A DNA stretch of 64,000 nt from a virus. Its lineage: Duplodnaviria > Caudoviricetes. The stretch covers positions 1 to 64,000 of IMG/VR virus record IMGVR_UViG_3300005259_000074; one strand, given 5' to 3'. The notes below the pieces were generated by a model, which was given only the letters and a program-made list of their open reading frames with translations, was not told the DNA's origin and made no database searches. The position numbers and the translations under genes are program-made. This document shows, piece by piece, positions 1 through 64,000 of the stretch (position 1 is the first letter of the stretch; each line of letters starts with the position of its first letter).

Positions 1-273
1 ATGAAGTTCTCAGAAAACTTGGAAAAGTTCTGTGAAGTGGTCGATCCCAAGAAAGTGCTAGCGGCGAAAGCCAGGAAGGCTGTGACGGAAGCTGCGCTGA
101 GGGGAGACGAACGGATCACACTGGCCGACGTAGACGACAGTATCTTCAAGAAGGGAGATGTTCTGGCAGTGAAAGACCTCCCAGTGGTGATCGACGGTAA
201 GAGACACGTGTACAACGCGTACTACGTCGGTTTCAACTTCTACGAGAGCATTGACCACCAAATCATCAAGTGA
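1..273 (+). CDS. hypothetical protein (may be 5'-truncated)
   Basis: 90-aa ORF at the window edge, co-oriented with downstream genes. Confidence 0.5.
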   Translation: MKFSENLEKFCEVVDPKKVLAAKARKAVTEAALRGDERITLADVDDSIFKKGDVLAVKDLPVVIDGKRHVYNAYYVGFNFYESIDHQIIK

Positions 274-283
274 AAGGGACACA

Positions 284-769
284 GTGAAGACACCATATCT
301 GCTCCAGAGGATCGGTTTCGACAGCAAGAACAACAAACTCGTGTACGACTACATGGGAAGCGCTGAGTTCGAGTTCGGCTCGATCCCAAAGATCTACCGC
401 GAGATGGCGAAGGACTCCAAGCAGTTCGTGATAAAGACGGTCGTCGGAGCTGACGGCAAGTCAATAGTCAGCGCTAACGGCTTTGGACTCTTCTACATCG
501 GGAGAGAGTCCGAGTACGAAGAGGTGATGAAGTTCATACCCGACCTCCTCGCTGGAAAGACCCGCTTGAAGGAGAGGTCAGAGCTCCGCTTCCAGTACGA
601 AGATCCCGTGGATTTCAGAGGAAGGAAGTACTGGAGAGAGGACCGTTACGGTTCCAACACCGGAGTGCTCGACATCGACAACGGGTACTTCCTCGTGTGG
701 CAGGCGAAAGAAGCCGTGTCGGTCTTCACCTACTTCAAAACAGTTCTCGTCGAGAAGTTTTCGAAGTGA
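284..769 (+). CDS. hypothetical phage protein with DYMGSAEFEFG motif
   Basis: GTG start at 284 after AAGGGA; ORF 251..769 trimmed. Confidence 0.65.
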   Translation: MKTPYLLQRIGFDSKNNKLVYDYMGSAEFEFGSIPKIYREMAKDSKQFVIKTVVGADGKSIVSANGFGLFYIGRESEYEEVMKFIPDLLAGKTRLKERSELRFQYEDPVDFRGRKYWREDRYGSNTGVLDIDNGYFLVWQAKEAVSVFTYFKTVLVEKFSK

Positions 770-1086
770 AAATTTCGGAAGTGGTCATGTACGCTGAAAA
801 CACAAGTTGCAATCTAGCGACATGCTTTCCTCACCTGAGAGGGAAGATGGCGAGAGTCCCAGGAAAACCCGAGGACGGCCTCTGCGAAGTGAAAGGGTAC
901 AACTACAGGAACATGATGTTCGAGTGCTCGAGACCCCTTTTGAGGTACGACGAGAAAGTGTTGATATCGGTGAAGAACATCATGGAGATGCTCGTCGATA
1001 AGATTGACACTCCTCAAGAGGAACTGACGTTTAGCGAGCGAGCCTTGCTAGAGAGTGCTGCCGCAAGGAAAATTGAGGAGATATGA
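766..1086 (+). CDS. hypothetical protein with C-terminal tag (KIEEI)
   Basis: GTGA overlap with upstream stop; 4 Cys; ends AAARKIEEI*. Confidence 0.65.
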   Translation: MKISEVVMYAENTSCNLATCFPHLRGKMARVPGKPEDGLCEVKGYNYRNMMFECSRPLLRYDEKVLISVKNIMEMLVDKIDTPQEELTFSERALLESAAARKIEEI

Positions 1087-1178
1087 AAAGATAGAAAGTG
1101 AGAACTTTGAAGTTCTAGTGCGCGATGACGGCAGATTCGTAATGAAATTGCGTCACTCAGGGATGGTCTTCGGGTGTA

Positions 1179-1370
1179 GTGAAAAGTGAATCTGAGATTG
1201 CACCCACTCATCAGGAAGGGTACCGACAACTGAAGGAAATGGTCAAGTCTGTCAAAAGAAAAGATGACTGCATCATCTGGTGCTATTGCTCACAATCTCA
1301 GCTCCAGAACACTTCACAATGTCGCTTCAGCGTGGTATTGCTATTCGACGGAGAACTGCGCAGAGAGTAG
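1179..1370 (+). CDS. small hypothetical protein
   Basis: 63-aa ORF filling the gap before cca; no recognisable motif. Confidence 0.3.
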   Translation: MKSESEIAPTHQEGYRQLKEMVKSVKRKDDCIIWCYCSQSQLQNTSQCRFSVVLLFDGELRRE

Positions 1371-1417
1371 AAGTGATGAATGCATTAGCTACGAAAGACA
1401 AACACTAAGGTAAAAGA

Positions 1418-2773
1418 ATGCTCACGTCTGCGAACAGGCTTCTGGAAGCGATAGAGAACCTCGGAGGGCAGGCCCTCATCGTCGGAGGCGCAGTCAGAGA
1501 CATCTCGATGGGAGTCGTCCCCCACGACATCGACATAGCGACGAACCTTCCGATAGACACTATTGCGAAAAACTTCAGGTCTCACGATGTCGGGCGGTCC
1601 AAGGACTTCGGGATCGTAGTCGTCGAGTGGGAGGACTTCACGTTCGAAGTCGCTCAGTTCCGCAGTGACGGCGTCTACTCCGATGGGAGGTCTCCTGAGT
1701 CTGTCACTGCCGCTCTCGACTTCAAGACCGACGCATCTCGTCGAGACTTCACCATAAACGCTATGGCCATGGACTCCCGGGGGAACATACTCGACTACTT
1801 CGGAGGACGAGAAGACATCTCCAAGAAGGTCATCAAGACCGTCGGTGACCCCAACAAGCGGTTCCAAGAAGACAAGCTGAGGATGCTCCGGGCGGCTCGC
1901 TTCGCAGCTAAGTTGGACTTCTCCATAGATCCAGCGACGCGGGATGCAATGCTGCTGAACTGCGAGGGAATAAAGCAGGTCTCCGGAGAGCGCATTAGAG
2001 ATGAATTGATGAAGATCGCCTCTTCCGGCGGTAGACAGCTGTCTAAGATGCTGAAAGAGCTCAGTGATGCTGGAATCATGCATATCATCCTCCCTGAGAT
2101 ATCAGCGATGGAAGGTCTCCCGCACAACCCAGCTTATCATCCCGAGGGAGACGTCCTCCAGCACTGCTTCGCTGCAGTGGAGACCAGCGACTCCACCGAC
2201 CCCATCGTCAACCTCGCGATACTGTTCCACGACATCGGGAAGGTCAAAACGTTCAAGATGGACGGCGACAACCCCACGTACAGATCGCACGCGTTCGTTG
2301 GCATCGACATGTTCGAGGACATCGCGCTCAGGCTGAAGCTGTCGCGAGAAGACGCGGACCGCATATCGTTCTGCATAGAGCACCACATGCTGTTCAACTA
2401 CGAGTTCCCCAACATGAGAGACAGCACCGTCGCGAAGCTCCTGAGAGATCAGAACTTCAACGACCTACTGCTCGTCGCAGAAGCGGACGACAGGGCTCGC
2501 ATGCACGTGTACGACGCTGAGGTGTGGGGGAAGATCCACGAGAAGATCGACAAAGTCAGAGCTAAGTTGGAGCTGACGGACTATGACAAGCTCAGGAAGT
2601 TGGTCAATGGACACAGGGTCATGCAGATACTGGGGATCAAACCCGGGAAGATGGTCGGAAAGGTCATAGACGTCTCGCTCAACTGGGCTGTCGACGCTGG
2701 GATATCGGACCCCGATGCAGTATACGCTTACATAGCGGAGATGAACCTCTCAGAACTGGAGAATGACACATGA
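1418..2773 (+). CDS. cca: CCA tRNA nucleotidyltransferase with HD domain
   Basis: GGAVRD, DIDIAT, RRDFTINAMA, EDKLRMLRAARF; HD region HPEGDV...LFHDIGK. Confidence 0.95.
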   Translation: MLTSANRLLEAIENLGGQALIVGGAVRDISMGVVPHDIDIATNLPIDTIAKNFRSHDVGRSKDFGIVVVEWEDFTFEVAQFRSDGVYSDGRSPESVTAALDFKTDASRRDFTINAMAMDSRGNILDYFGGREDISKKVIKTVGDPNKRFQEDKLRMLRAARFAAKLDFSIDPATRDAMLLNCEGIKQVSGERIRDELMKIASSGGRQLSKMLKELSDAGIMHIILPEISAMEGLPHNPAYHPEGDVLQHCFAAVETSDSTDPIVNLAILFHDIGKVKTFKMDGDNPTYRSHAFVGIDMFEDIALRLKLSREDADRISFCIEHHMLFNYEFPNMRDSTVAKLLRDQNFNDLLLVAEADDRARMHVYDAEVWGKIHEKIDKVRAKLELTDYDKLRKLVNGHRVMQILGIKPGKMVGKVIDVSLNWAVDAGISDPDAVYAYIAEMNLSELENDT

Positions 2774-3057
2774 CACGCGTCTGGGGAGACTTAGAAGCTT
2801 TCGACTTGGAGAGCATAAAGTGCATTGGTATACAACGAAAGGATAACTTGCGCACAGCAATCATCACGACGTTAATCATACTGACGTTATCGATAGTCAG
2901 CGCTCTGTGCAGCGGATTTGGTGTAGTGATCTACACTGGTATGAACATCATAGTGTTCGTTGGTCTGTTCAATATAATGAGGTACGACAACAAGTGGATA
3001 GAACGTCTTGAAGAAATTGAAGCCGCCCGCCTAGATAGGAAGTTAGAAGATATATGA
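2770..3057 (+). CDS. two-TM membrane protein with C-terminal tag (KLEDI)
   Basis: ATGA-coupled; two hydrophobic segments; ends AARLDRKLEDI*. Confidence 0.7.
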   Translation: MTRVWGDLEAFDLESIKCIGIQRKDNLRTAIITTLIILTLSIVSALCSGFGVVIYTGMNIIVFVGLFNIMRYDNKWIERLEEIEAARLDRKLEDI

Positions 3058-3521
3058 AGTTCACCCTGTGGAAAGACAAAGACAAGACCGATGAGACAGT
3101 AGCTTGGGCTGAAGAGTGCCTCGCTAGAGTCGAGAAGCTTGTCGTGACAGTCGGGCCTGGGAACCCCACAATCATTACAAAGCACTTTATGCTGAAAGAG
3201 GCCTCCATTCAGATCGTCTATTACTATGTAAACCTGAAGATAGATTTCCAGTGTTTCATAGCTCAGATACTTGCAATGTTTGTCGGGAGTGTATTACTCT
3301 CTCTGTACGTAGCAGCAGAATCGCAGTCGTACGGTGCGTTATTCTACTTAGGGGAGATCACATCGATTGTGTTCTTCGCAGTGATGATCGTCTTCGTTAA
3401 GATGGCGGAAGACACAATGCAGCTTGAGACTTCCAACATCAGCGAATATCATCAAACGATGGTGACTATCGAAGAGTCTCTTCGAGATGATATCGCTGAA
3501 GCGATGCTAGAGTGGATCTAG
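3054..3521 (+). CDS. two-TM membrane protein with tag-like end (MLEWI)
   Basis: ATGA-coupled; hydrophobic segments; shares CTAG stop with the convergent gene. Confidence 0.7.
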   Translation: MKFTLWKDKDKTDETVAWAEECLARVEKLVVTVGPGNPTIITKHFMLKEASIQIVYYYVNLKIDFQCFIAQILAMFVGSVLLSLYVAAESQSYGALFYLGEITSIVFFAVMIVFVKMAEDTMQLETSNISEYHQTMVTIEESLRDDIAEAMLEWI

Positions 3522-4255
3522 CTGCCCTTCGGCAACTTTTTTAAGTCAGGTTGTGCCGGCTTCAAGTATAAGTCGTTGAGGCCTTCTCTGCTCTCGAATG
3601 CTATCGTCGCTATCTGGTCGATGTCGTGGAAATTGAACGGATTTATCTTGTTCTTAGAGTCAGCCGCGATAGGCTCTTCTTCAGCCATCCACAGTGACAT
3701 GAGATTGCCTTCGCCGACGCCAGTTTTTCCACCTTCGACTGCCCTGAGCATCTGGTTAGCGAAGCGCTTCCTCCAGTACTCCGGTTCCTCAGCTTGGAAC
3801 TGCTCAGATGTGAACGGCTTTCCGTTCTTCTTCTCCAGCTCTTCACACAGGTGCTCCATGTAGTCAACTTCTTTGAGCAGCCCTTTGATGCGTATCTCCT
3901 GCTCTTCCATCTGGCGAGACAACTCATACAACTCGAGGTCCGCGTCTTCTGCAGTTGGGTCAGCTGAACCCTTCGCATCTTCTAGTTTTTTGTTGAGCTT
4001 CGTGATCTTTCTCGACTTCTTCTCCTGGTCGATTATCAAGCGCCGCGCTTCTTGCATGGTCACGTAGCTGTTGTGAGCCAGGTGGCGGAACTTTGTGATG
4101 GGGGTGTACTCGTCACAACCAATGAACTTCTCGATCATGAAGTTAGAGCGAGTCTGAGCGAACTCTCCAGCTCTGTCTTTCATCTTATCGAGCTGCTGTT
4201 CGACAGTAGTGAAACGGGAGTCAGTCACAGCTACTTGCGCGTTGTCGTTCATCAC
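3518..4255 (-). CDS. conserved-looking coiled-coil hypothetical phage protein
   Basis: 245-aa ORF; EEPEYWRKRF..GNL motif recalled from tail-region hypotheticals. Confidence 0.7.
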   Translation of the reverse strand: MMNDNAQVAVTDSRFTTVEQQLDKMKDRAGEFAQTRSNFMIEKFIGCDEYTPITKFRHLAHNSYVTMQEARRLIIDQEKKSRKITKLNKKLEDAKGSADPTAEDADLELYELSRQMEEQEIRIKGLLKEVDYMEHLCEELEKKNGKPFTSEQFQAEEPEYWRKRFANQMLRAVEGGKTGVGEGNLMSLWMAEEEPIAADSKNKINPFNFHDIDQIATIAFESREGLNDLYLKPAQPDLKKLPKGS

Positions 4256-4674
4256 TCAGCCCTCACAGAGAACTTCTTCTTCTGTCCGTCCACCTCGAGC
4301 ACGAACTTGACGACGTAGTCATCGACGTTATCAAGAGCAGCCCCACTCTTCATGATGAATTGCACCAGGGCGTTCTTAGCTCCGAGACTCAATTCGTTGC
4401 GTGTTTCGACTGCCATTGTGGTCTTGTCGACAGACGGAGCTGGGTGAACACCGTGGACCACCTCGATCTTAGGCTGGACCTTCTCTATGGGTGTCTGATT
4501 AGAGACTGTAGTCGCCTTCGGCTTCGGAGTCATGCTCTTCTCGTAGCCTTCGGTCAGTTTGGTGAGAGACTTGTCGAGGAGAGCTCCCCACGATTCGCTA
4601 GACCCGCTGTTGTTCATGACTGACGACGGGTGTTGTGATGCTGGTGAGCTCATCGCTCCTTTTGGTGCTGACAT
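4252..4674 (-). CDS. hypothetical low-complexity protein
   Basis: ATG 4674 after AAAGGA; GTGA-coupled to next gene. Confidence 0.6.
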   Translation of the reverse strand: MSAPKGAMSSPASQHPSSVMNNSGSSESWGALLDKSLTKLTEGYEKSMTPKPKATTVSNQTPIEKVQPKIEVVHGVHPAPSVDKTTMAVETRNELSLGAKNALVQFIMKSGAALDNVDDYVVKFVLEVDGQKKKFSVRAE

Positions 4675-4721
4675 GACTTGTGTTCCTTTCACATATCACT
4701 ATAGACTCAGTGGACCGGGGC

Positions 4722-5642
4722 TCAGATCGCCCTGTAAGTACCTTCGGAGACCGCTCCGGATACTAACGCGTCTTTCACTGATGTGTGGATCCCGCCGACT
4801 GTGAAGAACTTCTTCCACATCTCGTCGAAATCGCTCTTCGCTACTTCTGCTCTGCGGATGTTCTCGTCTATCAGAGAAGCGTCATCCATAGACCAACCAT
4901 TCTCGAGACGGACTTTATTCCATCTACAATACTGCTTGAAGGGCATTTGCGACGCTATGAATACACTTCCAGCTTCGGAAGTGCCCTCTAACATGTTGTC
5001 GATGATGCCACTCGCCCAGTCTAGCTTAGTCCACCGCTTGGCTGAAGACATGTCGACGTCGGGTCTGATTATCTTACCCTGCCCCAGCGACATCATCTCG
5101 ATGTCATGGATGTCCGCACCTAACTGGTCGATTGATGCCGCTGCGAGTACCATCGATGGGTCGTTTGCGAATAGCCCTCCGTCCACATATGCTCCCATGG
5201 GATCGAAATAAGTTGGAGCAGACACTGAAGCAAGCACTGCCATCCACAAAGGATAGTCTCCATCTTGAATGGAGGAGAAGATCTTTGGACGTCTCTTGGA
5301 GTAGTCATAAGATGTGATGAACACTGGTTTCTTAAGATCTTTCATCTTGACGTTGTAGTTCTTCTTACAGAATTCTACGAGGACTTTATTCGGCCATCTA
5401 GAACCAAATGGTGTCAGCGTGTGGTACGAAAGGAAGTTGCGATTAAAGACTTCTGGTAGCCAGCCTCTCATGATGGGAAGGAGATCTGCTGGATCTTTAC
5501 CCATGAATATCCAAGCAACAATAGCGGTACCGATAGATGTCGCTCCTGCGCAATCGAACTCACTTAGCGGATCTTTGTCTCTCGTCAGCGCAGCAGTTAT
5601 GACTCCGAAACACCCTCCACCGTCAACAGCCCATTCTTTCAT
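4722..5642 (-). CDS. patatin-like phospholipase
   Basis: DGGGCFG oxyanion loop, nucleophile elbow ATSIG (G>A variant of GxSxG), SVSAPTYF, DGGLFANDP. Confidence 0.9.
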   Translation of the reverse strand: MKEWAVDGGGCFGVITAALTRDKDPLSEFDCAGATSIGTAIVAWIFMGKDPADLLPIMRGWLPEVFNRNFLSYHTLTPFGSRWPNKVLVEFCKKNYNVKMKDLKKPVFITSYDYSKRRPKIFSSIQDGDYPLWMAVLASVSAPTYFDPMGAYVDGGLFANDPSMVLAAASIDQLGADIHDIEMMSLGQGKIIRPDVDMSSAKRWTKLDWASGIIDNMLEGTSEAGSVFIASQMPFKQYCRWNKVRLENGWSMDDASLIDENIRRAEVAKSDFDEMWKKFFTVGGIHTSVKDALVSGAVSEGTYRAI

Positions 5643-5682
5643 CGTCAGCGCCTACATTCTTTCATCTTTCGCTCGATCATAT

Positions 5683-5928
5683 CTAATGATCGTTGCATTT
5701 CATTTTTCTTTTATTCAGTTTGTCTAACAACATGTCACCTTCTTTAGATGTCATGTTGCCATCCGACACACGCTCGACAATGTAGCACTCGGCAGCTTCA
5801 TATCCCAATGAGTCAGCTAATTGTTCTACTATCATAGTGTCAGATTCAAGCTGGTCGTGCACAAGTGGTGTGCACGCCGCTATACAACATATCAGAAACA
5901 CCATTGATAACAATAACAAGGAACGCAT
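5683..5928 (-). CDS. small lipoprotein
   Basis: N-terminal signal with lipobox IAAC. Confidence 0.65.
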   Translation of the reverse strand: MRSLLLLSMVFLICCIAACTPLVHDQLESDTMIVEQLADSLGYEAAECYIVERVSDGNMTSKEGDMLLDKLNKRKMKCNDH

Positions 5929-5937
5929 GTGGTGTTC

Positions 5938-6702
5938 TTAAGTTAAAATAATCCTATTAGCGAAATCAGCCGTTCCAACGAACTCCGGGCGCTGACTGTA
6001 CCCGTACCTAGAGAGGCGAGGAACAGTCGCATCAATGAGAGGACCGTAAGCTGGAGAACCGAGTTCTCCCCATATTTCCAGCGCATAGTGTGTGAAAGCA
6101 CCGCAACAGTGACCACCAATGCAAGCATCTGCGCTAGTCTGGTTAGACCTACAAGCTGCCAACTGAGTCACTCCAGGTCGCCTATCTGGATCGATAGGAG
6201 TGCTAGTTATCCTCATGATAGCTGAACTCAAGTCGAAATTCGGAATGAACTTAGCTTTCTCATCTTTGAACATCAGCTCGCGGAGGGAGTCCGCCGCATG
6301 GCAGCAGTCGGCCCAGTCGACGAATTGAGCGCCTGGTTTCAACAGACTGAGCAGTTTGTCCATCTGGTCGTCTACTATCATGTGATCAGGATCCCAATCG
6401 AAATCGTCGGGACACCAGACTTCAGCTAGTCCGTCGGTCTCGGTGGAGTCAGACACTTGTGCCCCGTGGTGGCTGTGAGCGTGGAACACGATGTCACCTG
6501 GGTTAGCGTCTCTGATGTACTTCTCGAGGAGAGCCAACCAGTTCTTAGTGCTCATGTTTGGTCCGAGGAGTTCGACTATCTCGTCGATGTTCCCAAGTGA
6601 CACTAACTTCTTCTTGATGTCTTCCATATCATTCAGACACCCCTTAAGTGCATGAGATTTTCCGACGTAATTAGTCCCACAGAGCAACGCTATCCTCTTC
6701 AC
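5938..6702 (-). CDS. metacaspase-like cysteine peptidase (C14)
   Basis: LKGCLND, HSHHG (catalytic His), DCCH (catalytic Cys), LAACRSNQTSAD, GAFT. Confidence 0.9.
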   Translation of the reverse strand: MKRIALLCGTNYVGKSHALKGCLNDMEDIKKKLVSLGNIDEIVELLGPNMSTKNWLALLEKYIRDANPGDIVFHAHSHHGAQVSDSTETDGLAEVWCPDDFDWDPDHMIVDDQMDKLLSLLKPGAQFVDWADCCHAADSLRELMFKDEKAKFIPNFDLSSAIMRITSTPIDPDRRPGVTQLAACRSNQTSADACIGGHCCGAFTHYALEIWGELGSPAYGPLIDATVPRLSRYGYSQRPEFVGTADFANRIILT

Positions 6703-6753
6703 GTCATTCTCCTAGTTAATCGTGTGTGCCGCCCTCAAAGGGCGGCTAAAAGT

Positions 6754-7194
6754 TCACTTGATCTTGATGCCCTTCTCAGCGAGGATTTTCTCTGCGACAG
6801 GGAGCTTAGACGCATTGAACCCTCTCGAGAACACTGCATTGAGAGCTTTGACTTCGAGATCTCTGATATCAGCGATCGCTTTTACTTTAGTGAGGCTCTT
6901 AGTCTCCGACACAGTAGTCGCAGTCGCTGTTGAACTTGCGAGAGCGGCCGAAGCGCTGTTAGCGAGAGCTGCGATTGCCGTAGCTTCACTGGCTTGTGAA
7001 GCATCGATGACGCCAGCTGTCTCGAGAGCCGATGTAATAGACGCCACGTTGTTAGAAGTCGTCATTGCCTGCACTGTGCTCGCCGCAGTGCTGATTGCTG
7101 CTGTGACGTCTGTCGAGTTGCACCCGACGATGACACTGGCTGTCAGCGCGACAGCGAAGACGATCGCGATAGATAGGTTCTTGAAGCTTTTCAT
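6754..7194 (-). CDS. Ala/Thr-rich lipoprotein
   Basis: Signal peptide with lipobox IVGC; helical Ala-rich body. Confidence 0.7.
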   Translation of the reverse strand: MKSFKNLSIAIVFAVALTASVIVGCNSTDVTAAISTAASTVQAMTTSNNVASITSALETAGVIDASQASEATAIAALANSASAALASSTATATTVSETKSLTKVKAIADIRDLEVKALNAVFSRGFNASKLPVAEKILAEKGIKIK

Positions 7195-7222
7195 GATACG
7201 TTTCCTCTTGTTGTGTTGAGAT

Positions 7223-7897
7223 TTACTTGTCTGACGTCAATTTCTTCTGGAGCACTCGGAACATCTTTTCATCCGCTATCATGCGGTTATCGATGGGATC
7301 TTCACCAGCAGTTAAAGCGTCTAGACTCTTGTCAGTCATGTTCGCCAACTCATTAAATCTTGTATTGACCTCTTTGTCAGATGCGGCGATTTCTCTTATC
7401 TTCGTCAGAGTCTCAAACGCTCTGGCTTGTGCAGGTAAATCCATCGCGTCTATTTGCTTACTCAGAGTCTTTTCGAAGTACTTCGCTACTGATTCAGTGT
7501 CTACTACTTCCAGGCCGTCGATCTCTATTGTGATCGATCCATCAGCATGAGTCTCAATCTTCGTCTTTTTCAACCTCGTCTTAGCTGCATAATCCCAGTT
7601 CAACTCTCCGACAGAAGAACTACCATAAGGAAGCGTCGACTTTGAGATCCTTAAGGACATCATGTCACCGTCTCCAAGTTTATGATTGAATATCTTAGAG
7701 TAAATGGTACCGAAGTCTAACCTAGGTGATATTGCTCCATCAGAACCGACTGAAGTGTTGAACGTGAAACCACTGCCTTGAGCACTCGCTGTAGTGGATT
7801 TTCCACCCAAATCTTTCCATAACTCATCAAAAGCACAGCCTGCCGCTATCGTCAATACCAGACAAAAAACGCACAAGATAATTAATTTCTTCATCAT
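7223..7897 (-). CDS. lipoprotein, unknown function
   Basis: ATG 7897 after AGGAG; MMKKLIIL...AAGC lipobox. Confidence 0.7.
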   Translation of the reverse strand: MMKKLIILCVFCLVLTIAAGCAFDELWKDLGGKSTTASAQGSGFTFNTSVGSDGAISPRLDFGTIYSKIFNHKLGDGDMMSLRISKSTLPYGSSSVGELNWDYAAKTRLKKTKIETHADGSITIEIDGLEVVDTESVAKYFEKTLSKQIDAMDLPAQARAFETLTKIREIAASDKEVNTRFNELANMTDKSLDALTAGEDPIDNRMIADEKMFRVLQKKLTSDK

Positions 7898-7936
7898 TTT
7901 CTCCTGATTATCAAGAATTATCGTCACTGTTTGATT

Positions 7937-7944
7937 TATTTATA
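7937..7944 (-). promoter_or_regulatory. T4-type late promoter TATAAATA
   Basis: Exact gp55 consensus about 40 nt upstream of the lipoprotein/metacaspase/patatin operon. Confidence 0.75.
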
Positions 7945-7993
7945 AGTTAAATCATTTACAACCGGAAATGTAATTTGTAGAACTTTGATATGT

Positions 7994-8374
7994 TCATTGT
8001 TCGAGCTCCGTAATTTTTGCTTTGACGCTGACAAGATCTATTGAGGCCTGGGAGAGTGCTGTTGCTGTGACTACGTCGGAAAGGTCAATGACTTGCGCGT
8101 CCGCCCAATCTGCTTTGAACTCTGAGGAAGACTCTAGAAGCGCGTCAAGCTGGCTCTCAATTCCAAGAGCTCTCATTGCGCGGCGGATTTGGAGTTTCGA
8201 GACATATTGGGGTGTCAGAACTGCGCCAGCTGGAAGCTCTTGACCTATATCTATTCCCGGTGTCGAGTCAGCTATTGTGTAGATGCTCGCGGTCGGATAG
8301 AGTGCAAAAAGCCTTTGCGACATTTCATCAGCATAGGTCGCTTCGATCATTCCATTGAAAATGACGAGTTGCAT
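7994..8374 (-). CDS. tail fibre-associated (assembly chaperone-like) protein
   Basis: Follows a fibre gene; VSKLQIRRAM...WADAQVI motif typical of fibre-adjacent proteins. Confidence 0.55.
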   Translation of the reverse strand: MQLVIFNGMIEATYADEMSQRLFALYPTASIYTIADSTPGIDIGQELPAGAVLTPQYVSKLQIRRAMRALGIESQLDALLESSSEFKADWADAQVIDLSDVVTATALSQASIDLVSVKAKITELEQ

Positions 8375-8384
8375 GAAGTCCTCC

Positions 8385-9908
8385 TTAGTTTCTGATATAG
8401 GCGTTATAATTGCCGTTGGTGTTGACTGCCGGGGTCGCGTTGGTGGTGCAGGATGTAAACGTAACTCCTACGGCGTAAACAAAGCTACCCTGATAGCATG
8501 ATATGCCTGTCGTAGCGGTGTTTATAGTTGCGCTAGCCGCGTAAACCAAACTGACATTTTGGCAAACGATTCCCGTGGTGCAATTTGTAATGGCTGCGGA
8601 GTTGATGAGCGCACTGGAGAAGTAGTTTACGTTTACGCCATAGGTGCAAGCAGTAATCGTTAGAGAACCCGCATTCGAAACAAACTCAGCCCTGCTTCCT
8701 ACCGCTACACCGCTTCCGCAATTCGACATGGTGCAGTACGGAATTTGCAATTCCGAACCCATTTGAACAGACGCGCCATACGCGGTCGTTCCAGAGAAGA
8801 CTGCGTATTGCAATCGAACTTGCGAATTGTATGAAATGAACAATCCGCCATTAGATTGGTTGTTCGAGAAGCACAAAGCTGTAGCTTGCGTAGTCGCGCC
8901 GTAAACGGAAGACATGTAGTATACAGTGAAGGAAGTCCCGAAAAAGCCGCATGTTATAATAGACTTGATGAAAGACCCGTTAGCGATGTAAATACCGGCA
9001 CTTGATGTCGCTCCACCAGAGTTCGTGAAAGCGCAGTTTTGAATAGAATTGAGACACCCTGTAAGTAGGGTCCAGCCTTGCACGCCTGTAGTGCTAGATG
9101 TTATGTCTATGATGGTTTTTAATACCACCGCGGTAGATGTTGCTGTCACAGCTCCGGCCGGAACGCCTGTAGGATTCGTGCAAGATACGCTGATACGCTT
9201 GTTTCCGGTATCTACATTTGTGATGGGCCAGCACCCCTCTGCGTATTTAGGGTTCGTTCCTCCACTACAGCCCGATATGTTGATGTAGTCCCCTACGGAC
9301 ACGTTTGCCACATCATTCATATTAAACGTAATCGTATAGGCCCCGGATGAACCGCTAGAACTTTGAACAGAGGAAATGCTCTTTACATAAGTGTGTGTTC
9401 CTGCTATATTGATGAAAGTTCCATGGCGGTGTAGCAGATTTGTGGAGCCTGAAGAGGAATACGTGCCATCAGCTAGATAGATGTTGACTGTTGCGGTGAT
9501 ATCGTAATCCTGAAGATACACGATTGCTTTCCCGACAGTCGCCCAGGGATTACCTGATGATCCATCTCCTGTAGTATCCGATCCAGTGGTCGCGACATAA
9601 AAGTTAGTAGTCGCCGATATGACTCCACTGCTAGCTACAGTAGCTCTGCCTTTCGAATCAAATGTGACCGCGGCTCTAGCATAACTTCCTGCCGCAACCC
9701 CTGAAGATGCTAGTGTTAAATTGCCCGGATAATCTAATGTAGCATCGCCATAGACTGTGATGGCTGTAGCTACACCGGACATGTTACCCATGAAAATCTT
9801 ATTCGCTGCAAGTTGAAGCGTTGAAGCAATCGGTGTGATGGCAGAGTTGCCTGCTATCAAAAATATTAGACTCGTCACTAGAAGCGCTGTAGCTAGTGCT
9901 CTTTTCAT
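8385..9908 (-). CDS. tail fibre/tailspike-like protein with beta-helix (pectin lyase-like) C-terminus
   Basis: GVAAGSYARAAVTFDSKGRAT fibre motif, FYVATTGSDTTGDGSSGNPWATV, Ser/Thr/Asn-rich beta-helix repeats. Confidence 0.75.
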   Translation of the reverse strand: MKRALATALLVTSLIFLIAGNSAITPIASTLQLAANKIFMGNMSGVATAITVYGDATLDYPGNLTLASSGVAAGSYARAAVTFDSKGRATVASSGVISATTNFYVATTGSDTTGDGSSGNPWATVGKAIVYLQDYDITATVNIYLADGTYSSSGSTNLLHRHGTFINIAGTHTYVKSISSVQSSSGSSGAYTITFNMNDVANVSVGDYINISGCSGGTNPKYAEGCWPITNVDTGNKRISVSCTNPTGVPAGAVTATSTAVVLKTIIDITSSTTGVQGWTLLTGCLNSIQNCAFTNSGGATSSAGIYIANGSFIKSIITCGFFGTSFTVYYMSSVYGATTQATALCFSNNQSNGGLFISYNSQVRLQYAVFSGTTAYGASVQMGSELQIPYCTMSNCGSGVAVGSRAEFVSNAGSLTITACTYGVNVNYFSSALINSAAITNCTTGIVCQNVSLVYAASATINTATTGISCYQGSFVYAVGVTFTSCTTNATPAVNTNGNYNAYIRN

Positions 9909-10324
9909 GCTAAGATCTCCTTTATTCTGGTTTCACTGAGTATTCCTATGGCTACAAGATAGGCCATAGCGTCTTCCATCTCTTCTCCATCGAGGACACA
10001 CTCTTGATAGAGTTGCATGCCTTCTCGCCATTCCGTTATCGCTGTATCAGAAGATGCTTTGAGAGCTTGAAGTTCAGTAGTCAAGAATCGATTATAGAAC
10101 TCCTTTGGGCTACAAACGCGGTGTCGCATGACAATTGGAGTGATCGAAAGATCAATCGCGTTGAGTACCGATTGTGCTTCCTCGCGCTGCGCTTCTGTAG
10201 CAGAAGGAAGATAGTCCACCACCCACGTGGTCTTATCGTTCCAGTCGCCTAGGCTGATGCCCTGCGCTGGAACCACCTTTTGCACTTTAGCAAAGACGTC
10301 GTCAGTAGTTAAAACAGCCATCAT
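9905..10324 (-). CDS. tail fibre-associated (assembly chaperone-like) protein
   Basis: Directly after the 989-aa fibre; ends LVAIGILSETRIKEILA, typical of fibre-adjacent chaperones. Confidence 0.55.
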   Translation of the reverse strand: MMAVLTTDDVFAKVQKVVPAQGISLGDWNDKTTWVVDYLPSATEAQREEAQSVLNAIDLSITPIVMRHRVCSPKEFYNRFLTTELQALKASSDTAITEWREGMQLYQECVLDGEEMEDAMAYLVAIGILSETRIKEILA

Positions 10325-13294
10325 TCACCCTTTGAAAAGAAGCGAGTATCCGTAGGCTCCATAGCATGTTATGCTACCTATCGCATATTCGCTGATTGTT
10401 ACATAATGGTAACCCACACTTAACATAGTAGTGACCTCGTAGCACACCACTAAATAACTAGAAGTCCATTCACATCCGGCATTGGTGTTGGCGGGAGCAT
10501 CGATCGACAACTGCCGATAGCCGGCTCCAGTTGCATATAGACGATTAAGTGATCGCGCAAACATGACGTCACCTACGACAGTCTCGCCGCGAATCTGCCC
10601 CGTTCCAGCGTTGCTCTCACGCCAGGCACCTGTTGTGTATGTCCAACTCGCATTACTGTTATACGTCGTAATGGCTCTGTCCACCTGGTTGTATTCATTC
10701 CAGACGAATCTTCGTGTGGTGCTATCTTCACACTGTCCAGTTGTTGATGTCGTGCGAATGGTTCCTACATACCGGTACTCTGGATGTCCGGTCAGTGTCT
10801 TAACGCCGTTTTGGAGAACCAGGGCGGTCGCCCTGGTCGAAGCACTAGCCCATGCCAGTAGATAGAGGGCTATGCTCGGAGAATCTACGGTGCCCTCATT
10901 TCTTATGAACACATCGAAATTAGTGGAGGACGTAAGACCAGTCAGGGCAAAAGACAGTTCAGAGATACTCACCACATACCAATCCACAGTGGCATCATAG
11001 AGAGCAATCCGGTTCCCATGATAAAGACATGCATACAGTGTCGTAGCTGCCGTTATATCGCTGGCTGTGATAGGGGTTCCGGATGCTAGACTCAGTCGGA
11101 TGTCGCAGATATCGAGTGGGACGAAGTCTGGGATTCCAGAATCTTTTACCTCAGTTCCTGATGTGTTATTCCAGAGCACTCTATGTCCAGCTACGGAAGC
11201 TACTGGCCCCACTACGTTTCCAGCGGCGGCAGTGATCTGCACAGCCTGCGCTTTGAACACTTCAATGGTGTTAGCGTCCTTCAAGTTAGCGCAGGGTAGC
11301 ACATATGAAGCTAGTGTGCTAGGGGGTGTCAGCGTCAGCACTCCAGCTGTAGCATCCGACACAAAGAGCGTAGGGCCATCAGCTAGATCGAAACCGTGGG
11401 TCCAAGTATGTAGTCCAGCTTTTGTCACAACGACGTGATCTGCGTCTGTCACTGTCTTGACGATGCCGAAAAATTCAGCATTCGCTGCCGTGTCTGCTTT
11501 ACTGAGTACGAAGACTCCATTCAGAAGAATGCTGATCGGTTGATTGGCAGTGAAACCGTGGCTAACTTGATATATCGATTCCGTGATTGCACTAGATGTT
11601 CCACCAGTAGTCAGTTGGTCTATAGTATTGAGAGCGTGTTGAACTGTTGTGTCAGTCGATGAGAGATTCTTAGTAAATGTTGAAGTATCGACTGTCACAG
11701 CAGACGCAGCTAAGGTTTGTATATGAAGAGCTGCTGATATAGCTTTGTCGTCAGCGTGGTACAGCGTGTATATTTGACCAGACAGAGTCATGTCCAACGC
11801 ATGACTGTTGGCGCTCACTGCGATGTCAGAAGCGTGCCAACTAGTGTAATTTGCTCCAGATGTAGATGTTATCTGAGAGTGGAGATCTCCGGAGACGATC
11901 TTATCGTCAGAATGATAGTTAGATGTGATTGTCGCCGAGATATTCAGGTCCGCTCCGTGCCAAGAACTGAAGTTTGAACCACTTACAGATGTCACTTGAG
12001 AGTGCAAAAAGCCAGAAATGTTCTTGTCATCTGCATGGTACAGCGTGTAGAGACCCGCTGATAGGTTCTTATCTGCATCGTGCCACAAGTCTTGGTCCGC
12101 CCCGCTGGCTGCAACGATCTGACCGTGCAAGAACGCTGATATCGCCGTGTCTCCTGCGTGCCAGGACACTTGGTTCTCCGCGCTAGTAGAAATCACTTGA
12201 CCGTGCAGCGTCGAGTACAAGCTACCTGACATAGATAGATCGGAGCTGTGCCAAGATCCCAAGTTAGACGCACTCGTCGACACTATCTGAGAGTGCATCG
12301 CTCCGGAGACCGCTACGTCACCCGCGTGATACAGAGGAACTAGTTCTCCGCTGATTAGTTTGTCAGCTGAATGCCAAGCGAGGGCGTTGGAAGCGCTAGT
12401 AGCGGTTATCTGTCCGTGCAACGTCGAGTACACGCTTCCAGATACTGTCTTGTCATCCGCGTGGTAGAGGTCGTACAGCTGGCCAGACAGCACAATATCG
12501 GCAGGGTGCCAACCGCTAGAGCTAGCTCCTGTCACAGCAGTTATCTGAGAGTGGAGCTCAGAGTAGACATAGCTGGAGACATTGAGATCCGCTTGGTGCC
12601 AGGTGTTCAAGTTAGAAGCGCTAACAGCAGTTATCTGGCTGTGAAGAGTTCCGGAGATCGATTTATCGTCTGCGTGGTACAGAGTGTACAGTTCTCCAGA
12701 TAGGATCTTGTCCGCATAGTGATACGCTGCAGCACCAACCGCGCTAGTAGAGGTTATCTGGTCGTGGAGCGTCGAGTACAAGCTCGCCGATGTCGACTTG
12801 TCGTCGCCGTGATACAGCGAGTAGAGCTGTCCAGACAGCGAAACGTCAGACGCGTGCCAACCGATGGCATCAGCTGCACTCACTGAAGTCACTTGGGAGT
12901 GCAATTGTCCGGAAACGTTCTTGTCATCCGCGTGGTACATCTCGTAGAGACTGCTAGATAAAGACACGTCATACGAGTGAGCTGAAGCGAGAGTGCTTCC
13001 AAACTGGCTCATCAGGTCTAGCTGAGCGCTGATGTTTCCAGATATGGATCCCCAAACCCCACCTCCACTGCCTCCACTTATATGTCCAACGATAGCTGAC
13101 AATGGCTTCCAATAAGAAGACGTTGTGCCTCCCGATAAAAAGTACAGAGAATCGTTCGCACTAACGTAAGCGATCATTCCTGGATAAGTAAACGTGAGTG
13201 AGTTCCTAGCAGTCAAGTCTGCGACGACTATCCTAGAATCTAGGGGATTGTTCGTGTTGGGAACGAAGTTCGTCGTTAGATATATGCCAGACAT
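10325..13294 (-). CDS. long tail fibre protein with His/Asp-rich helical repeats
   Basis: N-terminal PLDSR fibre motif, central repeats, HGF...FGIV domain shared with the neighbouring fibre. Confidence 0.75.
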   Translation of the reverse strand: MSGIYLTTNFVPNTNNPLDSRIVVADLTARNSLTFTYPGMIAYVSANDSLYFLSGGTTSSYWKPLSAIVGHISGGSGGGVWGSISGNISAQLDLMSQFGSTLASAHSYDVSLSSSLYEMYHADDKNVSGQLHSQVTSVSAADAIGWHASDVSLSGQLYSLYHGDDKSTSASLYSTLHDQITSTSAVGAAAYHYADKILSGELYTLYHADDKSISGTLHSQITAVSASNLNTWHQADLNVSSYVYSELHSQITAVTGASSSGWHPADIVLSGQLYDLYHADDKTVSGSVYSTLHGQITATSASNALAWHSADKLISGELVPLYHAGDVAVSGAMHSQIVSTSASNLGSWHSSDLSMSGSLYSTLHGQVISTSAENQVSWHAGDTAISAFLHGQIVAASGADQDLWHDADKNLSAGLYTLYHADDKNISGFLHSQVTSVSGSNFSSWHGADLNISATITSNYHSDDKIVSGDLHSQITSTSGANYTSWHASDIAVSANSHALDMTLSGQIYTLYHADDKAISAALHIQTLAASAVTVDTSTFTKNLSSTDTTVQHALNTIDQLTTGGTSSAITESIYQVSHGFTANQPISILLNGVFVLSKADTAANAEFFGIVKTVTDADHVVVTKAGLHTWTHGFDLADGPTLFVSDATAGVLTLTPPSTLASYVLPCANLKDANTIEVFKAQAVQITAAAGNVVGPVASVAGHRVLWNNTSGTEVKDSGIPDFVPLDICDIRLSLASGTPITASDITAATTLYACLYHGNRIALYDATVDWYVVSISELSFALTGLTSSTNFDVFIRNEGTVDSPSIALYLLAWASASTRATALVLQNGVKTLTGHPEYRYVGTIRTTSTTGQCEDSTTRRFVWNEYNQVDRAITTYNSNASWTYTTGAWRESNAGTGQIRGETVVGDVMFARSLNRLYATGAGYRQLSIDAPANTNAGCEWTSSYLVVCYEVTTMLSVGYHYVTISEYAIGSITCYGAYGYSLLFKG
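11720..12965 (-). repeat. intragenic protein repeat: about 18 (Y/W)HxxD and about 11 LH(S/G/D)Q units
   Basis: Units such as LYTLYHADDKxxSGxLHSQITxxSAxxxxxWHxxD counted in the translation. Confidence 0.85.
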
Positions 13295-13307
13295 TCAGGT
13301 GTTTCCT

Positions 13308-15155
13308 TTAAAACTTGAATTGGAACTCTCCACCGTAGACGGTCGTCAGATCTGACTCATAGACATAGAAATTAGTCGTCCAGTCAGAGTACAGACCAGT
13401 CGAAGTCACTGACACTGTGCTCTGTGTGAAAGATCCAGTGATATCAAACGAATTTGGGTCGAGTATCTGTGACAGAAGACCATAAGATGTTGGGTAGCAA
13501 AAATACATGTAGACATTTGTCCCAGACATATTTATAGTCTTGTTTCCGGTTGCAGCGACACTCTTTGTGAGACCCGTGTACAGCGCAGAGCCGGAGAGTG
13601 ACCCGGACGCGCTAGTCCCGTAGAGGAACGGGTACACGAATGTCGCGGTCCTCAGAGTGCTGTATATGTCAGTCGCAGATCCGTTGTTGGCGACGTTGGC
13701 TTTCAGCTGGTACGTCGTATTGGTCGTTATAGCTGCTGGCGCTGCTTGGTTTATCACGTTAGTCGCGAAAGTGTCTGATGCGACTCCTCCGACTAACACT
13801 GTCCTGGTGTTGACAACGGTCTCGTCGTTCAGAGTCAGCGCTCCTATCAGCTGCATCGTCGGGTGAGTGCCAACTTCTTGCAAGGAGAAGTCGTTGAGTG
13901 ATAGAGTAGCCGGGATGAATGGAAAGAAGTACTCTTCTAAGAACGTCTTGACCGTGGAAGTGCCAACGTTGACTGCAGGAAGACCTGAACGCTTGACAGT
14001 GCGGTTGCCGTTGAAGTACAGCGAAGTGTTGATCCCATCGAAGTTGCCAGACACCGTAGCAGTCGTCGAGGTGTAGTTTCCGGGTGAATACGCTATGTTG
14101 CCCTTGTCTAAGTAAGGTAGACGGGCTACTCCAACAGTTCCAGAAGACAAGTTAGAAGCGTTAGTCTGGTCTACGTTCTGGACCGCGCTGAGCCCGACGT
14201 CTGACTTAGTGACTGTTACATCAGTGCCCAGTGTGTGTCCATTGACTTGTCGAGTCGTCGGGACGTAACCCGCGATGACCGTTGCTACAGCTTTTTCAGA
14301 CGGCACGTTAGCGTCGGAACCAGGAGAACTGACTGTCGTGACTAGTTGAGACGCTTTCAACTGTGCGTCGTTAGTCACATTAGTCAGGCCGACTTGGGTC
14401 TTCGTCAGCCCCGTCAAGTTAGAACCGTTGACTACGGGTAGAAGCGCGCCAGAAGTAAGCTGCACCACATCATAAGCAGAAGTTCCGACGTCCTTCGTCG
14501 CAGCAGTTCCCAACCCTAAGTGATACCTCGAAGCAGACACACTCTGAACATCTGACAAGTTTCCCGACAGAGTGAGGTACGCTCCAGTCAACGCGTGAGA
14601 CTGCGTCGGAATGACGTAAGCCGGTGCTGTCTCCACGAACACGTTGTTGGCATCTAAGACGTACGCCACTTTCTTGTACACAGTGCCTTCGCCGGTCGGA
14701 GCGGTCGTGGTGAGGTTTCCAGCTACTGTAGAGAGAAAAAGTTCTGCATTCGTTGCGTAACCGTGGGTGTGCCACGAGTACTTACCAGAGGTGACGAGGA
14801 CGAAGTTGTTAGCGTCTATGACGGACGACAGCAGTCCAAATACGTCTGCGTTAGTCAAAGTCGCAGCTGAAGCCAGTCCGTAACCGCTAGAAGTCTTCTT
14901 GATAGGTTTGTTGATGTCACCGGATGTCAATCCATGAGACGTCTTAGTGAGCACTACCGCGTTCCCGCCGTCTCTAACCCACACGGGAGCTCCAGCTGCA
15001 TTGGACATGCACAGCCACTTAGCGTAGGGAGAGACGTTCGTATCGTAAGCGGCGTCACCGACTGAGATACCGGAGTTCACGTCTAGAGTCGGAGCGAGGC
15101 CCGAGAAGTTCTGCACCCACTTCTTGTTCGACAGCGTGTTCAGCTCTTTAGACAT
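13308..15155 (-). CDS. tail fibre protein
   Basis: ATG 15155 after GGAG; GNLSDV..LGLGTAATKDVGT, KTQVGLTNVTND and KSDVGLSAVQN fibre repeats. Confidence 0.8.
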   Translation of the reverse strand: MSKELNTLSNKKWVQNFSGLAPTLDVNSGISVGDAAYDTNVSPYAKWLCMSNAAGAPVWVRDGGNAVVLTKTSHGLTSGDINKPIKKTSSGYGLASAATLTNADVFGLLSSVIDANNFVLVTSGKYSWHTHGYATNAELFLSTVAGNLTTTAPTGEGTVYKKVAYVLDANNVFVETAPAYVIPTQSHALTGAYLTLSGNLSDVQSVSASRYHLGLGTAATKDVGTSAYDVVQLTSGALLPVVNGSNLTGLTKTQVGLTNVTNDAQLKASQLVTTVSSPGSDANVPSEKAVATVIAGYVPTTRQVNGHTLGTDVTVTKSDVGLSAVQNVDQTNASNLSSGTVGVARLPYLDKGNIAYSPGNYTSTTATVSGNFDGINTSLYFNGNRTVKRSGLPAVNVGTSTVKTFLEEYFFPFIPATLSLNDFSLQEVGTHPTMQLIGALTLNDETVVNTRTVLVGGVASDTFATNVINQAAPAAITTNTTYQLKANVANNGSATDIYSTLRTATFVYPFLYGTSASGSLSGSALYTGLTKSVAATGNKTINMSGTNVYMYFCYPTSYGLLSQILDPNSFDITGSFTQSTVSVTSTGLYSDWTTNFYVYESDLTTVYGGEFQFKF

Positions 15156-15186
15156 CAGTCTCCGTGCAGTTTTTGTATTCAAAGAC

Positions 15187-15214
15187 TATTTATCGCCGGG
15201 AGGGAGTGTAAATA
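15187..15214. promoter_or_regulatory. back-to-back divergent late promoters (GATAAATA on -, TGTAAATA on +)
   Basis: One-mismatch gp55 boxes at 15187-94 (-) and 15207-14 (+) between divergent genes. Confidence 0.55.
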
Positions 15215-15319
15215 CCAACGTGAGTAGCTCGACCACCGTGGGCGAAAGCTGGAAAGACCGCAGCCAGAAAAGGAGGTCGAACGAGAGACGTGCGAACGCG
15301 AAAGGAAAAGTGTCTGTCT

Positions 15320-17386
15320 ATGTCTACTCAAGTCGCTATCACCCCCATCATCGAGATCCTCTCCAAGAGGGTCACCGCAGCCTCCAAGCATATGGTCCAA
15401 TCGATCCCAGCTACTCAGCTAGATAAATTCGGGATGCAAGTGGACAACAGTCTGAAACTCCCGACGGTTACCAGCGAAGAGAGAGAAGCTAGCGTGTGGC
15501 GCCTGCTCAGAGAGCTAGGCATATACAAAGACGAAGAGAGTTTTGAGCTGCTCACGTCTGAGGACAGCAAAGAAGGAGACTTTCGAGCAGTGTTCTGCGA
15601 CAAGTACAGCGTGCCCGTCCCACGTTTCAAGCGCATGTGGAAGATACTGACAGAATCGCCTAATGAGAAAAAGTCTGATCGTTCAGAAGCTACGAGAAAT
15701 CTACTGCAGCAGTTATTCTATAATGAAAAAGACTTTGTTGACCGAGAGAAGAAGTTCTTACAAGAAGAGCGCGAGAAGTTAGAGCTCCAAGAATTGTTAG
15801 GAAAAGACACACTAAACATAGCTAGAGAGGCTCTAGGAATTACAGAAGATGAAGTTAACACGTCTTGGGACAAGCGAATGAAAAGATTTGCGACGGCTAC
15901 TAACAAGATAAAAGAGGAAGTTAAGAAGTTAGGTGGCTGCATTCCATTGACAGCAGACAAGAATAAGTTTACATCATGGAAAGATAAAGAGATCGACATA
16001 CTGAAATCTGAGGGTCTCGTAGATGTGAACAATTTTGTAGAGGGAGCAAAAGTTGCCGAAGCTTCGGTGAATGCAGTCGAGAAAGAATCCGTCAACAAGA
16101 TGCTGCTAGACCAAGTGAAGAACGGCAATTGGATAGACGAAGAAGACAAACTCCAGCAGATCTCCGACATGTTGAAGAAAGTAGACCTCAATAGAGCCGA
16201 TGTTTCTATTGAAATCAACGCTAAACCTGAGATCATAAAAGAGACCTTATCTGCGATCTCAAATGACGCTACGGACTTTGAATTAGCTCGTATTAAGAGG
16301 AGTGTGGACACGGTTAGGGATGTCATAGAAGAATTCAAGAAGATGAGTGGACCAATCGAGGCGCCTGTGGCGAATCAGCCCATGCCTTCGCTACAAGACT
16401 TCAGGACAATGCCGTACGATGAAGTGACAGCTAAGAAAGTAGAGAGCGTCGCGAAGACGATGAATGCTGCTCTCTTTGAACGTGAGGACAAGATCGCCGA
16501 GAAAGACGCTCAAGACATAGCTAAGTACACACACTGTCTCAGCTGGGGGAGTATGAGCGACGAAAAATTGCTAACCGAGTACGCTCAGATCACTTCTGTG
16601 ATAGACCCAGCTAACTTATTCACTAGGAAGTATAGTTCTATCGTAGCAGAGATAGAAAGGCGGGCTGGTGGGACGAGACCCTGCATAATCTGGAACACCG
16701 ACGCGACAGTAGACGTGAAGATGTCCGTAAGAGCTCTCAGAGAATGCAGGAAGAAAGAGCACTATTCATGTGTGTCGACGCTCGGTTGGAAGAGACTGAG
16801 GAAAGCTGCTGACCCAGTGAACACCGTGTACGTGTTCAAGTCCCCTGTCTCGCTGACGAAGTTGAACTACGTTTCACCGTGCGAGCACTATGATGATGGA
16901 AAAAACACTTGCATTATAGACTGGAGCACCTGGACTGCTCGCTCTCTCGCCATGATATGGGCGATCGCCCGAGAAGAAGATAAAAAAGATATATCTACTT
17001 TGACTAGAATGGACAAGGTGTACAACGTCTTGCAGCAGTTTGAGAAGATGAAGGAAGATGGATTTACACAGTCCTTAGATATGCACCCAGAGTACGCTAA
17101 ACACCTGACCGCGCTCGTCGAAAAAGAAGAAAAAGACGAGACCATAAAGACTACAATAGGTGGTGATGTTGGAGTGATAGAAGAAGACATTCTAATGAAC
17201 CTCGTGGGAGAGATGCATGCTAGACTGAGGTACAACCAGATATACGAGCCGAACGACATCTCATCCAATGGTAATTCTTTCAGTGACCCGATGGAGAACT
17301 GCGCTTCTTCGCTCTTGGCTGGCAAGTTAGACATCGTGACTGAAGTCGATCTGAACATTCCTAAGATAGTGAAGGTAATCCTCTGA
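15320..17386 (+). CDS. large coiled-coil hypothetical protein with C-terminal Cys-containing domain
   Basis: Long uninterrupted ORF; RPCIIWNTD and PCEHYDDGKNTC motifs. Confidence 0.75.
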   Translation: MSTQVAITPIIEILSKRVTAASKHMVQSIPATQLDKFGMQVDNSLKLPTVTSEEREASVWRLLRELGIYKDEESFELLTSEDSKEGDFRAVFCDKYSVPVPRFKRMWKILTESPNEKKSDRSEATRNLLQQLFYNEKDFVDREKKFLQEEREKLELQELLGKDTLNIAREALGITEDEVNTSWDKRMKRFATATNKIKEEVKKLGGCIPLTADKNKFTSWKDKEIDILKSEGLVDVNNFVEGAKVAEASVNAVEKESVNKMLLDQVKNGNWIDEEDKLQQISDMLKKVDLNRADVSIEINAKPEIIKETLSAISNDATDFELARIKRSVDTVRDVIEEFKKMSGPIEAPVANQPMPSLQDFRTMPYDEVTAKKVESVAKTMNAALFEREDKIAEKDAQDIAKYTHCLSWGSMSDEKLLTEYAQITSVIDPANLFTRKYSSIVAEIERRAGGTRPCIIWNTDATVDVKMSVRALRECRKKEHYSCVSTLGWKRLRKAADPVNTVYVFKSPVSLTKLNYVSPCEHYDDGKNTCIIDWSTWTARSLAMIWAIAREEDKKDISTLTRMDKVYNVLQQFEKMKEDGFTQSLDMHPEYAKHLTALVEKEEKDETIKTTIGGDVGVIEEDILMNLVGEMHARLRYNQIYEPNDISSNGNSFSDPMENCASSLLAGKLDIVTEVDLNIPKIVKVIL

Positions 17387-17655
17387 ACGATCCGAAGATA
17401 GGCTGCGTACGCAGGAACAAGGGTGTCGGCATCGGCGGTGGTTTCATATGCACCGCCGATGCCAGAGATCCAAAAGACACGTGCGCGTTCGTCAAGCTAG
17501 ATAAGTACAAGCTGTGCTCCTACTTGGGATCTGCATTCTCCTCTCTGCAGGACAGAGTCAACACTAGAGAGTGCACTTCGTCAGACGCAGTCGAAGCGCT
17601 GAGGAAGAAGGAGAAGGAAGAACTGTCTATCATCAGGGCACTGGACGGAATCTAG
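17383..17655 (+). CDS. CRT-family protein with probable CTG start
   Basis: Absent from the ORF track; translated by hand: 5 Cys, ...RECTSSDAVEA...IRALDGI*; CTG overlaps upstream TGA. Confidence 0.6.
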   Translation: MNDPKIGCVRRNKGVGIGGGFICTADARDPKDTCAFVKLDKYKLCSYLGSAFSSLQDRVNTRECTSSDAVEALRKKEKEELSIIRALDGI

Positions 17656-18149
17656 ATGATATCTTGCTCTCTCAGCGTCTCCAACACTTTCTGAGAATCG
17701 CAGAACATCTTCTTCTTGAACAATCTGCTGACGGGCATCCATTCCCATCCTTCGCACTTGTCGGGTTCAGCGTTAGACACCACGATCTCTTCGAGAGTCT
17801 TAGATGGACACAGCACGACGTACACCGTCAAGAACACTTCTCCGTCGACTACATCTTCGAAACACATCATACCAGGTCCTCGAGCTTCGATGACACTGCG
17901 AGGGTCTATTCCGCATTCTTCGTGCAGTTCTCGCTTAGCGCACTCCAATATGCTCTCATCTGGTTCTAGATGCCCACCTGGAAGAGACAGCGTACCGCTT
18001 CCAGCGCAGTTCTTCCTCTTTCCGACGAGCACGTTCCGCCCTCTGATGCCGTCGAGCAGCACTACTCCCACGCCTATCTGGTGACGGAATGGATACGAGA
18101 CTCGCTGTCCATTGATGTCTGATGAGAGAATTCTCGTAGCTGATGGCAT
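17652..18149 (-). CDS. Nudix hydrolase (NUDT15/MutT-like)
   Basis: GVGVVL..VGKRK..LPGGHLEPDESILECAKRELHEECG Nudix box. Confidence 0.9.
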   Translation of the reverse strand: MPSATRILSSDINGQRVSYPFRHQIGVGVVLLDGIRGRNVLVGKRKNCAGSGTLSLPGGHLEPDESILECAKRELHEECGIDPRSVIEARGPGMMCFEDVVDGEVFLTVYVVLCPSKTLEEIVVSNAEPDKCEGWEWMPVSRLFKKKMFCDSQKVLETLREQDII

Positions 18150-18160
18150 GTGTGGTCTCC

Positions 18161-18460
18161 TCAGATGTTTTCTATCTTCTTCGTTATCTTTTCTTTAGCT
18201 TCAGACTCGGACATCGTCAAGCGAATCGTGCAGTCGTCAGTGCTGCTGCTAGTCACGCCGAAGTAGTCCGGAAAGTTCTCTTTGAGGATGGAGTGGAAGT
18301 GATTGTTGAGATCTCTGACGCGGTACAACACGGGATGAGACAGTTCCGCGAATAGCGTCTTCCAGCCGGTCCTGCTAGTCCTTGTCTTGAACTTCACAGA
18401 CACTCCAAGAGTTTTTAAACATTCTCTGAGATTTTGCTTCTGTTGCGTGTAGTCGATCAC
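18161..18460 (-). CDS. hypothetical protein with C-terminal tag (KIENI)
   Basis: GTGA-coupled start at 18460; ends KITKKIENI*. Confidence 0.6.
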   Translation of the reverse strand: MIDYTQQKQNLRECLKTLGVSVKFKTRTSRTGWKTLFAELSHPVLYRVRDLNNHFHSILKENFPDYFGVTSSSTDDCTIRLTMSESEAKEKITKKIENI

Positions 18461-18660
18461 TGTTTCTTCACCCAGTCCTTCCAAGAGTTTCTAAAGCAGG
18501 AGAACCACTTCCTTCCAGAGCATTTTCCATTGTGTTTACACGTCCTGCAGGTGTTCTGATAGCTTTCACTTTGTTCCCTCATAGCGACGATGCAACCCCA
18601 CGCGATCAAGCTAAACAGAGTGACGACTACCGCGGTCTTCACGCAGATCAGTACTAACAT
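18457..18660 (-). CDS. small membrane protein with CxxC
   Basis: N-terminal TM; CRTC..C..C. Confidence 0.55.
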   Translation of the reverse strand: MLVLICVKTAVVVTLFSLIAWGCIVAMREQSESYQNTCRTCKHNGKCSGRKWFSCFRNSWKDWVKKQ

Positions 18661-18704
18661 ATGATCCCTCTTCTTCCTTCTAATTCCTCATATTAAAGTA
18701 CCGC

Positions 18705-19133
18705 TCACCACTCTCCGATCGCTTTCAGTTCTTCTTCTATCAAGAACCAATCACCGTCGTCTCCGCAGAATCCAGCTTTATCGTCTAGTACGATGTTCAT
18801 GTAGGGTTTCTTTTCATAGCAAGACAACCGGCTGTCAGCCACCTCTGGGTTCTCATTGACGTAGCAGAACACTATACCGCGCGTTCTGAGCCAGTCTACG
18901 AGGGTCTGGATGTCATCTGCGTGAGAGCAAGTCCATAACACTAGACTGACATCTTTCTTCTCGGACAGTGTTCGCAACACGCGCTCTGCGTTGGGAAAGA
19001 ATTCGTGCGTCTTCGCAGCGTCTCCGTAGTCAGCCCTGCACACTGTGTCGTGGAAGTCGATGAACCAGTAGATCTTATCCCAGGCTGATTCTTTCTTCTT
19101 AGAGTACGCGCGCCTGATGTTGAAAGCGTTCAT
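18705..19133 (-). CDS. HAD-superfamily hydrolase-like protein
   Basis: WFIDFHDTV, LVLWTCS, VNENPE, LDDKAG motifs. Confidence 0.75.
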   Translation of the reverse strand: MNAFNIRRAYSKKKESAWDKIYWFIDFHDTVCRADYGDAAKTHEFFPNAERVLRTLSEKKDVSLVLWTCSHADDIQTLVDWLRTRGIVFCYVNENPEVADSRLSCYEKKPYMNIVLDDKAGFCGDDGDWFLIEEELKAIGEW

Positions 19134-19720
19134 ATTGATTTATTTGTAAGAGAATTTAATATCTTACACCCTATTAATTTACCTGAAATAACATGAGCCC
19201 TTTTAGTAATATAAAAACTTTTCTTTCTACGTAGTTCTATAGGTTTTAACATGTGTTCGTCTTTATAAAAGACATGACAGTCTGTATAAAATCCTAAATG
19301 GAAATGTGCAGTTTTATACGCACGAATCGATAGATCTATGTTGAGGTCTTTTGCTATTTCAAAAGCTTTGAGCCATGCAGCCATTTCTAATGGATACATC
19401 TCATCATACGTTTCGGTTTCATCCAACACGTGGCCTAACTCATGTAAGAATCCTAATAGTGTGTATTCTGGTGTTACATAGATCCCATTTATTATGCAAG
19501 TGCGCATATCATTTTCAACACACAACATCGTAACCATGCTTGTGTCGATGAATTTGTTGTGTTCTACATATAAATCGGATGATATTCCAAATTTGTCTAT
19601 ATTAGTTTCATCGAGTTCCTTGGCTTTTATCAATTTCACACCATATTTCACACTCAAAGAATTCATGATAGAATCAACTCTTTCCCAATCTTGCAGACCT
19701 ATCTTTCTTGGATTTTCCAT
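19130..19720 (-). CDS. putative zinc metallopeptidase (HExxH), AT-rich
   Basis: FLHELGHV plus downstream EMAAW; visibly lower GC than flanks. Confidence 0.6.
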   Translation of the reverse strand: MENPRKIGLQDWERVDSIMNSLSVKYGVKLIKAKELDETNIDKFGISSDLYVEHNKFIDTSMVTMLCVENDMRTCIINGIYVTPEYTLLGFLHELGHVLDETETYDEMYPLEMAAWLKAFEIAKDLNIDLSIRAYKTAHFHLGFYTDCHVFYKDEHMLKPIELRRKKSFYITKRAHVISGKLIGCKILNSLTNKSI

Positions 19721-19764
19721 GAGCTCCTCTAATTGTTATTTGATTCGCTTGATGTTGAAAAAGT

Positions 19765-20427
19765 TCACTTGCGTTCCTCTAGCATGTCTTTCACCGAGTC
19801 TAAGTCTCTGAACAACTCTTCCATTAGCGCAATTGTCGTGCATCTCTCCTTGATCATCTCCTCGACATTGACTTCGAATTTAGCTATGGAATCTTGTCTG
19901 ATTTTGATGATATTTTTCTTGACTGCCTTCCACTCCTCCTCAGTCATGTGTAATCTGCTGATGCAGTAATTCATCATCTCCACATCTCCGCTATCATCAT
20001 AACCATCTCTGGCGTAAGAAATCGCGGATTTCAGCATACTGGCAGCTAATTCGCTCTTCATCTTTCCCGAAGACTCTATGTCCTCAAGGACTTTGATGAC
20101 CGTCTTGTATTTTCTTGCTTTGACGGCTCGATCCTTCATCGTTCTTCGCAGCTGTCTTATGTGCGAGCGCACCTCTTTCAACTGCAATGCGATGAACTTG
20201 TCCAGCGGTGTCTTCTTAAGCTTCTGCAGTTCCATCTTATCGCTGGCCAGACATTCTCTGTTCCCTCTGACTACTTCTTCAGAGTCAGAGCAGATCTTTT
20301 TCAGCAGTTCATCTTTCTCGAGGTTTTTGGAGGCATCGCTAATACCTACTGTCGTCAACATGTCTTTCGTCAGCCATTCTTTGACGTCGAAATTCCTGCT
20401 CTCCAACATGGTACTATAGCCTGACAT
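19765..20427 (-). CDS. hypothetical coiled-coil protein
   Basis: 220-aa ORF with GAGG RBS. Confidence 0.65.
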   Translation of the reverse strand: MSGYSTMLESRNFDVKEWLTKDMLTTVGISDASKNLEKDELLKKICSDSEEVVRGNRECLASDKMELQKLKKTPLDKFIALQLKEVRSHIRQLRRTMKDRAVKARKYKTVIKVLEDIESSGKMKSELAASMLKSAISYARDGYDDSGDVEMMNYCISRLHMTEEEWKAVKKNIIKIRQDSIAKFEVNVEEMIKERCTTIALMEELFRDLDSVKDMLEERK

Positions 20428-20437
20428 CTGATCCTCC

Positions 20438-21814
20438 TCAGATTGTAGCGTTCTTGCGGACTTCGTCGAACGTGTAGTCCCTCAGCAGTACGCCGTCTCT
20501 GAAGACTTCGACTAGCTGTTCTCTCGGATCGCCGACAGGAAGTTCGGAGACCGTGTACCAGTTGTCTCCTTCTCTGACCAGAGATAGCTTGCCTTTCTTC
20601 GATGCCTTAGAACTGTCGAGAGGCTTCTTGAAGATGTCGTGCCAGACGCCGTCTCTCTTCTGAGCGCTCGATTTGAACGCGTTTCGCAGCGTGTCTCGGT
20701 TGAGCTTCTGGAGGAGGCCGCCGCCCATGCCTGCGATGAGGTTGCACGATGCCCAGTTGTTGAACCTCATCGTCGAGAGGATGCTGCGGATCCCCTGGTA
20801 GTCGATACCGTCTCCCCACAGAGTTCCGACCTTCGGGTTGAGGACTTTGAAGCCCTTCTTGTTCTTCGTAGCGCCGAAGTTCTTCTCGAGGCTGTCTAAC
20901 ACGTCTCCCATGACGGACACTGGGTCTCCAGAGTCGGGTCTGAACACGACTTTTCCGTCTCTTGCAAGGATCTTCTCCTTGAACTTGGTCCCAGCTAACT
21001 CGCAGAAGTTCGTGTAGCTGTAGCTGTCTATGACCAGCGACAGTATCCCAGATGGGTACTTGTCGAGCAGCTGACCCAGCAGCGTCTCCTCGCCTGCCTG
21101 GCCAAGCGACGTCATGATGCTGTGCTCAGTCGCCGGGACGCTGAACCCAACTGCGGAATCGGCGTGGTAGTACTCCATCGCTGCTTCGAGAGCTTGCACT
21201 GTATCAGTCCCCATGAAGTTGATGAGGTGTGCGAGACCTCCGATCCCAGCTGACTCCACGCTAGACACACCGCGGAAGCCGAAGTCGTGCAGTTGGAATG
21301 GGAGGATGTCTTTGTCGTCGCAAGTCCAGTCTGCGTAAGTGTTGAACATCAACTTCGTCTCTCTCGACAGAGACGCGACAGTGCTGCCGTACCACACGTG
21401 GGTGAGGATCGTCTCGAGGTAGTTTGTCAGCCAGAAGCACTTCGGGTCGGTGTTCTCGACAGTCATCAGGACGTTGTTGATAGTCACCGGAGTCCCCTCC
21501 GGGACAGCCCTGATGACTACTGGGAGTCTACCGCCGTGCGCGTTGAGGATGTACTCCCACCCAGCACGGTTGAACTTTCTAGGGCCGAGGTGAGAGGAGA
21601 TGAGCTTGTCTGCCCTATCGATCTTCTCTCGCGTCACGACGACGCCTTCGAGGTAGGACTTGATTATGTACTGCAAGCCGAAGAAGACCGTCTTGTTGAA
21701 CGTCGCACCCTTCCTCGACTCGAAGTAGCTGTAGACGCCTTCTGTACCGTCCGGATATTGATTGAAATGGCAGAACTTGTAGCTGTCGCTCAGTGTGCAG
21801 ATGTTGGTCTTCAT
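20438..21814 (-). CDS. nadV: nicotinamide phosphoribosyltransferase (Nampt)
   Basis: SDSYK.CH..QYP, HDFGFRGVSS, SVPATEHS, RPDSGDP, GGGLLQKLNRDT. Confidence 0.95.
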   Translation of the reverse strand: MKTNICTLSDSYKFCHFNQYPDGTEGVYSYFESRKGATFNKTVFFGLQYIIKSYLEGVVVTREKIDRADKLISSHLGPRKFNRAGWEYILNAHGGRLPVVIRAVPEGTPVTINNVLMTVENTDPKCFWLTNYLETILTHVWYGSTVASLSRETKLMFNTYADWTCDDKDILPFQLHDFGFRGVSSVESAGIGGLAHLINFMGTDTVQALEAAMEYYHADSAVGFSVPATEHSIMTSLGQAGEETLLGQLLDKYPSGILSLVIDSYSYTNFCELAGTKFKEKILARDGKVVFRPDSGDPVSVMGDVLDSLEKNFGATKNKKGFKVLNPKVGTLWGDGIDYQGIRSILSTMRFNNWASCNLIAGMGGGLLQKLNRDTLRNAFKSSAQKRDGVWHDIFKKPLDSSKASKKGKLSLVREGDNWYTVSELPVGDPREQLVEVFRDGVLLRDYTFDEVRKNATI

Positions 21815-21827
21815 TGTGTCGTCTTCC

Positions 21828-22046
21828 TTATCTGATTTCAGTGATTGTTACTCTGTTCAACGGCTTGATCTTCTTTGGTTTTGGGTCCCAGCACGGGATG
21901 TGCACGTCGCTCAGACTTCCTTTGAATCCCTTCTTCTCGAGGAACTCGCACACTTTCCACCTAGCGGCTTCTCTGTCTGTTGAAATGACGTTGCACGTGA
22001 TTGTCACCGCTGCTTCGCACGTAAAATTCATGACTTTTGGTTTCAT
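21828..22046 (-). CDS. small hypothetical protein
   Basis: 72-aa ORF inside the NAD operon with GGAG RBS. Confidence 0.55.
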   Translation of the reverse strand: MKPKVMNFTCEAAVTITCNVISTDREAARWKVCEFLEKKGFKGSLSDVHIPCWDPKPKKIKPLNRVTITEIR

Positions 22047-22066
22047 GTTTGTGTCTCCCTGTGTTA

Positions 22067-22996
22067 TCAGTCCAGTCTTCTGAATGCTACGCTCGACGCT
22101 TCATCTTGGAGCCATATCCTAAGAGCTCCCATCAGCTGCCTGTGGTTTAGGACTATTTTCTCGATGAGGTTCTTGTCGTCTACGTCGAACCACTTCAGCT
22201 CGCAGATGTCGTCATCTGGAGACGGAATGCCGAACACCAACTTCCTCGCGAAGAACGCCGTCGTGATCTTGTCGTCTTCTCCCTTGTACCGCCAGTCGTC
22301 TATGAAGTAGCTCCCGATGTAGGAGATGTGAGCCGTCTCGAGGTGAGTCTCCTCGGCCGTCTCCCGCTGAGCAGCCGCTTCGAACGTCTCTCCTGGGTTG
22401 ACGAACCCACCCACGAAACGGTATAGAGCCTCGTCTTCTTTCCGAGCGAGGAGGACCTTGGAACCGTCTTCATTCAGTATCGCGATGTCTACCGTCGGGT
22501 AACAGTGCGGGTACTGGTTGGCCGTCGCCCAGATGACCCCCGCGCGAAACTCGTCAGAAGCTTTGACTTTGGCAGATATCGTCTTGCGGACTTCGTTGCC
22601 GCTCTTGAACACTCCCAGGTGCAGGACTTTGGTCTCGTACTTTCCTCTGTACAGGTTGACAAAGCTGTCTCGTCCCCCGTAGAGGACAGCAGTCTGACGC
22701 GGGCCGATGTTATCCTCGATCTGCTTGTCGAGGTTCTTGGACCATAGCACATCGTTGTTGACGTCTTTAATGTAGAGGACAGTGATCTCTGGGAACTGCT
22801 TGAGGATCATCTGCTTCCGAGATTCAAGGTCCAGCGGGTTCTTCAGAGTGCTCTTGCACGGGCTGAGACCTAGGAATATGATGACTTTGGGATGATTCTT
22901 GACGACGCTCTCGATCAGAGACACGTGTCCTTCATGGAGTTCGTCTACTTGGAACCTTCCGACTAGCACGCCGACGGTTGGAGCTCTTTCCATCAT
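22067..22996 (-). CDS. nadM: bifunctional NMN adenylyltransferase / ADP-ribose pyrophosphatase (NadM-Nudix)
   Basis: VGRFQ...HEGH nucleotidyltransferase motif plus C-terminal Nudix box GGFVNPGETFEAAAQRETAEET. Confidence 0.92.
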   Translation of the reverse strand: MMERAPTVGVLVGRFQVDELHEGHVSLIESVVKNHPKVIIFLGLSPCKSTLKNPLDLESRKQMILKQFPEITVLYIKDVNNDVLWSKNLDKQIEDNIGPRQTAVLYGGRDSFVNLYRGKYETKVLHLGVFKSGNEVRKTISAKVKASDEFRAGVIWATANQYPHCYPTVDIAILNEDGSKVLLARKEDEALYRFVGGFVNPGETFEAAAQRETAEETHLETAHISYIGSYFIDDWRYKGEDDKITTAFFARKLVFGIPSPDDDICELKWFDVDDKNLIEKIVLNHRQLMGALRIWLQDEASSVAFRRLD

Positions 22997-23130
22997 TCTA
23001 CCTCATTCTGCACGAGGATGAAGATGCGACACTGATACTTCACCAGAAGCCTCCGCCACATCTATACCTAGCGCGGTTCTTTTTGCGGACTGATCACCCT
23101 ATCAATAATGAGCTTTCAGTCTTCTTAATT

Positions 23131-23138
23131 TATTTATA
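23131..23138 (-). promoter_or_regulatory. T4-type late promoter TATAAATA
   Basis: Exact consensus about 135 nt upstream of nadM. Confidence 0.65.
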
Positions 23139-23158
23139 CACTGCGTTATTCATGCTTC

Positions 23159-23479
23159 TTAAGAACAAGTCGAGTGTTTTATATTACCACATATCTTACA
23201 GCGAAGAGTGAACTTATACGCACTCGGTCTCAACGATCCTTCTTCTTCGAATATCCTAGTCTCTTTGATCGTGTCGTAAACACAAGTGTGCCCCTTTATG
23301 TCGACAGGCTTGACATCTCCACACTTAATACACTGCAAGAACGCAGGAGCATCTTTACAGCCGTTCCACACGTGTTCACAGGGGATAGCCGAGACATGTC
23401 CGCAGTCCTGACACACTAGAGTCTTTGTCCCTTCGACTAACTTACGGCTCGTGTGATTGCACTTGAAGAGCGAAAACAT
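23159..23479 (-). CDS. triple zinc-ribbon protein (C/H-x-H-x-W/Y ... CxxCG)
   Basis: CNH..CQDCG, CEHVW..CIKCG, HTCVY..CKICG. Confidence 0.7.
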   Translation of the reverse strand: MFSLFKCNHTSRKLVEGTKTLVCQDCGHVSAIPCEHVWNGCKDAPAFLQCIKCGDVKPVDIKGHTCVYDTIKETRIFEEEGSLRPSAYKFTLRCKICGNIKHSTCS

Positions 23480-23489
23480 GTGATCTCCT

Positions 23490-23831
23490 CTACAGTTCTT
23501 CTAGTTTTGTAGTTATTGAGTGTTCGTACTCCTTCTCAGTGTACGACAAGCGGACCTTGAACCTCCTCGAACTCCCTTTGACCAACCTCAGAGTCTCCAG
23601 CTGTTTCGAGAGGGGATGCATGATCTTGATGAACATCGACATGAACACTGCAGCGAAGTCCTCGTTGTAAGATTGGCCCGATTCTGGAATGTACACATTC
23701 GCATAGTAGACCTTCCACCCAGGCTGTTTGGTGCAGTAGATCTTGTGGTCCCATCCCTTGGACGTCAGTTTAGCCGACAACGCTGCAATGTTAGCTCTTA
23801 GGTCGGCGAAGTACGAAGGTGCGCGGTTCAT
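23490..23831 (-). CDS. hypothetical protein with C-terminal tag (KLEEL)
   Basis: 113-aa ORF ending SITTKLEEL*. Confidence 0.65.
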   Translation of the reverse strand: MNRAPSYFADLRANIAALSAKLTSKGWDHKIYCTKQPGWKVYYANVYIPESGQSYNEDFAAVFMSMFIKIMHPLSKQLETLRLVKGSSRRFKVRLSYTEKEYEHSITTKLEEL

Positions 23832-23834
23832 CGA

Positions 23835-24269
23835 TCAGCCGATCATCTTGTGCATCATTAGAACTATGATTGCAATAGTGATGAATGTGTCGATATATCC
23901 AAAGATGTGATGAATTTTTGATAGTCCTCCGAAAGTAGTGTTCGAAACCCAAGTCGCAGCGCAGAAGCACATCAGCCCGAGGGAGAACCAGAGACATCCA
24001 GGGATAAACAACAGCGCAATTAACCACGCATAATACAACACCATGTGAATGATTCCAATACACCCACACCCCATAATACACAAGAGAGTACCGGGTGATT
24101 CCTTTAACTTCTGCGCGTCGGCTACGAAGTTAGGAGAATCAGGATCTTTTGACATCGATTTCGCCCACGTGCGCACCATCGGTAAAATAATGAAACACTG
24201 TAGAATCTCGTAAAAGATCGCGATACTGCCAGTGATAACCACAAAATACACTAAGAATGTGTGAGACAT
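23835..24269 (-). CDS. multi-pass membrane protein (AT-rich, own promoter)
   Basis: Four hydrophobic segments; GGAGG RBS. Confidence 0.7.
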   Translation of the reverse strand: MSHTFLVYFVVITGSIAIFYEILQCFIILPMVRTWAKSMSKDPDSPNFVADAQKLKESPGTLLCIMGCGCIGIIHMVLYYAWLIALLFIPGCLWFSLGLMCFCAATWVSNTTFGGLSKIHHIFGYIDTFITIAIIVLMMHKMIG

Positions 24270-24328
24270 TTATAACCTCCATCGCTGTTTAAGATTCAAT
24301 AATAAACCGTTGATTCCCTTCACAAAAT

Positions 24329-24360
24329 CTAATAACAACAGAATTAAAAGATGTAAAGGG
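24329..24360 (-). promoter_or_regulatory. early-type promoter CCCTTTACA-N17-TATTAG
   Basis: Matches the CTTTACA motif found at 5 other intergenic sites in the window. Confidence 0.55.
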
Positions 24361-24363
24361 AAT

Positions 24364-24561
24364 TTATTTTTTCTTCGTCAAATCTTGAGATCTATCAGAG
24401 TGTCTCCAAATCCACTTCGGTCCGGTGTCTACTCTGGAGAAATAATGCACAAACAGCGACACAATTCCGAAGATCATTATCAGATATAGCGCCCAGTTAC
24501 TCCAGACAAAGCCTAGAAGGACTCCAAACAAGAAACTGATGACAGCCGTCAATTTCACCAA
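24364..24561 (-). CDS. small two-TM membrane protein
   Basis: Two hydrophobic helices. Confidence 0.55.
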   Translation of the reverse strand: MVKLTAVISFLFGVLLGFVWSNWALYLIMIFGIVSLFVHYFSRVDTGPKWIWRHSDRSQDLTKKK

Positions 24562-24574
24562 ACAGCCCTTCTTC

Positions 24575-24832
24575 CTAGCGTTTTTTCTCAGCGAGGCTGT
24601 CTCCTGCTACAACCGCAAACTGCGAGTTATTGCCTTCGGTGTAATATATGACGTTGTGAAAGCTATCAACAGTCCTGAATATCTTGATTGAAGGTTTCCC
24701 GACTACAGTGATGATAGAACCCTCAGTCACTTTTTCTACAGCAGGCTCGCTCTTTGGAGGAGTTGTCAATAGTGCGATGAAGAGCACTATGATCAAGAGC
24801 AGTGCCAAACCTGGAAACACGAATTCTCTCAT
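24575..24832 (-). CDS. membrane-anchored small protein
   Basis: N-terminal TM anchor. Confidence 0.6.
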   Translation of the reverse strand: MREFVFPGLALLLIIVLFIALLTTPPKSEPAVEKVTEGSIITVVGKPSIKIFRTVDSFHNVIYYTEGNNSQFAVVAGDSLAEKKR

Positions 24833-24878
24833 TTTCTGTCCCTCTCACTCTTACATTAGTTTATGTGACACGGTGAAA

Positions 24879-25886
24879 TCAGTCTTTCTGTCCTAATAGA
24901 TACTTGTTGCTGACAGCTTTGAACATCCTCGAGCCATCAGTCGCTTTGAACACCAGACCCTCTCGTCTCACGGACGGATTCAGCAACGACATTCCATCAG
25001 CGAACTCCACAATGTCTTCCACCGTCTCGAATCTGCTGATGTCCAGTTCTTCTTCGATGACCGGCACGTGTGGGATATCCAGATCTCTGCAGAATGCCCT
25101 CCTCTCCGGCGGTGTTAAGTACTTATAAGTGTCGATGTCGACGACTGAATAGCACGCGAAGGAGATGTCCTTCTTGTAGATATTTCCTTGGATCTTCGAA
25201 CCGTGTATCTCACCCTGCACTGCGATGTTACGCGTGCTCTTCTCGAGTTTCTCCCTCAATCTGAGTTGCTTTGCGATGATCCACAGCATGTTGTCAGGAG
25301 TGTCTAAGTACTCGGTGTTAGAAGAGCACACGCCGAACTCACCGTCTCTCATGTAGACTGACTCAGATGCTCCTTCGATCTTCTCCGTCACCTCCCATTT
25401 CAGTTTTTTCAGCTCTGGAAGCTCATTAGAGAGGTTTTGGATCCTTTCGACGTCAGTGTGAGGGAACAAACCTGAAGGAAAATTTCCTTTCATGGAACCC
25501 TCTAGACACACTGGAATAGGCGCTTCAAACAGCCTAACATTGAGACGTGAAGTGACATCATCTCCTTCGCGCGCGTCTCTGATAGAATTTGGGATCGGCA
25601 TGAAAAGGCCCTGAGACACTTGGCCACGAAGACACACCGTCCTGATCTTATATCCCTTCGTAGAGTCTCTGTGAGTCCTGGTCGAACTCTTCGCGAGGAA
25701 CTCAAACTGCGGATCGTCGACTGGGAGGAATGAATCGATCTCGTAGTAGACTCCCAGATCGTTGGGTTTGAACTCGCCCTTCTTGACCACGCACTTCCAA
25801 CCGCCGACGTGAGCTACTTCTATCATGTCAGCTCCAGGAATCGGCAGGAGTTCTTTCACCCTACGAATACTTGCAAGATGCCTCAT
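24879..25886 (-). CDS. ATP-dependent RNA ligase, DRB0094/Rnl5 family
   Basis: N-terminal LASIRRV..IPGADMIE..GWKCVVKKGEF..YYEIDSFLP; TEKIEG, GEIHG, REGLVFK, FKAVSNKYLL. Confidence 0.92.
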   Translation of the reverse strand: MRHLASIRRVKELLPIPGADMIEVAHVGGWKCVVKKGEFKPNDLGVYYEIDSFLPVDDPQFEFLAKSSTRTHRDSTKGYKIRTVCLRGQVSQGLFMPIPNSIRDAREGDDVTSRLNVRLFEAPIPVCLEGSMKGNFPSGLFPHTDVERIQNLSNELPELKKLKWEVTEKIEGASESVYMRDGEFGVCSSNTEYLDTPDNMLWIIAKQLRLREKLEKSTRNIAVQGEIHGSKIQGNIYKKDISFACYSVVDIDTYKYLTPPERRAFCRDLDIPHVPVIEEELDISRFETVEDIVEFADGMSLLNPSVRREGLVFKATDGSRMFKAVSNKYLLGQKD

Positions 25887-25891
25887 TATTC

Positions 25892-27076
25892 TCAGCCTTT
25901 CATGTTTGCGAGCGGTGTCAGCGTGTGGACCACCTCGACGAGGTCAGTCTGCTGTGCCATCACTTCGTCGATATCCTTGTATGCCATGGGCGCTTCGTCC
26001 AAGTGGTGTTTGTCGACGTCCTGGGAGACGATTCCTTTCATGCTCCTCTGGAACTTCTCGAGGGTGAAGGTCTTCTTCGCCTGGCTACGAGACATCCTCC
26101 TCCCAGCGCCGTGCGAGCAGGACATGAAGGAGTCCGGATTCCCCAGTCCTCTCACTATGTACGATGAAGAACCCATGCTCCCTGGGATGATACCAGTGAT
26201 GTCCTTAGTAGCGAGTGTCGCCCCCTTCCTATGCACCCAGACTTCCTTCCCGAAGTGGGCTTCCAGCGCTGCGTAGTTGTGGTGGATGTTGATCGTCTCG
26301 ACCTCGGTGAATTTCCCGAGTGCTTTCTTGAAACAGCGGATGATCTCCTGCAGCATGAGCTTCCTGTTGAGGAACGAGAATTTCACGCAGAAGTCGAGAG
26401 CTGATAGATATGCTCTTCCCTCTCTGGATTCTATGGGTAGGAACGCGAGTGACTTGTCGGGAAGCTCTTCGCCGGATTCCTCGTTCATCTTCAGCGCGAT
26501 CTTGTTGTAGTCTTCTCCCAAGACTTTGCCGAGGTTGCGCGAGCCCGAGTGGATCATCACCCACACGAAACCGTCTTCATCGTGTTGGATCTCGATGAAG
26601 TGATTCCCGCCGCCGAGCGTGCCGATGTTGGAGTAGGCGTTCGATATCGATATGATGGGGTGAGGAGCTAATCCGCGTGTCTCTATGGCGGTGTTGTACT
26701 CGTCGACCATCGGGATGACTTCCCTCTTGTACTTGTCTGTCGGCTGGTGCTCGAACCCCATTGGGACGCTTGCCTTCACGCTCTCGACTATGTCTTCGAG
26801 AGCGTTCTTGGTGACGTCTTTTTTGTGGATGTCGGTCTTCATCGCGAGCATTCCGCAGCAGATGTCGGCGCCGACCATGTTCGGCGAGACTGCGTCTACT
26901 AGTCCGACTATGCCTCCGATGGGCATGCCCATGCCGGCGTGAGTATCAGGAGCTAGAGCGACGTGGTGGAACACTCTCGGGTGGTTGGCGAGCTTGATCG
27001 CTTGGTCGAGAGCGCTGGACTCCGGGTCGTCTGCCCAGCACATGATCGGAACTCTGGACTTGTTGATGATCTTCAT
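25892..27076 (-). CDS. rtcB: RtcB RNA ligase
   Basis: PDTHAG..PIGG, GADICCGM, GTLGGGNHFIE, HSGSRNLG, HNYA, VHRKGAT, IPGSMG, SHGAGR, EAPMAYK. Confidence 0.95.
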   Translation of the reverse strand: MKIINKSRVPIMCWADDPESSALDQAIKLANHPRVFHHVALAPDTHAGMGMPIGGIVGLVDAVSPNMVGADICCGMLAMKTDIHKKDVTKNALEDIVESVKASVPMGFEHQPTDKYKREVIPMVDEYNTAIETRGLAPHPIISISNAYSNIGTLGGGNHFIEIQHDEDGFVWVMIHSGSRNLGKVLGEDYNKIALKMNEESGEELPDKSLAFLPIESREGRAYLSALDFCVKFSFLNRKLMLQEIIRCFKKALGKFTEVETINIHHNYAALEAHFGKEVWVHRKGATLATKDITGIIPGSMGSSSYIVRGLGNPDSFMSCSHGAGRRMSRSQAKKTFTLEKFQRSMKGIVSQDVDKHHLDEAPMAYKDIDEVMAQQTDLVEVVHTLTPLANMKG

Positions 27077-27084
27077 TTTCGATC

Positions 27085-27330
27085 CTATGATTCGGTGTTT
27101 GATGTGCTGACGAAATGATTCTTAAGCTCTCCGCATTTGATGCACTTCAAGACGTGCACTTGTTCAGTGCAACGCGTGAAGTACCGTGTGAGAGTCTTTT
27201 CAGGCTGTTCTTCCCACGAATGACTGCATTCCGCTGCCGCCAGTTTTCCGCAGACTTCGCACGTGAATTTCCCGTCTTTCTCAGGGCCGTAGCTGTGCAC
27301 TCCGAGAAAGCACCAGATCTTCTGATTCAT
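27085..27330 (-). CDS. double zinc-ribbon protein
   Basis: CFLGVHSY..CEVCG, CSHSW..CIKCG. Confidence 0.7.
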   Translation of the reverse strand: MNQKIWCFLGVHSYGPEKDGKFTCEVCGKLAAAECSHSWEEQPEKTLTRYFTRCTEQVHVLKCIKCGELKNHFVSTSNTES

Positions 27331-27354
27331 CCTGAAATCCTCTTGTTGTCTAGT

Positions 27355-27639
27355 CTAGAAGACAGGCCCTCGTCCCACGATTATCGGCTCTGTCTTGTCC
27401 GTCTCCTGTTTCAGCCCGTAGATCGTGCAGCTCCTCTGCCACACAGTCTTGTTCACCGAGTGAGACCCGCATATCTCGGGATAGATGTCACTTCCATGAG
27501 CGACATTCTTATACAGATACTCCCGCACTGGGACTTGTACCTGCTTTGGTTTCGTCCAATCGTGGCGACAGTTGGATTGCTGCTCTTTCAGCGCTTGGAG
27601 TTCTGACTCGAGACGCACTATCTTGTCTTGGATGTTCAT
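27355..27639 (-). CDS. hypothetical protein (coiled coil plus CRHDW motif)
   Basis: Start moved to MNIQDK at 27639, adjacent to the upstream stop. Confidence 0.6.
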   Translation of the reverse strand: MNIQDKIVRLESELQALKEQQSNCRHDWTKPKQVQVPVREYLYKNVAHGSDIYPEICGSHSVNKTVWQRSCTIYGLKQETDKTEPIIVGRGPVF

Positions 27640-27640
27640 T

Positions 27641-27994
27641 TCACCACACTTTCTGTAGGAAGTGCACGCCAACATACCCACCGGCAACCACGCCGAGGAC
27701 TCCGAGCACGAACACTGCTATCACCACTAACACGATGAGGAGTTCTATGAGAGTGTAGGGATTCCACTTTATGACTTGTGGAATTGGAATTCCCTGTTTG
27801 ACAAGAACTTTCTCCAGTGCGATGGGAAGCCCTGACGAACCGCGGTCTTTGCCTGCATCCATACAAGCGTTGCATGTCCCTTCGCCTTCTGAACCGAGAA
27901 TGGGGTTCCAACACTCGACACATACTTCTTTCCCGCACACGGAGCACGTTCCAACGAAGTACGTCACTTCGTCATTACATGATGGACATTTCAT
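27641..27994 (-). CDS. zinc-finger protein fused to a pilin-like TLIELL transmembrane segment
   Basis: CPSC..CSVC..CVEC..CNAC then NPYTLIELLIVLVVIAVFVLG. Confidence 0.7.
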   Translation of the reverse strand: MKCPSCNDEVTYFVGTCSVCGKEVCVECWNPILGSEGEGTCNACMDAGKDRGSSGLPIALEKVLVKQGIPIPQVIKWNPYTLIELLIVLVVIAVFVLGVLGVVAGGYVGVHFLQKVW

Positions 27995-28017
27995 TCATTC
28001 CTCAATTTCTTGTTAGT

Positions 28018-28219
28018 CTAGCAGTTTTTTGAATGTGAATGGCCCAACAGGACGCTCTCTTTGCCGGTGCTCATCTCGGTGACTTGTAGAATGCTAGAGT
28101 AACTGTAGAAACACTTTTCCGTCGTTTCCTTCGTCCTCATCATTCGAGAACAAGACTGGAGTGTCTGCTGGAAGTTCAGACAGAGTCTTGATGAGTTCTC
28201 CGACAGTGATGTCTTTCAT
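28018..28219 (-). pseudogene. small gene with an apparent +1 frameshift
   Basis: ATGA-coupled MKDITVGELIKTLSELPADTPV...GNDG stops at 28094; removing one A in GGAAAAG continues as KCFYSYSS...KNC to 28018. Confidence 0.35.
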
Positions 28220-28452
28220 GTGATAGCTTCTCCTCCGAGTTTGCCTCTGGTAGAGTCATCGCACGGGAACAATATGTTCTTCGGGTTATCCGCTAGTTCT
28301 TCGGCTAGCTCTACTTCGTCGAACAGGTGATCGTGCAGCGAGTCTTCGAGGTCTCTGTACTCGCTTTTCAGCTCGGGTTCTCCCTCGCACTCGTCCATGT
28401 TCTCGTACACCTGGCCGATCGCCCTCTTCGCTCTGTAGTAAAGTCTGAACAC
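28216..28452 (-). CDS. hypothetical acidic protein
   Basis: GTG after AAGGAG. Confidence 0.6.
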   Translation of the reverse strand: MFRLYYRAKRAIGQVYENMDECEGEPELKSEYRDLEDSLHDHLFDEVELAEELADNPKNILFPCDDSTRGKLGGEAIT

Positions 28453-28453
28453 G

Positions 28454-28825
28454 TCAGTTCTCCTTGAGTTCGACTATGATCGGATCGATGTAGTACTTTT
28501 TGAACAACGCATAGTCCTCATGGCTTAAACCAGTCTTCTCCATGACATAATTCTGTAATGGACGCAGTAGTTTTGCGTCAGTGAAATGCCGCACATGTTC
28601 GATCCTCTCTTCTCTGGAGAAGATCTTCGGCATGGGACGATACCGTGACCTGATGTTTGCTTTCAAGGAACGTTTGAAATCGGGATCTTTCAGCGTGGCT
28701 TGCGCCTCCTTGATGAAATGTTCTACTTGCGGACGCAGATAAGTGATGAGCTCATTATATGGCATCGTAGATGCCACTAGTGGATTCATGTGTCCCTGAC
28801 TCAAGTATTCCTTTGTGAATCTCAT
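28454..28825 (-). CDS. hypothetical protein
   Basis: 123-aa ORF with GAGG RBS. Confidence 0.65.
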   Translation of the reverse strand: MRFTKEYLSQGHMNPLVASTMPYNELITYLRPQVEHFIKEAQATLKDPDFKRSLKANIRSRYRPMPKIFSREERIEHVRHFTDAKLLRPLQNYVMEKTGLSHEDYALFKKYYIDPIIVELKEN

Positions 28826-28881
28826 GGTGTCAATTCCTCATATGTCATAGCATGAATGTTTGGAGTGAAGCGTCAACCTCA

Positions 28882-29184
28882 TCAGTTCTCTTCTGCTTCG
28901 CGGTGATCATCACTGAGATCTTCTTTGTACGTCTTGGCGTCTTCGAATTCTCCTGATATCGCGCTGACGGCTCTCTCGACTTTCTTGAGTATCTCGGTTC
29001 GGAAAGCCTCCTCGCTGCCAGTCCAGATGCACTTCTCTTCGCGGCCGAGAATCTTCACTGGGTAGTACGTCGCTCGTCCAGAACTCCCGTAGTTCGAGCC
29101 CAGCATTCCTTTGTCGTACTCCGCGATAGTGTAACCCGATGACAGGAGCTCGACTGTGTACTGGCTCGTGATTATGAACGTCAT
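28882..29184 (-). CDS. hypothetical protein
   Basis: ATGA-coupled. Confidence 0.6.
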   Translation of the reverse strand: MTFIITSQYTVELLSSGYTIAEYDKGMLGSNYGSSGRATYYPVKILGREEKCIWTGSEEAFRTEILKKVERAVSAISGEFEDAKTYKEDLSDDHREAEEN

Positions 29185-29453
29185 GACTGATGTTCTCCCA
29201 CTTTAAGCGAAGATCCCACTTCATACACGCCGCCCTCTCCGGGACATATGATCTTTCCGCCGTGTTTGCGGTTGTGCGCCTCCATAGTAGCATACCCCGC
29301 CTTCCACTCGGCACCGGTCTTCACGATGCCTGAGACCTCGTGTCGGTAGGACACTTCGTCTTTCAGATCAGCGTATGGCGCTGTGTAGCACACGGCTGGT
29401 GGGAGTTTTGCTGCTTCGAGCAACTCTCTGACAGTGATGAATTTTGCTATCAT
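29181..29453 (-). CDS. hypothetical protein
   Basis: ATGA-coupled. Confidence 0.6.
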   Translation of the reverse strand: MIAKFITVRELLEAAKLPPAVCYTAPYADLKDEVSYRHEVSGIVKTGAEWKAGYATMEAHNRKHGGKIICPGEGGVYEVGSSLKVGEHQS

Positions 29454-29719
29454 ATCCGCGTCTCCGTGACTGCCATTTCAGTCTCGACAGAGGAGATGAG
29501 CTGCATCGCACCGCTGTGCCCCATCATATCAGCCGCTCTGTCCATTACTTTCTGAACCGCGTTATTCTGCGTGATGAGAATTTCATCGCGTTTCTGCCTG
29601 AGGATTGAGAGCTCTTTCTCCACGCGTCTGAACTCTGTGTCCACCGCCCTAAAGGCATCCGTGGATGTGTTCTTCTCTCTGATGAGGGCCTTCAGCTCTT
29701 CGCGATTCATTTCTCTCAT
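29450..29719 (-). CDS. hypothetical coiled-coil early protein
   Basis: First gene behind repeat element A; GGAGA RBS. Confidence 0.65.
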   Translation of the reverse strand: MREMNREELKALIREKNTSTDAFRAVDTEFRRVEKELSILRQKRDEILITQNNAVQKVMDRAADMMGHSGAMQLISSVETEMAVTETRI

Positions 29720-29725
29720 TTCCGT

Positions 29726-29861
29726 TCTCCGTTTGGTGGGAGCCTGTATTAGGTTCCCTTAATGGTAATCAATATACAACCACAACGCACACTTGTACAG
29801 CGACATCCAGAAGAATTTTCACATTTTCTACGTAAGTGGTTAATAATCAACGGGATGTTTC
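29726..29861 (-). repeat. promoter/stem-loop/RBS element, copy A
   Basis: About 85% identical by hand alignment to 36982..37115; CTGTACA-N17-TATATT, GGGAACC...GGCTCCC hairpin, CAAACGGAGA RBS. Confidence 0.9.
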
Positions 29862-29871
29862 TCTAGAGACT

Positions 29872-29909
29872 AAAAAGGACCCTCTATACCTTAATAGAGG
29901 GTCTTAAAA
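29872..29909 (-). terminator. intrinsic terminator
   Basis: GACCCTCTA/TAGAGGGTC stem followed by TTTTT on the - strand. Confidence 0.8.
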
Positions 29910-29919
29910 GAAACTTGAC

Positions 29920-30375
29920 TCACATGATGAGGCAGTTCCAGACGTAAGTGCTGCCGTTGGAAAGAGCAGATCCAGTTCCCGTAGTGAACACTGCGGTGTT
30001 GGATGTTGAGTTAGCCCACACGTTAGCACTACCGCTCAACTCTGCGGCATTGACATTGGCAGGAGATATCACGCAGTGAGGTGTCGTCATCGGAAGAGCT
30101 TCACCGAACGTCACCGTTGCCAGAGTCCCGGGATGAGCTGCACTAGTGCCGGCTGTCACGCTCAACTGGAACGATGTGTTAGACCCTGTGACGGACCCAG
30201 AAGCACCCGTCCCTGCGCCGGTGCCGAGAGACACTGTTGGCGAGGCGGAAGTAGATATGCCTAACACCTTGTAGACACTCGCTATGTTTTGCTGATCCGA
30301 TGTTGTGATGTGATTCACGCGACCCGCTGATATGTCAGCGGTAGACACGTGAACTATGTTTCGTGGGGTTCCCAT
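29920..30375 (-). CDS. putative virion structural (fibre-tip-like) protein
   Basis: Gly/Ser/Thr-rich beta character; in a late-promoter unit. Confidence 0.6.
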   Translation of the reverse strand: MGTPRNIVHVSTADISAGRVNHITTSDQQNIASVYKVLGISTSASPTVSLGTGAGTGASGSVTGSNTSFQLSVTAGTSAAHPGTLATVTFGEALPMTTPHCVISPANVNAAELSGSANVWANSTSNTAVFTTGTGSALSNGSTYVWNCLIM

Positions 30376-30401
30376 TGGTTCAGTCTTTCAGTGAGGAGAT
30401 A

Positions 30402-30881
30402 TCAGAAGCTGTAGGTGAGAGCGGCGAAACCGCTGGCAGCGTTGTCGAAGTCTGCGTCGCCGTCAGCCCACATCCTGCTTCCAGCAGCGTCAGTCCTGCT
30501 GATCCGCCAAGAGGGAGCGCCGGACGAAGTCCCAGCGGGGGCGAACATGGTGTAAGTGTACCCCGACACGGTGGTGACGATCTTCGAATAAGTGTTGTCC
30601 ACTAAGAGCTCGGTCAGCGCGGTGTGAGATGTGGCATCGCTGGTCATCAGTTCGTTGCCGGCCGTCGCGTGAACTGTCCCAGTGCCGTCTATTCCTATCG
30701 AAGCGGCTATCGTCACTCCAGAAAGAGCGACCGTTGTCGGGTTGACTTGGTACGTCAGCTGCGCGAACTTCTGAGCGGACAACGGGATAGCGTCAGTGCC
30801 TTCAGTTATGACCTGTGCGTCTGGAACTTGCATGTAGCCGCCGTACTCGGCGCGGCCGTGCTTGAACGGATTGTAAGACAT
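30402..30881 (-). CDS. putative virion structural protein
   Basis: ATG 30881 after GAGG; YTMFAPAG..SWRISR...ADGDADF..LTY motif typical of structural proteins. Confidence 0.65.
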   Translation of the reverse strand: MSYNPFKHGRAEYGGYMQVPDAQVITEGTDAIPLSAQKFAQLTYQVNPTTVALSGVTIAASIGIDGTGTVHATAGNELMTSDATSHTALTELLVDNTYSKIVTTVSGYTYTMFAPAGTSSGAPSWRISRTDAAGSRMWADGDADFDNAASGFAALTYSF

Positions 30882-30963
30882 TTGAACCTCTTTCTCTTTA
30901 GACTTGAGTTGTCTTAGCGCTGCGAAATGCACGCTTTAAGGCGGTGTTAACACCTTATAAGAT

Positions 30964-30971
30964 TATTTATA
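30964..30971 (-). promoter_or_regulatory. T4-type late promoter TATAAATA
   Basis: Exact consensus upstream of two structural-like genes; palindrome GGTGTTAACACC at 30943-54 just downstream. Confidence 0.75.
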
Positions 30972-30999
30972 GTCTCGCAGAGAAAGATGATAGAGTGTG

Positions 31000-31230
31000 T
31001 CAAACCAGTTCTAACCTCTTTATTAAGACGGCCTCTTTCTTGGCGCTGACGTAGTTGCAGTTCCCCTTGTAGCAGTACTCGCACGTGACTGCGTACTCAT
31101 TGATCATCTTCTCTGGGACATGTCGATAATAGGAGCAATTCTTCTGCTCGGAGTACTCCGAATTTTCGCAACACACGAACCTAGGTGCGCCGTCTTCGTT
31201 TTCGACCATAGTGCACATGTTAGTCTTCAT
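31000..31230 (-). CDS. CRT-family protein
   Basis: MKTNMC...CSYY...C..C..AKKEAVLIKRLELV*. Confidence 0.75.
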   Translation of the reverse strand: MKTNMCTMVENEDGAPRFVCCENSEYSEQKNCSYYRHVPEKMINEYAVTCEYCYKGNCNYVSAKKEAVLIKRLELV

Positions 31231-31451
31231 AAATTCTCCAATACGTAGTTGATCTTGACTTCTCTGACGACTTCTTCATTCCAGCACACTCCAAACTCAC
31301 CGTGCATACATAACTTAGACGGATTTCCGTCGTTGTCTTTTCCTCTAGTCTCAGTGCAGTAGTAATCGCAAGATGCCGAATTCTGCTCGGGAGAAAGACA
31401 CACAACCACCGCTGAACTATTCATCACTCGAACTCGCCCCGAGACCCTCAT
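31227..31451 (-). CDS. CRT-family protein
   Basis: CDYY...C..C..; ends YVLENL*; ATGA-coupled. Confidence 0.7.
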   Translation of the reverse strand: MRVSGRVRVMNSSAVVVCLSPEQNSASCDYYCTETRGKDNDGNPSKLCMHGEFGVCWNEEVVREVKINYVLENL

Positions 31452-31663
31452 ATCTCCTCCAGCTTGCTCTGTAAGTCAGCTTCTACGCGAGCTTTAGTGA
31501 TGCAGCACCTTCCTTCGAACCTGAACACGCACTGGTCGCTGTATTCCCCGTTGAAGTGGTTGACTTTATAGAACTCGCAGTCCATCTGTCGGTACCTCAT
31601 GGGATTGCACGGGTACACTATGAGCGGCGATAAGTAAGTCTCCCTAGTGCACGCTACTGCCAT
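31448..31663 (-). CDS. CRT-family protein
   Basis: VAC..YPC..CEFY..C..CC..ARVEADLQSKLEEI*. Confidence 0.8.
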   Translation of the reverse strand: MAVACTRETYLSPLIVYPCNPMRYRQMDCEFYKVNHFNGEYSDQCVFRFEGRCCITKARVEADLQSKLEEI

Positions 31664-31664
31664 G

Positions 31665-31883
31665 TCAGATGTCCTCCAGACGCTGTTGGACGTCAGCTTC
31701 TCGTATCGCGTCTGCGTTAGTGCAACCTATGTACTTGAATTTGCAGTAAGCTGATTCATAACTATCAGTGTTTCTCACGTAGAACTCGCACTGCTGCTGC
31801 ACTGAGATGATGGGCTTGCACGGATAGATAGCGTCCGCATCTCCTCTGACCCACTTCACACAAGCGACGAACTTCGTGTTCAT
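31665..31883 (-). CDS. CRT-family protein
   Basis: VAC..YPC..CEFY..C..C..AIREADVQQRLEDI*. Confidence 0.8.
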   Translation of the reverse strand: MNTKFVACVKWVRGDADAIYPCKPIISVQQQCEFYVRNTDSYESAYCKFKYIGCTNADAIREADVQQRLEDI

Positions 31884-31884
31884 A

Positions 31885-32106
31885 TCATATGTCTTCTAAT
31901 TTCAATTCTAGATCAGCTTCCGATCTAGCAGATGAGTGTTCACATACCTCATTTTTCCTGTGTGAACACACTGCGTCGACGGAACTGTAACGGCTGGGAC
32001 CACATCTGCAGTAGAACTCACATCTTATCTGTTTTCCAATGTAAGCTGAACACCAGTACTTTCGAAACCAGTCGGGATGATCATCATGCGCACACGCTAT
32101 GTACAT
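31885..32106 (-). CDS. CRT-family protein
   Basis: Start moved to MYIAC at 32106; CEFY; ends EADLELKLEDI*. Confidence 0.8.
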   Translation of the reverse strand: MYIACAHDDHPDWFRKYWCSAYIGKQIRCEFYCRCGPSRYSSVDAVCSHRKNEVCEHSSARSEADLELKLEDI

Positions 32107-32107
32107 G

Positions 32108-32491
32108 TCACAAGTCCTCGTAGACTTCGTTGAAGTGGGCGTTGATCCTCGCAGAACTCCCTTCGCAGACTTCAGAACTCTCGTCTCCGAACTCGCATCC
32201 ACCGCCGGACCTCTGTTTGTAGTACTTGCACTTCGCTTGGAACTTGCGGAGCCTCTTTATCTCCTTCTTGTAGCGGTAGTCTTCGCTCAGCGGTATCTTG
32301 GAGTAGTACTTCGCGAGGTGAGGCCACGTCTCGAGTTCGCACTTCCGCTCCCGCTCAGCGGACTCGAGGAACAGCCGCAGCCAACGCCTAGGCGAACACA
32401 CGTAGTACACGCGAGGAACGCGAAGATCATACAGCAGCGGTTCTTCGCGTTCTATGAGGCAGAGGTTGTCTTTGTCGCTTCGAAATTTCAT
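32108..32491 (-). CDS. extended CRT-family protein
   Basis: C-terminal half CKYY..C..C..ARINA; ends EVYEDL*. Confidence 0.7.
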   Translation of the reverse strand: MKFRSDKDNLCLIEREEPLLYDLRVPRVYYVCSPRRWLRLFLESAERERKCELETWPHLAKYYSKIPLSEDYRYKKEIKRLRKFQAKCKYYKQRSGGGCEFGDESSEVCEGSSARINAHFNEVYEDL

Positions 32492-32721
32492 ATCTCGTCT
32501 AATTTTATATATGCCTCTTCAGCCATAGCCGCTTCGAGGTTTGTGCAGATGCGAGGTGACACTCCAGAAACGTACACACACTTTCCGCCATGGTGCATGC
32601 TCATCTCGTAAAACTCGCAGTCCATCTCTTCGTCTGCTTTACAGAATTTGAAGAAGTATGTGATCGGCGAAGAGGGTTCGCTCGACTTCACGCACGTCAC
32701 TTTCATTCGTGGCCGCTTCAT
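32488..32721 (-). CDS. CRT-family protein
   Basis: CEFY...C..C; ends YIKLDEI*. Confidence 0.8.
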   Translation of the reverse strand: MKRPRMKVTCVKSSEPSSPITYFFKFCKADEEMDCEFYEMSMHHGGKCVYVSGVSPRICTNLEAAMAEEAYIKLDEI

Positions 32722-32915
32722 ATCATGTCTAAGTCCTCTTCACTCTGTAAGTCATACCACGCTTTTACTGAATTGCACCTGTAAGTCATGATGTCGCACC
32801 ACTTGCACTCGCGTTCTCTCTTCCCAAGTTCGAAGTACTTGCACGCAGTCTGCCCACCATCAGGAAGACAGAGCAAGGGTTCATCCAGTAGTTTCAGAGC
32901 TTTTAATTCTTTCAC
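32718..32915 (-). CDS. CRT-family protein
   Basis: GTGA-coupled start 32915; CKYF; ends EDLDMI*. Confidence 0.7.
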   Translation of the reverse strand: MKELKALKLLDEPLLCLPDGGQTACKYFELGKRERECKWCDIMTYRCNSVKAWYDLQSEEDLDMI

Positions 32916-33130
32916 AAGTCCTCCATCTTCCTCTCGAGGTGCGCTTCTTCGCAATAGCACCGCCTCTTGACGTCAAAAGGGTTGTAGAACTTACACGCAG
33001 GCCAGTGAGGCTCCATCTCACCGGCCCTGCGCTGGAAATAAGAACAATCTTCTTGGCCTCTGTTCCAGCGTATGCCACCGCATATCCACATTCTATCTCT
33101 CTGCTCGCAGTAAGAAGTAGCTCTGATCAC
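32912..33130 (-). CDS. CRT-family protein
   Basis: GTGA-coupled start 33130; CSYF..CYCEEAHLERKMEDL*. Confidence 0.8.
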   Translation of the reverse strand: MIRATSYCEQRDRMWICGGIRWNRGQEDCSYFQRRAGEMEPHWPACKFYNPFDVKRRCYCEEAHLERKMEDL

Positions 33131-33360
33131 ACTTCCTCCATAGCGTACGCCAACCTCGCTTCTTCGTTTGTGCACTCGCAGTTGTTCGTGCTGTGTTCAC
33201 AGATAGTTCGGTGATCATAACTCGTCATGTCTATCTTAAAGTACCGGCAAAATCGCTGATTGATAATGGACTGGTATGGAGGGTTGCAAATCCACTCATG
33301 TTTTCTTCCACCGTCAAAAGAGACGCAGAATGATATAGAAGTGTCTATTGCTTTCATCAT
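33127..33360 (-). CDS. CRT-family protein
   Basis: CRYF..CECTNEEARLAYAMEEV*. Confidence 0.8.
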   Translation of the reverse strand: MMKAIDTSISFCVSFDGGRKHEWICNPPYQSIINQRFCRYFKIDMTSYDHRTICEHSTNNCECTNEEARLAYAMEEV

Positions 33361-33587
33361 ATGTCGTCCATCGCTCTGTCTAGCCCTATGTTGGAGATAG
33401 CTTCAGCGCACGTGCAGTCATTTAACAGAGTATTATCGGAGTAAGAGAGGTACTTGCACTTCGACAGCGAAGCATATTCATCCTCCGGCTCATAGTATGC
33501 GCATTTCTCTTTATTTCCGTAGGAGTCAAGAAAACTACAAGCGGGCTTCTTTCCGTCGATCCTCTCTATGCAGAAGTTAGTCCTCAT
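33357..33587 (-). CDS. CRT-family protein
   Basis: MRTNFC..CAYY..CTCAEA..RAMDDI*. Confidence 0.8.
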   Translation of the reverse strand: MRTNFCIERIDGKKPACSFLDSYGNKEKCAYYEPEDEYASLSKCKYLSYSDNTLLNDCTCAEAISNIGLDRAMDDI

Positions 33588-33594
33588 AGATCAT

Positions 33595-33930
33595 TCACCA
33601 CTCCTCTCTTCTAGAGTAAGGAAAAGCTATAGCGTTCAATCCACTACGAGTGAGCTCAGCGACTATGTTGCTAGCGCCGACAGGATTCATCGAGTGCACT
33701 ACGATCTTCGTGTTCTTGAGGTGTCCTTCAGCGATGATCCACCTGACGAGCTCTATCATGTCCCCACCCTCACCTAGGTCGTGGTCAAAGAAAGCGACGT
33801 CGTAGTCGTCCCACTCTATCATTCCCTTAACGCCTTCGACCGTCTTCGCCGGAGCGATCTTGTGTTTCTCGAAGCGCGAGAAGAACCAGTCGATGCGCTT
33901 TTGGTCGTCATCTACGATGAGTATGTTCAT
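33595..33930 (-). CDS. cyclic-phosphate-processing receiver (cREC)-like protein
   Basis: ILIVDDDQKR, FFDHDLG, VHSMNPVG: signature of the cyclic-phosphate receiver family rather than a canonical REC. Confidence 0.8.
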   Translation of the reverse strand: MNILIVDDDQKRIDWFFSRFEKHKIAPAKTVEGVKGMIEWDDYDVAFFDHDLGEGGDMIELVRWIIAEGHLKNTKIVVHSMNPVGASNIVAELTRSGLNAIAFPYSRREEW

Positions 33931-33954
33931 GCAGCTCTCCTGTCAATGATAGTC

Positions 33955-33986
33955 AATATAACCCCCAATTCACAGGATGTAAAGGG
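33955..33986 (-). promoter_or_regulatory. early-type promoter CCCTTTACA-N17-TATATT
   Basis: Directly upstream of cREC and the 11-gene CRT array. Confidence 0.7.
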
Positions 33987-34030
33987 AAATCAGCACAAAT
34001 TTTTAGTTGTTCTACTCAAGAGATTCAACG

Positions 34031-34138
34031 CCAACCACTTATAAGAAAATACGAGAAACTGATGAAGTTCGCTGTACAACGTTCACTTCCAGAGTTATGG
34101 TATACACGTAAGAGGGACAGCGGCGTCCTTCGACAAAC
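34031..34138 (+). repeat. promoter/stem-loop element, diverged copy C
   Basis: CCAACCACTTA..AGAAAAT, GCTGTACA-N17-TATGGT, GGGAC...GTCCT hairpin and CGACAAAC shared with copies A/B. Confidence 0.6.
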
Positions 34139-34159
34139 AGTAAGGAGGAGACTGTTGAT

Positions 34160-34633
34160 ATGTACGCTATTCACGTGACAAGCAAAGACATTCAAACTGG
34201 TTCTCTTCTAGTCAGCAACCAGACTCAACAGCAGACTTATAAGTTGGTTTTTGAACTTTACAACAGAGTCGCGCTACGCTTAGGAATCAACCTTTTCCCA
34301 TCTTACGGATACGCGTATCGCACTGGGCAACCGAAGATCAAATCATTTTCGGGGGTCTCTAAGTTCTACTTAGTTGAGTCTAGCGACGTTCTAGCTTGTG
34401 ATTTGAACTTTTCAGTCTATGTGACTATGGAATCTTTCTTGTCAGCAAGACAGTATGACGGAAGAACTCTCCAAGAACGTCTCTCCAACAGGGAACAATG
34501 TGTAATGAGCAGAGCTGAGGCCTATTTTAAAAACCCTGTTCCGATAGAAAGAGAGGAATTAATTTCACCCTCTTGGAAAATCGTAAGACGCATAGCTTTT
34601 GAGGATATCCAAGATGATACTTTCTCCAACTGA
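34160..34633 (+). CDS. hypothetical early protein
   Basis: AAGGAGG RBS; first gene behind copy C. Confidence 0.7.
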   Translation: MYAIHVTSKDIQTGSLLVSNQTQQQTYKLVFELYNRVALRLGINLFPSYGYAYRTGQPKIKSFSGVSKFYLVESSDVLACDLNFSVYVTMESFLSARQYDGRTLQERLSNREQCVMSRAEAYFKNPVPIEREELISPSWKIVRRIAFEDIQDDTFSN

Positions 34634-34657
34634 TATCATGAAACAGTGAGGTCAGAG

Positions 34658-35764
34658 ATGGCAAGAACAATCGAGTACGAGCAACTACCTTATTACGGTG
34701 TAATCACGATGATGAACACTTGCAACATCAGAGTCCGCGTGACTGAGACTGTTGAAGGCGCTATTAGGCCGATAGTCAGAGTCATAGAAGTGCGCGGAGC
34801 AGGGGCGGTGACATCAGATTTCTCGACGTCGCTGGTGTCTAAAGCTGCCCGAGAGCTGGCTTCTGTGAAGATAGCCTCTTGGAGAGACTCTAATGGACAG
34901 GAAGTGTCTACTATTGGGCCCGATCGCAAGTGTCTCGACGCTCCTGAAGACCTCCGCCAAGAGGTGTTGGACTTCATCGGCGAGAAGATGTTGGACCTCT
35001 ATGCTGAGCTGAAGATCGATTACGACTTCTCGCCGATAACTGCGGTATGTAAAGCTGTGACAGCTTCTGAGAAGTCGTTCGAAGCTGTGTCAAAAGACAC
35101 TCCCACTGCAGAGAGGCTCGCTTTCTCCCCGTTCTTCACCAAGAAGGACCACACAAAGCGTCCGAAGCGAGACTCGTGGTTCACCCCTAGCATTACCAGC
35201 GTTAACGACGGAGAAGCATGCTTGATCAGCACGACTACACCATTAGACAGAAAAGTCATCACAATCATCACTCCTGTAAAAGACAGGTTTTACTGCGAGA
35301 TGGCTTACAGCAAGGTGGTGAAGAACGTGTTCAAGAGGGGGAAGTCGATCCCTTTCACGCGCTGGATGCCAGTCGAGTGTAAGACGCTGAAATGCATAGA
35401 CGATATCATCGACAACGTCGTGAATGCCCACAAGACAATGTACGATATAGACGATGCGGTGATCGCGAGGAAGATGTCTGTCAAAGAGCAGTCTGCTCAG
35501 CTGTTGAAAGATATCGGGATGACTGGGATCGTGTCAAATGACGAGAGAGTAGAAATTAAGGTGTACTTTTCCGCCGAGGAAGATCTGAAAGATAACCGAC
35601 AGCACATGAGAAGCTGGGTCAGGATCAGCCAGAACAAATCCGGCTATTCCCTGGACTCTGCGAGCTTGCCGCCGCTGACTATCGATGATCTGAAGCGAGT
35701 GCTGAGTGTACTTGACGAGAGGGTTACAGACCACGCCGCGGACGTGAAATTAGAAGGTGTGTGA
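34658..35764 (+). CDS. hypothetical protein with tag-like end (KLEGV)
   Basis: ATG 34658 after GAGG; long ORF. Confidence 0.7.
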   Translation: MARTIEYEQLPYYGVITMMNTCNIRVRVTETVEGAIRPIVRVIEVRGAGAVTSDFSTSLVSKAARELASVKIASWRDSNGQEVSTIGPDRKCLDAPEDLRQEVLDFIGEKMLDLYAELKIDYDFSPITAVCKAVTASEKSFEAVSKDTPTAERLAFSPFFTKKDHTKRPKRDSWFTPSITSVNDGEACLISTTTPLDRKVITIITPVKDRFYCEMAYSKVVKNVFKRGKSIPFTRWMPVECKTLKCIDDIIDNVVNAHKTMYDIDDAVIARKMSVKEQSAQLLKDIGMTGIVSNDERVEIKVYFSAEEDLKDNRQHMRSWVRISQNKSGYSLDSASLPPLTIDDLKRVLSVLDERVTDHAADVKLEGV

Positions 35765-36327
35765 TGCAGAAACTCAAGATAAACGAGAAGCGGCTCTGCC
35801 GATTGACATCTAAGATGGCTGCGAGTATCGTCCCGCACATGGAAAGAGTGGAGTACGCGTGGTCGCCGATAGACGATAACGGTCTCATCACACTGAGAGC
35901 CCGCGTCTATGCGAAGGCGTACGACCACGCGTCGTCACACGAAGTGTACTACATTGAACCCGATGACCCTCCACTCGAGAGGAAGAAACAGCACAGGCCT
36001 CTCCTGTGGAGGTACCGCCAGAACGAGGAAGTGTTGAAAAAGGTGCAGACTGACATCGTCGTCCACTTAGATCCATGGCTGTGGCGGACGGAGATCGTCT
36101 TCGACAAGTTAACTAAGCGTCTTGAGACCGCTGTCGTTCCGGCGGCCTTTTCGAAAGAGTCTAACCCTGACTGGGAGTGTTATGTACACGCTTTCTACGA
36201 TAGAGGCAGGAACACCTGCGTGTACAAGGGAAAGAACAACACGGATGTGTACACCTTCTGCTACACTTTCAGGTACATGAAATGGGTGCACGAAGACGAG
36301 ATAATTCGGGCAATGGAAGACCTGTGA
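35761..36327 (+). CDS. hypothetical protein with C-terminal tag (AMEDL)
   Basis: GTGA-coupled; ends IIRAMEDL*. Confidence 0.7.
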   Translation: MMQKLKINEKRLCRLTSKMAASIVPHMERVEYAWSPIDDNGLITLRARVYAKAYDHASSHEVYYIEPDDPPLERKKQHRPLLWRYRQNEEVLKKVQTDIVVHLDPWLWRTEIVFDKLTKRLETAVVPAAFSKESNPDWECYVHAFYDRGRNTCVYKGKNNTDVYTFCYTFRYMKWVHEDEIIRAMEDL

Positions 36328-36335
36328 GTCCGGAC

Positions 36336-36905
36336 TTATTTCCCGTACCTAACTCTCAGCTGATCTACTGACGGTATCCCTTGATAGGATTCACCCTGCG
36401 GCCCTATTAAAACACTTCCACTCCTAGTCAATGGCACTCCCTGGTAACTACCGTCGCTGTTGGGAATGAAGAACAGCGATGATGGAACGCCTGCATTCGG
36501 CTGCGCTACGGGAGCTTGCGGCTGCGCTTGGACTACGCTGACTTGCTGAGGCTGCTGTACAATTTGTGGAGATTGCACTACGATCGTCTGCTGCACTGGA
36601 GGAGCGACCACAACGTACCCGACTCCGTACGGCTGGTAGTACACACCACCAGCGGTGAAGTACGGTGAACCGTTGACGTACACGACTCTCCTCTCCGGAG
36701 GGATATATGAGACCATTGCACCGGTGACTAGAGCTCCTGCGCTGAGGCCGAAGTTAGTCCAGAAGTAAGCGCCCCGACCGTAACCGTAGTACCCGTGACC
36801 ACCGTGCCAACCAGGTCCGGGACCAAATCCTGGAGGATGGGCGAGTGTTGTAGTTGAAGCTAACAGTAAGACGACTACGACAGTGATGCACATCAAGGCT
36901 TTCAT
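36336..36905 (-). CDS. secreted Gly/Tyr/Pro-rich protein (DUF6515-like)
   Basis: Signal peptide, GGHGYYGYG, YYQPYGVGYVVVAPP, C-terminal IPNSDGSY...GPQGE...VDQLR..YG; TGTAAATA on - at 37005-12. Confidence 0.7.
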   Translation of the reverse strand: MKALMCITVVVVLLLASTTTLAHPPGFGPGPGWHGGHGYYGYGRGAYFWTNFGLSAGALVTGAMVSYIPPERRVVYVNGSPYFTAGGVYYQPYGVGYVVVAPPVQQTIVVQSPQIVQQPQQVSVVQAQPQAPVAQPNAGVPSSLFFIPNSDGSYQGVPLTRSGSVLIGPQGESYQGIPSVDQLRVRYGK

Positions 36906-36981
36906 TTCATTCTCCGTTTAAATTTATGTTACTTCTTTCTATATATTATACCACACAAAATAGTGTCATTGAAATGAAATT

Positions 36982-37115
36982 GAAACATCCCGTTGATTAC
37001 CAACTATTTACATAGAAAATGTGAAAATTATGATGGATTTCACTGTACAAGTGTACGTTGTGGTTGTATATTGATTACCATTAAGGGAACCACAACGGCT
37101 CCCGACAAACGGAGA
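36982..37115 (+). repeat. promoter/stem-loop/RBS element, copy B
   Basis: Inverted copy of 29726..29861 with a 36-bp identical run CGTTGTGGTTGTATATTGATTACCATTAAGGGAACC. Confidence 0.9.
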
Positions 37116-37121
37116 GTAGAG

Positions 37122-37376
37122 ATGAAACTCACAGCTGATCTGAAGTCCGAAGTCTACAATAAAGCTCTCGCCAAAGCGGGCGAAGGCTTGGAAGCGCTGA
37201 TGCCTTTCTTAACAGTAGAGCAGAAGGACGAATTCAACGAGGGATTTAAAGTAGGATGGGTGGGGCGCAAGCTCACCGAACAAGAGAGTTGGTGCACCAT
37301 ATTTGGCAAAGGTGTATCAGAAGGCCGACTCTGCCGGAGCCGCATCGACTACGTGATATCAATTCTTCCTGTGTAA
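37122..37376 (+). CDS. hypothetical early protein
   Basis: ATG 37122 after the GGAGA RBS of copy B. Confidence 0.7.
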   Translation: MKLTADLKSEVYNKALAKAGEGLEALMPFLTVEQKDEFNEGFKVGWVGRKLTEQESWCTIFGKGVSEGRLCRSRIDYVISILPV

Positions 37377-37397
37377 TTCTAACCGAAGGAAATACCG

Positions 37398-37913
37398 ATG
37401 CACTACAACGAGATAAAGAAACTCACTTCAAGAGGACGCTATTGCTGCGACTTGAACCTCGGAGAGCTGATCCCGAAGTTCGACAGTTACATTGCAGAAT
37501 ACGAACTCCAGATATGCCCTGACTTCCAAAGAGGCCACGTGTGGACTCAGGAGCAGCAGATCAAGTACTGTGAGTTCATGCTCAGGGGAGGGTGCACCAA
37601 CAACGAGTTCCTCCTCAATCACCCCGGGTGGATGCACACCTTCAGAGGAGATTTCGTGCTTGTCGACGGCCTTCAGAGATTGACTGCGATCCGCGAGATG
37701 CTCGAGGACAAAGTTCCAGTCTTCGGTGTGGCATTCAGTTCTATCGAAGACAACCGAAAGTTCAAAAGCGAGGTGAATTTCAAGGTCAATGTGAACAACC
37801 TCAAGACTCGTAAAGAAGTCTTGAATTGGTATCTCGAGCTCAACAGCAACGGAACACCTCACACTGCAGAAGAAATCACGAGGGTCAAAGAACTCCTCGG
37901 AAAGGAGAACTGA
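37398..37913 (+). CDS. stand-alone DUF262 (ParB-like) domain protein
   Basis: PDFQRGHVWT..QQ and LVDGLQRLTAI. Confidence 0.85.
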   Translation: MHYNEIKKLTSRGRYCCDLNLGELIPKFDSYIAEYELQICPDFQRGHVWTQEQQIKYCEFMLRGGCTNNEFLLNHPGWMHTFRGDFVLVDGLQRLTAIREMLEDKVPVFGVAFSSIEDNRKFKSEVNFKVNVNNLKTRKEVLNWYLELNSNGTPHTAEEITRVKELLGKEN

Positions 37914-37915
37914 CA

Positions 37916-38500
37916 ATGATGATCACGAAGACAGCCGAGGACAAGGTCATATTCATCGTCCAAGGAGTGATAGTAGCCGAGTACGAAGCTTCGGTGTACA
38001 AGAGTACTTCTATCGGCAGTTATGTGCCGGTCACGATATTCGACTCGTACGAATCGACGAGGAAGGGCACCACAGTAGAAGACTTCCACAAGACGCTGAA
38101 ACAGAAAGTCGTCAACAAGCTCGCGAAGATGGCAGCGGACCTTGCAAATTACACATTCCCTCTGATGATTGACTCACAGGTGATGTCAGAACACTTTGAA
38201 TTACTGGAAACAAAACTAAAAGAGATCTCCATTGAGAACATCTGCAACGTCGAGCAGTACGCCAACAGATTCGCTTCAGTAGAAGCATCTCTAGCGAACT
38301 GCGAGACGAGAGATGAAGCAAAACACATTCTCGAAGACGAACTGACGACCTCTGTAGAACTTAAGCTCTTCGCCCGTCGGAACGATATCGTAGCGTTTGG
38401 CACCAAAGCAGAAGTACGGGACCGCATCATAGAGTCGATGGTAGGCTCCCGCCTGAATTCTGACGCGATCCAGAACTACAACAAGACAGCCAGACGCTAG
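37916..38500 (+). CDS. hypothetical protein
   Basis: ATG 37916 after GGAGA. Confidence 0.65.
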   Translation: MMITKTAEDKVIFIVQGVIVAEYEASVYKSTSIGSYVPVTIFDSYESTRKGTTVEDFHKTLKQKVVNKLAKMAADLANYTFPLMIDSQVMSEHFELLETKLKEISIENICNVEQYANRFASVEASLANCETRDEAKHILEDELTTSVELKLFARRNDIVAFGTKAEVRDRIIESMVGSRLNSDAIQNYNKTARR

Positions 38501-38523
38501 CTCTTGCTAACAGGAGAACTGAA

Positions 38524-38820
38524 ATGTCATTCACGATGAGACTGCAAGCGGCGAGGCGCAAAAAGGACCTGACCGCGGAGGACGTGATCCCGTTCGCTCA
38601 CGAGTTCAGAGACATGGACAACAACTCGGTGGGAGGACACCTTCACATAGTCCTTGACGACGGCAACTGCGAAGACCACTTTGTGGAGTTCTGCAAGCTC
38701 CAAGCTGACAGAGATCACGACATCAAAGCTTACCTACTAGCTGACACTCTCCTGTCAATGCCCGAGACCGAGCGCGAGAAGGTGGCTGAGGCATTCTACT
38801 CGCGCGAGGAACAAGTATGA
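38524..38820 (+). CDS. hypothetical phage protein with GGHLHIVLDDGN motif
   Basis: AGGAG RBS; conserved-looking motif. Confidence 0.7.
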   Translation: MSFTMRLQAARRKKDLTAEDVIPFAHEFRDMDNNSVGGHLHIVLDDGNCEDHFVEFCKLQADRDHDIKAYLLADTLLSMPETEREKVAEAFYSREEQV

Positions 38821-38916
38821 CCCACGAGATTAGAATGATGTTCAGGATGAGGAGAGCGTGGATCGCTCTCCAGAGGAAGCGTCACTATTCTTCAAACAAC
38901 CGGACGGAGAAGTGAC

Positions 38917-40503
38917 ATGAAGAAAGTAATAGTGCTCTTTGTGGTGTTCGCTTTCCCGGCTTTTGTTGCGTTCTACGCGACGAACGGAGATGCTTCTATG
39001 CAGCTGCAGCAGCTCTTCTGCGGTTTCTTGGCGATGTCTCTGCTAGCGTTCGGCATATCAATGTTGGTAGAAAAGAAACTTCTCTGTGTTCTACTCGCCG
39101 CGGTTTCTTGTGGAGCACAGCTCGTTGGGTGGCTCGATGCGATGTGCTTTTACATGCTCCACAAATCTTTCGACTTCGTCTTCATGTTTCACCTAGATGC
39201 GAACACGTTCAAGTTCATGACAAGCACGCAGATTGCTGGGATGATTGTCATCGCACTGTCTCTTGTTGGGTGTGCTTGGATGTTTTACGCGATATACTTA
39301 GCCGCTGGAGAAGAGGGGAAGACCACTTCGAAGTATCTGAAGTGGATGATGATAGCTTTGGGAATGTTCGGCGTAGTGATATTCGAGACTCCGTGTAAAG
39401 ATCTCGTCCACTATTTCCAACGAGCTCACGCTAGGAGTGGTATGTCTCAGCTCACAGATGAACAGATGTTGGAGCTCGGTATCAAGACGTGTCAAGTCGA
39501 CTACGAGACTCTGAAGACTGTGAAGGGCAAGAACCTCGTGTTCGTATACCTCGAGAGTTTTGAGGCTGCATTCCTTGACGAGAAGCTCTTTCCAGGACTC
39601 TGCCCCAACATAAACGCTCTCCGCAAAGAAGCGGTGGTCTTCGATAACATCACACCTTCTTTCCATGGGACGTATTCTTTCGGCGGTATTTACGCTTCAA
39701 TGGCCGGGAGCCAGATAGTGACTGCGCAGATGCCGAGTGTCTTCGAGTGCAACACTGGCGTGAAGTCGAGCTACGGTGGAAAGCTGCTGACGGTTCCAGC
39801 GATACTCTCTAAAGCTGGATATTACCAAGTGTTCGTCCACGGAGGAGATCCAGCGTTCTCCGGACTCGGAAACTTCTTGAAACACGAGCACTGTGACGAG
39901 TATATTCGCCCGCAGACTGGTCGAGGCATGGGGTGCAGAGATGACGAGATGTTCGAAGCAGCATATGTTAAGTACGCTAAATTAGCAGCCTCTGGACGTC
40001 CTTTCAGCATCACAATGTTCACGCTAGACACTCACATCGGCAACGTAATAGAACCGAACTGGGAGGAATACAATACGAAGGACGTTCCTGAGTTCGCTGG
40101 ACGGCCTGACTCAGTGCTGTCGACATGCAAGCACACGGACGCAGCTTTTGGACAGTTCATCGCCAAACTGAAGGCATCTCCGGCGTGGTCGAACACCGTT
40201 GTCTTCGTGATGAACGACCACTTCTGCTGGCCCGGAGATCACAGCAGAGTGTTGGAGAAGTCAGGGCATAGGGTCATGAATATGTTCGCGATAAACGCAG
40301 GAACTCCGCGGATCGTCAAGACGAGAGGGAAGACGTTTGACGTTGCTCCGACTGTGCTAGAGTTGGTTGGTGTCTCCCACGATTATGTGTTCCCCGTCGG
40401 AGAGTCCCTGCTCGGAACCCCCAACCCGAAGCGCCTAGAAGACGACACGATCATCAGAGAAGAGTGCCTCAACGCCTACTTGTTGAAGAAGAGTGAGAAG
40501 TAA
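38917..40503 (+). CDS. membrane-bound phosphoglycerol transferase / LTA-synthase-like sulfatase (OpgB-like)
   Basis: N-terminal TMs then NLVFVYLESFE, GTYSFGG (Ser at nucleophile position), TLDTH, VMNDH, DVAPTVL. Confidence 0.85.
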   Translation: MKKVIVLFVVFAFPAFVAFYATNGDASMQLQQLFCGFLAMSLLAFGISMLVEKKLLCVLLAAVSCGAQLVGWLDAMCFYMLHKSFDFVFMFHLDANTFKFMTSTQIAGMIVIALSLVGCAWMFYAIYLAAGEEGKTTSKYLKWMMIALGMFGVVIFETPCKDLVHYFQRAHARSGMSQLTDEQMLELGIKTCQVDYETLKTVKGKNLVFVYLESFEAAFLDEKLFPGLCPNINALRKEAVVFDNITPSFHGTYSFGGIYASMAGSQIVTAQMPSVFECNTGVKSSYGGKLLTVPAILSKAGYYQVFVHGGDPAFSGLGNFLKHEHCDEYIRPQTGRGMGCRDDEMFEAAYVKYAKLAASGRPFSITMFTLDTHIGNVIEPNWEEYNTKDVPEFAGRPDSVLSTCKHTDAAFGQFIAKLKASPAWSNTVVFVMNDHFCWPGDHSRVLEKSGHRVMNMFAINAGTPRIVKTRGKTFDVAPTVLELVGVSHDYVFPVGESLLGTPNPKRLEDDTIIREECLNAYLLKKSEK

Positions 40504-40524
40504 CGTAAATTTCTGTGTGAGTTC

Positions 40525-40794
40525 ATGGTTACAAAGAGTGAACTAGCGAAGTCCAACAGGACGAGTGGCTGTCGAGCGTGGTCGAGTGATCCGAAAGAAC
40601 GGAAAGGACTGTGCCATGCTTACACGAAGTGCTACTGCAAGTGGTTCAAACCTCTAGACAGAAGAGTTGAAGACTACAGGACAGCGGCATGCCGCTTTCA
40701 CAACGGCGGTTACTGCACGTGCTGGGCTGCCCTCCGAGAAGCTCGAGAAGAATTCATGAAGCAGAGAGTCGCACAAGCGCTGGAAGAACTATGA
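40525..40794 (+). CDS. CRT-family protein
   Basis: CKWF..C..YCTCWAA..AQALEEL*. Confidence 0.75.
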   Translation: MVTKSELAKSNRTSGCRAWSSDPKERKGLCHAYTKCYCKWFKPLDRRVEDYRTAACRFHNGGYCTCWAALREAREEFMKQRVAQALEEL

Positions 40795-41018
40795 AGACGA
40801 TACACAGTCACTGCTACATGATAATGACACCCAGAGGCCATCAGCACACGTGCTTGTCAAAGGTCGTGTCTTTCTGCAAGTGGTCTGTCGAGGCGACTGA
40901 CGGGAGATGCGAGCACGCATTCTTCCATTCCGACGACAGGACAACAGAGTGCATGCGCTCGGAAGCCAGAGAAGAGACCAGCGAGTACGAGGCGGCGTTG
41001 AGGATGGAAGAGATATGA
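40791..41018 (+). CDS. CRT-family protein
   Basis: ATGA-coupled MKTIHSHC; ends ALRMEEI*. Confidence 0.8.
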   Translation: MKTIHSHCYMIMTPRGHQHTCLSKVVSFCKWSVEATDGRCEHAFFHSDDRTTECMRSEAREETSEYEAALRMEEI

Positions 41019-41287
41019 AGACAATAAACCACTGCATTACGATGGAGGCGCATTTCATCAAGAAGTTCGCAGACGAACGCCAACCCGGCGACCACATGTG
41101 CGTGTCCATCGCGCAAGATTACTGCAGATTCTTCCAACCGGGACACGAGAGGTGGACTAACGGTGGGATGTCTTTCATGTGCGCGCACTGTAAGACCGAT
41201 GAACACAAGAATTACAACTGCACGTGCAAAGAAGCGATCGCCGACGCAGATGAAGCGCTCTTAGCGGAGAAGTTAGAGGAACTATGA
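41015..41287 (+). CDS. CRT-family protein
   Basis: ATGA-coupled MKTINHC; CRFF; CTCKEAIADA..EKLEEL*. Confidence 0.8.
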   Translation: MKTINHCITMEAHFIKKFADERQPGDHMCVSIAQDYCRFFQPGHERWTNGGMSFMCAHCKTDEHKNYNCTCKEAIADADEALLAEKLEEL

Positions 41288-41559
41288 AGGAAAATTGCTG
41301 CATCACCATAACTAACAGCATCACGCTCTTCAGAAAGAATCTCACTCCGGGAACTCACTACTGCGCGTCTAACATCTCGGAGTTCTGCAAATTTTACAAA
41401 AAGACAGTAGAGACGCTGCGTAGTTCATGCGGTGAGATTAAGACTTTCAAGTGCGCTTGGAATATGTCTCGCGATAGTGCTAGTAGTGTCTGCACTTGCA
41501 AGGAAGCGATAGATGAAGCCGACGAGGACGCCATCGCAGAGAAACTGGAAGATTTGTAG
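41284..41559 (+). CDS. CRT-family protein
   Basis: MKENCC; CKFY; CTCKEAIDEA..EKLEDL*. Confidence 0.8.
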   Translation: MKENCCITITNSITLFRKNLTPGTHYCASNISEFCKFYKKTVETLRSSCGEIKTFKCAWNMSRDSASSVCTCKEAIDEADEDAIAEKLEDL

Positions 41560-41564
41560 AAGTT

Positions 41565-41595
41565 CCCTTTACATTTCATGGAAGTGGATTATATT
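41565..41595 (+). promoter_or_regulatory. early-type promoter CCCTTTACA-N16-TATATT
   Basis: Same motif as other copies; upstream of the 41625..47309 unit. Confidence 0.65.
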
Positions 41596-41624
41596 GGCTC
41601 TATAAACTAACTGGAGAGACCCAC

Positions 41625-42347
41625 ATGGGCAGAGTCAAGCAGTTGGACAAGTTAGTCGACAAGATAAGAGGTGTCGCTGGTGTCAGAGCGCACATCAATG
41701 AAGTGCTCTGGAAGCGGATGAAGAAGCTCGGAGAGGTGTTCTTCGAGTCCTTCTTCTATGAGGGCCAGAAGAAACCGGACGCAAAGCGTTTGTCAGACCT
41801 CTTCTACTACACCGGTGGATGGCCGCACGAGAACACCCCTCCGAAAGCGAAGGACCTCGCCCACGACATCTCCATAGCGTACAACTTCTTCAGGATAGCT
41901 GGGTACGACGACTTCGAGAAGTACCTAGCGGAGAATGGCCTGGGCATAGTGGTCCTCGACCCGGAGAAGGCGAAAGTCGTGTTCGACAAGCAGAAGTTCG
42001 CCGCCCAGGTCGCCCTATTCAACGAAGTGGAACCAGAACACGCGATGGCTCCTCGAGCTGAACCACAGGCGGCCTTCTTGGAGATCGTAGAGCGGTGCAT
42101 GGATGTGCAGGGAGAGATCTGCGCACAAGCCGACAAGATCAAACTCCGAGCTGCGGTGGAAGCGAGTGCCGAGCACAAGATCCAGAAGAAGAACTTCATC
42201 ATCGCGGTCAACAATGAGTCTAAGAGAGGTCTGGACTTCGCTGACAAGTTCAAAGCCGGGAAGTTCCACCAGAAGACACTGGACTCCTCTTCGGAGCTGA
42301 CTGAGATCGAGACCGCCATGAAGAAAGAAGACTCGATCAGAGCATGA
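41625..42347 (+). CDS. hypothetical protein; C-terminus weakly DsbA/GapR-like DNA-binding
   Basis: Strong ORF; similarity of ADKIK..A..EHKIQKKNF to T4 DsbA is from memory only. Confidence 0.6.
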   Translation: MGRVKQLDKLVDKIRGVAGVRAHINEVLWKRMKKLGEVFFESFFYEGQKKPDAKRLSDLFYYTGGWPHENTPPKAKDLAHDISIAYNFFRIAGYDDFEKYLAENGLGIVVLDPEKAKVVFDKQKFAAQVALFNEVEPEHAMAPRAEPQAAFLEIVERCMDVQGEICAQADKIKLRAAVEASAEHKIQKKNFIIAVNNESKRGLDFADKFKAGKFHQKTLDSSSELTEIETAMKKEDSIRA

Positions 42348-42619
42348 AGGTAGAAGACGGCAGTTTGGTGTTCAGATTCCGCGGGATGATGTACGAGTTC
42401 CCCATCGGAATAAGCGCAGTCTTCCTGATCATGAGCGTGATAGGTGTCGTGATGGTAGTCCAAGAGCCTCTGATCGAAGACAGCGGCCCTGAGATACGGA
42501 TGATGGGTGCAATATTCTTAATAGTGTGCCTATCATACTTGAAGCGCATGCGCAAGTTCGCCAAGGAGCGCGATGTGTCAGACGAAGAAATACTAATACG
42601 AAAGTTGGAGGAGTTGTGA
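42344..42619 (+). CDS. two-TM membrane protein with C-terminal tag (KLEEL)
   Basis: ATGA-coupled; two TMs. Confidence 0.7.
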   Translation: MKVEDGSLVFRFRGMMYEFPIGISAVFLIMSVIGVVMVVQEPLIEDSGPEIRMMGAIFLIVCLSYLKRMRKFAKERDVSDEEILIRKLEEL

Positions 42620-42909
42620 TCATCTTGCTCGAAGACTCGGACATGAAATCTTCCAACGCGAGGGCTGCTGCGGAAGACATCGGCGTCAAACACAAAGGTT
42701 ACCACCAGAGGTTCGGCACTAGCGATTACGACATCGGAGGTGTGCACAAAGTTTTCATGGCGAGGTACATCATCCACGTCCCACACCAGGGAGAAGCAAA
42801 AGTCATCAAGTCTCGCGATAGCCAGATAGGGATCAACGGGATCATACCGGAAGACATCGCCGAGAAGTTCAAGAAGATGATAGCGTTAGATGCTATGGAG
42901 AGACTATGA
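42616..42909 (+). CDS. hypothetical protein with C-terminal tag (AMERL)
   Basis: GTGA-coupled start 42616. Confidence 0.65.
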   Translation: MIILLEDSDMKSSNARAAAEDIGVKHKGYHQRFGTSDYDIGGVHKVFMARYIIHVPHQGEAKVIKSRDSQIGINGIIPEDIAEKFKKMIALDAMERL

Positions 42910-43229
42910 ACGCGCTGAATCAGTTCATCGAGGTGATAGCTGAGGCATACGCTTCTTACATCTACACGAGGAAGGCAAAGAAGATACCGCTTAGGCTCAG
43001 CGTGCTGATGGTCCTCATAGCGTTCTTCAACTACGTCTTCAACGAACTCCTCTTAGGTTGGAACTTACACAACGTGCTCTTCTCCGGAAAGCACGATGCA
43101 GGGACTCTACTGGGTCTCGCTGTCTCAGCATGCACAGTGGGGTTCATCTTCCTTGTGTCTTACAGGATACAGGTGAAATTCAACCAGATGAAAGACGATG
43201 ACATAGCGACAGCTATAGAGGACATATGA
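42906..43229 (+). CDS. two-TM membrane protein with C-terminal tag (AIEDI)
   Basis: ATGA-coupled; two TMs. Confidence 0.7.
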   Translation: MNALNQFIEVIAEAYASYIYTRKAKKIPLRLSVLMVLIAFFNYVFNELLLGWNLHNVLFSGKHDAGTLLGLAVSACTVGFIFLVSYRIQVKFNQMKDDDIATAIEDI

Positions 43230-43555
43230 GAGAATCCGCAGAGGTCTTAGCAAAAGACGTAGCTGACTACGTGACCACCGACAAGTGGGCCAACGAAAAT
43301 CACGAGATGAGGAGTATGACACTCGTGTGGTACTTATCGCTGTTCTTGTTATTCCCATTCATGTTCGGAAACAGCTGTGGAAGAGTTGTCGAAGATATGT
43401 GCAATTGCGACATGATGCGCGCGCCTTTCTCGTGCGTCTTAGTCGTGTCGACAGGCTTTCTGACGTTCTACTCCTTCGCTTCGCTGAAGATCGCGAAATA
43501 CATCGTCAGAGAGCATGAGTACTCCGAGATAGACAAGAAGTTGGAGGAACTGTGA
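43226..43555 (+). CDS. two-TM membrane protein with C-terminal tag (KLEEL)
   Basis: ATGA-coupled; two TMs with a Cys-containing loop. Confidence 0.7.
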   Translation: MRESAEVLAKDVADYVTTDKWANENHEMRSMTLVWYLSLFLLFPFMFGNSCGRVVEDMCNCDMMRAPFSCVLVVSTGFLTFYSFASLKIAKYIVREHEYSEIDKKLEEL

Positions 43556-43860
43556 GACTCGAGAAATACGACGTGTTCAAGTGCTCTCACGATTGCGCGA
43601 TAACGCTGGTCGAAGACGACAGATTTTCCGTGTCGTTCACTAGAGGGTTATACGTCGTCCTGATTGCAATACACGGACCACCGCCGCACAACCTTGTTGA
43701 ACTCTACGGAGTGTCTGGCTTAGACCCACTCATAATCCGTAACATCTCCAAGAGAGTCTCCGTTGAGACCCTCAAGAGGAGCATGGACTTCGGGTACATG
43801 TCTTACGACGAGAAAGATTCTCTGGAACTCAAAACCAACCACAAGTTGGAGGATCTGTGA
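43552..43860 (+). CDS. hypothetical protein with C-terminal tag (KLEDL)
   Basis: GTGA-coupled. Confidence 0.7.
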   Translation: MRLEKYDVFKCSHDCAITLVEDDRFSVSFTRGLYVVLIAIHGPPPHNLVELYGVSGLDPLIIRNISKRVSVETLKRSMDFGYMSYDEKDSLELKTNHKLEDL

Positions 43861-44075
43861 AGGAGAACCTCTGTAAATTCTACGGCGTAAAGATCTACGC
43901 TTGCAATTGTTTCGACCCCGGGCACCAGCACCTCCCTCCGGTGTCGGACTGCAAGTACTTTGAGCAAGATGGAGTCTCAGAGAGACGGTGCATGCACTCC
44001 CATGGAACTTGGACGTGCCACTGTGGAGAAGCTCATCTCGACGCCAAAGCGACTTACACTATGGAGAACTTATGA
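43857..44075 (+). CDS. CRT-family protein
   Basis: MKENLC; CKYF; CHCGEAHLDA..MENL*. Confidence 0.8.
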   Translation: MKENLCKFYGVKIYACNCFDPGHQHLPPVSDCKYFEQDGVSERRCMHSHGTWTCHCGEAHLDAKATYTMENL

Positions 44076-44302
44076 GTGTGAGAGTCCTCGCAGATATGCC
44101 CAGCAGGCTCTGCATCGTCGGAGACGGACCGGTGTTCGTGTGTCAGGCTGACGTGTTCTCTGATGGGCATTGGAACTGCGCCAAGTACTCTAGTAAGAGC
44201 GGTCAGTATACGTGGTGCGAACATGCTGTACACACGGAGGGTGGGCTCTGCGTGTGCAGACACCCGGAATTGCTGGTAGATCTCGCACTAGAAGGACTGT
44301 GA
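44072..44302 (+). CDS. CRT-family protein
   Basis: ATGA-coupled start 44072; CVC; ends LALEGL*. Confidence 0.75.
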   Translation: MSVRVLADMPSRLCIVGDGPVFVCQADVFSDGHWNCAKYSSKSGQYTWCEHAVHTEGGLCVCRHPELLVDLALEGL

Positions 44303-44580
44303 GGATTTCAGTGGACAAAGTCAACTTGTGCAAGCTGATAAGGATTAGGTACTACTGCTTCTCCTCGAGGATCGAGAGCTCTAGGAAGAGAACTTACAGA
44401 CGGAGAGACTGTGTGTACTTTAAGCGGGGAAGAAAACGAGGATCGAAACAGTTGGACTGCACTTACTGCTTAAAACCTGGCGCTTATTGCACCAACCCAC
44501 AGGCGAAATCAGACGCACTCTCGGCCAAGAATGCAGCTGAACTAGAATCGAAACTGGAAGACAAACTAGAACTGATATAG
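44299..44580 (+). CDS. CRT-family protein
   Basis: GTGA-coupled start 44299; CVYF; ends DKLELI*. Confidence 0.75.
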   Translation: MRISVDKVNLCKLIRIRYYCFSSRIESSRKRTYRRRDCVYFKRGRKRGSKQLDCTYCLKPGAYCTNPQAKSDALSAKNAAELESKLEDKLELI

Positions 44581-44591
44581 GAGACACAGAG

Positions 44592-45482
44592 ATGTGGAGT
44601 GAAGTGCGAGACATCAAAGGAGAGAACCCCAACGTCACAAAATTCGTCTTCCTGAAGAAGGACGCGGTTGCAGAAGCAGTGCTCTACAAGTACGGAGACT
44701 GCAGAGACAGGACAGTCATCTGCTGTTCCACTCAGTCGGGTTGTCCCGTGGGCTGCGCGTTCTGTGGGACCGGTAAGAAGTTCGTCCGCAACTTGACTGC
44801 GAGGGAGATCACCAGCCAGATCGAGACAGTGCTCCAGTCAAAGCATGTAGATTGCTCGGTCGACGACATCTTCCGCTTCCAGATCATGTTCATGAGCATG
44901 GGAGAGCCCTTCTTGAACATGAAGAACGTGATAACCGCGATCAGAGACATGAACGAGGAGTACGTAGACGTCGAACTCCTGGTCTCCACGATGGGAGCTA
45001 AGTCCGCTACTTTCGAGCAGGACTTGAAGTCTTTCACAGAGCAGTCGCGTCTCATATCGGGAGTGGGCTTGCAATTCTCCATCCACAAGATGATAGACAG
45101 CGACCGGGACCGCCTCATCCCGTTCAAGAACAAGCTCACGCTGAGGGAGATGCGGGACGTCGGCATATTCTGGCACAAACAGACGAAGAGGCCGGTATTC
45201 CTCAATTTCTGCGTCGACGAGGAGTGGTCAGCCTACGAGAGGGCACGTCTGCTAGACATGTTTTCACCCGTGGTGTTCAACTTGACGTTCTCCGTAGTCT
45301 GCAACACGGAGAAAGGCGGCCTCTCTTCTAGGGGCATCGAAACAGCGAAGAAGATGAACGACGAGTTCACCGCTATCGGGTACAACTCGAGGACGTTCGA
45401 CCCAGGTGGACAGGACGATATCGGAGCCGGCTGCGGCCAACTGTGGTTCGTGCAGGATTGGATGAAGAACAGAGGAGAGTGA
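44592..45482 (+). CDS. RlmN/Cfr-like radical SAM RNA methyltransferase
   Basis: CCSTQSGCPVGCAFCGTG (CxxxCxxC plus upstream Cys), MSMGEP, LQFSIH, DIGAGCGQL. Confidence 0.88.
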   Translation: MWSEVRDIKGENPNVTKFVFLKKDAVAEAVLYKYGDCRDRTVICCSTQSGCPVGCAFCGTGKKFVRNLTAREITSQIETVLQSKHVDCSVDDIFRFQIMFMSMGEPFLNMKNVITAIRDMNEEYVDVELLVSTMGAKSATFEQDLKSFTEQSRLISGVGLQFSIHKMIDSDRDRLIPFKNKLTLREMRDVGIFWHKQTKRPVFLNFCVDEEWSAYERARLLDMFSPVVFNLTFSVVCNTEKGGLSSRGIETAKKMNDEFTAIGYNSRTFDPGGQDDIGAGCGQLWFVQDWMKNRGE

Positions 45483-45483
45483 G

Positions 45484-45702
45484 ATGAGCACTACGAGTTT
45501 GAGGCACTGCATGAGGTGTGGAAAAACTACGATCCACGTGACTACTCCGAAGAGAAGCATCGGAGAGAAGCTCTTCCTCGGCGTAGTCACGCTGGGTATG
45601 ATCCCTTTCATAGAATCAATTTCACCCGACAAGCACAACAACAAACTCATGGGGAGTGAAGTACGCTGCGACGTGTGCGGAAAATTGAAAGAAGAAACCT
45701 GA
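45484..45702 (+). CDS. zinc-ribbon protein with central TM
   Basis: CMRCG...hydrophobic segment...CDVCG. Confidence 0.65.
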   Translation: MSTTSLRHCMRCGKTTIHVTTPKRSIGEKLFLGVVTLGMIPFIESISPDKHNNKLMGSEVRCDVCGKLKEET

Positions 45703-45712
45703 TAGAGGACCT

Positions 45713-45955
45713 ATGAGTACTCTAGAAGCAAAGAATTACTGCGCCTACTCGGACGTCTTTGGAATGCCCGTCAAGAGGTTCAAGTGCGAGAAACCAAAGG
45801 AGTCTACCAAGTGCAAGTACTACGAAAGTGACGAGACACCAACGACTCAGATGAACGAGTGCATGCACGAGTCTTTCGGGGTCTGTGCAAGGAGTGCAGC
45901 TAGGAAGGAGGCGTTAGCCGAAGTTGAACTGATGGAGAGACTGGAGAACATATGA
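45713..45955 (+). CDS. CRT-family protein
   Basis: NYC..FKC..CKYY..C..C..AARKEA..RLENI*. Confidence 0.8.
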   Translation: MSTLEAKNYCAYSDVFGMPVKRFKCEKPKESTKCKYYESDETPTTQMNECMHESFGVCARSAARKEALAEVELMERLENI

Positions 45956-46227
45956 ACAAGTACCTATCCAGAGCTATAGACAGCATCGAGCGGTTCGAAC
46001 TCTTCATGGTGATCGGAGGCGTACTGACGATCTTCATCAAATCAGCCGTCGATGCAGCCTTTGATCTCGTGCACGAACACACGGGGTTTGACATCATTCT
46101 GATGGTGTTGGGAGCCACAGGGGTCATCTGGAATATCATTCTGATCTACACGGTGTTCTCAAGAGCTCGCAAGTACAAGCGAGATAAGGAAGAGCGCTTG
46201 ATTCTGGAGAAGTTAGAAGATGTGTAA
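45952..46227 (+). CDS. two-TM membrane protein with C-terminal tag (KLEDV)
   Basis: ATGA-coupled; two TMs. Confidence 0.7.
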   Translation: MNKYLSRAIDSIERFELFMVIGGVLTIFIKSAVDAAFDLVHEHTGFDIILMVLGATGVIWNIILIYTVFSRARKYKRDKEERLILEKLEDV

Positions 46228-46480
46228 GGTCAACAGGTGCTGGATAAGGAATTTCGACGGTCTCTTCGACGACGTCTACACCTGCACTTGCTCACAAATT
46301 ATCATCAGCAGATCTCCTAACATATTCGACTACGACACGTGTCAACACTTCGTGCAAGTTCCGGACTACGCAGACGAGATGTGCAAGTACGAGGTATCGA
46401 GGCCAATCGTCGGCATACTCTGCGGATGTCCAGAAGCGCAGGACGACGCCGAAGCAAACAAGAAGTTGGAGGAACTGTGA
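46220..46480 (+). CDS. CRT-family protein
   Basis: CQHF..CKY..CGCPEAQDDAEANKKLEEL*. Confidence 0.8.
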   Translation: MCKVNRCWIRNFDGLFDDVYTCTCSQIIISRSPNIFDYDTCQHFVQVPDYADEMCKYEVSRPIVGILCGCPEAQDDAEANKKLEEL

Positions 46481-46725
46481 AGAGGAACTTGTGCGGAAAG
46501 TACGGTGATGTGTTCATCTGCGAAGCCGAAGATAGGACGTACGTTCCTGTACGTCCTTCATCACTATTTGAAGACAACCATTCTACGTCTCAAGAAGATT
46601 GCATGTACTACAAGAAGGGTACTCCACTCTACAACGAATGTTACAACTTAGTGAACGGAATAAAGTGCAATTCTAAGAGAGCTAGAAAAGACGCCAGCAT
46701 AGTAGCTATGATAGAAGCTCTATGA
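46477..46725 (+). CDS. CRT-family protein
   Basis: GTGA-coupled MKRNLC; CMYY; ends AMIEAL*. Confidence 0.8.
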   Translation: MKRNLCGKYGDVFICEAEDRTYVPVRPSSLFEDNHSTSQEDCMYYKKGTPLYNECYNLVNGIKCNSKRARKDASIVAMIEAL

Positions 46726-46763
46726 AGATGAACTTACACAACGAACAACTGGAGGAACTTTAG
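46722..46763 (+). CDS. 13-aa minigene MKMNLHNEQLEEL (CRT termini only)
   Basis: ATGA overlap upstream; TAG abuts the next ATG; contains GGAGG. Confidence 0.55.
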   Translation: MKMNLHNEQLEEL

Positions 46764-47309
46764 ATGGACCGGCCGTACCCCGAAGAAGGCTCATGCGGTT
46801 CTTTGAGAGACTGGTACGTCGCTAGGAGGAACATCATCTTGAACCGCCGGTGTGATGATCCCACTAATTCTTCTAACATACACCCTCTTGTGAAAGAACT
46901 GTGCGTCACGTTGAACTCCATCCCGGGCATTGTGACTGGCTGCATTAGCGGAAAAGAACTCGACCCATTCAGAGTGTGGTTCTACGCGTACAACCAGGCC
47001 CAACTGTTCGTCGTCGCTAGAGCTATCGACAGGCGCTACTGCGGAGCTGCTGCTTGGCGCATGTACGTTGATGCAGGGGACATGCAGGAGTTCGCTACAT
47101 CCTACTACATAGAGGGATTCTCAAAAGACAGAGGCATCTCGTATTCCGACAACGAGCGAGATGAAGTCAGGATTCCACACGTAGTGAAGAACATTAAGAA
47201 ACTCCTTGACGATCAACAATGCGCGATGTACTACGGTTACGACACCGATCAGACACAGATACCGACAGTGGAAGAGCTCGCATCGTATGAAAAACTCGAA
47301 GATTTGTGA
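46764..47309 (+). CDS. hypothetical protein with C-terminal tag (KLEDL)
   Basis: LCVTLNSIPGI..PFRVWF..ARAIDRRY motif; ends YEKLEDL*. Confidence 0.7.
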   Translation: MDRPYPEEGSCGSLRDWYVARRNIILNRRCDDPTNSSNIHPLVKELCVTLNSIPGIVTGCISGKELDPFRVWFYAYNQAQLFVVARAIDRRYCGAAAWRMYVDAGDMQEFATSYYIEGFSKDRGISYSDNERDEVRIPHVVKNIKKLLDDQQCAMYYGYDTDQTQIPTVEELASYEKLEDL

Positions 47310-47315
47310 GGATTT

Positions 47316-47346
47316 CTCTTTACATTCTCTGAAAGTGGTGTAAATT
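47316..47346 (+). promoter_or_regulatory. early-type promoter CTCTTTACA-N16-TAAATT
   Basis: Same motif; upstream of the homing endonuclease gene. Confidence 0.55.
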
Positions 47347-47413
47347 ATAAGTAAAGGAAATGACTTCACTATTATGACACAGGAATGTATATATAATATT
47401 AAGGAATCACCAT

Positions 47414-49039
47414 ATGACACCTGAAGAGCTTAAAGAATTTCTCAAAGATCCGAATATGAAAAAGAACTTCGGAGCGATCGCTGCTTCAACTAAAGTTGGG
47501 ACGAAGTACTTTGATGTAAGAACGACTCTCTACGAGGAGACTTCATCATTTCCAGATGCTTCGATAAGTGAACGCATCTTCTGTGTTTTGAACGGAATTA
47601 AACGTCCCAAGATATGTAAGTGCGGTTGTGGGAAACTAGTCAACGACCAACGGCATGACTATCTCGCATCTCACGGAAATAGAGATCCTGAGGTCAAAGC
47701 TAAAAAGGAAGAGTCTTACAAAAAGAAGACAGGCTATACTAATCCATCTCAGAATCCGGATGTCAAGAAACAGAAAGCTGACACTTCGATCAAAAATTGG
47801 GGAGCAGTTAGCTACATGCGGACCGATGAAGGTAAAAAGATGCATGATGATAGCATGCTAAAATTGCACGGAGTTGTGAACCCCTTTCAGATACCTGAAG
47901 TCAAAGCTGATATTCAGATAAAGTGGAAAGTTAAAAAATCCGAGACTATCAAGAAGATAAAAGAAACTGGTAAAAAAACATTCTTCGAGAAAATGTTGAC
48001 ATCAAATAGAATGGGTTCTATCAGACCACTATTTACTATCGATGAATATGCTGGGTGTGACAAGTATTATCGATTCATGTGTACCACCTGCAACAAAGAA
48101 TTCACCGACAGAGTCATCAATGGACGCATTCCTCGTTGCACTACGTGTTATCCTCTCATAGATTCCGGTGGTCGTTCTTTAGCTCAACAAGAAGTGACAG
48201 ACTACATTAAATTTTTAACAGACCAAGAAGTGAAAGAGGAAGATAGAAAAGTACTAGAGGGAAAAGAACTTGACATATACATTCCTTCGTTGAACATAGC
48301 ATTTGAATACTGCGGTCTCTATTGGCACAGTGAGATATCTGGCACGGAACGCAACAAGGACGCTGATAAAGGTAGGCACTATCATGTTGGAAAATTTAAG
48401 AAGTGTTCTGATAAAGGCATTAAGCTCATCACAATTTTTGAAGATGAATGGGTGTATAGACAAACACAAGTAAAAGGTAGAATAAGAGCACTGTTAGGAG
48501 CATGTGAGAAAATTGGAGCACGTGAGTGTTCTGTTGAGAAATTGAATTTTGAAGAATACTCCCAATTTGTTGATAACTATCACATACAAGGAAGCACAAA
48601 TGCTTTTTTGACAGCATACGGTCTCAAGTATGGTGGAGAAGTCCTTTCAGTCATAGGTATTTCTAACAAGCGCGGTATCTTTAAGGGAGGAAAGAAAGAT
48701 TGTCTAGAACTCATCAGAATGTGTTCTAGAGATGGAATAGAAGTTGTTGGTGGGATGTCACGGTTGATATCTGCTGTTGCAAAAGATTACCCAGAAAGAT
48801 TGCTAGTTTCATATGCAGACAGACGATGGAGTGATGGAAATGGATATGTTAAGACTGGATTCATAGCAGTCAATACATCTACTGCTAATTATTGGTATGT
48901 CAAAGATGGAGAACGTCACCACCGTCTGATAGCGAGAGATAAACGAATCACAGGTCTTACTGAATGGGAATCGATGCAGATTCTTAAGTATGACAGAATA
49001 TGGGATTGTGGCACAATCAGATTTGAAAAGATTCTCTAA
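47414..49039 (+). mobile_element. Hef-like homing endonuclease (PD-(D/E)xK) with DNA-binding repeats and C-terminal GNAT/Mom-like domain
   Basis: AT-rich; CKCGCG, NPSQNPDVK repeats, CTTC..CTTC, ELDIYIPSLNIAFEYCGLYWH...IFEDEW, then ELIRMC..VVGG..WSDG..WDCG; next to gp23. Confidence 0.8.
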
Positions 49040-49059
49040 TCATCTTTCAAAATGAAGAC

Positions 49060-49100
49060 AAAAAAATAGGGGAGAGTTTTTACACTCTCCCCTATTTGTT
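49060..49100. terminator. bidirectional intrinsic terminator
   Basis: ATAGGGGAGAGT/ACTCTCCCCTAT perfect stem flanked by A and T tracts between convergent genes. Confidence 0.9.
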
Positions 49101-49143
49101 CTTGTAGAACTACTTGCAGTTGTCCACTGCTAAGCTTTTCAGC

Positions 49144-50532
49144 TTAGTACATGAACACTCTGCTGCCACTTGCCTCAAGAACCGAGGAGGTGAGTCCGTC
49201 GACCTTGATGAAATGGTAATAGTTTCCTGCGCCGAACAGATTGCTCAAAATCCCGTAGCGGGTCCTGACACCGATCCTAGGAGTGAAGTTCTCCTGGCCG
49301 AGAGCCCTGAGCAACTGAACCGGGATGTACGGAGTATATATGATACCCGCATCATACGGAGTTGGTCCCTTGTACCCGAGGAGCGCGTAGTTGCCCATGG
49401 CGAACGTATCCCTGTAGAGGGTGATTCCGCCGTTGCGCATCGTGCCGACCTTGGAGATTCCGACCGTATTCGTGTCGAGGGCTGCGTTTCCAGCCTTGTC
49501 GAGGACGAAGTCCTGGAGTCTCTCGAGGATTGCGCAGACGTTCGGGGAGCCGAAGGCGAAGGTCGCCGGGCCTCTCCTGGACGTGATTGCGATCTCGTTG
49601 GACTTCTGGAGGATCTGGGTGTAGAGAGTGCCGATACGCTCGAGCTGGTTCCTGCCGTCAGCAGAGACCGGGCTCCAGGTCGACACGCGTCCACCTGCGA
49701 TAGCAGCCTTCACCATTTCTGCGAGGAGCTGACGGTCGATTTCCGCCTGGATCTCGTAGGAGATGATGTTGACCATCTCAGCATCGACGTCTACGCCGTG
49801 CATGTTCATCATGTCTTCAGCGAGTTCCAGCGACCAGTGGGCTGCGAGCTTGCGGCTCTTAGCTTCGACTATCGCCTTCTCCATGCTGAACTTGGCCATC
49901 GGCATGTCCTCGCCAATATTCCACCACTCGGAACCAGCCAGAGTAGCGCCCTGACCGTCTTCACCGTAGGTGTTCTGGCCGAGAGCACCAGCAGAACCGG
50001 TGCCAGCGAAGGCTTCCCAGTATGCGCCGGTAGTCGCGTTGCCGGAAGCGCCGGTGAACGCGGAGTCTACGAGGTTGTACCCGATCTCAGTTCCCTGAGT
50101 GACGGTACCCTTGCCGTTGGAGCCGTAGCGCGCGCGGAATGCGAACGCGAATCCAACCGGGCCGTACATCGGCTGAACACCGACGGTGTTGTGGGCGATG
50201 AGCTCGGGGAATATACGCCTCGCGGTCGGGATTACGATCGTGGGCATGCGGGCGTCGTTGGCGCCGTAGTCGAAAGTGCTGCCGAGCTGACCTGCGCCAT
50301 TCGGGAGGCCAGTCGTGTATGCACCGGCCTGCGCACCCATTCCGGCGGCCTGTCCAGCGTAAGACTCGTTGACCTTGTCGAACTCGCGCTGAGTGTTCTC
50401 GAGGACTAGTGCCGTCGAGAGCCTGACTTGCTCCGAGCTGATCTTGGAGAGACCCTCGGCCTCGAGGACCGGAGTCCACTTCTCTAGGACCTTCTCCTGG
50501 TAGTTAGCCGGGAGGTGCTGGTAGAGACTCAT
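49144..50532 (-). CDS. gp23: T4-like major capsid protein
   Basis: EKWTPVLE..LVLEN, VGVQPM.GP.G..FA.R, KSRKLAAHWSLELAED..HGVD, EIQAEIDR, DAGIIY.PY, TRYG..NLF. Confidence 0.97.
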   Translation of the reverse strand: MSLYQHLPANYQEKVLEKWTPVLEAEGLSKISSEQVRLSTALVLENTQREFDKVNESYAGQAAGMGAQAGAYTTGLPNGAGQLGSTFDYGANDARMPTIVIPTARRIFPELIAHNTVGVQPMYGPVGFAFAFRARYGSNGKGTVTQGTEIGYNLVDSAFTGASGNATTGAYWEAFAGTGSAGALGQNTYGEDGQGATLAGSEWWNIGEDMPMAKFSMEKAIVEAKSRKLAAHWSLELAEDMMNMHGVDVDAEMVNIISYEIQAEIDRQLLAEMVKAAIAGGRVSTWSPVSADGRNQLERIGTLYTQILQKSNEIAITSRRGPATFAFGSPNVCAILERLQDFVLDKAGNAALDTNTVGISKVGTMRNGGITLYRDTFAMGNYALLGYKGPTPYDAGIIYTPYIPVQLLRALGQENFTPRIGVRTRYGILSNLFGAGNYYHFIKVDGLTSSVLEASGSRVFMY

Positions 50533-50551
50533 TTCTTATTCTCCTGTGAGA

Positions 50552-51556
50552 TTACTTGCGGTTCTTACCGAACCGATTGATACGGGAGACGTAGGCGTCC
50601 ATCGTCGTGGGCTCCTTCGTTTCCTCTTCTATTACGCCCTCAGTGATTTTCTGAGCGGCAGGGGTGATCGACGGCTTAGCTGCGTCTACGAGCTTGTCTC
50701 GTGTGGCGGTCTCATCGTCGGCGAAGGCCTTGACGGCCTCATCGAACTTCTCCTCAATCTCGCTCGCCTTGCTGTCCTTGAAACGGACCTCGAGGAAAGC
50801 GTGAAGCTTAGGAGATACGTCCTTAGTCTTCTTCTCAAGCGTTATGCGCGCTTCGTTCTTCTCTATCTTGTTGACGAGCTCGACCCTCTCGAGCATGAGC
50901 TTGTCTATTGTCTGATCTTTCGCGTCGAGCTGCGCTTTCGCATCTACGATGGCTTCCTTGATCTCGCCCTGGACGTAGTCGCTGTTGATGAAGCACATGT
51001 TCTTGACCTGCTCGAACATGCTCTCGAGGCGCTGCAGCTTGGCTGCGTCTACTATCTTCTCCTCAGGAGTCGCTTCCTCAAGGTAAGCGTCGAGGAACTT
51101 CGAGACGTTCTCTTCGACCTTGGCGATCGTCTCAGCGTCGTACTTCTGGTAGACTGCCTTGAGCTTCTCGGAGTGGTTCTCGTCGATCTTATCGACTGCG
51201 TCCTGAAGCATCTCAGTGTGGTCTTCGTCGATCTTCGAGATGACTTTCTCCAACAAGTCGGTGTGCTTGTCGTCGATGGCTTCGAGCGCCGCTTCAAACT
51301 TCTCGGCGTGGTCTTCGTCGATCATGTCGATGATCTCTTGCATCTTAGCTGCGTGGTCTTCGTCCATCGCGTCGAGGGCTTCTTGGAGTTTCGCAGTGTG
51401 ATCTTCGTCAACGGCTGCGACAGCCTTCTCAAAGGACTGCTTGGTGATATCTTCGATCTTGCTCTCGAAAGCCTTGACGAGTTCCGCTTTCTTAGCGGAG
51501 TCCATCAGACCCTTCGACTCGAGCTCAGTCAGCAAACTCTCGAAAAGTACTTTCAT
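50552..51556 (-). CDS. gp22: prohead core scaffold protein
   Basis: Acidic coiled coil just upstream of gp23; ENVSKFLDAYLEE, MDAYVSRI C-terminus. Confidence 0.85.
   Translation of the reverse strand: MKVLFESLLTELESKGLMDSAKKAELVKAFESKIEDITKQSFEKAVAAVDEDHTAKLQEALDAMDEDHAAKMQEIIDMIDEDHAEKFEAALEAIDDKHTDLLEKVISKIDEDHTEMLQDAVDKIDENHSEKLKAVYQKYDAETIAKVEENVSKFLDAYLEEATPEEKIVDAAKLQRLESMFEQVKNMCFINSDYVQGEIKEAIVDAKAQLDAKDQTIDKLMLERVELVNKIEKNEARITLEKKTKDVSPKLHAFLEVRFKDSKASEIEEKFDEAVKAFADDETATRDKLVDAAKPSITPAAQKITEGVIEEETKEPTTMDAYVSRINRFGKNRK
51143..51412 (-). repeat. six 15-aa repeats (I/V/M)DE(D/N)Hxx(K/L/M)L in the scaffold
   Basis: VDEDHTAKLQEALDA / MDEDHAAKMQEIIDM / IDEDHAEKFEAALEA / IDDKHTDLLEKVISK / IDEDHTEMLQDAVDK / IDENHSEKLKAVYQK. 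Confidence 0.85.
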
Positions 51557-51583
51557 CTTAACAGATCTCCTGTTGTTTGATCC

Positions 51584-51591
51584 TATTTACA
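51584..51591 (-). promoter_or_regulatory. late promoter variant TGTAAATA
   Basis: About 28 nt upstream of the gp22 start. Confidence 0.7.
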
Positions 51592-51599
51592 CTCGAACT

Positions 51600-51746
51600 T
51601 TAACGAACTGTGAGTTTCTCGGCTATTTGTGCTTTTCTTGCGATAGCTTTCTCAGCCAGCGCTTTCTTCAACTCTTCGAGAGCCAACTGAGCGTTACCGC
51701 TCTTAAGGTTCTTGACGAACGATTTCACGTGTGTGTTTTCAGACAT
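51600..51746 (-). CDS. small prohead core protein (gp67-like)
   Basis: 48-aa ORF below the track cutoff, MSENTHVKSFVKNLKSGNAQLALEELKKALAEKAIARKAQIAEKLTVR; AAAGGA RBS; position upstream of gp22. Confidence 0.6.
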   Translation of the reverse strand: MSENTHVKSFVKNLKSGNAQLALEELKKALAEKAIARKAQIAEKLTVR

Positions 51747-51767
51747 GATGCGTTGTCCTTTCAGACG

Positions 51768-52178
51768 TTATTTCTTAGACGGTCTCAGCGCGATGTTTCC
51801 ACGAGACTTCGCCGCCTCGTACACTTCATCAGCAGCTTTTCCGAGCGCTTCGAGTTCTTTGGAGTGCTTTTCGCAATAGGCGACAGCTTCTTCTAGATCA
51901 GTGACAGCAGATTTCCACTCTTTCAAGTACTCTTCTTTAGCTTTCTGAAGCGAAGTGTAACCACCTGGAGTAGATATTCCCATGAAGAACTGCAGTTGGA
52001 ATCCCTTCTGCTTGTCGGCTAAAACGTTCACTACACCGCCGAAAGAAGTCTTACCGAAACTCTTGTTCAGAGCTCTTGTCTTCTCGTCGATCTTCGCCAT
52101 CTCATCGACAAACTGCTTGTCTTCGAGAATCTTATCGGACTTAGTCAACTTCTCAAATGCATCATCGAACTTGCTCAT
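51768..52178 (-). CDS. putative internal head protein (MSKFDD leader)
   Basis: MSKFDDAFEKL..ILE. Confidence 0.7.
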   Translation of the reverse strand: MSKFDDAFEKLTKSDKILEDKQFVDEMAKIDEKTRALNKSFGKTSFGGVVNVLADKQKGFQLQFFMGISTPGGYTSLQKAKEEYLKEWKSAVTDLEEAVAYCEKHSKELEALGKAADEVYEAAKSRGNIALRPSKK

Positions 52179-52732
52179 TTAACCCATGCCTTTTCAACAT
52201 TCTGGAGGTTGTTGTACGCACGTTTGGCTGAGTTGAACGCGTCTTCGCTCTGGTGTTTGATACTCTCTATGTCCATCATCGGAAGATTGCTGTTCGCGCC
52301 GAGAGATTTGTTGAGTTCTTTAGCTTTGTTGTAGAGAGATTCAGCTTCCACAAAAGTCTCGTTTGCCAATTTGCCGACTTCCCGCGCTTTAGTGACCAAC
52401 GCGCTGATGTTAACGTTGGTATTAGCTTCAGTCAATTTCTCAGAATTATCTTCAAAATCGTCAGCTTCTTTGATGAACGACTTATCGAGGACTCCGTGCT
52501 TGACAAGTTCTGCGACCGCAGCTTTCCTGTACTTTTTATACTGGGAAGAGTTCAGTTGGGTATCTTCTCTGTCTTTGAACTGCTGATAACTTCCGGTTTG
52601 CAGGACTTTAACCCACTCTTCGTTGTCTTTCAGAGACCTCGCATCATTAGTCCCCATCTCCTTCAGATCGTTGTCGGTGAATGACTCTTCACTCAGAGAG
52701 TATTTCTTTAAAACATCATCGAACTTGCTCAT
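52175..52732 (-). CDS. putative internal head protein (MSKFDD leader)
   Basis: MSKFDDVLKKYSLSEE; internal IKE and LTE protease-like sites. Confidence 0.7.
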   Translation of the reverse strand: MSKFDDVLKKYSLSEESFTDNDLKEMGTNDARSLKDNEEWVKVLQTGSYQQFKDREDTQLNSSQYKKYRKAAVAELVKHGVLDKSFIKEADDFEDNSEKLTEANTNVNISALVTKAREVGKLANETFVEAESLYNKAKELNKSLGANSNLPMMDIESIKHQSEDAFNSAKRAYNNLQNVEKAWVK

Positions 52733-52737
52733 GTCAA

Positions 52738-53160
52738 TCAGTCCTTCTTTATCAGTTTAGCAAAATCATTGAAATTGCTTTCAGCTTCTTCTGCATCTCC
52801 ACCCGTGTAGTGTTTCTTCAAGTGGTGTATGAGCGAATGTTTGTTCCCTACGAGATGGACCACAGGATGTCCACCGCCAGGTCCACTCATCGTCATTACT
52901 TTTCCTTCTACACCCGGAGTGCTGTTTATCTTACGCTCCAGAGATTTTTGGTCTCCATCATGCATCCAATCTAGCTTGATCTCATGCCGGGCCTGATCGA
53001 TCTTTTCAAATTTTCCTCCAACTTTGCGGAACAGAGGTTTGTGATCTTCTTTTCCGTAGAAGCCCTGACCGATAGAATGAGTGCCTTCAGGTCCCTGAAG
53101 TTTTGAATTCGCCTTCTCTTCACCGATAATGCTCTCATAAAGTTCTTGAAACTTGCTCAT
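52738..53160 (-). CDS. putative internal head protein (MSKFQELYE leader)
   Basis: Shares GPExTH..G.GFYG.E...PLFRKVG.KFEKI domain with the next gene. Confidence 0.75.
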   Translation of the reverse strand: MSKFQELYESIIGEEKANSKLQGPEGTHSIGQGFYGKEDHKPLFRKVGGKFEKIDQARHEIKLDWMHDGDQKSLERKINSTPGVEGKVMTMSGPGGGHPVVHLVGNKHSLIHHLKKHYTGGDAEEAESNFNDFAKLIKKD

Positions 53161-53165
53161 TCCAA

Positions 53166-53627
53166 TCAGTCCTTCTTTTTGTATTTATCGACGATCGCCT
53201 CTATTGCCGCTTTGACGATGTCTTGTGGGAGGTCTAGACCAGCGATCCCCTTGAAGAAGTGGTCCATCGCGATCTTCATCTCGGGGTTGGCTATGTCGGA
53301 ACCGACGTGCACTTCCTGTCCACCGACAGAAGCTATCCTCTCGTGGCCAGGTCCCACTGGAAGCGCTCCTGCTTTTTGCGCAGCCATCTTAGCTAGCAGA
53401 TCTTCCTCATCGCCTGGTTTGTCGTACGACTTGAACAAGAGCCTCTGGTCTTTCTCCGGGGCGCTGATCTTCTCGAACTTGTCTCCGACTTTGCGGAACA
53501 GAGGGACGCCTTTCTCGCGCCCGTAGAAGCCGTACCCCAGGGCGTGAGTCTGTTCGGGTCCCTTCAAGTGGAAGTTCTCCTTCTCCCAAGGCATGTTGCT
53601 CTCGTATAACTCCTGGAACTTGCTCAT
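53166..53627 (-). CDS. putative internal head protein (MSKFQELYE leader)
   Basis: ATGA-coupled start 53627; N-terminal domain paralogous to 52738..53160. Confidence 0.75.
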   Translation of the reverse strand: MSKFQELYESNMPWEKENFHLKGPEQTHALGYGFYGREKGVPLFRKVGDKFEKISAPEKDQRLLFKSYDKPGDEEDLLAKMAAQKAGALPVGPGHERIASVGGQEVHVGSDIANPEMKIAMDHFFKGIAGLDLPQDIVKAAIEAIVDKYKKKD

Positions 53628-53959
53628 TTCTGCTCCCATTTTTCCCTGACAGCTTCGAGTATCTCTTCGGTCCGTTCAGCTGACTGTTCAGTCACGGTGT
53701 TGAAACCTTCTACAGCCTGTTTGATGATGTACTCGAACAACTCAGTCGAGATTACTCCGTGTGCTTTGAAAGTCGACCAGTGACGCTGATCGCGGCTAGC
53801 TCTCACGTCGCCGTTCTCGAGCTTTTTAACGGTGTAACCCGTAGCTTCTAACAGATTTGTCACGAAGGGCATCCACTCCAAGTGGACTAATTTCTTCTCT
53901 TCAGAGACGACAGGTGATTTTATTGTGACTCTCTCGTATAGCTCCTGGAACTTACTCAT
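53624..53959 (-). CDS. putative internal head protein (MSKFQELYE leader)
   Basis: Leader followed by an unrelated body. Confidence 0.75.
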   Translation of the reverse strand: MSKFQELYERVTIKSPVVSEEKKLVHLEWMPFVTNLLEATGYTVKKLENGDVRASRDQRHWSTFKAHGVISTELFEYIIKQAVEGFNTVTEQSAERTEEILEAVREKWEQK

Positions 53960-53966
53960 TTGACCC

Positions 53967-54377
53967 TCACTTCAGGTTCTCCAACTTGTACAGTGTAGAA
54001 GTCAACAACTTCTGCACTTCGTCTATCTCGTTCTGGAGCCAAGACTCGGAAATGCTCTTCCGGCTGACCTCTATGTACTTCACGAGCGATGTGATGTACA
54101 CGACTGGGTCGGTGTCGGCTGCAACAGCGGACAGAGTTATGTCCGCTAGCTTACCGTGCGATCCCTGCCAAGACTCGACTATCCCATCGACCAGTCCTAA
54201 GATCTTATCGTAAGCGTCGTTCAGCGCTACGTGAGCGGCGTATGATCCGGCGCCCTGTGTCTTCAGGTGGGACAGGTGGAAGAAATCTCGCGCTTGGAAC
54301 AGCTTGGCGAACAGGTCGAACACCGGCTTGTTAGTCTCGAACGTCAGCGCTTCGTAAAGCTCTTGGAACTTACTCAT
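53967..54377 (-). CDS. Dps/ferritin-like protein (DUF5856-like) with MSKFQELYE leader
   Basis: ARDFFHLSHLKT..SYAAHVALNDAYD....VDGIVESWQG four-helix metal-ligand pattern. Confidence 0.75.
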   Translation of the reverse strand: MSKFQELYEALTFETNKPVFDLFAKLFQARDFFHLSHLKTQGAGSYAAHVALNDAYDKILGLVDGIVESWQGSHGKLADITLSAVAADTDPVVYITSLVKYIEVSRKSISESWLQNEIDEVQKLLTSTLYKLENLK

Positions 54378-54378
54378 T

Positions 54379-54744
54379 TCATTCCCCCCTCTTATCGAGA
54401 TAATCCTTGACGTATTCGCCGGCTTCAGCTATAGCGATCGCAGCATTACGGGCTTTTTTAGATATGTCATGGTACTTTCCGCCGGCTCCCACGACCATAT
54501 CACGGATAGTTTGAGACGTAGTGCCTAAGTTCAGAAAAGCTTCGCCGTTGGTTTTATGTTTGTTCACAACTTCTTCAAGATATGCGATCATCAGTGGGAC
54601 GATCTTATCTTCTGGAATCTCATTTTTCCACGTGACTAACGATGGACGAACTCGATCGACCATGTGCTTAAGATGGTTCCAGTCTCCAGATTCAAGATTT
54701 TTTGTATGAACTACATTCTCATATAGCTCTTGAAACTTACTCAT
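54379..54744 (-). CDS. putative internal head protein (MSKFQELYE leader)
   Basis: Leader followed by an unrelated body. Confidence 0.75.
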   Translation of the reverse strand: MSKFQELYENVVHTKNLESGDWNHLKHMVDRVRPSLVTWKNEIPEDKIVPLMIAYLEEVVNKHKTNGEAFLNLGTTSQTIRDMVVGAGGKYHDISKKARNAAIAIAEAGEYVKDYLDKRGE

Positions 54745-54758
54745 ATGTTGACCTTTCT

Positions 54759-55337
54759 TTAACGCGTGTAGAACTCCTGGTACTGCGAGACGTACCAGTG
54801 TCTGTATGGAATGATGATCGCTTCAGGTGGGGTAGTAGCTATGCTGAACACCGACAATGGGACGTCTAGAGGAGTCACCACTAACAAGTTGCACGTCCAG
54901 TTGAAGCACATCTGGGCGGTTTGAGTCTGGTTGAACACCAGTTCAAATCTGTCGCGTAGAACGGGATCGTCGTAGCAGACTCTCGAATCTATGACTTCCT
55001 GAAAAGTCCACGGACGGTACGATATGAAGCCGGCGCTGCACAGGCGAGTGTAAGCCCTGCACATGATGTACTGGTCGCCGACGAGCGCTCCGTCTAGCGT
55101 GACGATGCCGACTGGAAGTATCGGGATGCTGACCACCGCTACTTCAGTCGCGTTGAACGCCGTTATCAAGCAGTTAGCGCCCCAGTTGATCGGAACTTGG
55201 AAGTAGTTCAGAGGCTGGTCATACCTAGTGTCGTAGAAGTAGGTGTCTCTCGTGTCTATGTACTGAGCGCACGAAGACAGCATGACTGTCACACACAGCA
55301 GTAAGAGCATCACCAACTTCTTCATGAGAACTGTCAT
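54759..55337 (-). CDS. lipoprotein interrupting the internal-protein cluster
   Basis: MKKL...LSSC lipobox; no MSKF leader. Confidence 0.65.
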   Translation of the reverse strand: MTVLMKKLVMLLLLCVTVMLSSCAQYIDTRDTYFYDTRYDQPLNYFQVPINWGANCLITAFNATEVAVVSIPILPVGIVTLDGALVGDQYIMCRAYTRLCSAGFISYRPWTFQEVIDSRVCYDDPVLRDRFELVFNQTQTAQMCFNWTCNLLVVTPLDVPLSVFSIATTPPEAIIIPYRHWYVSQYQEFYTR

Positions 55338-55591
55338 TTCTTGTTGTAATCTGACTTAGCATCGCTCTTGAGGATCGTCTTATACAGTTTCTGAAGGCTC
55401 TCGGTGTTCAGAGAGAAGAGTCCCTTTCCTTCACCTTCGAGAGTACCGGTGTGTCCTTCTATCTTAGCCGCCATGAACTCGCGAAATTCAGCACCGCCAT
55501 CACCTTCGTACATTTCTCGGCTGTGCCTATTTGCTTTGATCTTGTTGAGATCGACTACGTGATTCTCGTACAAATCTTGGAACTTGCTCAT
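55334..55591 (-). CDS. putative internal head protein (MSKFQDLYE leader)
   Basis: Leader variant; GAGG RBS. Confidence 0.75.
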   Translation of the reverse strand: MSKFQDLYENHVVDLNKIKANRHSREMYEGDGGAEFREFMAAKIEGHTGTLEGEGKGLFSLNTESLQKLYKTILKSDAKSDYNKK

Positions 55592-55606
55592 GTCAATGTC
55601 CTCAGC

Positions 55607-56179
55607 TTATGTGTTGAGACCGCCGGTGGCAACAGGGTCGGCCTGTCCGGTGCCCTCTGGATACCAGTACTGGTATGCGAAGGTGACGTCGAACGTCGAA
55701 GGAGTAGCAGCGTCGTAGGAGAGCTGCAAGTCGCCTATCTGAGACGGGAATATGCCCGCCATGACGTAGGTCGAAGCGATGTTCTGCATGTCGGGGGTCA
55801 GGAGGTCTATCCTAGCGAGGTCAGTTGGGACGGTCTTCTGCCCTCCGCCGCCGTACTGGATGTTCGAGAATATGTTCATCCACTGCTCAAAAGTGGTCCT
55901 GACGACCATCGCATTGTCGCAGTGCACCGTCACATTCCAGGAATCGCCGTAGTTGACGATGCCCGGGAGCTTGAACTTGATGCCCTGGTATGCGATCTCC
56001 TCGGCGGATATCTGCTTGCCCGGGAGGGAAGTCGCCGTGCAGTAGAACGCGAAGGACGGACCCAACACCGGAGAGGACACAGAGGACGAAGTCACAGTCA
56101 GCTGGAACTGGTTCTGCAACCTCTGGGGTGTAGAGGAAATGTAGCTGTAGAAGCCCTGTAGTGATTGGACGTTACCCAT
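55607..56179 (-). CDS. gp19: T4-like tail tube protein
   Basis: CTATSLPG, WNVT..D....R..FEQW, GIFPSQIG.LQLSYD, FDVTFAYQYW. Confidence 0.9.
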   Translation of the reverse strand: MGNVQSLQGFYSYISSTPQRLQNQFQLTVTSSSVSSPVLGPSFAFYCTATSLPGKQISAEEIAYQGIKFKLPGIVNYGDSWNVTVHCDNAMVVRTTFEQWMNIFSNIQYGGGGQKTVPTDLARIDLLTPDMQNIASTYVMAGIFPSQIGDLQLSYDAATPSTFDVTFAYQYWYPEGTGQADPVATGGLNT

Positions 56180-56206
56180 CTTAAGAGTATCCTTTCGGTT
56201 TCATTC

Positions 56207-56277
56207 TATTTACACAGATCTGGCTCCTGCGCCAGACAGATGCATCGCGAGACACTTCTCGCGGTATTCTATTTATC
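56207..56277 (-). promoter_or_regulatory. two late promoter variants (TGTAAATA 56207-14, GATAAATA 56270-77) with two intervening hairpins
   Basis: Boxes upstream of gp19; stems TCTGGC/GCCAGA and CGCGAGA/TCTCGCG. Confidence 0.6.
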
Positions 56278-56289
56278 AACGGAGATCTC

Positions 56290-56739
56290 GTGACGACTCT
56301 AGAAACCTACATACCGGTGAAGAACGAGAGGACTGCGGTAGACGTACCTTTTCCTAACTTCATCGTCACATCCGCGGTTTCTTTCAAGTCCCCACAGAGC
56401 ACTCACGTTATAAGGGCAGAGCTGAGGACGGCCGAGGGAAAGATCCAGAAGTTCACCGTAGAGTGCGTGTTGAAGACCGATTTCATCAGGTGTCCTTGCT
56501 ACGGCAACTACAAGGGCTTCGGTGTCAAAAAAGTAGAAGACATCATATCGTTCTGGATGTCTTTCAGGAATGATAGAGGGTACGGAGATCTTAAACCAGT
56601 CAGTTGTATGCACATGGACACCGACTGGAAGTACCAGACAGGTGAATCGATCGTGTGTCACTGTTCGGAAATAGCTTCGCACTTGATAAACACGTGCTAT
56701 AAAGATGAGTTCACGCTGCAGAAGTTGGAGGAGATATGA
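56290..56739 (+). CDS. extended CRT-family protein
   Basis: CVLKTDFIRCPCY..C..CHC..; ends LQKLEEI*. Confidence 0.7.
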   Translation: MTTLETYIPVKNERTAVDVPFPNFIVTSAVSFKSPQSTHVIRAELRTAEGKIQKFTVECVLKTDFIRCPCYGNYKGFGVKKVEDIISFWMSFRNDRGYGDLKPVSCMHMDTDWKYQTGESIVCHCSEIASHLINTCYKDEFTLQKLEEI

Positions 56740-57107
56740 CAGACGCCGAACGAGAGGACATCTTAGACTCGTACAGAGTGGTGAGCGACTCCAGAGACGA
56801 GCCTAACGCCGGAGACATGATCATCGTCAAGCTCGAGTCTCCCATCGGACACCGGATCATAGGCGAAATGAAGTTCGACAGAAACCACGTCAAGTACTTC
56901 GCGTCGATGTGCGTGTTGAAACCAGATTTCTCCAGGTGTCCTCGCTACTCGGAGAGCGGTAATTGCTGCGTCCACATGTACCCGAGTAAAGACCCTCTCG
57001 AATCATGGTGGGCTGTCCAGTGTTTTGATGAAGTGATATCGAACTTCGTCATACGCAGAGGTAATCTAGAAGACGAATTCGCTCTAATGAAAATGGAAGA
57101 AATGTAG
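56736..57107 (+). CDS. extended CRT-family protein (paralog of 56290..56739)
   Basis: CVLKPDFSRCPRY; ends LMKMEEM*. Confidence 0.7.
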   Translation: MTDAEREDILDSYRVVSDSRDEPNAGDMIIVKLESPIGHRIIGEMKFDRNHVKYFASMCVLKPDFSRCPRYSESGNCCVHMYPSKDPLESWWAVQCFDEVISNFVIRRGNLEDEFALMKMEEM

Positions 57108-57112
57108 GACAC

Positions 57113-58768
57113 ATGAGTTTCGACTGTAAGAGCTATTTTCCGTTCCCAAAAGCCAGAGTCGTCCAGCAGAAGGTGCTGGACGTCGCTAAAGATGCGTACG
57201 AATCCGGATTCGACCACGTGGTCCTCTCAGCTCCGACCGGAGTAGGGAAGAGCGCTATAGCAGTAGCGCTATCTAACTGGCTCAACAAGACCAGTGGGGC
57301 GCAGACGTATGGCCTGACTAGCCAGAAAGTGCTCCAAGAGCAGTACTGCAGCGATTTCAACATTCCAATGCTCAAGGGTAAGGCCAACTTCAAGTGCGCT
57401 AAGGACCCGTTCGGCAACTTGAAGTGCGACGCCGGAGTCTGCATGATGCTGAGAGCTAGGGGGAAAGCGGTGACCTGCGCTGGAGCGTGTCCCTACATCG
57501 CCGCGAGAGACCTAGCTTACTCGAAACCGATGCTCGTGACGAACTACCGCTACTTCCTGAACATGTCGCTAGCCGCTGAGATAATGAAGCACGACGGCAA
57601 AGAGCTGTTTCACCAACCCAGAGAGCTGCTGGTGCTAGATGAGGCCCACCGCGTGGAATCTGAGGTTCTCGAATTCGCGTCACTGTCGTTGAAGTCTGAT
57701 GACTTCCTGTCTTTTGGGTTGGGGAGGAAGTTCTTGAAGCTCCCGGAGTCTAGCACTACAGAAGCAGATTTGGTGACGTGGCTAGACGATCACGGGCTTC
57801 CGGTGCTCAACGACAAGTACAACCGCGAGCTGCTGGAGCTAGCTCAGATGGACGAGAACGACAAGAAGACTTATGCGCAGAGCAGGAAGGTCAAGTTCTT
57901 GGACACGCTGATATGCATGGGCAACCGGTTGAACTCGGCAGCTAAGTCTGGCATTCCAGTCTGCGCGTGGGCGGGAGAAGGTACTGCCGACTTCAAACTG
58001 GTGTTCGGCAAGTCTGCTTGGGACAAGTGGCTGTCTATCTACGGGAAGTACAAGCTGTCGATGTCTGCCACAATCCTCTCCAAAGAGCAGTACTGCGAAG
58101 AGCTGGGGTTAGACCCGTCTAGAGTCAAGTACATCAAGTGTCCGTCTCCGTTCGACGTAGAGCACCGGAAGATACTGGCAGTCCCAATCGGAAGTATGTC
58201 GTACTCAAAGAAGGAGTCGACCCTGCCGCTACTAGCCAGAGCCGTGGAGAACATCCTTTCTAAGCACGCAGATGAACGTGGGATCATACACTGCGTTAAC
58301 TACGGGGTCGCTAGCTACATCCTCTCCAACGTGTCTCCAGAGGCGCAGAACCGCTTGGTGTACCCCAAGGGGGAAGACCGAGACGAGCTGATAGACTTCT
58401 TCATGAGGCAGTCGAAGCACCGGAGAGACTTGGTGCTGATCAGCCCGTCTCTGGGAGAGGGGATAAACTTGCGAGGAGAGCTTGCGAGGTTTGCTATCAT
58501 ATGCAAAGTCCCATACGCAGGATTGGGCGATCCCTGGGTCAAGAAGAGGATGTCGATGGACAACACTTGGTACTCGGACTTCGCTTCCAAGAACTTAGTC
58601 CAGATGACTGGGAGGACTGTCAGGACTGAAGACGACTGGGCGAAGACCTACGTGTTAGACGACGACTTTGTGAAGCACGTCGTGCGGAACCAAGACAGGC
58701 TCCCGCAGTGGTGGTTAGACTCAGTCAAACCGGCTGACAGAGCGCTGATAGATGAACTCACTAAGTGA
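57113..58768 (+). CDS. DinG/Rad3-like SF2 DNA helicase
   Basis: APTGVGKS, DEAH, MSAT, GIIHC, SPSLGEGINL, QMTGRTVR. Confidence 0.92.
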   Translation: MSFDCKSYFPFPKARVVQQKVLDVAKDAYESGFDHVVLSAPTGVGKSAIAVALSNWLNKTSGAQTYGLTSQKVLQEQYCSDFNIPMLKGKANFKCAKDPFGNLKCDAGVCMMLRARGKAVTCAGACPYIAARDLAYSKPMLVTNYRYFLNMSLAAEIMKHDGKELFHQPRELLVLDEAHRVESEVLEFASLSLKSDDFLSFGLGRKFLKLPESSTTEADLVTWLDDHGLPVLNDKYNRELLELAQMDENDKKTYAQSRKVKFLDTLICMGNRLNSAAKSGIPVCAWAGEGTADFKLVFGKSAWDKWLSIYGKYKLSMSATILSKEQYCEELGLDPSRVKYIKCPSPFDVEHRKILAVPIGSMSYSKKESTLPLLARAVENILSKHADERGIIHCVNYGVASYILSNVSPEAQNRLVYPKGEDRDELIDFFMRQSKHRRDLVLISPSLGEGINLRGELARFAIICKVPYAGLGDPWVKKRMSMDNTWYSDFASKNLVQMTGRTVRTEDDWAKTYVLDDDFVKHVVRNQDRLPQWWLDSVKPADRALIDELTK

Positions 58769-59003
58769 TTTAGACAACTTGTGCAGACCCTGGGGTCTCT
58801 CAGTCGACTCACAAGGACACTGTTTCGGAGCTGATCCATTGATGGGTCCATATGGTTCTGGTTTCGATCGTCAGACCGAGTGCGCTTACTTCGAATACTC
58901 CGCAGTAAAAGACAGATGTAAGTTCTTCATCGGTTATCGCAACTGCAGTTGTGATAGAGCCCTGGAGAACGCTATCGTGGCCAGAAAGATAGAAGACCTG
59001 TGA
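58752..59003 (+). CDS. CRT-family protein
   Basis: NLC..HC..CAYF..C..CSCDRALENA..RKIEDL*. Confidence 0.8.
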   Translation: MNSLSDLDNLCRPWGLSVDSQGHCFGADPLMGPYGSGFDRQTECAYFEYSAVKDRCKFFIGYRNCSCDRALENAIVARKIEDL

Positions 59004-59257
59004 TGAAATCTCCTCTGTGTAAGAGTTACTGGAACGGATGGCACTGCGAAGCTTCGCGGATTGACCTGACGTGGTTTCCACCGACATTCGTCTCTGACGC
59101 TGAGAAGCAATCCCAGTGTGAGTTCTTCGAACGAGACAACAAGAATGAATGCCGATGGTTCAATGTTAACATCAACAATTTCCACGTGTTCAGCACCTGT
59201 TCGTGTGGTGCTGCCCACGCGATGGTGTTGGCCGACAAGATAATGGAAGATTTCTGA
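59000..59257 (+). CDS. CRT-family protein
   Basis: CEFF..C..CSCGAAHA..KIMEDF*. Confidence 0.8.
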   Translation: MMKSPLCKSYWNGWHCEASRIDLTWFPPTFVSDAEKQSQCEFFERDNKNECRWFNVNINNFHVFSTCSCGAAHAMVLADKIMEDF

Positions 59258-59470
59258 TCAGAGTCGATCTAGTTTCTCGTCCATGCGAGCTTCTCTGCTG
59301 AGACACACGTAACCACTCTTAGCATTCAACACGTGCTGACAACGTACATTCTCGAAGTATGGGGATGTTTCTTCCGGCTCAAAGAACTCACACGTTGACA
59401 TCCGCGGTCCCATGCTGATGAAAGCTTCACAGTAGTACGTTCCGTCTTTGTATATCCTGCAATAGTTCAC
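59258..59470 (-). CDS. CRT-family protein
   Basis: GTG 59470 after AGAGGA; CEFF; ends EKLDRL*. Confidence 0.8.
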   Translation of the reverse strand: MNYCRIYKDGTYYCEAFISMGPRMSTCEFFEPEETSPYFENVRCQHVLNAKSGYVCLSREARMDEKLDRL

Positions 59471-59481
59471 ATTTTCCTCTG

Positions 59482-59730
59482 CTATATGCTCTCCAAGGCG
59501 TTCATAGTCGATTTCTCCAGTCGGGCTTCGGCGTTGGTGCACCTGTGTTCTTCTTTAGAAAAACCTTTTCCGTTGGACCTCCACTTACACCGATTGTACT
59601 GCTGGTACCCGGACAGATGGGACGCGTTATCGTTTTCGAAATATGAACAGTCTTTCATGTGAGGACTAAAGTTCATGAATCCTTCACAGATGAAAGAGTC
59701 TCCTGCTATTCTGCACATATTATCTTTCAC
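59482..59730 (-). CDS. CRT-family protein
   Basis: GTGA-coupled MKDNMC; CSYF; ends NALESI*. Confidence 0.8.
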   Translation of the reverse strand: MKDNMCRIAGDSFICEGFMNFSPHMKDCSYFENDNASHLSGYQQYNRCKWRSNGKGFSKEEHRCTNAEARLEKSTMNALESI

Positions 59731-59948
59731 AGCTCCTCCAGTTTCTTCATTAACAATGAGTCTTCTATTGCTGACCAACACGTGCAGAAGTTATCGCGAT
59801 TCCGGTGTTTGCAGTCTCCGTGACCGTTTTCGAAGAACTTGCAACTGCGGATGTCTAGTGTTCTATCCCACAGCACCGTCCTACACACGAAGAAAACTTC
59901 AGTGGGGTCTGATCTCTTCGACAACATCTCACAGAGGTTACTCTTCAT
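59727..59948 (-). CDS. CRT-family protein
   Basis: MKSNLC; CKFF; CTCWSA; ends KKLEEL*. Confidence 0.8.
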   Translation of the reverse strand: MKSNLCEMLSKRSDPTEVFFVCRTVLWDRTLDIRSCKFFENGHGDCKHRNRDNFCTCWSAIEDSLLMKKLEEL

Positions 59949-60139
59949 AATTCTTCCATCTTTAGCAATGTCTGGGCATCTCTCTGGGCTTTTTCACACA
60001 AGCAATATATGACATTGCCGCTCCCTTGATAAACGCACTTTCCACCATTCCCCTCATAGAAATCGCATTTATCCAGAGATGCTAACACACTAAGTCTACA
60101 TAAGAATTCAATTTCTGCAATTACGCACAAGTTATTCAC
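59945..60139 (-). CDS. CRT-family protein
   Basis: MNNLC; CDFY; CLCEKA; ends LKMEEL*. Confidence 0.8.
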   Translation of the reverse strand: MNNLCVIAEIEFLCRLSVLASLDKCDFYEGNGGKCVYQGSGNVIYCLCEKAQRDAQTLLKMEEL

Positions 60140-60453
60140 AGCGTCTCCATCTTGGCTGCTATGAGTGAATCTTCGTTAGCATTCCTGCACATACATAAGG
60201 AGTGCGACGCCTCATCATTCTCGACGTAGTGACACCTCCAGCCGGCCGCGGCCCCTATCCCATCTGGTTTAAAGTACTTGCACATGAACATAGGAGTGAT
60301 ATTCGGATCTACTTTTGGCGACGCTGGAAAGATACCGTAGTTGTTGCACTTCTTTACGGCTTCTTGTTCAGTCTTCGACCGGAGCACCGCAGTGCACCAG
60401 AAAGAAGGCTTCGCGAAATCTTCATATCCAACGCACGTGCAGCAGTTCGTCAT
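60136..60453 (-). CDS. CRT-family protein
   Basis: MTNCC; CKYF; CMCRNA; ends AKMETL*. Confidence 0.8.
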   Translation of the reverse strand: MTNCCTCVGYEDFAKPSFWCTAVLRSKTEQEAVKKCNNYGIFPASPKVDPNITPMFMCKYFKPDGIGAAAGWRCHYVENDEASHSLCMCRNANEDSLIAAKMETL

Positions 60454-60680
60454 AACTCCTCCATGTTCCGGTCTATCTGAGCGTCCACGTTAGAGCAGAA
60501 GTGAGTGAAGTCCCAACGTCCGATTGGTGGATTGTCCCGCTTCACAGCGAATTTGCATTCTTTCGTGTCGTGAGTGGATGTCTCCTCTCTGAAATCACAG
60601 TTGGTATTGATTGGCTTAGGCTGTGGGCGCGGGGTTCTCCAACACATGTATTCTCCCGATACCTTCAAGCAGCGGTTCAT
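60450..60680 (-). CDS. CRT-family protein
   Basis: MNRC; CDF; ends RNMEEL*. Confidence 0.8.
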   Translation of the reverse strand: MNRCLKVSGEYMCWRTPRPQPKPINTNCDFREETSTHDTKECKFAVKRDNPPIGRWDFTHFCSNVDAQIDRNMEEL

Positions 60681-60925
60681 ATGTCCTCCAACTTTTGGAG
60701 CAGATTCTGTTGCTCTCTAGAGATGATCGCCGCTGGGCACAAGCAGAAATCTCTGTGGTTTCCTACTGTCCACACGCACCGGCCCTTCTTCTCTTCGAAG
60801 TAGACGTATGGATCGCACTCTTCAAAGAACTCACAATCTCTTATTCTGACACCGACGAACACGAAAGACATGCAGTACGTCTTTTCGTTGAGTACGTCGC
60901 ACATGTTGAATTTCTGAGTTGTCAT
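60677..60925 (-). CDS. CRT-family protein
   Basis: ATGA-coupled start 60925; CEFF; CLCPAA; ends QKLEDI*. Confidence 0.8.
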   Translation of the reverse strand: MTTQKFNMCDVLNEKTYCMSFVFVGVRIRDCEFFEECDPYVYFEEKKGRCVWTVGNHRDFCLCPAAIISREQQNLLQKLEDI

Positions 60926-61149
60926 ATGTCTTCCATCTTCGCTTCTAGACGAGCGTCGAGATGAGCTTTCTCGCAGTTGCACAACTTATAGAAGTCGTTC
61001 TGTGCCCATGCACAAGTGCCTCTAAATGTTACCCACTCTTCGAAGAACTCGCATTCACTGAGTTCGTCTGACAACTTCGCAGTGCACTTGAACCACCTGT
61101 CATCGGTGAGTTTATCAGGATTGATGTGCATCAACTTACAGAAGTTCAT
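60922..61149 (-). CDS. CRT-family protein
   Basis: MNFC; CEFF; CNCEKA; ends AKMEDI*. Confidence 0.8.
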   Translation of the reverse strand: MNFCKLMHINPDKLTDDRWFKCTAKLSDELSECEFFEEWVTFRGTCAWAQNDFYKLCNCEKAHLDARLEAKMEDI

Positions 61150-61373
61150 ATGTCCTCCAACTTAGACGATAGCAGGCTGTCTTCCTGTGCTTCTTCGGAA
61201 CAGCAGTACCAGTACTCGTCTTGGTGATAGCACTTCTTTGCACTCGCGGCTGGTTTAAAGAACTCGCACAGTTGACAATAGTATTGTGTATGGTACGAGG
61301 GCTTGCAAAAGAAATCGATTTCGGAGCTACCGTTGAGGTTGACGTAGGCTACTGAGCAGAGGTTCTCCTTCAT
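61146..61373 (-). CDS. CRT-family protein
   Basis: MKENLC; CEFF; ends SKLEDI*. Confidence 0.8.
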   Translation of the reverse strand: MKENLCSVAYVNLNGSSEIDFFCKPSYHTQYYCQLCEFFKPAASAKKCYHQDEYWYCCSEEAQEDSLLSSKLEDI

Positions 61374-61660
61374 ATGTCTTCTAGCTCCAGCATCAACCGT
61401 TCGTCTTTAGTAGCTTCAGGACACTCGCACATGAGATTCATACTGTCCGTCCACACACAACTATTTCCAGATACATATTTGCTCTTGAAGAAACAACACG
61501 TCCTCTGTGCTACTCCAAAAGACTGCCCGTGAAATTCATTGTACAGCTGATTAGCTTGATGCACTCTCATAGAGATTGGACTTCCACCACATAGGAAGCG
61601 AATTTCATCGTCAATATCAGTTTTAAAGCCCTTGCACAAGCTCTTCCTTGCTGGATTCAT
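61370..61660 (-). CDS. CRT-family protein
   Basis: CCFF; CECPEA; ends LELEDI*. Confidence 0.8.
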   Translation of the reverse strand: MNPARKSLCKGFKTDIDDEIRFLCGGSPISMRVHQANQLYNEFHGQSFGVAQRTCCFFKSKYVSGNSCVWTDSMNLMCECPEATKDERLMLELEDI

Positions 61661-61881
61661 ATCTCATCTAGCCTCGTTGTCATCTTCGCTTCTTCTATAG
61701 CTTCGCGGCAGTCGCAGAACTCGAGAACGATCCCAGACGACCACTCACAACTGTTGGCGTTAGTGCTCCCTCTCCGAAAGTACTTACAGTCCGTCACAAA
61801 CACCACGTCTCCTCGAGACAGCGCAGACGTCTTGACTAAGCCGCCGCACCATCCATGGTGCGTGCAGAAGTTCTCCTTCAT
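61657..61881 (-). CDS. CRT-family protein
   Basis: MKENFC; CKYF; CDCREA; ends TRLDEI*. Confidence 0.8.
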   Translation of the reverse strand: MKENFCTHHGWCGGLVKTSALSRGDVVFVTDCKYFRRGSTNANSCEWSSGIVLEFCDCREAIEEAKMTTRLDEI

Positions 61882-62096
61882 ATGTTCTCCAGTGCGTGTT
61901 CAGCCAGAGCGTCTTCTCTTGCCGCCTTACACCAGCAGTCGTTCCCATCGAAGGCTTTGTCGTGCCGGCACCGCGGGTATGGGTAGTCAAATCCCTCGAA
62001 GTACTTACAACCGCTAGTATACTCCAACGAACGTAGAGCGTGACACCGAAACGTGATGTTACCTTTATTTTCGTGCACTTCACAGAAATTCCTCAT
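61878..62096 (-). CDS. CRT-family protein
   Basis: ATGA-coupled MRNFC; CKYF; CWCKAA; ends HALENI*. Confidence 0.8.
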   Translation of the reverse strand: MRNFCEVHENKGNITFRCHALRSLEYTSGCKYFEGFDYPYPRCRHDKAFDGNDCWCKAAREDALAEHALENI

Positions 62097-62323
62097 ATCT
62101 CTTCCAACTTCATGTTCAGGAGTTCTTGATTCCTCACTTCTGGGTGTCCACACTCCGTCATTATAAGTCCACGCTTCTTCCATCGGCATTCCACGCCATT
62201 CGGCTCCCACTCAGCTTGGCGAAAGTGATCGCACTCTCTCATGTTATACATCGTCCCAATGCATGGGAACCAGATGTTTGAGATGTTGAACGCATGCACA
62301 TCTATCGCCACACAGTGGTTCAT
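62093..62323 (-). CDS. CRT-family protein
   Basis: MNHC; CDHF; ends MKLEEI*. Confidence 0.8.
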   Translation of the reverse strand: MNHCVAIDVHAFNISNIWFPCIGTMYNMRECDHFRQAEWEPNGVECRWKKRGLIMTECGHPEVRNQELLNMKLEEI

Positions 62324-62556
62324 AAGTCCTCCAGCTTCGCCAACGTTGTCAGCTCTACTATAGCTTCATCTTTGGCTGCTTGGTTGGAGCACCTGTATTC
62401 TCCCATGTCTCCTGGAGCAATCTTGTACCGACACCTGACAGACAGCGTGTCACGTCCACATTCACCGTGAGAGCATTCTCTGAATGATCCCGCATAACAG
62501 CGAAAATCTCGGTTTTGCTCTCTAAAGTTGTCTACGTGCACGCAGTTCTTCTTCAT
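62320..62556 (-). CDS. CRT-family protein
   Basis: MKKNC; ends AKLEDL*. Confidence 0.8.
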   Translation of the reverse strand: MKKNCVHVDNFREQNRDFRCYAGSFRECSHGECGRDTLSVRCRYKIAPGDMGEYRCSNQAAKDEAIVELTTLAKLEDL

Positions 62557-62807
62557 ATCTCATCCATCTTCTTCATCAGTGAGTACTCTTCATAAGCCAT
62601 TTCACATGCGCGATCACACGAGCACTCTATCGTCGGAGGCGCCGCGCGAACGAGGACATAGTTGAATTTAACATGTATGCACTGTCTGTTAAACGACTTC
62701 TTCTTATAGAACGTGCACTTCCTCGCGAGACGAGATGAATTCCCGGCAGTGCATCTGTTCCAACCCCAGCTCCCTCCCGTTGTTTCGTGCTGGCACATGT
62801 TCTTCAT
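62553..62807 (-). CDS. CRT-family protein
   Basis: MKNMC; CTFY; CSCDRA; ends KKMDEI*. Confidence 0.8.
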   Translation of the reverse strand: MKNMCQHETTGGSWGWNRCTAGNSSRLARKCTFYKKKSFNRQCIHVKFNYVLVRAAPPTIECSCDRACEMAYEEYSLMKKMDEI

Positions 62808-62998
62808 ATGCTCTCTATGCCTCTGAGGATCGTCGTGTTGACCCAGTTCTTTCTGACAGCACCGGTGTTAGTGCACCGTCCTCTACACTTGAACTTACAC
62901 GACTTCTTGTGATCTTCGTCGAGTGATGTGAAATATTCACACGGGTTGTCGCGAGTTTTCCAGCAGAAGGACCACCAGCTCTTCGGAGGCTTTATCAT
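62804..62998 (-). CDS. CRT-family protein
   Basis: CEYF..C..C..C; ends RGIESI*. Confidence 0.75.
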   Translation of the reverse strand: MIKPPKSWWSFCWKTRDNPCEYFTSLDEDHKKSCKFKCRGRCTNTGAVRKNWVNTTILRGIESI

Positions 62999-63237
62999 AT
63001 CTCCTCCATCTTATCGACAAGGCCAATTTCATCTTTCGCTATTGGGTTTGTGCAGTCTCCGTCAAATTGTAAATCTGCATTATCTACGCACATTCGTTGG
63101 TCGAACCACTCGCACTTCTTCATTTTCTCGATCAGCTCATCTCTGTTGTAAAGACCTACGCGTAAAACCTTACACCCACAAAAGATATGAGTATAACCTG
63201 GATATATGTGCACTTCAGGTTTCATCTTATATTGCAT
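62995..63237 (-). CDS. CRT-family protein
   Basis: CEWF; first gene of the 17-gene array; ends DKMEEI*. Confidence 0.8.
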   Translation of the reverse strand: MQYKMKPEVHIYPGYTHIFCGCKVLRVGLYNRDELIEKMKKCEWFDQRMCVDNADLQFDGDCTNPIAKDEIGLVDKMEEI

Positions 63238-63259
63238 ATGTCATTTCTTTCTTTATGTT

Positions 63260-63290
63260 AAAATAACACGCGAATGATGTTTGTAAAGGG
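63260..63290 (-). promoter_or_regulatory. early-type promoter CCCTTTACA-N16-TATTTT
   Basis: Upstream of the 17-gene CRT array. Confidence 0.6.
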
Positions 63291-63314
63291 AACTAGAGGA
63301 TTTTTCTTCAGTTT

Positions 63315-63344
63315 CCTTTACATCTTCATTTCAGATTGTATTAT
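63315..63344 (+). promoter_or_regulatory. early-type promoter CCTTTACA-N16-TATTAT
   Basis: Divergent partner of the 63260..63290 promoter. Confidence 0.6.
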
Positions 63345-63366
63345 ACTTATGAAAGGAAATAAGTTT

Positions 63367-63612
63367 ATGTCAGATGGGAAAACATCATTCGCTGTGTTCA
63401 ACATCGGTGGATTTATGACGTTCTGCATTGCAAATGGCCGTCAACACGATTGCACTTATTTTGAACCCACTAAAGATCTATCTGTTTGTAAGTGGCAGAA
63501 GAGCACTCCGAGTCTATTCTGTCTAGAATGTCGGTGTAGACCAGCGAGAGACGCGGCCCAAGACCAATATTTCGCTGAGAGAGACTTAGAGCGAAAATTA
63601 GAGGACATATAG
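63367..63612 (+). CDS. CRT-family protein
   Basis: ATG 63367 after AAAGGA; CTYF; CRCRPARDA; ends RKLEDI*. Confidence 0.8.
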   Translation: MSDGKTSFAVFNIGGFMTFCIANGRQHDCTYFEPTKDLSVCKWQKSTPSLFCLECRCRPARDAAQDQYFAERDLERKLEDI

Positions 63613-63620
63613 AGCTCACC

Positions 63621-64000
63621 ATGGGAATGAACTACTATTACGTAGCAACTGAAGACGATGTTCTCCGCATCATGGACGACGACGACCGGGTGAGGCAGGA
63701 CAAAATCCATATCGGAAGAAGCGCGCACGGCTGGATGTTCACGTTTCAAGCTCGCTCGAAGGCGGACTTGACCGACGCGTACTGTGGTATCGAGCACATC
63801 TCGTCGTTTCAAGAGTGGAGAGACGTGTTCGCTAAGATCCCGGGCGTCATCATCGACGAAGACAACCGAGATTATTCAGTTGAGGACTTCTTGACTTTAG
63901 TTGAAGAGACAAAGGAGTACGAAATTCAAGACTACGTGATGACGTTGGGAACACGCTTGAGTAAGAACCACTATGATGCGTACGGTCACGTCGAGATGAA
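63621..64000 (+). CDS. conserved-looking phage protein, 3'-truncated by the window
   Basis: MGMNYY...IHIGRSAHGWMFTF...SFQEW...IIDED; no stop before the window end. Confidence 0.7.
   Translation, partial: MGMNYYYVATEDDVLRIMDDDDRVRQDKIHIGRSAHGWMFTFQARSKADLTDAYCGIEHISSFQEWRDVFAKIPGVIIDEDNRDYSVEDFLTLVEETKEYEIQDYVMTLGTRLSKNHYDAYGHVEM

Follow-up and report, generated by a model that had tools for sequence, protein, structure and literature searches.

Eight clustered genes of an uncultured T4-like phage share a putative T4-style capsid targeting leader

The DNA analysed here (the window) is a stretch of 64,000 nucleotides, positions 1 to 64,000 of IMG/VR record IMGVR_UViG_3300005259_000074, from an uncultured, T4-like phage with a 262-kb genome. 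Between positions 51768 and 55591, eight minus-strand ORFs encode proteins with an N-terminal MSKF (starts at 52178, 52732, 53160, 53627, 53959, 54377, 54744 and 55591). The leader reads MSKFQ(E/D)LYE in six of these genes and MSKFDD in two, as a preliminary description of the sequence had stated; that description spoke of eight proteins spanning the interval, which also includes a ninth, leaderless gene for a predicted lipoprotein. Together with the genes for the tail tube, a scaffold-like protein and the major capsid protein, the eight leader-bearing genes (carriers) are one tightly packed predicted unit, which starts at a late-promoter-like motif and ends at a terminator, with intergenic gaps of 1-43 nt or 4-nt overlaps. 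Its features are:

56207..56276, minus strand: two late-promoter-like motifs preceding the tail tube gene, GATAAATAG (56276) and GTAAATAG (56212)
55607..56179, minus strand: tail tube gene (gp19-like), first of the unit; phrog_45 1.1e-32, PF06841 1.3e-3 (below cut-off)
55334..55591, minus strand: putative cargo gene 1, 85 aa, leader MSKFQDLYE
54759..55337, minus strand: embedded leaderless gene, predicted lipoprotein, 192 aa, hydrophobic signal, LSSC lipobox, 8 Cys
54379..54744, minus strand: putative cargo gene 2, 121 aa, leader MSKFQELYE
53967..54377, minus strand: putative cargo gene 3, 136 aa, leader MSKFQELYE fused to a DUF5856 domain
53624..53959, minus strand: putative cargo gene 4, 111 aa, leader MSKFQELYE
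53166..53627, minus strand: putative cargo gene 5, 153 aa, leader MSKFQELYE, then a GPEQTH..G.GFYG..FRKV..KFEKI mini-domain
52738..53160, minus strand: putative cargo gene 6, 140 aa, leader MSKFQELYE and a GPEGTH mini-domain
52175..52732, minus strand: putative cargo gene 7, 185 aa, leader MSKFDDVLKK
51768..52178, minus strand: putative cargo gene 8, 136 aa, leader MSKFDDAFEK
51600..51746, minus strand: small core-like protein in the gp67 position, 48 aa
50552..51556, minus strand: scaffold-like protein (gp22 position), 334 aa, repeated (I/M)DEDH motifs
49144..50532, minus strand: major capsid protein (gp23-like), last of the unit; tblastn to phage major capsid proteins, 33-37% identity
49064..49097, no strand assigned: bidirectional 14-bp stem-loop terminator at the end of the unit, past the capsid gene

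Late promoters had been claimed for the cluster, which is right only in part. Besides the two motifs upstream of the tail tube gene, one ATAAATA/TAAATA motif lies within the array (53188) and another precedes the scaffold-like gene (51589), but the genes do not each have one; cargo gene 6 has its own ATAAATA 22 nt upstream. Genome-wide, for 23 of the 33 ATAAATA sites a gene on the same strand starts no more than 50 nt downstream. The packing, the motifs and the terminator are consistent with putative late expression.

The neighbours had been named as gp19-, gp67-, gp22- and gp23-like. The tail tube gene (phrog_45) and the capsid protein bear this out; PF07068 is recorded on P0008, which is 99% identical to the latter. 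Its candidate maturation site, VNE↓SY (VNE↓SY in L002, LRE↓AY in L003), gives a pattern (V/L)-x-E↓(S/A)Y close to where T4 gp23 is cut. The 334-aa product is coiled-coil-like, aligns with relatives and has no Pfam or PHROG match; its position and a weak resemblance to T4 gp22 (z 4.3) tentatively suggest a scaffold-like protein, and it is enriched in [LI]xE (12 vs 6.6 expected), as is T4 gp22. The 48-aa protein is related to a 135-aa protein at the equivalent position in L002 (z 8.6); its similarity to T4 gp67 is not significant (z 0.6), so that it is gp67-like by position only.

A scan of ~128,000 six-frame codon positions, in which 0.32 occurrences of MSKF are expected by chance, found none in the window beyond these eight, every one of which is the start of an ORF. 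Pairwise identity among the eight leaders is 1.0 at residues 1-4, 0.46-0.75 at residues 5-9 and at most 0.21, the background level, from residue 10. The six MSKFQ genes give 115 codon pairs at identical residues, and in 55 of these the two codons differ; Leu7 is encoded by six codons among the 15 exact carriers of the genome (see below). Because about half of the identical residues differ in codon, the peptide, not the DNA, is the target of selection. F4 occurs in all 15 and L7 in 13 of them. Judged from sequence, the consensus MSKF(Q/E/D)(E/D)L(Y/C/V)E is an N-terminal peptide common to otherwise unrelated proteins with a late-gene setting. The bodies had been described as mostly unrelated, and after removal of the first 12 residues only those encoded at 52738-53160 and 53166-53627 are related (BLASTP, E 2e-15), the remaining array bodies having no mutual similarity at E 0.01. 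The nine-residue string also begins unrelated cellular genes in metagenomes, by chance, and is therefore not diagnostic alone.

The preliminary description had proposed a leader search in the rest of the genome, and this yielded seven further exact carriers outside the window (74966, 98800, 99441, 117516, 118382, 251065 and 251529), all of them ORF starts. The genome total is 15 exact carriers, or ~23 with ~8 looser ones, spread over 200 kb on both strands. Two lie directly downstream of the prohead protease gene (116777-117514), which encodes a Peptidase_S77 homologue (PF03420, 2.9e-18, above cut-off). When this predicted protease is aligned to T4 gp21, its ELNHP and S-T-R-G motifs (His, Ser) are intact, and it carries an L-x-E close to its N-terminal end, the T4 counterpart being LIE-9.

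The T4 facts on which the preliminary description drew are correct: ipII and ipIII begin MKTYQEFIAE, gp21 cleaves after L/I-x-E (PMC9026906) and IPI* counteracts GmrSD (PMC3012670). LYE had been said to fit this cleavage pattern. As a motif, L-x-E ending at residue 9 is present in 6 of the 8 window genes and in 12 of the 15 exact carriers; the claim does not extend to the MSKFDD pair, whose leaders are without L-x-E at residues 7-9. In the other three exact carriers the first motif ends at residues 14-19. It is I-x-E in cargo gene 8 (ILE-19, as in T4 IPI), LSE-15 in cargo gene 7, as its first (L/I/V)-x-E, and LNE-14 in the carrier at 251529. [LI]xE is not depleted in the carrier bodies (26 observed vs 19 expected), so that any of them exposed to the protease would have to be shielded by its fold.

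About six genes of the relative G001, whose capsid protein is 56% identical, begin MKF-x-x-L-x-E, and no homologue of any carrier body was found there. In L047, genes of the MS(K/R)FK..L..IEE type form an array immediately upstream of the one for the scaffold; in L046, MRKFTELVDLVLE lies between portal and protease. The array of L026 has the leader version MSKFDELFES, at the N-terminus of the orthologue of cargo gene 5, and is missing the 111-aa gene (cargo gene 4). In strain L045 the orthologue of cargo gene 8 is 64.7% identical, vs 99.4% for the capsid protein, and keeps the I-x-E at 17-19. By these comparisons, relatives keep lineage-specific versions of the putative tag while the predicted cargo changes, and the array between the tail tube and scaffold-like genes may be a fast-changing cargo depot.

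The predicted mature product of cargo gene 1 is 76 aa long (8.5 kDa) with no Cys; it has no Pfam or PHROG match and no tblastn match among 50,697 phage records. The predicted lipoprotein gene overlaps the upstream gene by 4 nt, and its product has no family match in Pfam or PHROG and none among phage records. No relatives of cargo gene 2 were found, whether as a Pfam or PHROG family, a usable Atlas match or a phage match, and cargo gene 8 has no match among phage records. For cargo gene 5 the start at 53627, with GGGAG 6 nt upstream of its ATG, is favoured over an in-frame ATG at 53639. Cargo gene 6 has cargo gene 5 and three genes outside the window as paralogues, and its C-terminal part matches phrog_5922 (1.5e-5); against 5.8 billion clustered proteins it gave nothing beyond itself. 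When cargo gene 7 was searched exhaustively with HMMER, 1.84 billion representatives gave a single match, a 97-aa fragment that is 86% identical. In six carriers the leader is followed by a conserved mini-domain of 32 residues. Most carrier bodies are near neutral, not basic, and all 14 carriers counted have at most one Cys (0.21% vs 2.2% in the rest of the proteome), which is true of only 27% of other similar-sized proteins. No carrier body matched any known anti-defence protein.

DUF5856, in cargo gene 3, is the only array body with a known family (PF19174, 8e-18, 65.7 bits vs a cut-off of 34.6; phrog_858, 4.6e-20). The leader is absent from the homologues P0004 and P0005 and from those of phage SH19, and it is an apparent add-on to this body, whose homologues in other phages start without it. 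An AF2 model (pLDDT 87) predicts a Dps-like four-helix bundle, and its 50 top PDB matches are, with few exceptions, Dps proteins (TM 0.50-0.72, with Foldseek E only 0.02-0.2). Compared with Dps, the protein lacks ~30 residues of length, shows only 12-20% identity in the structural alignments and has Asn in place of one Asp. The spacing H37-x11-H49-x3-N53-x10-D64-x3-E68, read from the sequence, resembles the Dps ferroxidase pattern; metal binding is putative.

For cargo gene 4, an Atlas model (TM 0.46/0.60 to HicA clusters) gives a weak lead to a HicA-like helix-strands-helix fold, and the best PDB matches of an AF2 model (pLDDT only 59) are HicA chains (E 0.16-0.8). Assignment as a HicA toxin (PF07927) was rejected: there is no Pfam match at E 0.1, and the fold resemblance is weak and comes from low-confidence models only. 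In a hand alignment to the HicA consensus, whose catalytic motif is Gly-Ser-His, G-D-V stands where the catalytic His would be.

Targeting in T4, as mapped for IPIII, depends mainly on residues 4 and 7, and processing on residues 8 and 10 (PMC9026906). F4, Q5, E6 and L7 of the leader align with Y4, Q5, E6 and F7 of T4, and L7-x-E9 supplies the cleavage motif. The present system thus resembles the T4 CTS (of IPI, IPII, IPIII and Alt, removed by gp21) as a short N-terminal peptide on otherwise unrelated small proteins, with an aromatic residue at 4, Q-E at 5-6, a hydrophobic residue at 7 and a terminal (L/I)-x-E motif. Like T4, the phage encodes a gp21-type protease and a gp23-type capsid protein, along with a tentatively scaffold-like product; its carriers are almost without Cys, which IPI, IPII and IPIII lack entirely; and the 15- or 19-residue putative propeptide of the MSKFDD proteins recalls ipI (MKTFKEF...ITE-19). 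The T4 CTS has 10 residues whereas the present leader has nine and a different string, so that Leu7 would serve targeting and cleavage alike. The carriers number 15 exact (~23 with looser ones) here vs 3-4 in T4, and the T4 ip genes lie outside the tail tube-to-capsid unit, while here eight are arrayed inside it. The bodies show no homology to the T4 IPs, and few of them are basic; BLASTP with T4 ipI, ipII and ipIII gave a best E of 0.17 against the carriers and none at or below 0.1 in the predicted proteome. The 32-residue mini-domain is a further difference from the T4 CTS proteins.

From the sequence and by analogy with T4, we consider it likely that the leader is a T4-style capsid targeting tag, which would load the carriers into the head and then be cut off. 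The tag would bind the scaffolding core during prohead assembly, enclosing the carriers in the head, and a gp21-type prohead protease would cut behind L-x-E, which means residue 9 for six carriers of the array and residue 19 or 15 for the MSKFDD proteins. Cleavage would release mature proteins of 8.5-19 kDa that remain with the DNA, and at least some carriers are probably ejected with it into the host, like T4 IPI-III and Alt. The capsid-targeting reading put forward earlier is supported in part, namely in all of its sequence-level predictions (resemblance to the T4 CTS, a protease, selection on the peptide, the unit and the relatives' tags). The 'new portable tag' did not survive: the leader is, by its sequence, a lineage variant of the T4 CTS, and the system is a much expanded example of known T4 capsid targeting, not a new principle.

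The leader might instead target the prohead core on carriers that serve in assembly or in the core, as T4 gp67 and gp68 do, or that fill the head and condense DNA; these would be degraded, expelled or retained and not injected as effectors or anti-defence proteins. The array adjoins the small core-like and scaffold-like genes, the MSKFDD proteins nearest these are helical, with a high content of Lys and Glu, and the undepleted [LI]xE in the bodies would allow degradation; moreover, Dps dodecamers bind DNA, so for the one Dps-like body a role within the head fits better than passage through the tail. However, core assembly proteins are normally conserved, whereas the array varies in content and sequence between close strains and has no body in common with G001, and its bodies are mutually unrelated, unlike what is expected of a structural lattice; we regard this explanation as rather unlikely.

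That the shared N-terminus is read by a factor outside the head, such as a modifying enzyme, a chaperone, an export route or an N-terminal stability signal, is very unlikely: the leader is acidic, only nine residues long and without a hydrophobic core, and hence not a signal peptide, it agrees with the T4 CTS at those residues whose function has been mapped (PMC9026906), and the carriers are grouped with head genes and next to the prohead protease. Adjacent genes, two true paralogues and two junctions with the same preceding ...KKD stop and spacer would suit a nucleic-acid feature (a translation-initiation enhancer or recent gene conversion) or a remnant of tandem duplication, with no function for the peptide. 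This is hardly credible given the codon differences, six codons for Leu7 included, the dispersal of carriers over 200 kb and both strands, the leaderless DUF5856 family members elsewhere and the peptide pattern kept in relatives with different DNA.

Capsid targeting of a changing cargo has parallels. The polymorphic IP sets of T-even phages, whose diverse members have only the CTS in common (PMC3012670, PMC9026906), likewise combine a conserved tag with turnover of cargo between relatives, the cargo diverging much faster than the capsid protein. Those are close coliphages sharing the T4 tag, whereas here the tag drifts by sub-lineage in a distant uncultured lineage, the capsid protein being 33-37% identical to its best matches among cultured phages. 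The ejection proteins of the giant phages phiKZ, 201phi2-1 and SPN3US (PMC5694885, PMC9026906) are also numerous, head-internal and processed after Glu by a gp21-related protease, and include paralogues with identical N-termini, as do the present carriers. Their propeptides are mostly longer than 100 residues, with (S/A)-x-E sites, whereas the putative tag described here is T4-sized and carries L-x-E.

MSKF occurs exactly eight times in a six-frame scan of the window (at 52178, 52732, 53160, 53627, 53959, 54377, 54744 and 55591), where the six-frame residue frequencies predict 0.32 chance occurrences in ~128,000 positions. In the ORF listing of 49-59 kb, every one of these heads an ORF of 85-185 codons within a co-directional run on the minus strand. 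The earlier reading of the leader, six genes starting MSKFQ(E/D)LYE and two starting MSKFDD, was borne out by the scan. The genes with the leader (carriers) and their neighbours are listed here.

The tagged array and its neighbourhood
55607-56179, minus strand, tail tube gene (phrog_45, 1e-32)
55334-55591, minus strand, 85-aa carrier
54759-55337, minus strand, predicted lipoprotein of 192 aa without leader, the ninth gene within the array span (hydrophobic N-terminus, LSSC lipobox)
54379-54744, minus strand, 121-aa carrier
53967-54377, minus strand, DUF5856 carrier
53624-53959, minus strand, 111-aa carrier
53166-53627, minus strand, 153-aa carrier
52738-53160, minus strand, 140-aa carrier
52175-52732, minus strand, 185-aa carrier (MSKFDD)
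51768-52178, minus strand, 136-aa carrier (MSKFDD)
51600-51746, minus strand, small core-like gene, 48 codons (by position; related to the protein at the same position in the relative L002, z 8.6)
50552-51556, minus strand, scaffold-like gene (by position; z 4.3 to T4 gp22)
49144-50532, minus strand, major capsid gene (homology to phage capsid proteins)
49064-49097, terminator with a 14-bp stem

Pairwise identity among the eight proteins was 1.0 over residues 1-4 and 0.46-0.75 over residues 5-9, and did not exceed 0.21 beyond that, from residue 10 onwards. The bodies had been described as mostly unrelated, and with the first 12 residues removed this held at E 0.01 for all except the products of 52738-53160 and 53166-53627, which match each other (E 2e-15). 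For residues 2-9 of the six MSKFQ genes, the residue was the same in 115 of 120 codon comparisons and the codon differed in 55 of those 115; Leu7 uses six different codons across all 15 carriers of the record. Because identical leader residues use differing codons, selection on the leader acts at the level of the peptide rather than of DNA or RNA, and recent gene conversion does not account for the shared start. As far as sequence can tell, the leader is a separate module added to unrelated bodies.

The only body with a known family is that of 53967-54377 (DUF5856, 8e-18; phrog_858). AF2 models it as a helical bundle (pLDDT 87), and Dps proteins account for almost all of the 50 PDB structures that best match this model, at TM 0.50-0.72 with Foldseek E values of only 0.02-0.2. 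The protein retains the spacing H-x11-H-x3-N-x10-D-x3-E, which we take to resemble the Dps ferroxidase pattern. Homologues in Ackermannviridae, an RB49-like coliphage and a crAss-like contig start without the leader, so that here it is an N-terminal addition. On the crAss-like contig (L024:10001-10372) the leaderless gene lies directly after that of a 1565-aa protein, itself past ring-protein genes and a Band_7 gene, with two more large genes downstream, within a structural or cargo module.

Two low-confidence models point weakly to a HicA-like fold for 53624-53959; there was no Pfam support for HicA, and the usual catalytic His is presumably absent, judging by a hand alignment to the HicA consensus. 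The 52738-53160 and 53166-53627 proteins share a 32-residue GP(E/D)GTH..G.G.YG..(F/Y)RK..KF.K motif after the leader, also present in four genes outside the window and in an orthologue on L026, a short contig from a relative. PDB sequence searches of the DUF5856 and 111-aa proteins returned nothing meaningful, and an Atlas search of the 121-aa carrier nothing usable. The homologue search with the 140-aa carrier found only itself, four other carriers had no tblastn match in phages, and the remaining bodies had no relatives in the searches run, save a single fragment for the 185-aa carrier. Predicted mature carriers would be 8.5-19 kDa. The lipoprotein has 8 Cys and many aromatic residues, and its gene overlaps the upstream gene by 4 nt; no family was found for it, and no tblastn match in GenBank phages.

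Intergenic gaps in the array unit are 1-43 nt or are replaced by 4-nt overlaps. Two T4-late-like motifs (56276 and 56212) precede the tail tube gene, and one each precedes 52738-53160 (53188) and the scaffold gene (51589). Genome-wide, 23 of 33 ATAAATA sites lie at most 50 nt upstream of a same-strand start, and the sequence thus behaves like a promoter element. From the tight spacing and the motif positions, the array looks like part of one late unit. Late promoters, as stated in the preliminary description, hold in part: the putative late unit has one internal promoter-like site, and there is no separate promoter for each gene. The 48-codon gene had been called gp67-like, which its position supports, but its similarity to T4 gp67 is not significant (z 0.6); the scaffold assignment of 50552-51556 is likewise a weak one. 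No sequencing runs with the region were listed, RNA runs included.

The scaffold-like protein contains ~7 repeats of an (I/M/V)DEDH motif, 14-15 residues apart. These are kept in relatives (L002:6405-7445, L003:9070-9948) with D80-E81-D82-H83, H68 and H98 invariant, and the 135-aa small core protein of L002 has repeats of the same type; they could be a metal-binding or register-setting feature. Just past the terminator after the capsid gene, 47414-49039 (plus strand) encodes 541 aa that match DUF7487 weakly, and a DUF7487 gene is at the same place in the relatives L045, L047 and L048 and in two further contigs.

When the leader search was extended, as had been proposed, to the whole record (a single contig of 262,470 bp), seven further exact-tag genes were found outside the window, at 74966, 98800 (32 codons only), 99441, 117516 (MGKF), 118382, 251065 and 251529. 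Looser versions start at 111277, 115589, 130091, 145585, 233488, 242855 and 252309, and MKFFESAVRE occurs within the ORF 99452-99868. The prohead protease is as follows.

116777-117514, Peptidase_S77 (gp21) homologue (2.9e-18, above cut-off)

The protease gene adjoins an intein-bearing portal gene and is directly followed by two carriers. Its ELNHP and S-T-R-G motifs align with T4 gp21, and it has L-T-E near the N-terminus, where the T4 counterpart is LIE-9 (PMC9026906). The portal gene reaches 1100 codons owing to the intein-like insert (PF14890, 7e-8, below cut-off). About 60 kb separate the portal and protease block (G000:C1:112297-117514 of the whole record; L017:3297-8514) from the genes for scaffold and capsid; these four genes are kept together in five relatives, and the usual order in most relatives is portal, protease, small core gene, scaffold, capsid.

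The carrier at G000:C1:251529-252305 (L022:1029-1805, plus strand) has 258 aa, starts MSKFQELCA with LNE at 14, and its body opens with a YFHGTS motif. The Atlas clusters closest to it are DUF3990, DarT/PARP-like and Arr (rifampin ADP-ribosyltransferase), with scores of 0.93-0.96. It is a candidate ADP-ribosyltransferase, which would make it a functional counterpart of T4 Alt. Pfam at E 10 gave nothing relevant, and the PDB sequence search no support.

For comparison, T4 N-termini were taken from the T4 record: ipII and ipIII start MKTYQEFIAE, and ipI starts MKTFKEF, I-x-E first occurring at residue 19. Residues 1-10 of IPIII are enough for head incorporation, with targeting mainly by residues 4 and 7 and processing by residues 8 and 10, and gp21 cleaves after L/I-x-E (PMC9026906). 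F4, Q5, E6 and L7 of the leader align with Y4, Q5, E6 and F7 of the T4 capsid targeting sequence (CTS), and the cleavage motif, L7-x-E9, is one residue earlier. The MSKFDD pair has its first motif later (ILE at 19, LSE at 15), as in the long IPI propeptide. In the capsid protein, (V/L)-x-E↓(S/A)Y occurs close to where T4 gp23 is cut and is kept in both relatives compared, and [LI]xE is enriched in the scaffold-like protein (12 against 6.6 expected; T4 gp22, 16 against 5.7). All 14 carriers counted have at most one Cys, a limit that only 27% of other similar-sized proteins keep to; T4 IPI, IPII and IPIII likewise have none. Cys content is 0.21% in carriers and 2.2% in the rest of the proteome.

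The capsid protein is just 33-37% identical to its best matches in GenBank phages, and megablast of the region against these phages gave no match; at least 687 capsid relatives were found in metagenomes at E 1e-80 or better. The following relatives were compared.

Relatives of the phage (identity of the capsid protein unless stated; array or tagged genes)
L045: 99.4%; orthologue of 51768-52178 just 64.7%, scaffold 91.3%, small core gene 89.6%
L026 (799 bp): DUF5856 protein 70%; DUF5856 gene, then directly the 53166-53627 orthologue, starting MSKFDELFES
L046: 70%; a MRKFTELVDLVLE gene between portal and protease
L047: 60%; array just upstream of the scaffold gene: MSKFKHTLKMIEE, MSRFKEVLQIIEE and frameshifted MKSKFKDTLRVIE
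G001 (164 kb, complete): 56%; ~6 genes starting MKF-x-x-L-x-E

The L045 orthologue keeps I-x-E at 17-19. L026 lacks the 111-codon gene between its two genes, and G001 has no homologue of 15 queried proteins (14 exact carriers and one chance MSKF gene). This comparison indicates that the tag is lineage-wide and kept with lineage-specific drift, and that the cargo is replaced. Leader DNA patterns gave no match (exact) and one unrelated match (relaxed) in IMG/VR; the relaxed pattern gave 15 loci in JGI metagenomes, nearly all chance matches in unrelated genes, and only L028 (1.4 kb) looks phage-like. At the DUF5856 start of L026 (positions 1-60), TAG-GGT replaces ATG-AGT with GKFQDLYE still in frame after the stop; either the tagged start was lost recently or the fragment is misassembled here. 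One gene of the L047 array is frameshifted directly after the leader, and a ClpP-family protease (PF00574) beside a gp15-like gene lies a few kb upstream of that array (L047:2691-3230 and 5163-8585).

At the sequence level it is thus established that the genome encodes a gp21-type protease, that the carriers are organised together with head genes and that the leader has a T4-CTS-like pattern. By analogy with T4, the tag would bind the scaffolding core, the carriers would be enclosed in the prohead, the tag would be removed after Glu9, and the carriers would stay with the DNA and then be ejected into the host. A predicted complex of the 85-aa carrier and the scaffold-like protein, the latter with an alignment of 3 rows, scored 0.00, which counts neither for nor against binding. 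That this uncultured T4-like jumbo phage lineage delivers at least 15 injected proteins, a large and fast-changing set, under one nine-residue tag is put forward tentatively, as possible rather than probable. An anti-defence role would be a further step, to which fast divergence lends only indirect support.

The carriers could instead serve in the core or as filler and stay uninjected, in keeping with the array position beside the scaffold gene and the Dps-like fold of one body. Nor are the carrier bodies depleted in [LI]xE (26 against 19 expected), as exposure to the protease might have led one to expect, and this too is compatible with a core or filler role. The tag could also be read by a partner other than the prohead core. 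Three observations contradict a nucleic-acid explanation of the leader: its codons are diverse, carriers are scattered over 200 kb and both strands, and relatives retain the peptide pattern in differing DNA. A signal peptide was ruled out on composition.

Injected proteins are prime anti-defence candidates because they act before any phage gene expression. Fast evolution and the lack of recognisable families make them hard to find; a conserved address tag lets them be listed from sequence alone. Here it marks at least 15 genes, almost none of which have relatives, and metagenomes are the only source of the lineage. If injection is correct, the set would include a Dps-like mini-ferritin, a HicA-like fold and the DarT/Arr-like ADP-ribosyltransferase candidate outside the window. 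Since the tag drifts by sub-lineage yet stays recognisable, it could then be a sequence handle for listing injected effectors straight from genomes, across hundreds of uncultured relatives. With its nine residues it may also serve as a packaging signal that brings foreign proteins into capsids, a use the T4 CTS already has.

T-even internal proteins are a diverse set with only a CTS in common, and the CTS has been suggested as a general route for T4-like phages to load various proteins (PMC3012670, PMC9026906); this kind of system is therefore already known. Glycosylated hydroxymethyl-cytosine DNA is the kind that T4 IPI* shields from GmrSD (PMC3012670). As the CTS principle is textbook T4 biology, the gain is in breadth and a catalogue, not a new mechanism. 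The present system is set apart by its distance from cultured phages, the eight-gene array within a head-gene unit and its carrier count: T4 has 3-4, this genome 15 exact ones and a total of ~23. The protein database places these proteins on a 313,637-bp contig, whereas the record, classed as a provirus, has 262,470 bp, so ~51 kb of the original contig is absent from it.
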